Assembly (NCBI GenBank): GCA_963809485.1
Contig: CAWEJX010000002.1
Coordinates: 1 to 12,786 of the forward strand
Direction of reading: 5' to 3'
DNA: 12,786 nt
Source of the DNA: an uncultured Acidobacteriota bacterium
GTDB taxonomy: Bacteria; Acidobacteriota; UBA6911
The translations under genes were made by a program, and so were the position numbers. This document shows positions 1-12,786 of this stretch, in pieces. The stretch's first letter is position 1. Each line of letters starts with the position of its first letter. The notes beneath the pieces were generated by a model. The model made no database searches, was not told where the DNA came from, and worked only from the letters and a program-made list of their open reading frames with translations.

Positions 1-134
1 GCTTGTCACCATTGAGTCCATCGAATAGTAAGGTCCTGGTTCAGTCGCTCAAATCAAGGATTAGAGGTTGTGAGAGGCTACGATTTGAAGACGCTAAGTT
101 GTAGAAATGATTTAAGAAATGTTCAAGGATTTAG

Positions 135-211
135 TGGCGCACCCGGCCCGACTCGAACGGGCGGCCTGCGGATTCGAAGTCCGACGCTCTATCCAACTGA
201 GCTACGGGTGC
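135..211 (-). tRNA. tRNA-Arg (anticodon UCG)
   Basis: Reverse complement folds as GCACCCG-TA-GCTC AGTTGGATA GAGC-G-TCGGA CT TCG AA TCCGC-AGGCC-GCCCG TTCGAGT CGGGC-CGGGTGC-G-CCA: 7-bp acceptor stem, D arm, TTCGA T-loop, encoded CCA; one T/C mismatch at the top of the anticodon stem. Confidence 0.97.
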
Positions 212-213
212 GC

Positions 214-229
214 TTCATCAGCTGATGAA
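214..229. repeat. Perfect 16-bp palindrome TTCATCAGCTGATGAA
   Basis: Sequence equals its own reverse complement; lies between the tRNA-Arg 5' end and its putative -10 box. Confidence 0.9.
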
Positions 230-258
230 TTCTACAATCTTTGGCACATGCAGCGCAA
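229..258 (-). promoter_or_regulatory. Putative sigma70 promoter of tRNA-Arg
   Basis: Minus strand TTGCGC (258-253), 18-bp spacer, TAGAAT (234-229), just upstream of the tRNA 5' end at 211. Confidence 0.5.
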
Positions 259-468
259 CTTCATCCACGGACAAAAACGTCGATAATCCCATGGCGCAGC
301 CGGGGACAGCTATGTCCAATCTGAGCCCTTAGCTTCCGCACGGTTCTGGTGAAGAAGGCTCCCCAAAGCCGTCCGATAGGCAAATAACTGGTTGGCGATT
401 ATCCGAAGGGTCTGGAGAGATTGACTCAAGACTGCCGGCGAGGATCTCGCGATAATCGCCTTGATACC

Positions 469-517
469 GACTCCGGAGGCCCGTCCATAAATTTTAACGC
501 TGACTTACGCTGAAAAA
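469..517 (+). repeat. ACGCTGA 10-mer repeat element, copy 1 (2 units)
   Basis: GACTCCGGAGGCCCGTCCATA-AATTTT-AACGCTGACT-TACGCTGAAAAA; aligns without gaps to 3154-3195 and shares its ending with 3201-3222. Confidence 0.85.
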
Positions 518-564
518 CCCTTTTGAGGCAACCGATTTGGGGCCATACTGCTGTGCTGTGCGTG

Positions 565-594
565 TTGCTACCTGGAAAGGAATCGATTTATACT
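565..594 (+). promoter_or_regulatory. Putative sigma70 promoter of the ThDP enzyme gene
   Basis: TTGCTA (565-570), 18 bp, TATACT (589-594), in an AT-rich tract ~57 bp before ATG 651. Confidence 0.45.
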
Positions 595-650
595 CATTAA
601 AGAATTTTTTCCTTATTAACCTAAACCATCTTCGCCAGAGGCGGGGGATT

Positions 651-2615
651 ATGAAAGACACGCGCAAAACGGGAGGCAATCCAAAAAAAATGCAATCCTC
701 GCGCAGGTCGTTTCTCGCGGCCACGGCTGCCACGGCCGCTACGGCCGGCACCGGAATTCTGCATCAGGAAAAACTCTTCGGCCAGGCTGCGATTCCAACC
801 ATACGCATTCCCAAAGCAGTGGACGAATCGCTGGCTGCGCCCATCCATCGGCCAAGTTTTTCCGGCAAGGGCATGACCGGGGCCCAGGTTTTCGCCAACC
901 TCTGCAAGGATGAGGACCTCGCGGCCCTGTTCTGCGCGGCAGGCAATTACAGCATTATCAATGCCATCGCCGAAGCCGGAATTCCCTGCTACGGCGGACG
1001 CACGGAAGGAGGAATGTGCGCGGCGGCCGATGGCTTCTGCCGCGTCACCGGCGAAGTCGCCGCCTGCTCGGGCACCGAAGGCCCCGGTCTCACGCACATG
1101 ATCATGAACATCGGCTCCGCGCACTTCGCCAACAGCCCCCTCCTGGTGCTCGCCAGCAACGCGAACCTCAAGTCCGAGGATAACCAGAAGGGGATTCAGT
1201 TCATGTACCAGCAGCCGATCACCGAAGGCCTGAAAAAGTACGGCAAGCGCATCACCGCGCCGAACCGCGTGTACGAATATGGCGCGCACGCATTCCGCCA
1301 GCTGAAATCCGGCGTTCCCGATGTTGTACACCTGGACTTCCCTGCCGAGGTCGCTGCCGAACTCTTCCCCGATTCCTCCAAACTCGAACGCTTCTACAAA
1401 AAAGAACAGTATCGCGCTGAATCGCGAGCCTTCCCCGGCACCAAAGAAGTCCGGCAGGCTATCGATATGATCACCAGGGCGGAGCGGCCTGTGCTCATTG
1501 CAGGGCACGGCATCTTCGTTCGCAAAGCCTGCGAGGCGCTGATGCAGGCAGCCGAAAAACACGAGATAGCCGTCGTCGGATCCGGCCCTGTGCGCGGGCA
1601 CTTTCCGGACGAGCACCGTCTTTCCGCCAGCATGTCTAACGACGCCCTGATGAGCGCGGACCTGGTCGTCTTCGTCGGCCAGTATTCCATGCCGACGCCC
1701 GAAGAGTGGACACTGCCCCCGGGCGTGAAAACCATCCGGGTTCACCCCACGCAGGAGGATCTGGGCCGGAACTGGCCGCTCGACCTGGGCATCGTCAGCG
1801 ACGAGAAAGTTTTCATGGAGGCCCTGGCGAACGGACTCCCCGCCAAAAAGCGCGATTCCTGGGTCCGGGAAATCGCGGCGGCGAAGCAGAAGTGGGAAAA
1901 GGAACAGCTCGCCCTTTACAACACGATGCTCAAATACACCCGCGACACCAACAGCCTCCATCCCTTCATCCTGTGCAAGGAAGTCCACGATTTCCTATAC
2001 AAAGGCGATATCGATCCCAAGCAGACCGTCACGGGATGGGGCGGCAACATGATTGGATTCGCCTGCATGCGATGGCTGCGCGCTCATCGTCCGGGCCAGG
2101 AGGTGACCGTCTGCTTCCAGTTCGGGGCCATGGGACCGGACCTGGCCATGATGATGGGACCCGCCGTGGCTGTCCAAAGAGGCATCGGCCCGCATGCAGC
2201 CTACAAGGGCGCACCGGTCGTGGTAGTAACCGGCGATGCCGGCATGGCCTATAGCCTGCTCGAGCTCGATACCTTTGTCAAATACAAGCTGCCCGTGATC
2301 TGTGTCGTCTACAACAACGACTGCTGGGGAACCTTCACCATGGCGGAATCCTCGCCCCGCGCCCTGCACATGTACCTGTTCCAGGAAAACCTGCGCTACG
2401 ACAAAATGGCCGAACACCTGGGCACGCGCGGCGAGTATGTGCGGACACCCGAGGATCTGCGCGCCGCCCTGAAGCGCAGCTACGACGCAGCCGCCAGGCA
2501 AGGTTATTCCACTCTGATCAATTGCCAGGGAATCAGGGAATTCAATGTCCCCAGCCTATATCCTCCAGGATTGATTTTTGGGCCGGAACCGGGAATCGGA
2601 GCCATACGCCACTGA
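651..2615 (+). CDS. ThDP-dependent enzyme (acetolactate synthase / oxalyl-CoA decarboxylase / 2-hydroxyacyl-CoA lyase superfamily) with putative Tat signal peptide, 654 aa
   Basis: PYR domain GGRTEGGMCAAADGFCRVTG (catalytic Glu position) and EGPGLTH; central domain AERPVLIAGHG and ADLVVFVG; PP domain GDAGMAY...VVYNN (GDG-X-NN ThDP/Mg motif variant). Start moved from 537 to ATG 651 (GGGGG SD at 643-647; ATG 690 is an alternative). N-terminal SRRSFL followed by an Ala-rich stretch. Confidence 0.92.
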   Translation: MKDTRKTGGNPKKMQSSRRSFLAATAATAATAGTGILHQEKLFGQAAIPTIRIPKAVDESLAAPIHRPSFSGKGMTGAQVFANLCKDEDLAALFCAAGNYSIINAIAEAGIPCYGGRTEGGMCAAADGFCRVTGEVAACSGTEGPGLTHMIMNIGSAHFANSPLLVLASNANLKSEDNQKGIQFMYQQPITEGLKKYGKRITAPNRVYEYGAHAFRQLKSGVPDVVHLDFPAEVAAELFPDSSKLERFYKKEQYRAESRAFPGTKEVRQAIDMITRAERPVLIAGHGIFVRKACEALMQAAEKHEIAVVGSGPVRGHFPDEHRLSASMSNDALMSADLVVFVGQYSMPTPEEWTLPPGVKTIRVHPTQEDLGRNWPLDLGIVSDEKVFMEALANGLPAKKRDSWVREIAAAKQKWEKEQLALYNTMLKYTRDTNSLHPFILCKEVHDFLYKGDIDPKQTVTGWGGNMIGFACMRWLRAHRPGQEVTVCFQFGAMGPDLAMMMGPAVAVQRGIGPHAAYKGAPVVVVTGDAGMAYSLLELDTFVKYKLPVICVVYNNDCWGTFTMAESSPRALHMYLFQENLRYDKMAEHLGTRGEYVRTPEDLRAALKRSYDAAARQGYSTLINCQGIREFNVPSLYPPGLIFGPEPGIGAIRH

Positions 2616-2624
2616 TTGGAGTTC

Positions 2625-3119
2625 ATGCGCTTGGCATTAAAAAAGGCTCGCTCTTCCATCGACGAGGTCAACCGCCTGCTCGAGGATTACGCGAAGCGCG
2701 GCGTTTTCCGGGGATTCAGCCGGCAACCCGTGCGGCACGGCGCCGCAGCGTTCAAATTGGTTTGGTTCCACAATTGTGTTTTCGACCTGATTGTGGACAG
2801 GCGGAAGAAAACCATCTCGATCCCTGTTGTCTTGCCTCGCGTGCCGGCCGATATTTATCCGAATTTCAAAGCGTTCGTCCATTCCCACCATGACGAGAGC
2901 CTGCCGGAGCACCGGCGGACCGAAAAAGCCAAAGCGCGTCTGCGATGCTCGAAAAACCACGGCAATGCATCTATCGGAATTACGGTCCGCGATGGTGATT
3001 ATGCGTATGCGCTTCAGAGACTCATCCACCTGGTTCACGAAACCTTTGTGATTTATCTGTTGGACGGGAGATACCGCGATTACGTGGTTGAGCAGCTCGG
3101 CGCCAATCCCGAATGGTAG
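2625..3119 (+). CDS. Hypothetical protein (~164 aa), probably co-transcribed with the ThDP enzyme
   Basis: Starts within 10 bp of the upstream stop (GGAG at 2618-2621; TTG 2616 or 2631 are alternative starts). Protein-like composition with alternating helix/strand pattern; no family recognised. Confidence 0.78.
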   Translation: MRLALKKARSSIDEVNRLLEDYAKRGVFRGFSRQPVRHGAAAFKLVWFHNCVFDLIVDRRKKTISIPVVLPRVPADIYPNFKAFVHSHHDESLPEHRRTEKAKARLRCSKNHGNASIGITVRDGDYAYALQRLIHLVHETFVIYLLDGRYRDYVVEQLGANPEW

Positions 3120-3153
3120 ATAGGCTACTTTTTCCCTGGCGCGTGCATCGGAC

Positions 3154-3222
3154 GGCTCTGGGGGCCCCTCCTCCAATTTTAACGCTGACGTACGCCGATA
3201 AACGCTGACATACGCTGAAAAA
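3154..3222 (+). repeat. ACGCTGA 10-mer repeat element, copy 2 (4 units)
   Basis: GGCTCTGGGGGCCCCTCCTCC-AATTTT-AACGCTGACG-TACGCCGATA-AACGCTGACA-TACGCTGAAAAA; exact 10-bp period. Confidence 0.9.
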
Positions 3223-3232
3223 ATATATAAAT

Positions 3233-3257
3233 CTAATCCCTAATCGCTAATCACTAA
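3233..3257 (+). repeat. 7-bp tandem repeat (CTAATCN)x3.5
   Basis: CTAATCC-CTAATCG-CTAATCA-CTAA, immediately 3' of tRNA-His. Confidence 0.85.
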
Positions 3258-3264
3258 GAGAGGG

Positions 3265-3341
3265 TGGGGTGAGCGACGGGGATCGAACCCGCGGCCGCTG
3301 GAGCCACAATCCAGAGCTCTACCAGCTGAGCTACGCTCACC
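3265..3341 (-). tRNA. tRNA-His (anticodon GUG) with encoded G-1 and CCA
   Basis: Reverse complement G-GTGAGCG-TA-GCTC AGCTGGTA GAGC-T-CTGGA TT GTG GC TCCAG-CGGCC-GCGGG TTCGATC CCCGT-CGCTCAC-C-CCA; G-1:C73 is the bacterial His identity pair. Confidence 0.97.
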
Positions 3342-3362
3342 ACATGCGGAAAATCAGCGGAA

Positions 3363-3371
3363 ATAATAGCA
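3363..3371 (-). promoter_or_regulatory. Putative extended -10 promoter for tRNA-His
   Basis: Minus strand TGCTATTAT (TGn-TATAAT-like) ~22 bp upstream of the tRNA; no well-spaced -35 seen. Confidence 0.45.
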
Positions 3372-3406
3372 CGATTCGCGCAATGCGTGGGCCTTTTTTC
3401 CAGGCT

Positions 3407-4588
3407 CTATTCTCCCAGCAAAGTCTGCCTCAGCGCATTCATCGCCGAGGGCTCCGTTATTGCCACGACCGTGTCATTCGCCTGCAGTTTGCTGTCGCCG
3501 GTGACAATCTGGGACTTGTTGCCCCGCACGATGGCCGTCAGCAGGCAGCCTGCGGGCAGGTTCAAATTGCGTATCGGAACGTTCAGCGCCGGGGAGTCCG
3601 AATGCAGCTGGACCTCCACCACTTCCAGGTTGCCGCGCCGCAGCAGGGAGAGCGGTACGAGATCGCTCGTTGCAACTTCCTGCTCAATCAACTGGTACAT
3701 CAGCCTCGTGGCGCTGATGGTCTCCTCAATTCCCAGCTTGTGAAACGTATCCTCGTTGGCCGGGTTGTTGACTCGCCCGATGGCGCGCGGCACGCCGAAC
3801 CACCGTTTCGCCGCCTGGCAGATGATCAGGTTGTCCTCATCGTCGCCGGTAACGGCAACCACCAGGTCCGCGCGCTCCATTCCCACCTGCACCATCGTCC
3901 GTATTTCACATGCATCGCCGAAAAACACCGCCTCGCCCAGTTCGTCGTGCAGCGCGTGAAAGCGCAGCGGCCGCTTTTCCAGGATCAGCACTTCATCGCC
4001 CTTGCTCAGCAGGGCCCGCCCGAGGTTATGTCCGACCTTGCCGCCGCCGGCGATGATGATGTAGTCCGGGTGGCCGTTCTTGCGGCTGGCGCGCTTCTCG
4101 GCGAGCTGCTTGGGCGTGGGCAGGTTTGCCGCATATAGACGATGCATCTGGTGCGTCAGGTCCCAATATTGATCAATGCTCTGGTAAGCCCGGCCCAGCA
4201 GCCGGTCATGGAAGATGCCCGCTCCAAGAGTCGTGATGCACAGAGTCTCGACTCCCACTTCGCGATAGATTTCCGCGCGCAGTGGGTCGTAGATGCGGGC
4301 CATCACACGCGGCACCTGAAACAGGGTCTTGGCAATCTGCGCCGCCATGATGTTGGTGTTGTCGCCGTTCGTCACCGTGAGGAAAGCATCGGCATTTTCG
4401 ATCCCTGCCTCGCGCAGCACATCGGCGTTGATGCCGATCCCGTTGATGGCGCGCCCGCTGAAATTTTCACCCAGCCGGCGGAATGCGGAGGTGTCCACGT
4501 CTATAATGCTTACATCGTGACCTTCGGAACTCAGCATCAAAGCCAGAGTCGAACCGACGCGGCCGCAGCCCAAAATTACCACACGCAT
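3407..4588 (-). CDS. trkA: TrkA/KtrA-family RCK regulatory protein; fusion of two modules (RCK_N - linker - RCK_N + RCK_C), 393 aa
   Basis: MRVVILGCGRVG...IDVD...AGIENADAFLTVTNGDNTN, then a ~40-aa linker, then YIIIAGGGKVG...ADLVVAVTGDDEDN and an RCK_C-like end (DSPALNVPIRNLNLPAGCLLTAIVRG...GDSKLQANDTV). GGGAG SD upstream. Confidence 0.9.
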   Translation of the reverse strand: MRVVILGCGRVGSTLALMLSSEGHDVSIIDVDTSAFRRLGENFSGRAINGIGINADVLREAGIENADAFLTVTNGDNTNIMAAQIAKTLFQVPRVMARIYDPLRAEIYREVGVETLCITTLGAGIFHDRLLGRAYQSIDQYWDLTHQMHRLYAANLPTPKQLAEKRASRKNGHPDYIIIAGGGKVGHNLGRALLSKGDEVLILEKRPLRFHALHDELGEAVFFGDACEIRTMVQVGMERADLVVAVTGDDEDNLIICQAAKRWFGVPRAIGRVNNPANEDTFHKLGIEETISATRLMYQLIEQEVATSDLVPLSLLRRGNLEVVEVQLHSDSPALNVPIRNLNLPAGCLLTAIVRGNKSQIVTGDSKLQANDTVVAITEPSAMNALRQTLLGE

Positions 4589-4610
4589 GATCGTTCACTC
4601 CCGGCGCCGG

Positions 4611-5164
4611 TTAGCCCGGCACGCTGTCTATCAGAACTTCACAGGGCGGGCGCCGCATCAGCGCATCCGCAGTCCTTGTGAAAATGCTGGGCAGATGCCG
4701 CTCCACGGCCTGCACTCCCAGCACGACGATGTCGCCGCTGTATGTCTGCACAAGCTGGCCAATCCCCTCGCTGGCTTCGCGAGAACGCAACGTCGTCGTC
4801 ATGGATTTAAGGCCATGCCGTTCGACGATGTTCTGAGCATTTTTCAGCGCCTGCTGGGCTCGATCCTCGACGTCGGGCGGAAGCGGAGAATTCAGCGTCA
4901 CCAGGCGCGGCACCTCCACGACATAGGCAAGCACAATGCCGGCGTTCTGCTGCTTTCCCATCCGGCAGGCCAGTTCCACGGCTCTCTCCGTATAGAACAG
5001 ATCCAGGATAGGAACTATGATGCAGCGCGAGGCCTGCACGGAGAAGACGGCCCTGGCCACTTCCTGAGTCATAGCCCTGCGGCAGCCGCAGCATCCAAAA
5101 CAGAGTCAGCCCGAGGATGGCGGCAAACAGAAAGGCAATCAGTAACACCTAACGGATGAGGCAT
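4611..5164 (-). CDS. Universal stress protein (USP); core 4611-5072, with a probable N-terminal membrane anchor interrupted by two apparent +1 frameshifts
   Basis: Core shows the USP pattern IIVPI...AVELACRM...IVLAYVVEVP...GDIVVLG...TADALMRRPPCEVLI. Upstream, SD GAGGTGAT + ATG 5164 gives MPHPLG(V); the next frame gives LIAFLFAAILGLTLFWMLRLPQ; the next gives AMTQEVAR. The core is confident; the 5' extension is inference. Confidence 0.8.
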
Positions 5165-5172
5165 CGCGGCGA

Positions 5173-5361
5173 TCACCTCTGGCGCAGATAGCGCCAACGA
5201 GTAAAACCCAGCGCGAACACAAGCGCACCGACAATCAAGGCCTGAATGGTGCCCTGCCAGCCTAGTCCCTTCCGGACCGTGAATTGCAGGCCCCGGAGAA
5301 GCATGGCGGCACCCAACACCATGAGAAGAATTGCCATGATTTTTCGAAATCGGATCCACAT
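5173..5361 (-). CDS. Small membrane protein, 62 aa, two predicted TM helices
   Basis: Hydrophobic segments IMAILLMVLGAAMLL and IQALIVGALVFALGF with basic termini; its ATG overlaps the permease stop (TGATG). Confidence 0.75.
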   Translation of the reverse strand: MWIRFRKIMAILLMVLGAAMLLRGLQFTVRKGLGWQGTIQALIVGALVFALGFTRWRYLRQR

Positions 5362-6911
5362 CAGGGCACCACGGTTTTTGAAGTGGAACCGCCGGCTTTT
5401 TTCTTCCGCTCCACTTCAATTTTGAACTGCTCCAGGAGTTCCCACTCCCCTGTATCCGCCAGGATCTCCAGCTGCTCCGCATCCCAATCGTGCGGGGTGC
5501 TCCGGAAAATGGGCAGTTTGCTTTTATACCGATACCAGATGTAGTATCCCACCCATGCCGCCACCCACAAAGGACCCAGGACGCGCGCGACCGCGTGAGT
5601 CCACAAAACGATGACGAGCATTCCCGCCGTCCCCAGAATGGCCAAAAATCCGAGCACGGGAATGTCCTTGCCCCGCCACTGAATATTGAGCGGCACGCGG
5701 TACGCCCGCGGCGTGCGCGGCTCGCGGATCCTCAACGCCACCAGGGCCATGCTCGCAAGGAGATATGCCAGCATGGCGCCGAAGGCGTACATATCCGCCA
5801 TGGTCTCTAGAGCCCTCTCGCCAGTCAGGAAACCAAACAGGGCTTCGAGCGCAGCAACGCATGCGAAGACCACGATGGCGCGCACCGGCGTGTGGTACTT
5901 GTGATGAACATGGGACAGCCACTTCCCGATGAGGCCCATTTCGGACATGCTGTATGCCAGCCGGCTGCAGCCCATAACACCCGTATTCGCCGAAATCAGC
6001 ACAATGGTCGCGGCAAGTACTGCCGCGATGGGACCGGCGAGAAATCCTATGTAAGGCAATTGGCTTGCAAGGTGCGCGACCGGATCGCCTTCGCGCGATG
6101 CAAGGTCCTGCCACGGAAGAATTCCCAGGCTCACTACCGGAAACGCCATGGCAAAGAGCAGGACTACCACGATCAGTGCCAGCGAGGTTCGAGGTATGAC
6201 TGTTCCCGGGCGGATCGTCTCCTGAGCAGCCTGAGACACGGACTCCAAACCGACAAAGGAAATCACCGCGATGCTGACGGCATAAAGGATCTGTTTGGTT
6301 GGAGGGAACGCCGTATGCCACTGGTGCAGGAAAAGGTCCGGATGCCAGGCGAAGGCAAATCCCAGAATCACGATGGAGGCTTCCATCGCCATATCCAGAA
6401 CGCCCAGGATTTCGTTAAACAGCGACGATTCGCGGACACCCTTAATATTAAGCACGATCAGGAAGCCGATAAAAACCATCGACTCGGCAAGCCAGATCAG
6501 GTTCACATGGTGGAAGGGACCAAAATCGACGGCAAAATTTCGGATGGCCGGGAAGAAGAAATTGACGTATCCTGCTGAGGCCATGGCAAACAGCGCGATG
6601 TCGACCGTGTAATCCAGCATGAGCGCGGCACCCGTCACGACGCCCCAGAAGTCGCCCATGCCACGGAAGGCAAAATACTGGCCGCCCCCTGCAACAGGAT
6701 AGGCCGCAGCCAATTCCGTGTGCGCCAGGCCCACAAAAATGTAGACGATGCCGGCGATCGCAAAAGCCAGCGGCGTGGCGCCCTGGGCCGCGGCGATGAC
6801 CAACCCTAGAGCGACGTAGACATCGGCTCCGACATCCGCGTAACCCCAGGTAAACGATCCCCAGACCGTGACCTGCCGCCTCAGCTTGACCTTCGGTTCC
6901 TGCGTTGCCAT
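5361..6911 (-). CDS. APC-superfamily permease, KUP/KimA-like candidate K+ transporter, 516 aa
   Basis: ~12 hydrophobic segments; APC motifs ELAAAYPVAGGGQYF, LNIKGVRES, GLESVSQAAQE, SRLAYSMS, HHKYHTP. KUP/KimA-like motifs GYADVGADVY, LMLDY, GLES, MYAFG. Start moved to ATG 6911 (GGAG upstream). APC call is firm; K+ specificity is inference. Confidence 0.88.
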   Translation of the reverse strand: MATQEPKVKLRRQVTVWGSFTWGYADVGADVYVALGLVIAAAQGATPLAFAIAGIVYIFVGLAHTELAAAYPVAGGGQYFAFRGMGDFWGVVTGAALMLDYTVDIALFAMASAGYVNFFFPAIRNFAVDFGPFHHVNLIWLAESMVFIGFLIVLNIKGVRESSLFNEILGVLDMAMEASIVILGFAFAWHPDLFLHQWHTAFPPTKQILYAVSIAVISFVGLESVSQAAQETIRPGTVIPRTSLALIVVVLLFAMAFPVVSLGILPWQDLASREGDPVAHLASQLPYIGFLAGPIAAVLAATIVLISANTGVMGCSRLAYSMSEMGLIGKWLSHVHHKYHTPVRAIVVFACVAALEALFGFLTGERALETMADMYAFGAMLAYLLASMALVALRIREPRTPRAYRVPLNIQWRGKDIPVLGFLAILGTAGMLVIVLWTHAVARVLGPLWVAAWVGYYIWYRYKSKLPIFRSTPHDWDAEQLEILADTGEWELLEQFKIEVERKKKAGGSTSKTVVP

Positions 6912-6997
6912 GAAGCAAACACTCCGGACAGACGGCAAAGCTTAGTCCTGAAGGGTAATAAATTCAATAGATGACGCATTTGAAAACGCCACCTATT

Positions 6998-8536
6998 TCA
7001 CGAATTATAAGTCTTTTTTAATTCACCTTTCAGGATTTTTCCGAGGTCATTGCGGGGCAGGGAGTGCCTGAATTCCACAGCTGAAAGCCTTTGATAGCCG
7101 GCCAGTCGGGCATTGGCCCAGTCCTTGAGGGTAATTTCTCCAAGGGGAGAGTCCAACTGCTTTTTCACTACCAGGGCCAGAGGGCTTTCGCCCCACTCGC
7201 TGTGGGGTATACCAATGACGGCAGCCTCTGCAACTTCCGGGTGTTTCAAAAGAACCTCCTCGATGTCGCTGGGATAAATATTGATGCCGCCGGAGATGAT
7301 GAGGTCCTTTTTGCGGTCCAGTATGTAAAGGTAGCCGTCTTCGTCCAGCCTGCCGATATCGCCGGTTCTGATGTAGAGCCTTCCCTTCCCATCGGGCCAA
7401 AGGATTTCCCGGCTTTTTTCCGGATTTTTGTAATATTCCGCCATCATGGAAAAGTTATATCCGGCGATTTCACCGGTTTCTCCTTGCGGGAGTTCCCGGC
7501 CTTCGTCGTCGATGATTTTTATGTCGCCGCCCAGACGCGGCTTCCCTACCGAGCCCAGCTTGGAGAACTGTTCATTCGGCCGCAGAACGGTGCTTATCCC
7601 TTCGGTAAGGCCATAAAGCTCCACAAGTTTGGATTTAGGAAATTTGCGCAGGATCTCGCTCTTAGTCGACTTGCGCAAGGGCGCGGCGGCGGATAGAAAA
7701 ACCTCGATCGATGATGTATCGAATCGGCTGAATTCCGCATAATCCATGATCCTGATGAATTGAGTAGGAACCAGAAATGCGTGCGTGCATCTTTCCTTTT
7801 GAACCAGATCCAGGAATGCGCCCGGGTCGAAGGAACCCATGAGGACCACGGTGCCTCCAGCCAGAAGCGTGGGAAGGTAGATCAGCTGGGTACCGTTGGC
7901 GTAAAGCGGCGTGCTGACAAGGCTGATAGCCTCGTTGTGGACCCGGAATTCCAGGGCGCAGGTCATTGCGAAATCAAGCCGGGCCCGGTGCGTGTGCACA
8001 ATCCCTTTGGGCACTCCGGTTGTGCCGGAACTGTAGACGATGTTGTAGAGATCTTCCGTCGTAATGACTCTGTCCGGCTCTTCGCAGGATGACGCGCCGA
8101 GAAAATTATCGTAATCCGTCCAGCCTGCAGCGGGTCCTTCCAGCACAATCCTTTGAGTGATAGAGCTACAGTTTTCCACGAGGTTCAGAACCGATCGTGC
8201 TGCAAAAAGTGCTTTGGGGCACGCATCCCTCAGTTGGAGGGCGACAGTCTCTTTTTTCAGCATGGTCGAGAGGGGGACGATGGCGGCTCCGGCTTTCAGC
8301 GCTCCGAACATGATTTCCGGATATTCGAGACAGTTGCGGCTCAGGATGGCCACCCGGCCGCCTTTGGAGACTCCAAGTCTGACAAGGCCGTTCGCAACTT
8401 TGTTAATGTTATAGTTGAACTTTTTCCAGGAAAGCCTCTTCTCTTCATAAATAATTGCCGTCTTATCCGGATACCATTTTGCATGCCCCGCCATGAATTC
8501 CGTCAATCCCATGAACTTCTCTGGTATTAGCGCCAA
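6998..8536 (-). CDS. AMP-dependent acyl-CoA synthetase/ligase (class I adenylate-forming), 512 aa
   Basis: YSSGTTGVPKG, ELYGLTEG, RTGDIGRLDEDGYLYILDRKKDLIISGGINIYP, LPRNDLGKILK; TTG start with GGAG SD 8 nt upstream. Confidence 0.95.
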   Translation of the reverse strand: MALIPEKFMGLTEFMAGHAKWYPDKTAIIYEEKRLSWKKFNYNINKVANGLVRLGVSKGGRVAILSRNCLEYPEIMFGALKAGAAIVPLSTMLKKETVALQLRDACPKALFAARSVLNLVENCSSITQRIVLEGPAAGWTDYDNFLGASSCEEPDRVITTEDLYNIVYSSGTTGVPKGIVHTHRARLDFAMTCALEFRVHNEAISLVSTPLYANGTQLIYLPTLLAGGTVVLMGSFDPGAFLDLVQKERCTHAFLVPTQFIRIMDYAEFSRFDTSSIEVFLSAAAPLRKSTKSEILRKFPKSKLVELYGLTEGISTVLRPNEQFSKLGSVGKPRLGGDIKIIDDEGRELPQGETGEIAGYNFSMMAEYYKNPEKSREILWPDGKGRLYIRTGDIGRLDEDGYLYILDRKKDLIISGGINIYPSDIEEVLLKHPEVAEAAVIGIPHSEWGESPLALVVKKQLDSPLGEITLKDWANARLAGYQRLSAVEFRHSLPRNDLGKILKGELKKTYNS

Positions 8537-8673
8537 AGCCCGTTCTCCAATAGGACAAATATGCCAGGATTTTGCATTACCCGATATATTCTGAAAACCA
8601 GACCCTTGATTGTAAAAATTTTAAGGTAGTTTCATAAAATCCAGTAGTTTGATTTCCTGTTGAATGATTAAAT

Positions 8674-8715
8674 TGTCAGCGTTCATCAGCGGCTTTGTCA
8701 GCGTATATCAGCGTT
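8674..8715 (-). repeat. ACGCTGA 10-mer repeat element, copy 3 (4 units, inverted relative to copies 1-2)
   Basis: Reverse complement reads AACGCTGATA-TACGCTGACA-AA-GCCGCTGATG-AACGCTGACA. Confidence 0.85.
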
Positions 8716-8883
8716 ATCAAATGCTGGAGCCGTCAAACACCAAAAGCCATCCATCAGAGCCGAGGGATTAACGACGATTTCCCTTGTAGCAAAGGACTTC
8801 AGGGTTTCAAGGTAGTATTCGCGAAGGCCGATGTCGGAGTGTTCGCCAAAGAGGCAGACACGGCCCGGAACGAAAATTTTCAT
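8698..8883 (-). pseudogene. Internally deleted remnant: GHMP (galactokinase-like) kinase N-terminus joined to a sugar-nucleotidyltransferase-like C-terminus, 61 aa
   Basis: AGGGGG SD + ATG; MKIFVPGRVCLFGEHSD matches the galactokinase N-terminal PGRVNLIGEHTD motif. It runs straight into DIGLREYYLETLKSF, resembling the terminal (Y/F)DxG...YL motif of GalU-type nucleotidyltransferases. All catalytic core is missing. Confidence 0.7.
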
Positions 8884-8902
8884 AGCAACCCCCTGGGATG
8901 CA

Positions 8903-8935
8903 GCCAAGAATCTACACGAATCCGTGGAATCCGTG
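8903..8935 (+). repeat. 9-bp periodic repeat GAATCCGTG x2, preceded by oppositely oriented degenerate units
   Basis: GCCAAGAATCTACAC-GAATCCGTG-GAATCCGTG; exact tandem at 8918-8926 and 8927-8935; CACG/CGTG dyad at the centre. Confidence 0.65.
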
Positions 8936-8997
8936 CCGTTTTTTCTTTAAAACATTCCCGAATTTGGCAATATTGTGTCTCCGGAGGCCACCTATCT

Positions 8998-10389
8998 ATG
9001 ATAACGATGAAATTCGGCGGGACTTCCGTCGGGGATGTCCAGCGGATCAACGATGCCGCCACGATTGTCCGATCGCATTTGTCCAGGCACGCTGTGGTTG
9101 TGGCATCGGCCATGGGCGGGGTAACCAACACCCTGCTGGATACCGCGCACATGGCCGCGCGCCGTGAAACCCGCCGGGTCGAGGCGAATATCGAGGGATT
9201 GAGGCAAAAGCACCTCCAGGTCGCGCATATGGTAGAGCAACCTGAAGCCCGCAAAGCCCTCATCGATCGCCAGGCGCGCCTCATCGACGAACTCTCAAAC
9301 CTTTGCCGCGGCGTCAGCCTGCTCAAGGAACTGACCGTCCGCTCTCTCGACGCGATATCGGCTTTTGGAGAGGTGTTGTCCTGCGTGCAGCTGGCGGCGA
9401 TACTGAACAGCCGCGGCGTGGATGCCGAATTCATCGACTCCCGGGCGATCGTCCGGACGGATGATCATTTCGGGGAAGCAGCCGTGGATTTTTCCGCAAC
9501 CAAGCGTAGCGCGCGAAAGAGGCTTTTGCCGCTCGTGAAGAGAAACATCGTGCCCATTGTCACGGGCTTCATCGCAAGCACGGAAGACGGCCTCACAACG
9601 ACTCTGGGCCGCAGCGGATCGGACTATACGGCTTCAATTATCGGCGCCGCGCTCGACAGCGAAGAAATCTGGATATGGACGGATGTGGACGGGGTCATGA
9701 CAGCCGATCCCCGCGCGGTCAAGAAGGCGACTGTGCTGCCGGAGATCACCTATCGCGAGGCGGCGGAGATGTCCTACTTCGGCGCGAAGGTGATCCATCC
9801 CAAGACCATGATGCCGGCCATCGAAAACAACATTCCTATCAGGATCAAAAACACATTTAATCCCTCTCATCCCGGGACGCTCATTTCGAAGACGGCCAAC
9901 CAGACGGAGAGAGTGGTAAAGAATGTTACTTCGATCGACAAACTCAGCCTGGTGTCGATCGAGGGAAACGGAATGGTGGGGGTGCCCGGAATTTCCGCAA
10001 GGATTTTTGCGGCGCTGGCGCGGGTTCAGGTGAATGTGATGATGATCTCGCAGGCGTCTTCGGAACATAACGTCTGCCTGGTGATTCCCCAGAATGACTG
10101 CAAACGGGCGCTGAAGGCGCTCCGGGGGGAATTCGAAATCGAATTTGCGAAAAAGGCTATCGACGATATCAAGCTGCACGATAACGTATCCATCGTTGCG
10201 GTTGTGGGCGCCGGGATGAAGGGCACGCGCGGCATCGCCGCAAAGACATTTACGGCCGTGGCAAGCGCAGGAGTGAACATCATGGCGATTGCGCAGGGTT
10301 CGTCGGAATTGAATATTTCCTTTGTCGTCGCACAGTCGGAGGCCCGCCAGGCCGTGCAGGCGATCCACGACGCGTTTCATCTGGCGTAG
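8998..10389 (+). CDS. lysC: Monofunctional aspartokinase with two ACT domains (ThrA-N-terminal-like), 463 aa
   Basis: MITMKFGGTSVG, VVVASAMGGVTN, TTTLGRSGSDYTA, IWTDVDGVMTADPR, EMSYFGAKVIHP; ACT repeats MISQASSE and AIAQGSSELNISFVV; GGAGG at 8983-8987. No homoserine dehydrogenase domain. Confidence 0.95.
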   Translation: MITMKFGGTSVGDVQRINDAATIVRSHLSRHAVVVASAMGGVTNTLLDTAHMAARRETRRVEANIEGLRQKHLQVAHMVEQPEARKALIDRQARLIDELSNLCRGVSLLKELTVRSLDAISAFGEVLSCVQLAAILNSRGVDAEFIDSRAIVRTDDHFGEAAVDFSATKRSARKRLLPLVKRNIVPIVTGFIASTEDGLTTTLGRSGSDYTASIIGAALDSEEIWIWTDVDGVMTADPRAVKKATVLPEITYREAAEMSYFGAKVIHPKTMMPAIENNIPIRIKNTFNPSHPGTLISKTANQTERVVKNVTSIDKLSLVSIEGNGMVGVPGISARIFAALARVQVNVMMISQASSEHNVCLVIPQNDCKRALKALRGEFEIEFAKKAIDDIKLHDNVSIVAVVGAGMKGTRGIAAKTFTAVASAGVNIMAIAQGSSELNISFVVAQSEARQAVQAIHDAFHLA

Positions 10390-10486
10390 CATGGCAAATT
10401 GGCTGGGGGATATGCATAAGACATCAATCGGACGGCGGTGGAAAGCTGCCCTTACGAATTATTAGAGGAAGTCATACAACGAGGTC

Positions 10487-11386
10487 ATGATGCTGATACA
10501 TTCTATTCTGGATGCCGTCGGAAACACTCCGTTGATAAGTCTTAAAAAGCTGTCTTCAGGCAATGTATTCGTCAAAGCCGAGCACCTAAATCCCGGGGGC
10601 AGCGTCAAGGACCGCGTCGCCAAGTACATCATCGAGTCTGCGGAAAAACAGGGAAAGCTCAAGCCCGGGATGATAATCATTGAAGCGACCTCCGGAAACA
10701 CGGGAATAGGCCTGGCGCTGATAGGCAGGATCAAGGGCTACGAGGTCGTTTGCATCATGCCCGAGAACATGAGCGAAGAACGCAAGAAGATCATCCGGGC
10801 ATTCGGGGGAGAAATCGTCTTCAGTCCGGCCGAGGGGAGCCTGTCGGCAAGCCTCAAGAAGCTAAAAGAAATCATCGGTCCGGAACCGCAGAAATATTTC
10901 GTCGCCAATCAGTTCAGCAATCCGGACAATCCGGAGGTTCATTACCTGCAAACAGCTCCGGAAATCTGGAAGGACGCAGGCGGCAGCATCGATGTTTTTG
11001 TAGCCGGAGTGGGAAGCGGGGGAACGCTTCAGGGCATCGGGAAGTTTCTCAAAGAGAAGAAGCCTTCCACCAAAATCGTCGCGGTGGAACCGAAGAACAG
11101 CGCGGCATTGCTCGGGAGGGAACCGGGGCTTCACAACATCCAGGGAATCGGGGACGGATTCATTCCGGATGTCCTCGATGTGAACCTCGTGGACATGGTG
11201 TTCACGGTTTCCGACGAAGAAGCTATCGAAACAACCCGAAGGCTCTCCCGCGAAGAAGGATTGCTCGTAGGGACCTCTTCCGGGGCCAATGTTTTTGCGG
11301 CTCTCCACATGGATAACGGCCACAACAGGATTGTAACCATACTGCCCGACCGGGCGGAGAGATATTTCAGCACAGCTTTGCTGTAA
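10487..11386 (+). CDS. cysK: Cysteine synthase (O-acetylserine sulfhydrylase, PLP-dependent)
   Basis: VGNTPL, NPGGSVKDR (PLP lysine), EATSGNTGIG, NQFSNPDN, GVGSGGT, HNIQGIG, GTSSGAN, PDRAERYFST; GAGG SD (start 10487 or 10490). Confidence 0.93.
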   Translation: MMLIHSILDAVGNTPLISLKKLSSGNVFVKAEHLNPGGSVKDRVAKYIIESAEKQGKLKPGMIIIEATSGNTGIGLALIGRIKGYEVVCIMPENMSEERKKIIRAFGGEIVFSPAEGSLSASLKKLKEIIGPEPQKYFVANQFSNPDNPEVHYLQTAPEIWKDAGGSIDVFVAGVGSGGTLQGIGKFLKEKKPSTKIVAVEPKNSAALLGREPGLHNIQGIGDGFIPDVLDVNLVDMVFTVSDEEAIETTRRLSREEGLLVGTSSGANVFAALHMDNGHNRIVTILPDRAERYFSTALL

Positions 11387-11603
11387 TTCCTGCCCAAATG
11401 CATCCCTGGCCCGGGAAGCATATTGCCATCTCTCCCGAACAGCGACTATGGCTAAAGCCTCCTTTTATCCACCGTTTGGTCCGCGCAATGCGTGCCAGTC
11501 ATCGGACTGCCCGTGGGACCTATCGCTGCAGAAATCAATAATCGCGGAAATGTCGGATAATTTTGCAGTCAGGAATTTTTTCGGCTGGCTTATACCCGGT
11601 CTC

Positions 11604-12786
11604 TTATAGAAACAGCTTGCCGGGATTGAAGAGGCCTTCCGGGTCAATGAGCGTCTTAAGCCTTTTCATAAGTTCAAGGCTGTCTCCGTGCTCTTCGGGT
11701 AGGAAGCGGCGCTTGCCGATTCCAATCCCGTGCTCCCCGGTGCAGGTGCCTTCGAGCGCCAAAGCCTGTTCTACGATGCGTCGATGCGCATCCTCAACCC
11801 TGGCCCATCGGGTGCTGTCCGTGGGTACATCCATGACAATGACGTGGATGTTGCCGTCGCCGGCGTGGCCGAAAACAAAGGCCCGGAGATCGCGCACTTC
11901 CTGCTTGATGAAGGCCACCATATCGCTGTAGCACGAAAGCGGGACCGCAACGTCCATGATGAGCGGCAGCAACCCGGGATTCTGCCGCTTGATGGACTCG
12001 AAGGTGAGGTGGCGCATTTCCCACAGACGGTCCCTCTCCGTCTGACCGATGCCCTTATCGATGAATGTGCTGGAATTTTCCGTGCAGATCTCTTCGATAT
12101 AGGCCATCTCTGCCCGGAGACCTTCCTCGCTGAAACCAGTGAACTCCATGAGCAACGTAGGCTGTTCCTGCATATATAGTTCCCTGTCCCGGTTGAGCAC
12201 ACCGATCACGTTGCTGTCGAGGAATTCCATTGCCGCTGGGGAGAATCCGGAACTCATAACCTGGAACACGGTGTCCGTGGCATTCTTTATCTCAGGGAAG
12301 GTGATGCGCAGCGCCATGAAATTTGCAGGCAGGCCGGCAAGCCTCAAGGTCGCTTCTGTGATGATGCCGAGAGTGCCTTCAGAGCCCGCAAAAAGGTGAA
12401 TGAGGTTGTAACCCGATGAGCTTTTTCGAGCCCTATTCCCTGCCCTGATGACGTTTCCTCCGGGCAGGACATCGGCCAAACGCAGGATATGGTCCTTTGT
12501 CGCCCCTATTTCACCGTTTTGACGCCGCTGGCGTTATTCCCGATCATCCCGCCGATAGTGGCTGCCGCGCCGGGATCGGGCGGGAAAAAGAGACCGTGGC
12601 GGCTAAGAGTTTTGTTCAGGTCCTTGTACATCACCCCTGCCTGCACATCGACCTGGAAGTCCTGCGGGTGGACCGCAAGTATTCCCTGCATTTCCTGGAA
12701 ATCGAGGACAATGCCATGGCTCACGGGGATCGGATTGCCCTCGAGGCTCGTTCCCACCCCCCAGGCGGTTACAGGGATCCGGCGTT
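11604..12786 (-). CDS. FAD-linked oxidase (GlcD / D-lactate dehydrogenase family); 5' end outside window; 1-nt deletion frameshift near 12507
   Basis: GTSLEGN, FFPPDPGAAATIGGMIGNNASG, RKSSSGYNLIHLFAGSEGTLGIITE, GHAGDGNIH, GTCTGEHGIGIGK, DPEGLFNPGK. The two ORF pieces join as KTVK-Y-GATKDHIL if one base is added to AAA TA- GGG GCG. Confidence 0.9.

What the first reader, a model, noticed from the sequence alone, without database searches (positions are those of the whole stretch)
651..2615. ThDP-dependent enzyme with a twin-arginine export signal
Seen: an N-terminal extension before the usual MTGAQ start of the PYR domain contains SRRSFL (699-716), the Ala/Thr-rich AATAATAATAGTGIL and a possible cleavage at LFG|Q. 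Established: S-R-R-x-F-L is the Tat consensus, Tat exports folded cofactor-loaded proteins, and characterised members of this family (AHAS, oxalyl-CoA decarboxylase, HACL, benzaldehyde lyase) are cytoplasmic. Motifs are divergent (RTE for RHE/RNE; GDA for GDG). Inference: a periplasmic ThDP enzyme. CoA-thioesters are not expected there, so it may cleave or decarboxylate a CoA-free substrate, i.e. uncharacterised chemistry. Caveat: the h-region is only weakly hydrophobic.
Basis: partly seen in the sequence, partly recalled or inferred. Interest (0 to 1): 0.7.

Follow-up and report, generated by a model that had tools for sequence, protein, structure and literature searches.

The report
Exported thiamine enzyme lacking its cytochrome
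A vitamin-B1 (thiamine diphosphate) enzyme of a type known from inside cells carries a real signal for export in folded form and a small helper gene; its branch has lost the cytochrome partner found beside its relatives, and its closest cousins have also lost the signal and helper, so it looks like a halfway step in an unstudied enzyme family moving back into the cell.

Summary
Observation confirmed. ORF 651-2615 (654 aa) has a Tat signal (TIGR01409 25.8 bits, cut-off 16.7; 10 silent vs 2 replacement codon changes against a 94% relative) on a ThDP enzyme of the HACL/OXC/BAL branch with intact catalytic residues. The internal-Met start is refuted. This scan already found the family on at least 8 other genomes, as cytochrome c + enzyme + helper. 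New here: this gene lies in a derived branch with no dedicated cytochrome c (0 of 23 loci, vs 84 of 85 outside it; not found in this genome) and a remodelled active site. In that branch the signal was lost three times, and the helper goes with the signal (13 of 13 signal-bearing loci, 0 of 10 signal-less). 54 of 119 close homologues lack the signal, so export is not essential. Best reading: a periplasmic, CoA-free, probably non-oxidative C-C cleaving enzyme, substrate unknown. Export, activity and expression are untested; cytochrome loss is one evolutionary event. No description found in six literature searches.

The parts
651..2615 (+). Gene for the 654-aa ThDP-dependent enzyme (Tat precursor)
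   Evidence: Pfam TPP_enzyme_N/M/C; model pLDDT 85.7, pTM 0.88
637..647 (+). Purine-rich ribosome-binding-site-like stretch before Met1
   Evidence: sequence; function inferred
651..782 (+). Twin-arginine signal peptide, residues 1-44 (cleavage after G44 inferred)
   Evidence: TIGR01409 above cut-off; residues 1-45 disordered in the model
699..716 (+). SRRSFL twin-arginine motif
   Evidence: conserved in homologues; purifying selection
783..872 (+). Family-specific folded N-terminal extension (IPxIRIPKAVxESL), kept in signal-less forms
   Evidence: pLDDT 87-94 for residues 51-80
873..1199 (+). PYR domain: CAAGNY loop (933-950), catalytic E119 (1005-1007), Q183
1449..1826 (+). Middle domain; ADP-binding arginines of HACL/OXC replaced
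2067..2495 (+). PP domain: GDA motif D529 (2235-2237), N556 (2316-2318), F562 at the place of AcHACL E493
2625..3119 (+). Helper gene (164 aa; alternative TTG start at 2616), no Pfam family, type III chaperone/YbjN-like predicted fold
   Evidence: co-occurrence with the signal
135..211 (-). tRNA-Arg(TCG), left boundary of the two-gene unit
3265..3340 (-). tRNA-His(GTG), right boundary of the two-gene unit

Best explanation
A two-gene unit. The enzyme folds and loads ThDP/Mg in the cytoplasm, held by the helper as a private chaperone, is exported by Tat and works in the periplasm. Its ancestor worked with a dedicated cytochrome c; this branch lost the cytochrome and changed its active site, and now most likely does self-contained ThDP chemistry needing neither CoA nor an electron acceptor: non-oxidative decarboxylation of a 2-oxo acid or retro-acyloin cleavage of an anionic 2-hydroxy ketone. 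Shown by computation: signal, catalytic residues, fold, gene co-occurrence, tree order. Inferred: export (about 0.8), helper as chaperone (about 0.6), non-oxidative CoA-free chemistry (about 0.5). Substrate unknown.
For: Signal. Tat genes in the genome. Catalytic E119, D529, N556 in 96 of 96 and Q183 in 95 of 96 aligned sequences, mapped to ApbHACS residues. No dedicated cytochrome c in 0 of 23 branch loci vs 84 of 85 others; best genome hit 45.5 bits vs 155-224 for true members. Helper in 13 of 13 signal-bearing and 0 of 10 signal-less branch loci and in none of 11 same-genus genomes holding the enzyme, 9 of them with a readable signal-less start. Signal-bearing and signal-less forms differ at only 5 fixed core positions, so one active site serves both compartments: no CoA or NAD outside, no cytochrome c inside (established knowledge). 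CoA arginine R260 and ADP arginines R156/R276 of ApbHACS are replaced.
Against: No export, activity or expression data. Cytochrome loss and active-site change lie on one branch of the tree (1 change), so they are one event. The genome has other c-type cytochromes, a heme-copper oxidase and maturation genes that could take electrons. R474 (89 of 96) lies one residue from the second CoA arginine. This signal is the least hydrophobic of 57. tatC is split by a one-base insertion in this assembly. The helper's fold match is middling (Z 8.4). G064 has a signal-bearing enzyme and no helper hit, though the gene ends at a contig end. G134 has the ancestral CCPGNY site, signal and helper but no cytochrome match at E 1e-15, so cytochrome loss does not force the active-site change.
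Confidence: 0.45

Rival explanations
1. Exported, but still an oxidase/dehydrogenase: the enamine is oxidised by a general periplasmic cytochrome or another carrier, and the signal-less forms use a cytoplasmic acceptor.
For: Ancestral link to cytochrome c (84 of 85 loci); C95 is kept in all branch loci read (33 of 33); the genome has other cytochromes c and an oxidase; a sister subfamily with C96A still has its cytochrome (10 loci).
Against: Seven signature positions near the cofactor changed on the branch that lost the cytochrome; no redox partner is conserved beside the 41 branch loci; nucleotide-binding arginines are gone.
Confidence: 0.22
2. The signal is a decaying relic here and the protein already works in the cytoplasm, like its signal-less cousins.
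For: Weakest h-region of 57; 54 of 119 homologues and 9 of 9 readable same-genus copies lack the signal; tatC frameshift in the assembly.
Against: 10 silent vs 2 replacement changes in the RR and h-region; helper kept intact; TIGR01409 passed; 9 of 11 genus genomes have whole tatC, and this assembly has 8-11 indels per 7.5 kb between duplicate contigs.
Confidence: 0.17
3. A CoA-dependent lyase/decarboxylase like HACL or OXC.
For: Closest folds are HACL/HACS/OXC; conserved R474 near the place of CoA-binding R400.
Against: R260/R273 position is S/N in the whole family; AcHACL acid/base E493 is F/W; scores far under HACL/OXC cut-offs; the periplasm is not known to hold acyl-CoA (own knowledge).
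Confidence: 0.09
4. A non-catalytic ThDP-binding or scavenging protein outside the membrane.
For: Periplasmic thiamine-binding proteins exist (recalled); no pathway genes are conserved beside it.
Against: Catalytic Glu and Gln and the active-site loop are invariant; no transporter neighbour; cytoplasmic copies are kept.
Confidence: 0.05

Closest known systems
2-hydroxyacyl-CoA lyase/synthase and oxalyl-CoA decarboxylase (PDB 6XN8, 8VZA-K, 7PT1-4, 2Q27, 7AYG)
   Same: Three-domain fold (Foldseek E 4e-33, TM 0.69/0.82), catalytic Glu, Gln, Mg-binding Asp/Asn.
   Different: Only 19-24% identity; Tat signal; N- and C-terminal extensions; ADP arginines and one CoA arginine replaced; no E493-type acid; GNY loop in place of G-F/I-P; own helper gene.
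Benzaldehyde lyase/formolase (2AG0, 2UZ1, 4QQ8) and BbmA (8X3X)
   Same: Same branch; BbmA is the best single-sequence hit (E 1e-39); BAL acts on CoA-free substrates without flavin (recalled), the chemistry proposed here.
   Different: About 21-24% identity, different active-site loops, no export signal known (recalled).
Tat enzyme + private chaperone operons (TorA/TorD, DmsA/DmsD; PMC3316669, abstract seen)
   Same: A small cytoplasmic-looking protein inherited with a Tat signal and lost with it.
   Different: Helper is predicted alpha/beta, type III chaperone/YbjN-like, not TorD-like; cofactor is ThDP; binding not tested successfully.
PQQ alcohol dehydrogenases with a vicinal disulfide and dedicated cytochrome c (PMC12997753, passages seen)
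   Same: An analogy for the ancestral CCPGNY + cytochrome c form.
   Different: This window's branch has neither the second cysteine nor the cytochrome; some cytochrome-linked relatives also lack the pair.

Membership tests
ThDP decarboxylase-type superfamily | PYR, middle and PP domains in order | tested here: met
   PF02776, PF00205, PF02775 above cut-off; fold
ThDP decarboxylase-type superfamily | Cofactor-activating Glu and GD(x)..N Mg/diphosphate motif | tested here: met
   E119, D529, N556 in 96 of 96; E119 aligns to ApbHACS Glu54
Tat substrate | RRxFL motif followed by an uncharged stretch | tested here: met
   TIGR01409 25.8/16.7; 19 uncharged residues; Pfam model under cut-off
Tat substrate | Intact Tat translocase in the genome | tested here: inconclusive
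   TatA/B present; tatC present but frameshifted in an indel-prone assembly; whole in 9 of 11 genus genomes
Tat substrate | tatC-dependent export and processing | not testable with these tools
   needs experiment
HACL/HACS/OXC | CoA-binding arginine R260 (ApbHACS) / R273 (AcHACL) | tested here: not met
   aligns to S329 or N330; no Arg among the commonest residues at either column in 96 sequences
HACL/HACS/OXC | CoA-binding arginine R400 (ApbHACS) | tested here: inconclusive
   aligns to M473, beside conserved R474, in a low-confidence stretch
HACL/HACS/OXC | ADP-binding arginines R156 and R276 | tested here: not met
   V222 and Q344/Y345
Actinobacterial HACL (HICL) | Acid/base glutamate E493 | tested here: not met
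   F562 here, W in cytochrome-linked forms
Named NCBIfam ThDP families (AHAS, OXC, GCL, POX, Xsc, IolD) | Score above curated cut-off | tested here: not met
   best 187.6 bits vs 587 (PRK05858); all 25 shown are far under
Cytochrome c + Tat ThDP enzyme + helper unit (earlier scan notes) | Dedicated cytochrome c gene | tested here: not met
   none in the window; genome best 45.5 bits vs 155-224; genome 95.7% complete
Cytochrome c + Tat ThDP enzyme + helper unit (earlier scan notes) | Helper gene adjacent | tested here: met
   2625-3119, 228 bits to the helper profile
Type III chaperone/YbjN fold (helper) | Structural match | tested here: inconclusive
   Z 8.4, rmsd 3.2, 108 aligned to SycN-YscB chain; Foldseek best E 0.009
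Tat proofreading chaperone (helper) | Binds the precursor's signal peptide | not testable with these tools
   needs a binding assay

The most novel reading that the evidence does not exclude
A periplasmic ThDP enzyme family with its own new kind of Tat chaperone, in which this branch switched from cytochrome-coupled oxidation to acceptor-free C-C cleavage and then repeatedly returned to the cytoplasm. The three living stages (cytochrome + signal + helper; signal + helper; bare enzyme) would let one map which residues make a flavin-free ThDP oxidase and what the helper recognises.
Probability: 0.35. Interest if true: 0.8.

Novelty: new variant of a known kind. Interest (0 to 1): 0.6.

Why it matters
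Characterised enzymes of this superfamily are cytoplasmic or organellar (own knowledge; no exported example found). If export is real, ThDP joins the cofactors carried out by Tat, with a chaperone of a fold not known for that job. This branch adds natural controls: signal-less, helper-less copies about 80% identical should express in the cytoplasm without partners, the easiest route to the family's unknown reaction, and about 30 fixed differences from the cytochrome-linked form point at the residues for electron transfer. CoA-free ThDP lyases are also sought as biocatalysts.

Tried and rejected
Internal start at M75: rejected (residue is I/L/V in 36 of 114 homologues; residues 51-80 fold confidently). 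Second genome copy as a paralogue: rejected, the window is a 98.4% duplicate of contigs C5 and C16. Vicinal disulfide C95-C96 as the obligatory link to cytochrome c: weakened, since 10 loci of one genus and 3 of 100 others have C96A with a cytochrome, and some have S95 or H95. A short cytochrome 5 kb from the enzyme in L007: not the dedicated type (44 bits with the clean profile; my own profile contained it). Complex prediction of helper with residues 1-75: no answer, score 0.00. Sequencing runs: no RNA holder listed. Promoter/terminator scan: counts at chance level. Neighbourhood as a substrate clue: nothing conserved beyond the helper. Phylum-wide sample: no further members of this branch among 400 genomes, though 24 hold other subfamilies. 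AU test for the signal-bearing rows as one clade did not finish. Atlas look-ups gave only unnamed or generic clusters. Literature search on vicinal disulfide with five terms returned nothing.

Full report
Observation. The ORF 651-2615 encodes 654 aa with SRRSFL at 699-716 and the PYR domain starting at M75. The N-terminus passes TIGR01409 (25.8 bits, cut-off 16.7) but not Pfam TAT_signal (17.4 vs 22.7). Of the 119 best homologues other than its own record, 56 carry the motif, 54 do not and 9 are cut or unclear; 2 of 77 distant full-length ThDP proteins match the same pattern. Against a 94% relative the RR and h-region codons show 10 silent and 2 replacement changes (core: 136 and 27), so the segment is translated and maintained. 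Its h-region is the least hydrophobic of 57. The internal start is refuted: the Met is I, L or V in 36 of 114 homologues and residues 51-80 are confidently folded while 1-45 are not. The genome has three TatA/B hits and tatC, the latter split by one extra base; this assembly shows 8 and 11 indel sites per 7.5-7.8 kb between duplicate contigs and 9 of 11 same-genus genomes have whole tatC, so an assembly error is likely but unproven.

What enzyme. All three TPP domains are present; no named NCBIfam family reaches its cut-off. Sequence and fold searches give HACL/HACS, OXC, benzaldehyde lyase and BbmA at 19-24% identity. E119, G98-N99-Y100, D529, N556 and H573 are invariant in 96 aligned members and Q183 in 95. 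Using PMC11271303 (passages seen; I inferred a six-residue offset between the deposited chain and the paper's numbers), E119 matches the catalytic Glu, G98-N99-Y100 the G-F-P loop, I182-Q183 the F-Q pair; ADP arginines R156 and R276 fall on V222 and Q344/Y345, CoA arginine R260 on S329/N330. The second CoA arginine R400 falls on M473, next to conserved R474, and cannot be excluded. The acid/base E493 of AcHACL (PMC8760513, passages seen) falls on F562. Supplements of these papers were not read. So it is a catalytically complete ThDP enzyme of an unnamed family, not a member of HACL or OXC.

Partners. Earlier notes of this scan (at least 8 other genomes) described the family as cytochrome c + enzyme + helper; I took that as a lead and tested it. 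In 80 genome loci, mostly Acidobacteriota, a homologue of window ORF 2625-3119 lies in 75 and a cytochrome cluster in 64. I then scored 173 enzyme loci (window included; left out: two tatC loci, three copies of the window's own gene, two duplicate loci, two loci without the enzyme). They split cleanly. Loci under 68% identical have the cytochrome in 84 of 85 with at least 900 nt upstream; the 41 loci at 68% or more, the window's branch, in 0 of 23. Whole-genome search agrees: best hit 45.5 bits in G000, at most 57 in 15 same-genus genomes, at most 65 or none in G061-G064, against 155-224 for true members. G000 is 95.7% complete, so this is 'not found', and it does have other cytochromes, an oxidase and maturation genes.

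Within the branch the helper follows the signal: 13 of 13 assessable signal-bearing loci have it, 0 of 10 signal-less, 5 of 10 with unreadable N-terminus; outside the branch 127 of 129 (12 signal labels corrected by hand). In the genus, 11 of 29 other genomes hold the enzyme; 9 have a readable, signal-less start, and none of the 11 has the helper, although all 8 of them searched for tatC have it. Loci are related and some near-identical, so these are not independent trials. Exceptions: G064 (signal, no helper hit, gene at a contig end) and G006 (helper kept, enzyme reduced to its last 30 codons). The helper has no Pfam family, no evident signal, and a confident model (pLDDT 92) resembling type III secretion chaperones and YbjN at middling scores (Z 8.4, rmsd 3.2, 108 residues).

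Order of events. In a 76-row tree of the core, rooted on distant ThDP proteins, the branch is one clade (48 rows, SH-aLRT 100, stem 0.26) nested among cytochrome-linked, signal-bearing forms; the window protein sits in the signal-bearing grade next to the largest signal-less clade (99) (quick method, no mixture model, long outgroup branches). Without the outgroups and one long row, the signal changes state 3 times, and a single signal-less clade is rejected (p-AU 7e-7). Signal loss by deletion or decay is a known general process (PMC5952966, abstract seen). Helper loss could be checked only in the largest signal-less lineage. On the branch's stem the active site changed: P97 (100 of 100 cytochrome loci) to A (33 of 33), C96 (97) to A/V, W466 (92) to N/A/H, T467 (98) to M/I, C487 (96) to V (37 of 39), M561 (97) to T (36 of 38), W562 (97) to F (33 of 37). 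Signal-bearing and signal-less members differ at only 5 fixed core positions. Against a tight causal link: it is one event; basal members are intermediate; ten genomes of one genus have C96A with a cytochrome; and G134 has the ancestral site without a cytochrome match.

Mechanism. Shown: signal, intact ThDP chemistry, helper tied to the signal, cytochrome not found, remodelled site. Inferred: the helper acts like a private Tat chaperone (analogy to TorD/DmsD, PMC3316669, abstract seen); the loaded enzyme is exported; and since the same site is kept under selection both with and without a signal, its reaction needs neither cytoplasmic CoA/NAD nor a periplasmic cytochrome, which leaves non-oxidative decarboxylation or acyloin cleavage/formation, probably on an anionic substrate given invariant R477, R480 and H573. 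I put this whole reading at 0.45; continued oxidation with another acceptor at 0.22; a relic signal at 0.17; CoA-dependent lyase 0.09; binding protein 0.05. The ancestral CC pair recalls the vicinal disulfide of PQQ dehydrogenases (PMC12997753, passages seen), but the exceptions above keep that a lead only.

Novelty. Six full-text searches (listings only) showed no exported ThDP enzyme; the library omits most subscription journals. The family has been noted before in this scan in its cytochrome-linked form; the notes I could see did not describe a cytochrome-free branch or the signal-less derivatives (a word search for that found nothing). Verdict: real feature, new variant of a known enzyme kind, interest 0.6.

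Noticed in passing
window 1-12786; G000 C5:1-7789 and C16:2-7519: The whole window is a 98.4% duplicate of parts of two other contigs, with scattered one-base indels: probably a strain variant in the bin.
   Followed up: yes
L097:5938-6531 (G006): A close relative keeps the helper at the same place beside the Trk/Usp/permease genes but only the last 30 codons of the enzyme, with a polysaccharide-export locus upstream.
   Followed up: partly
G000 C7:391769-392402: tatC is split by a one-base insertion in this assembly.
   Followed up: partly
G000 C6:303190, C8:362972, C20:140860, C20:148704 and others: A simple scan lists 24 ORFs with Tat-like starts, several resembling aldo/keto reductases (family recalled from a motif, not tested), so Tat-like signals on normally cytoplasmic enzymes are not rare in this genome.
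   Followed up: no
L005, L006, L086, L089, L092, L096, L125: A two-domain Glyoxalase_4 gene lies near the enzyme in 7 of 41 branch loci, divergently upstream where I looked; a UGSC-like gene (label recalled) in 6 and an unknown secreted 350-aa protein in 6.
   Followed up: partly
L098, L099, L186-L210: A second, deeper subfamily (SCPGNY/CAPGNY/HCPGNY loops) also has signal and helper, usually a cytochrome; several genomes carry two systems.
   Followed up: partly
L108, L118, P0013, P0064, P0071, P0076: Signal-length N-termini with the RR motif decayed rather than deleted.
   Followed up: partly
window 3407-12786: Unrelated neighbours: double TrkA-domain protein, Usp, amino-acid permease, AMP-binding ligase, aspartokinase, cysteine-synthase-like PLP enzyme, and an FAD-linked oxidase split near 12506 where contig C16 has an extra base.
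   Followed up: no

Follow-up and report, generated by a model that had tools for sequence, protein, structure and literature searches.

A four-gene operon from an uncultured acidobacterium likely encodes a regulated, channel-less potassium-uptake system related to KimA and Kup

Four closely packed genes from an uncultured Acidobacteriota bacterium likely form an unstudied, regulated and channel-less K+ uptake system. Its permease is likely a proton-coupled K+ importer of an undescribed family, and the nearest characterized kin of the permease appear to be KimA and Kup. The best overall explanation, to which we assign a probability of roughly 0.5, is a K+ carrier of a KimA/Kup-sister family with a universal stress protein (USP) as control domain and an RCK ring that tunes the carrier. 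Taken separately, K+ is probably the permease substrate, contact between the USP and the permease can be assumed with reasonable confidence, and direct control of the carrier by the RCK protein is somewhat doubtful.

Many bacteria encode TrkA-type regulators without a recognizable channel, and some have no recognizable K+ importer of any kind. The family described here, mislabelled as an amino-acid permease, fills most of this importer gap in the phylum sampled, being present in 48 of the 73 sampled genomes that have neither TrkH nor KimA. If it carries K+, the annotation of thousands of proteins would change and a sister branch would be added to the KUP family. Should the RCK ring act on the carrier, this would demonstrate that a channel-type gating ring governs a carrier.

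Gene organization and conservation

The window, i.e. the whole 12,786-nucleotide stretch of DNA that was analysed, contains the cluster at positions 3407-6911, with all genes on the minus strand in the order permease, 62-residue protein, USP and RCK protein. The tRNA gene that follows, which is also found after the operon in close relatives, is probably outside the module.

5361..6911, minus strand: APC/LeuT-fold permease, 516 residues; sister family to KimA/Kup in trees
5173..5361, minus strand: 62-residue protein with two hydrophobic segments; start overlaps the permease stop
4611..5164, minus strand: membrane-anchored USP (Pfam PF00582), 183 residues in relatives
3407..4588, minus strand: RCK_N-RCK_N-RCK_C regulator, 393 residues (Pfam TrkA_N twice and TrkA_C)
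3265..3340, minus strand: tRNA-His, directly downstream of the RCK gene

The close packing reported in the preliminary description was verified: a TGATG stop/start overlap at 5363-5359 joins the permease and 62-residue genes, and a gap of 22 bp separates the end of the USP gene at 4611 from the RCK gene. Order and spacing of the four genes stand, but the USP reading frame is interrupted in the sequence as given. Pfam analysis of the 11 window proteins agrees that no TrkH or KtrB gene is present in the window. A promoter scan gave two sites against 1.8 expected, terminator-like sites were uninformative, and the sequencing-run search listed no RNA run (best share 0.17).

The permease, the two-helix protein, the membrane-anchored USP and RCK recur together in at least six phyla with the order conserved, and apart from the locus of trkH itself no fetched locus contains a trkH-like open reading frame, in keeping with the APC-USP-RCK neighbourhood without trkH that had been proposed. 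The gene for the 62-residue protein lies directly after that for the permease in 30 of the 37 loci with at least 2 kb of downstream sequence, and the protein itself matches no family above cut-off. The RCK ring is not obligatory, as 13 of 37 loci lack a neighbouring RCK gene. A literature search covering main texts and a minority of the subscription journals found no paper joining the permease, USP, TrkA, KimA and KdpD.

The permease

The permease has a LeuT/APC fold with 12 membrane helices. In the AlphaFold model the last of these ends at residue 463 and is followed by a 53-residue tail with two short helices, confirming the earlier estimate of a tail of about 55 residues and no large cytosolic domain. 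Trees place the family beside KimA/Kup (support 92/89), as a sister group and not nested in two trees and unresolved in a third. A grouping with CAT-like amino-acid carriers is rejected (AU test, p = 0.0005), whereas a grouping with the putrescine carrier PlaP, which the best tree separates, is not (p-AU 0.09, for a group named after an earlier tree and containing one PlaP sequence). PlaP forms the next branch and is the nearest outside KUP. The trees, which drew long-branch warnings for Kup, AroP, YjeH and PlaP, used no mixture model; one included 22 of 46 representative proteins, and a partial sequence that is itself a family member (L157) was excluded.

Similarity searches, on the other hand, rank amino-acid carriers first. 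A profile search matched GkApcT with E = 1e-31 and KimA with E = 1.6e-7, Foldseek placed amino-acid carriers above KimA (rank 26), and in a VIA structure search KimA led ApcT by just 1.5 Z. The permease falls below every NCBIfam cut-off, its best NCBIfam and PDB sequence matches are amino-acid carriers and databases name the family accordingly. PF02705 has no match anywhere in this genome. A KimA-like protein from the comparison set (L056) is likewise without a listed PF02705 match. The permease is not a split KimA orthologue but belongs to a family that trees place as a sister group; of the earlier 'split KimA' proposal, the kinship and the USP as a detachable domain hold, and the orthology does not.

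The motifs YADVGADVY, LMLDY, GLES and MYAFG quoted previously are all present, and the site residues are D26, D30, Y32, V33, D100, D104, E223 and Y375. The positions of KimA D36, D117, E233 and Y377 are kept and two additional aspartates are present. Asp26 aligns with Asp23 of Kup, the K+-binding aspartate of TM1, and its position is Asp in 29 of 31 close members; the match to KimA D36 (a range offset of +10) runs via Kup and the structure ranges because in the MAFFT alignment TM1 of KimA itself was shifted out of register. The TM6 glutamate E223 (KimA E233) and the TM10 tyrosine Y375 (KimA Y377) are found in all 31 close members, in which the extra aspartate D30 is also invariant. A TM6 acid occurs in amino-acid carriers as well, and the TM3 Asp-Tyr pair in amino-acid and polyamine carriers, so that acidic residues do lie at the KimA/Kup places, as had been suggested, but those of TM3 and TM6 are not diagnostic. 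The TM1 carboxylate-binding motif G-[ST]-G reads G-A-D in the permease.

The earlier assignment of the TM1 tyrosine did not survive. Tyr32 was rejected as the counterpart of KimA Y43 and the Kup tyrosine; the position of this outer-gate residue, seven after the TM1 aspartate, is occupied by V33 (Val in 29 and Met in two of the 31 close members). In the wider family it is Tyr in 28 of 57 members, and the TM1 motif has two tyrosines, the second of which, seven after the aspartate, matches that of Kup. The positions of KimA T121 and T230 are D104 (Asp in 30 of 31 close members) and V220 (Val or Ile in close members), respectively, and are Thr in 34 and 31 of the 57 wider members. In KimA the Y43A mutation is reported to abolish uptake, and neither T121 nor T230 is essential.

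The USP

As read, the USP frame starting from the ATG at 5164 is broken at 5143 and again at 5079, each time by one extra base, and a third, intergenic, extra base lies at 5167; the core is open from 5072. These bases are absent from the second copy in the genome (contig C5), from three close loci (L002, L004 and L005) and from a public contig (run X1), all of which encode a protein of 183 residues with an N-terminal membrane helix. Because frameshifts also affect kdpA, kdpB and the C5 and C16 permease copies in the same assembly, the extra bases are probably assembly errors. A true pseudogene was considered and, given the intact copies and the other frameshifts, judged unlikely.

A structure model of the L002 protein comprises a helix at residues 4-25 followed by a USP fold. 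Its best Foldseek match is the USP domain of KdpD (7JI4), which ranks tenth in a wide VIA search. Further matches of the model are PPAT and 3G40, the folds named in the KimA paper for the cytosolic domain of KimA; that domain itself does not appear in the list of 50 matches, which does not imply exclusion. In USPs the canonical ATP-binding glycine motif is G-2x-G-9x-G[ST]. The second glycine is missing in nearly all of 16 aligned USPs, and the last is replaced by threonine in the window's clade. Permease-USP fusions account for 29 of the 41 long relatives scanned, and because such fusions are common they support the split design and the idea of the USP as a detachable cytosolic domain.

The RCK regulator

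The two halves of the RCK protein match chains A and C of PDB entry 3L4B (E = 2e-26 and 5e-25), and the protein is a fusion of TM1088A-like and TM1088B-like subunits (RCK_N plus RCK_N and RCK_C). The label 'double RCK' is accurate for the two RCK_N domains, both of which keep the GxGxxG motif, but the architecture is this fusion and not the N-C-N-C arrangement of TrkA. In most relatives RCK is split over two genes, while the fused form is common among the best protein hits. Complex prediction with the permease (residues 6-505), the USP and the RCK protein (residues 1-305) scored RCK as a partner at 0.00 twice, which is evidence neither way. The actinobacterial ceoB/ceoC genes presumably also adjoin an APC gene. 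The passages on mycobacterial CeoB/CeoC that were consulted name no membrane partner of such a kind.

Co-occurrence with other K+ systems

The term 'pore-less' holds for the operon but not for the organism, the genome of which carries a trkA-trkH pair and kdp; the genome-wide search located trkH on contig C20, the sole PF02386 match. In a sample of 401 genomes, mostly incomplete, typed without Kdp and Kup and counted without correction for relatedness, family and TrkH overlap in one of 64 cases. The CAT-like amino-acid control avoids TrkH too (0 of 16), so the low overlap reflects lineage at least in part, and TrkH exclusion is weakened as proof of K+ function. KimA, too, is avoided by the clade of the window's permease: among genomes without TrkH the count is six of 29, compared with an expectation of 20.8.

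Proposed mechanism and alternatives

By analogy with KimA, K+ would bind at D26 and Y375, with D104 replacing T121, E223 would take the proton and D100 would give feedback inhibition; D30 and Y32 may stand in for the lost outer gate. The fusions suggest that the USP, anchored by its own helix and perhaps by the two-helix protein, docks beneath the carrier like the domain of KimA. Four copies of the RCK fusion could form an eight-RCK ring, as in TM1088A/B and TrkA, which would read ATP/ADP (or c-di-AMP) and act on the carrier directly or via the USP. The organism would then have three K+ uptake routes: the operon carrier, TrkAH and Kdp. In its most extended form, which we advance only tentatively, the permease is an alternating-access K+ carrier under the direct control of a TrkA-type eight-RCK ring, with the membrane-anchored USP as adaptor, and the family is a third widespread KUP-type branch that plugs into either an RCK ring or a KdpD-type sensor and serves many bacteria without Trk, Kup and KimA as their chief K+ importer; this would explain the two-subunit TrkA genes of TrkH-less genomes.

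Alternatively, the permease might import K+ while the RCK protein, merely co-transcribed so that both are regulated jointly, gates TrkH or some other channel or antiporter whose gene lies at another place in the genome. TM1088A/B, the nearest RCK pair of solved structure, has TrkH as its partner (PMC4380455), trkH occurs in this genome and in six of 25 RCK-operon genomes, five genomes tested include two with a channel that has its own RCK and four with Na/H-exchanger-family genes, and the permease is often found without RCK. This arrangement is nevertheless unlikely, as trkH here adjoins its own 451-residue TrkA, 27-33% identical to the operon RCK, TrkH is without a match in the remaining 19 of the 25 genomes, one of which is a single-chromosome assembly (G028), and fetched operon loci contain no such gene. 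A switch of substrate in this clade, in which the more acidic site would carry another cation (for example a polyamine, ammonium, sodium or a divalent metal) while USP/RCK control stayed the same, is rather unlikely. It would fit the site changes fixed in the clade (D26, D30, D100, D104 and E223 with no Y43), the proximity of PlaP, which has the TM3 Asp-Tyr, and the MgtE, Nramp, P-type ATPase or membrane pyrophosphatase genes that adjoin some loci; against this, relatives that adjoin kdp or follow a c-di-AMP riboswitch belong to the same clade, this clade also avoids KimA, and genes for polyamine or amino-acid enzymes are not found repeatedly next to it. The riboswitch was found at two related loci encoding near-identical proteins of one lineage and not in the window's genome.

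The neighbours also bear on whether the permease is mainly a K+ sensor (transceptor), binding K+ with little transport and passing the signal to a KdpD-type kinase or to USP/RCK depending on the genome. In all loci surveyed relatives adjoin either the RCK pair or KdpD/kdp genes, never both, the adjoining kinases are DUF4118-GAF-HisKA proteins mostly without the N-terminal/USP part of KdpD, the operon USP resembles the missing domain and the outer-gate tyrosine is lost. Such a role is quite improbable, however, since in genomes devoid of both TrkH and KimA the family takes the place that a bulk importer would have, the proton-coupling glutamate is invariant and 7JI4 is not the leading match in the VIA search. 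That the protein is an ordinary amino-acid permease, its neighbours being incidental or tying amino-acid uptake to energy state, is very improbable: database names, best matches and the NIL-domain genes within the operon in several Chloroflexota speak for it, but it reaches no NCBIfam cut-off, reads G-A-D at the carboxylate motif, does not group with CAT-like carriers and has potassium-type neighbours and a riboswitch. A regulated K+ carrier remains the preferred reading.

Comparison with known systems

KimA (YdaO) of Bacillus subtilis and Kup of E. coli are KUP-family K+/H+ symporters (PDB entries 6S3K, 8B70 and 8B71; PMC6994465, PMC10284832). The permease shares with them the LeuT fold, an equivalently placed TM1 Asp, TM3 acid, TM6 Glu and TM10 Tyr, the sister position in trees and, in two relatives, the c-di-AMP riboswitch; the cytosolic domain of KimA is also of the same broad fold class as the operon USP, going by the PPAT and 3G40 matches. 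It differs in its ~15% identity, the lack of a PF02705 match and the altered Y43, T121 and T230 positions of this clade. There is no fused C-terminal domain as in KimA, a true USP being supplied on a separate, membrane-anchored chain, and the link to a small membrane protein and RCK is unreported for KimA/Kup in the sources as far as covered.

TM1088A/TM1088B of Thermotoga maritima (PDB entry 3L4B; PMC4380455) likewise combine an RCK_N-only subunit with an RCK_N-RCK_C subunit, each matched directly by one half of the operon protein. There the subunits are separate, TM1088B is reported to be without the site and the partner is TrkH (TM1089), whereas in the window's clade they are fused, both halves keep GxGxxG and operon loci contain no trkH. 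TeaD (PDB entry 3HGM) is presumably the USP of the TeaABC transporter operon. Together with the KdpD USP domain it is a transport-linked USP fold among the best structural matches of the operon USP, which differs in its membrane anchor and is 12-21% identical. GkApcT (CAT carriers; PDB entries 5OQT and 6F34) has the highest sequence similarity to the permease among solved structures, but GkApcT-like proteins have no TM1 Asp or TM10 Tyr and an intact carboxylate-binding motif. PlaP is closer in the trees and has the TM3 Asp-Tyr in common.

The K+ exporters KefC and KhtTU are of the CPA2 type, and their RCK parts are dimeric. KefC was matched in our searches, KhtTU is named in PMC10284832, and both provide a precedent for the control of a secondary transporter by RCK domains, which in the operon would take the form of an APC importer with a predicted two-subunit TrkA-type ring.

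Organization of the operon

The preliminary description had placed four closely packed genes on the minus strand, with a TGATG overlap and a gap of 22 bp between the end of the USP gene (4611) and the RCK gene, and this arrangement is confirmed in the window sequence.

Operon and tRNA genes of the window
6911-5361, minus: permease, 516 aa; Pfam amino-acid permease
5361-5173, minus: two-helix protein, 62 aa; TGATG overlap; no Pfam match above cut-off
ATG 5164, end 4611, minus: USP gene; Pfam Usp
4588-3407, minus: RCK protein, 393 aa; Pfam TrkA_N twice and TrkA_C
135-211, minus: tRNA-Arg(TCG)
3265-3340, minus: tRNA-His(GTG)

None of these proteins matched an NCBIfam model at its own cut-off. Every part of the operon has known kin; the gene combination, and the permease family as a sister of KUP, were not found in searches of the open literature. 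The two halves of the RCK protein match TM1088A and TM1088B of Thermotoga, described in PMC4380455 as a ring of 4+4 with TrkH as partner. These halves are encoded by two genes in most relatives, and the fused form is common in the best 120 protein matches.

Elsewhere in the window, 654-2615 encodes a thiamine-diphosphate enzyme whose N terminus resembles a twin-arginine signal, unusual in this class (TAT_signal match below cut-off), followed directly by a 167-aa ORF with no Pfam match (2616-3119). A short GC-rich repeat (3153-3235) separates this ORF from tRNA-His and has other copies on several contigs (85-95% identity).

The source genome (6.0 Mb, 95.7% complete, 7.3% contaminated) contains the window as one entire contig; the closest named relatives are Acidobacteriota assemblies (97% identity). 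The window is repeated on two further contigs (C5:1-7789 and C16:2-7519; 98.4-98.5% identity), each with its own single-base indels; these are probably strain copies in an error-prone, contaminated assembly, true paralogues being unlikely. Extra bases at 5143 and 5079 break the USP frame and are absent from C5, three related loci (L002, L004 and L005) and one public contig; in all of these the gene specifies a USP of 183 aa that bears a membrane helix at its N terminus. Since kdpA and kdpB are also frameshifted in this assembly, assembly errors are the likely cause.

Conservation of the locus

A one-genome-per-species scan gave 53 loci from Acidobacteriota, Chloroflexota, Nitrospirota, Zixibacteria, Bacillota, Actinomycetota and others, 49 of which were surveyed for neighbours (excluding the short fragments L051-L054). 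Among the 37 with at least 2 kb downstream, the small protein was present in 30, the USP in 31, an RCK gene in 24 and kdp-type genes in five. A second set of 40 loci, 20 of them close and the other 20 more remote, came from a phylum search; downstream DNA sufficed in 39, and RCK was present in seven and kdp-type genes in 15. RCK and kdp-type genes shared none of the surveyed loci and no TrkH-like ORF was seen at any of them.

At 17 loci (L041, L042, L047, L048, L098, L099, L101, L103, L110, L118-L120, L122, L123, L125, L127 and L135) the permease adjoins a KdpD-type kinase (DUF4118, often GAF, HisKA) and a KdpE-type regulator, with no RCK gene seen. The KdpD membrane domain DUF4118 was found in 11 of 12 neighbouring kinases scanned; the N-terminal KdpD/USP part is mostly missing at the 17 loci, where its place may be taken by the separate USP. 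Three of these loci also carry, divergently transcribed from the permease, a ~620-aa APC protein with a Kup-like TM1 motif (L098:1805-3664, L099:1836-3929 and L101:1807-4065) that groups with Kup/KimA and does not match PF02705.

In loci of Anaerolineae and Thermoflexus (L003, L007, L011-L013, L015, L019, L022 and L027), a small gene for a NIL-domain protein stands between those for USP and RCK. At five loci (L008, L010, L026, L033 and L050) the permease or operon has a membrane pyrophosphatase gene nearby. In the L038 and L040 permeases Gly replaces the TM1 residue Asp26, Asp30 being kept; L040 has no RCK neighbour.

Potassium genes in the carrier genomes

The source genome carries a diadenylate cyclase gene, a kdp cluster, and trkH with its own 451-aa trkA, apart from the operon. 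The organism itself has a pore, trkH being absent from the operon and not from the genome. Kup, KimA and a c-di-AMP riboswitch were not found in the source genome search.

Among 45 genomes carrying the family permease, TrkH was found in nine, KdpA in 12, a KimA-like match in seven and Kup above cut-off in none. In 401 genomes of one phylum, mostly incomplete and counted ignoring relatedness and leaving out Kdp and Kup, the family occurs in 64, TrkH in 142, KimA in 234 (including one flagged unpublished, G305) and CAT-like control carriers in 16. Family and TrkH coincide once (22.7 expected); the control likewise avoids TrkH (0/16), so lineage accounts for part of this avoidance. Family and KimA coincide in 15 genomes (37.3 expected), the control and KimA in 10 of 16, matching expectation. 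The family is present in 48 of the 73 genomes having neither TrkH nor KimA.

Proposed function

We favour, at a probability of about one half, a reading in which the permease would be a K+/H+ importer sister to KUP. The anchored USP would serve as the cytosolic domain that controls it, and the RCK fusion would form a ring that senses nucleotides and acts on the permease. Gene order, site residues, tree position, neighbouring genes and fusions are direct observations, from which transport, ligands and protein contacts are inferred. Contact between USP and permease is the most strongly predicted part, K+ as substrate is rather likely and direct control by RCK is tentative.

It is unlikely that the operon RCK instead serves a pore encoded elsewhere. 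A channel with its own RCK is present in two of five tested RCK-operon genomes without TrkH; in the other three, strong RCK_N proteins are limited to the operon pair. No TrkH match was found in 19 of 25 genomes whose locus has an RCK gene, and the trkH-linked TrkA shares 27-33% identity with the RCK of the operon. A change of cation substrate is about equally improbable. A role as K+ sensor more than as carrier is less probable still. An amino-acid permease, as the Pfam assignment would read, is highly improbable. Of 51 sources scanned, two (L031 and L032, encoding near-identical proteins) have a c-di-AMP riboswitch, with a hairpin and U-run after it, immediately upstream of the permease; none of the 51 has an amino-acid riboswitch at that position.

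Compared with KimA and Kup, the permease lacks Tyr43 and a fused domain and in trees is sister to them, not nested, which places it outside strict membership; the 'split KimA' of the preliminary description is not a KimA orthologue. The permease probably works like KimA/Kup, and KefC and KhtTU provide precedent for secondary transporters under RCK control.
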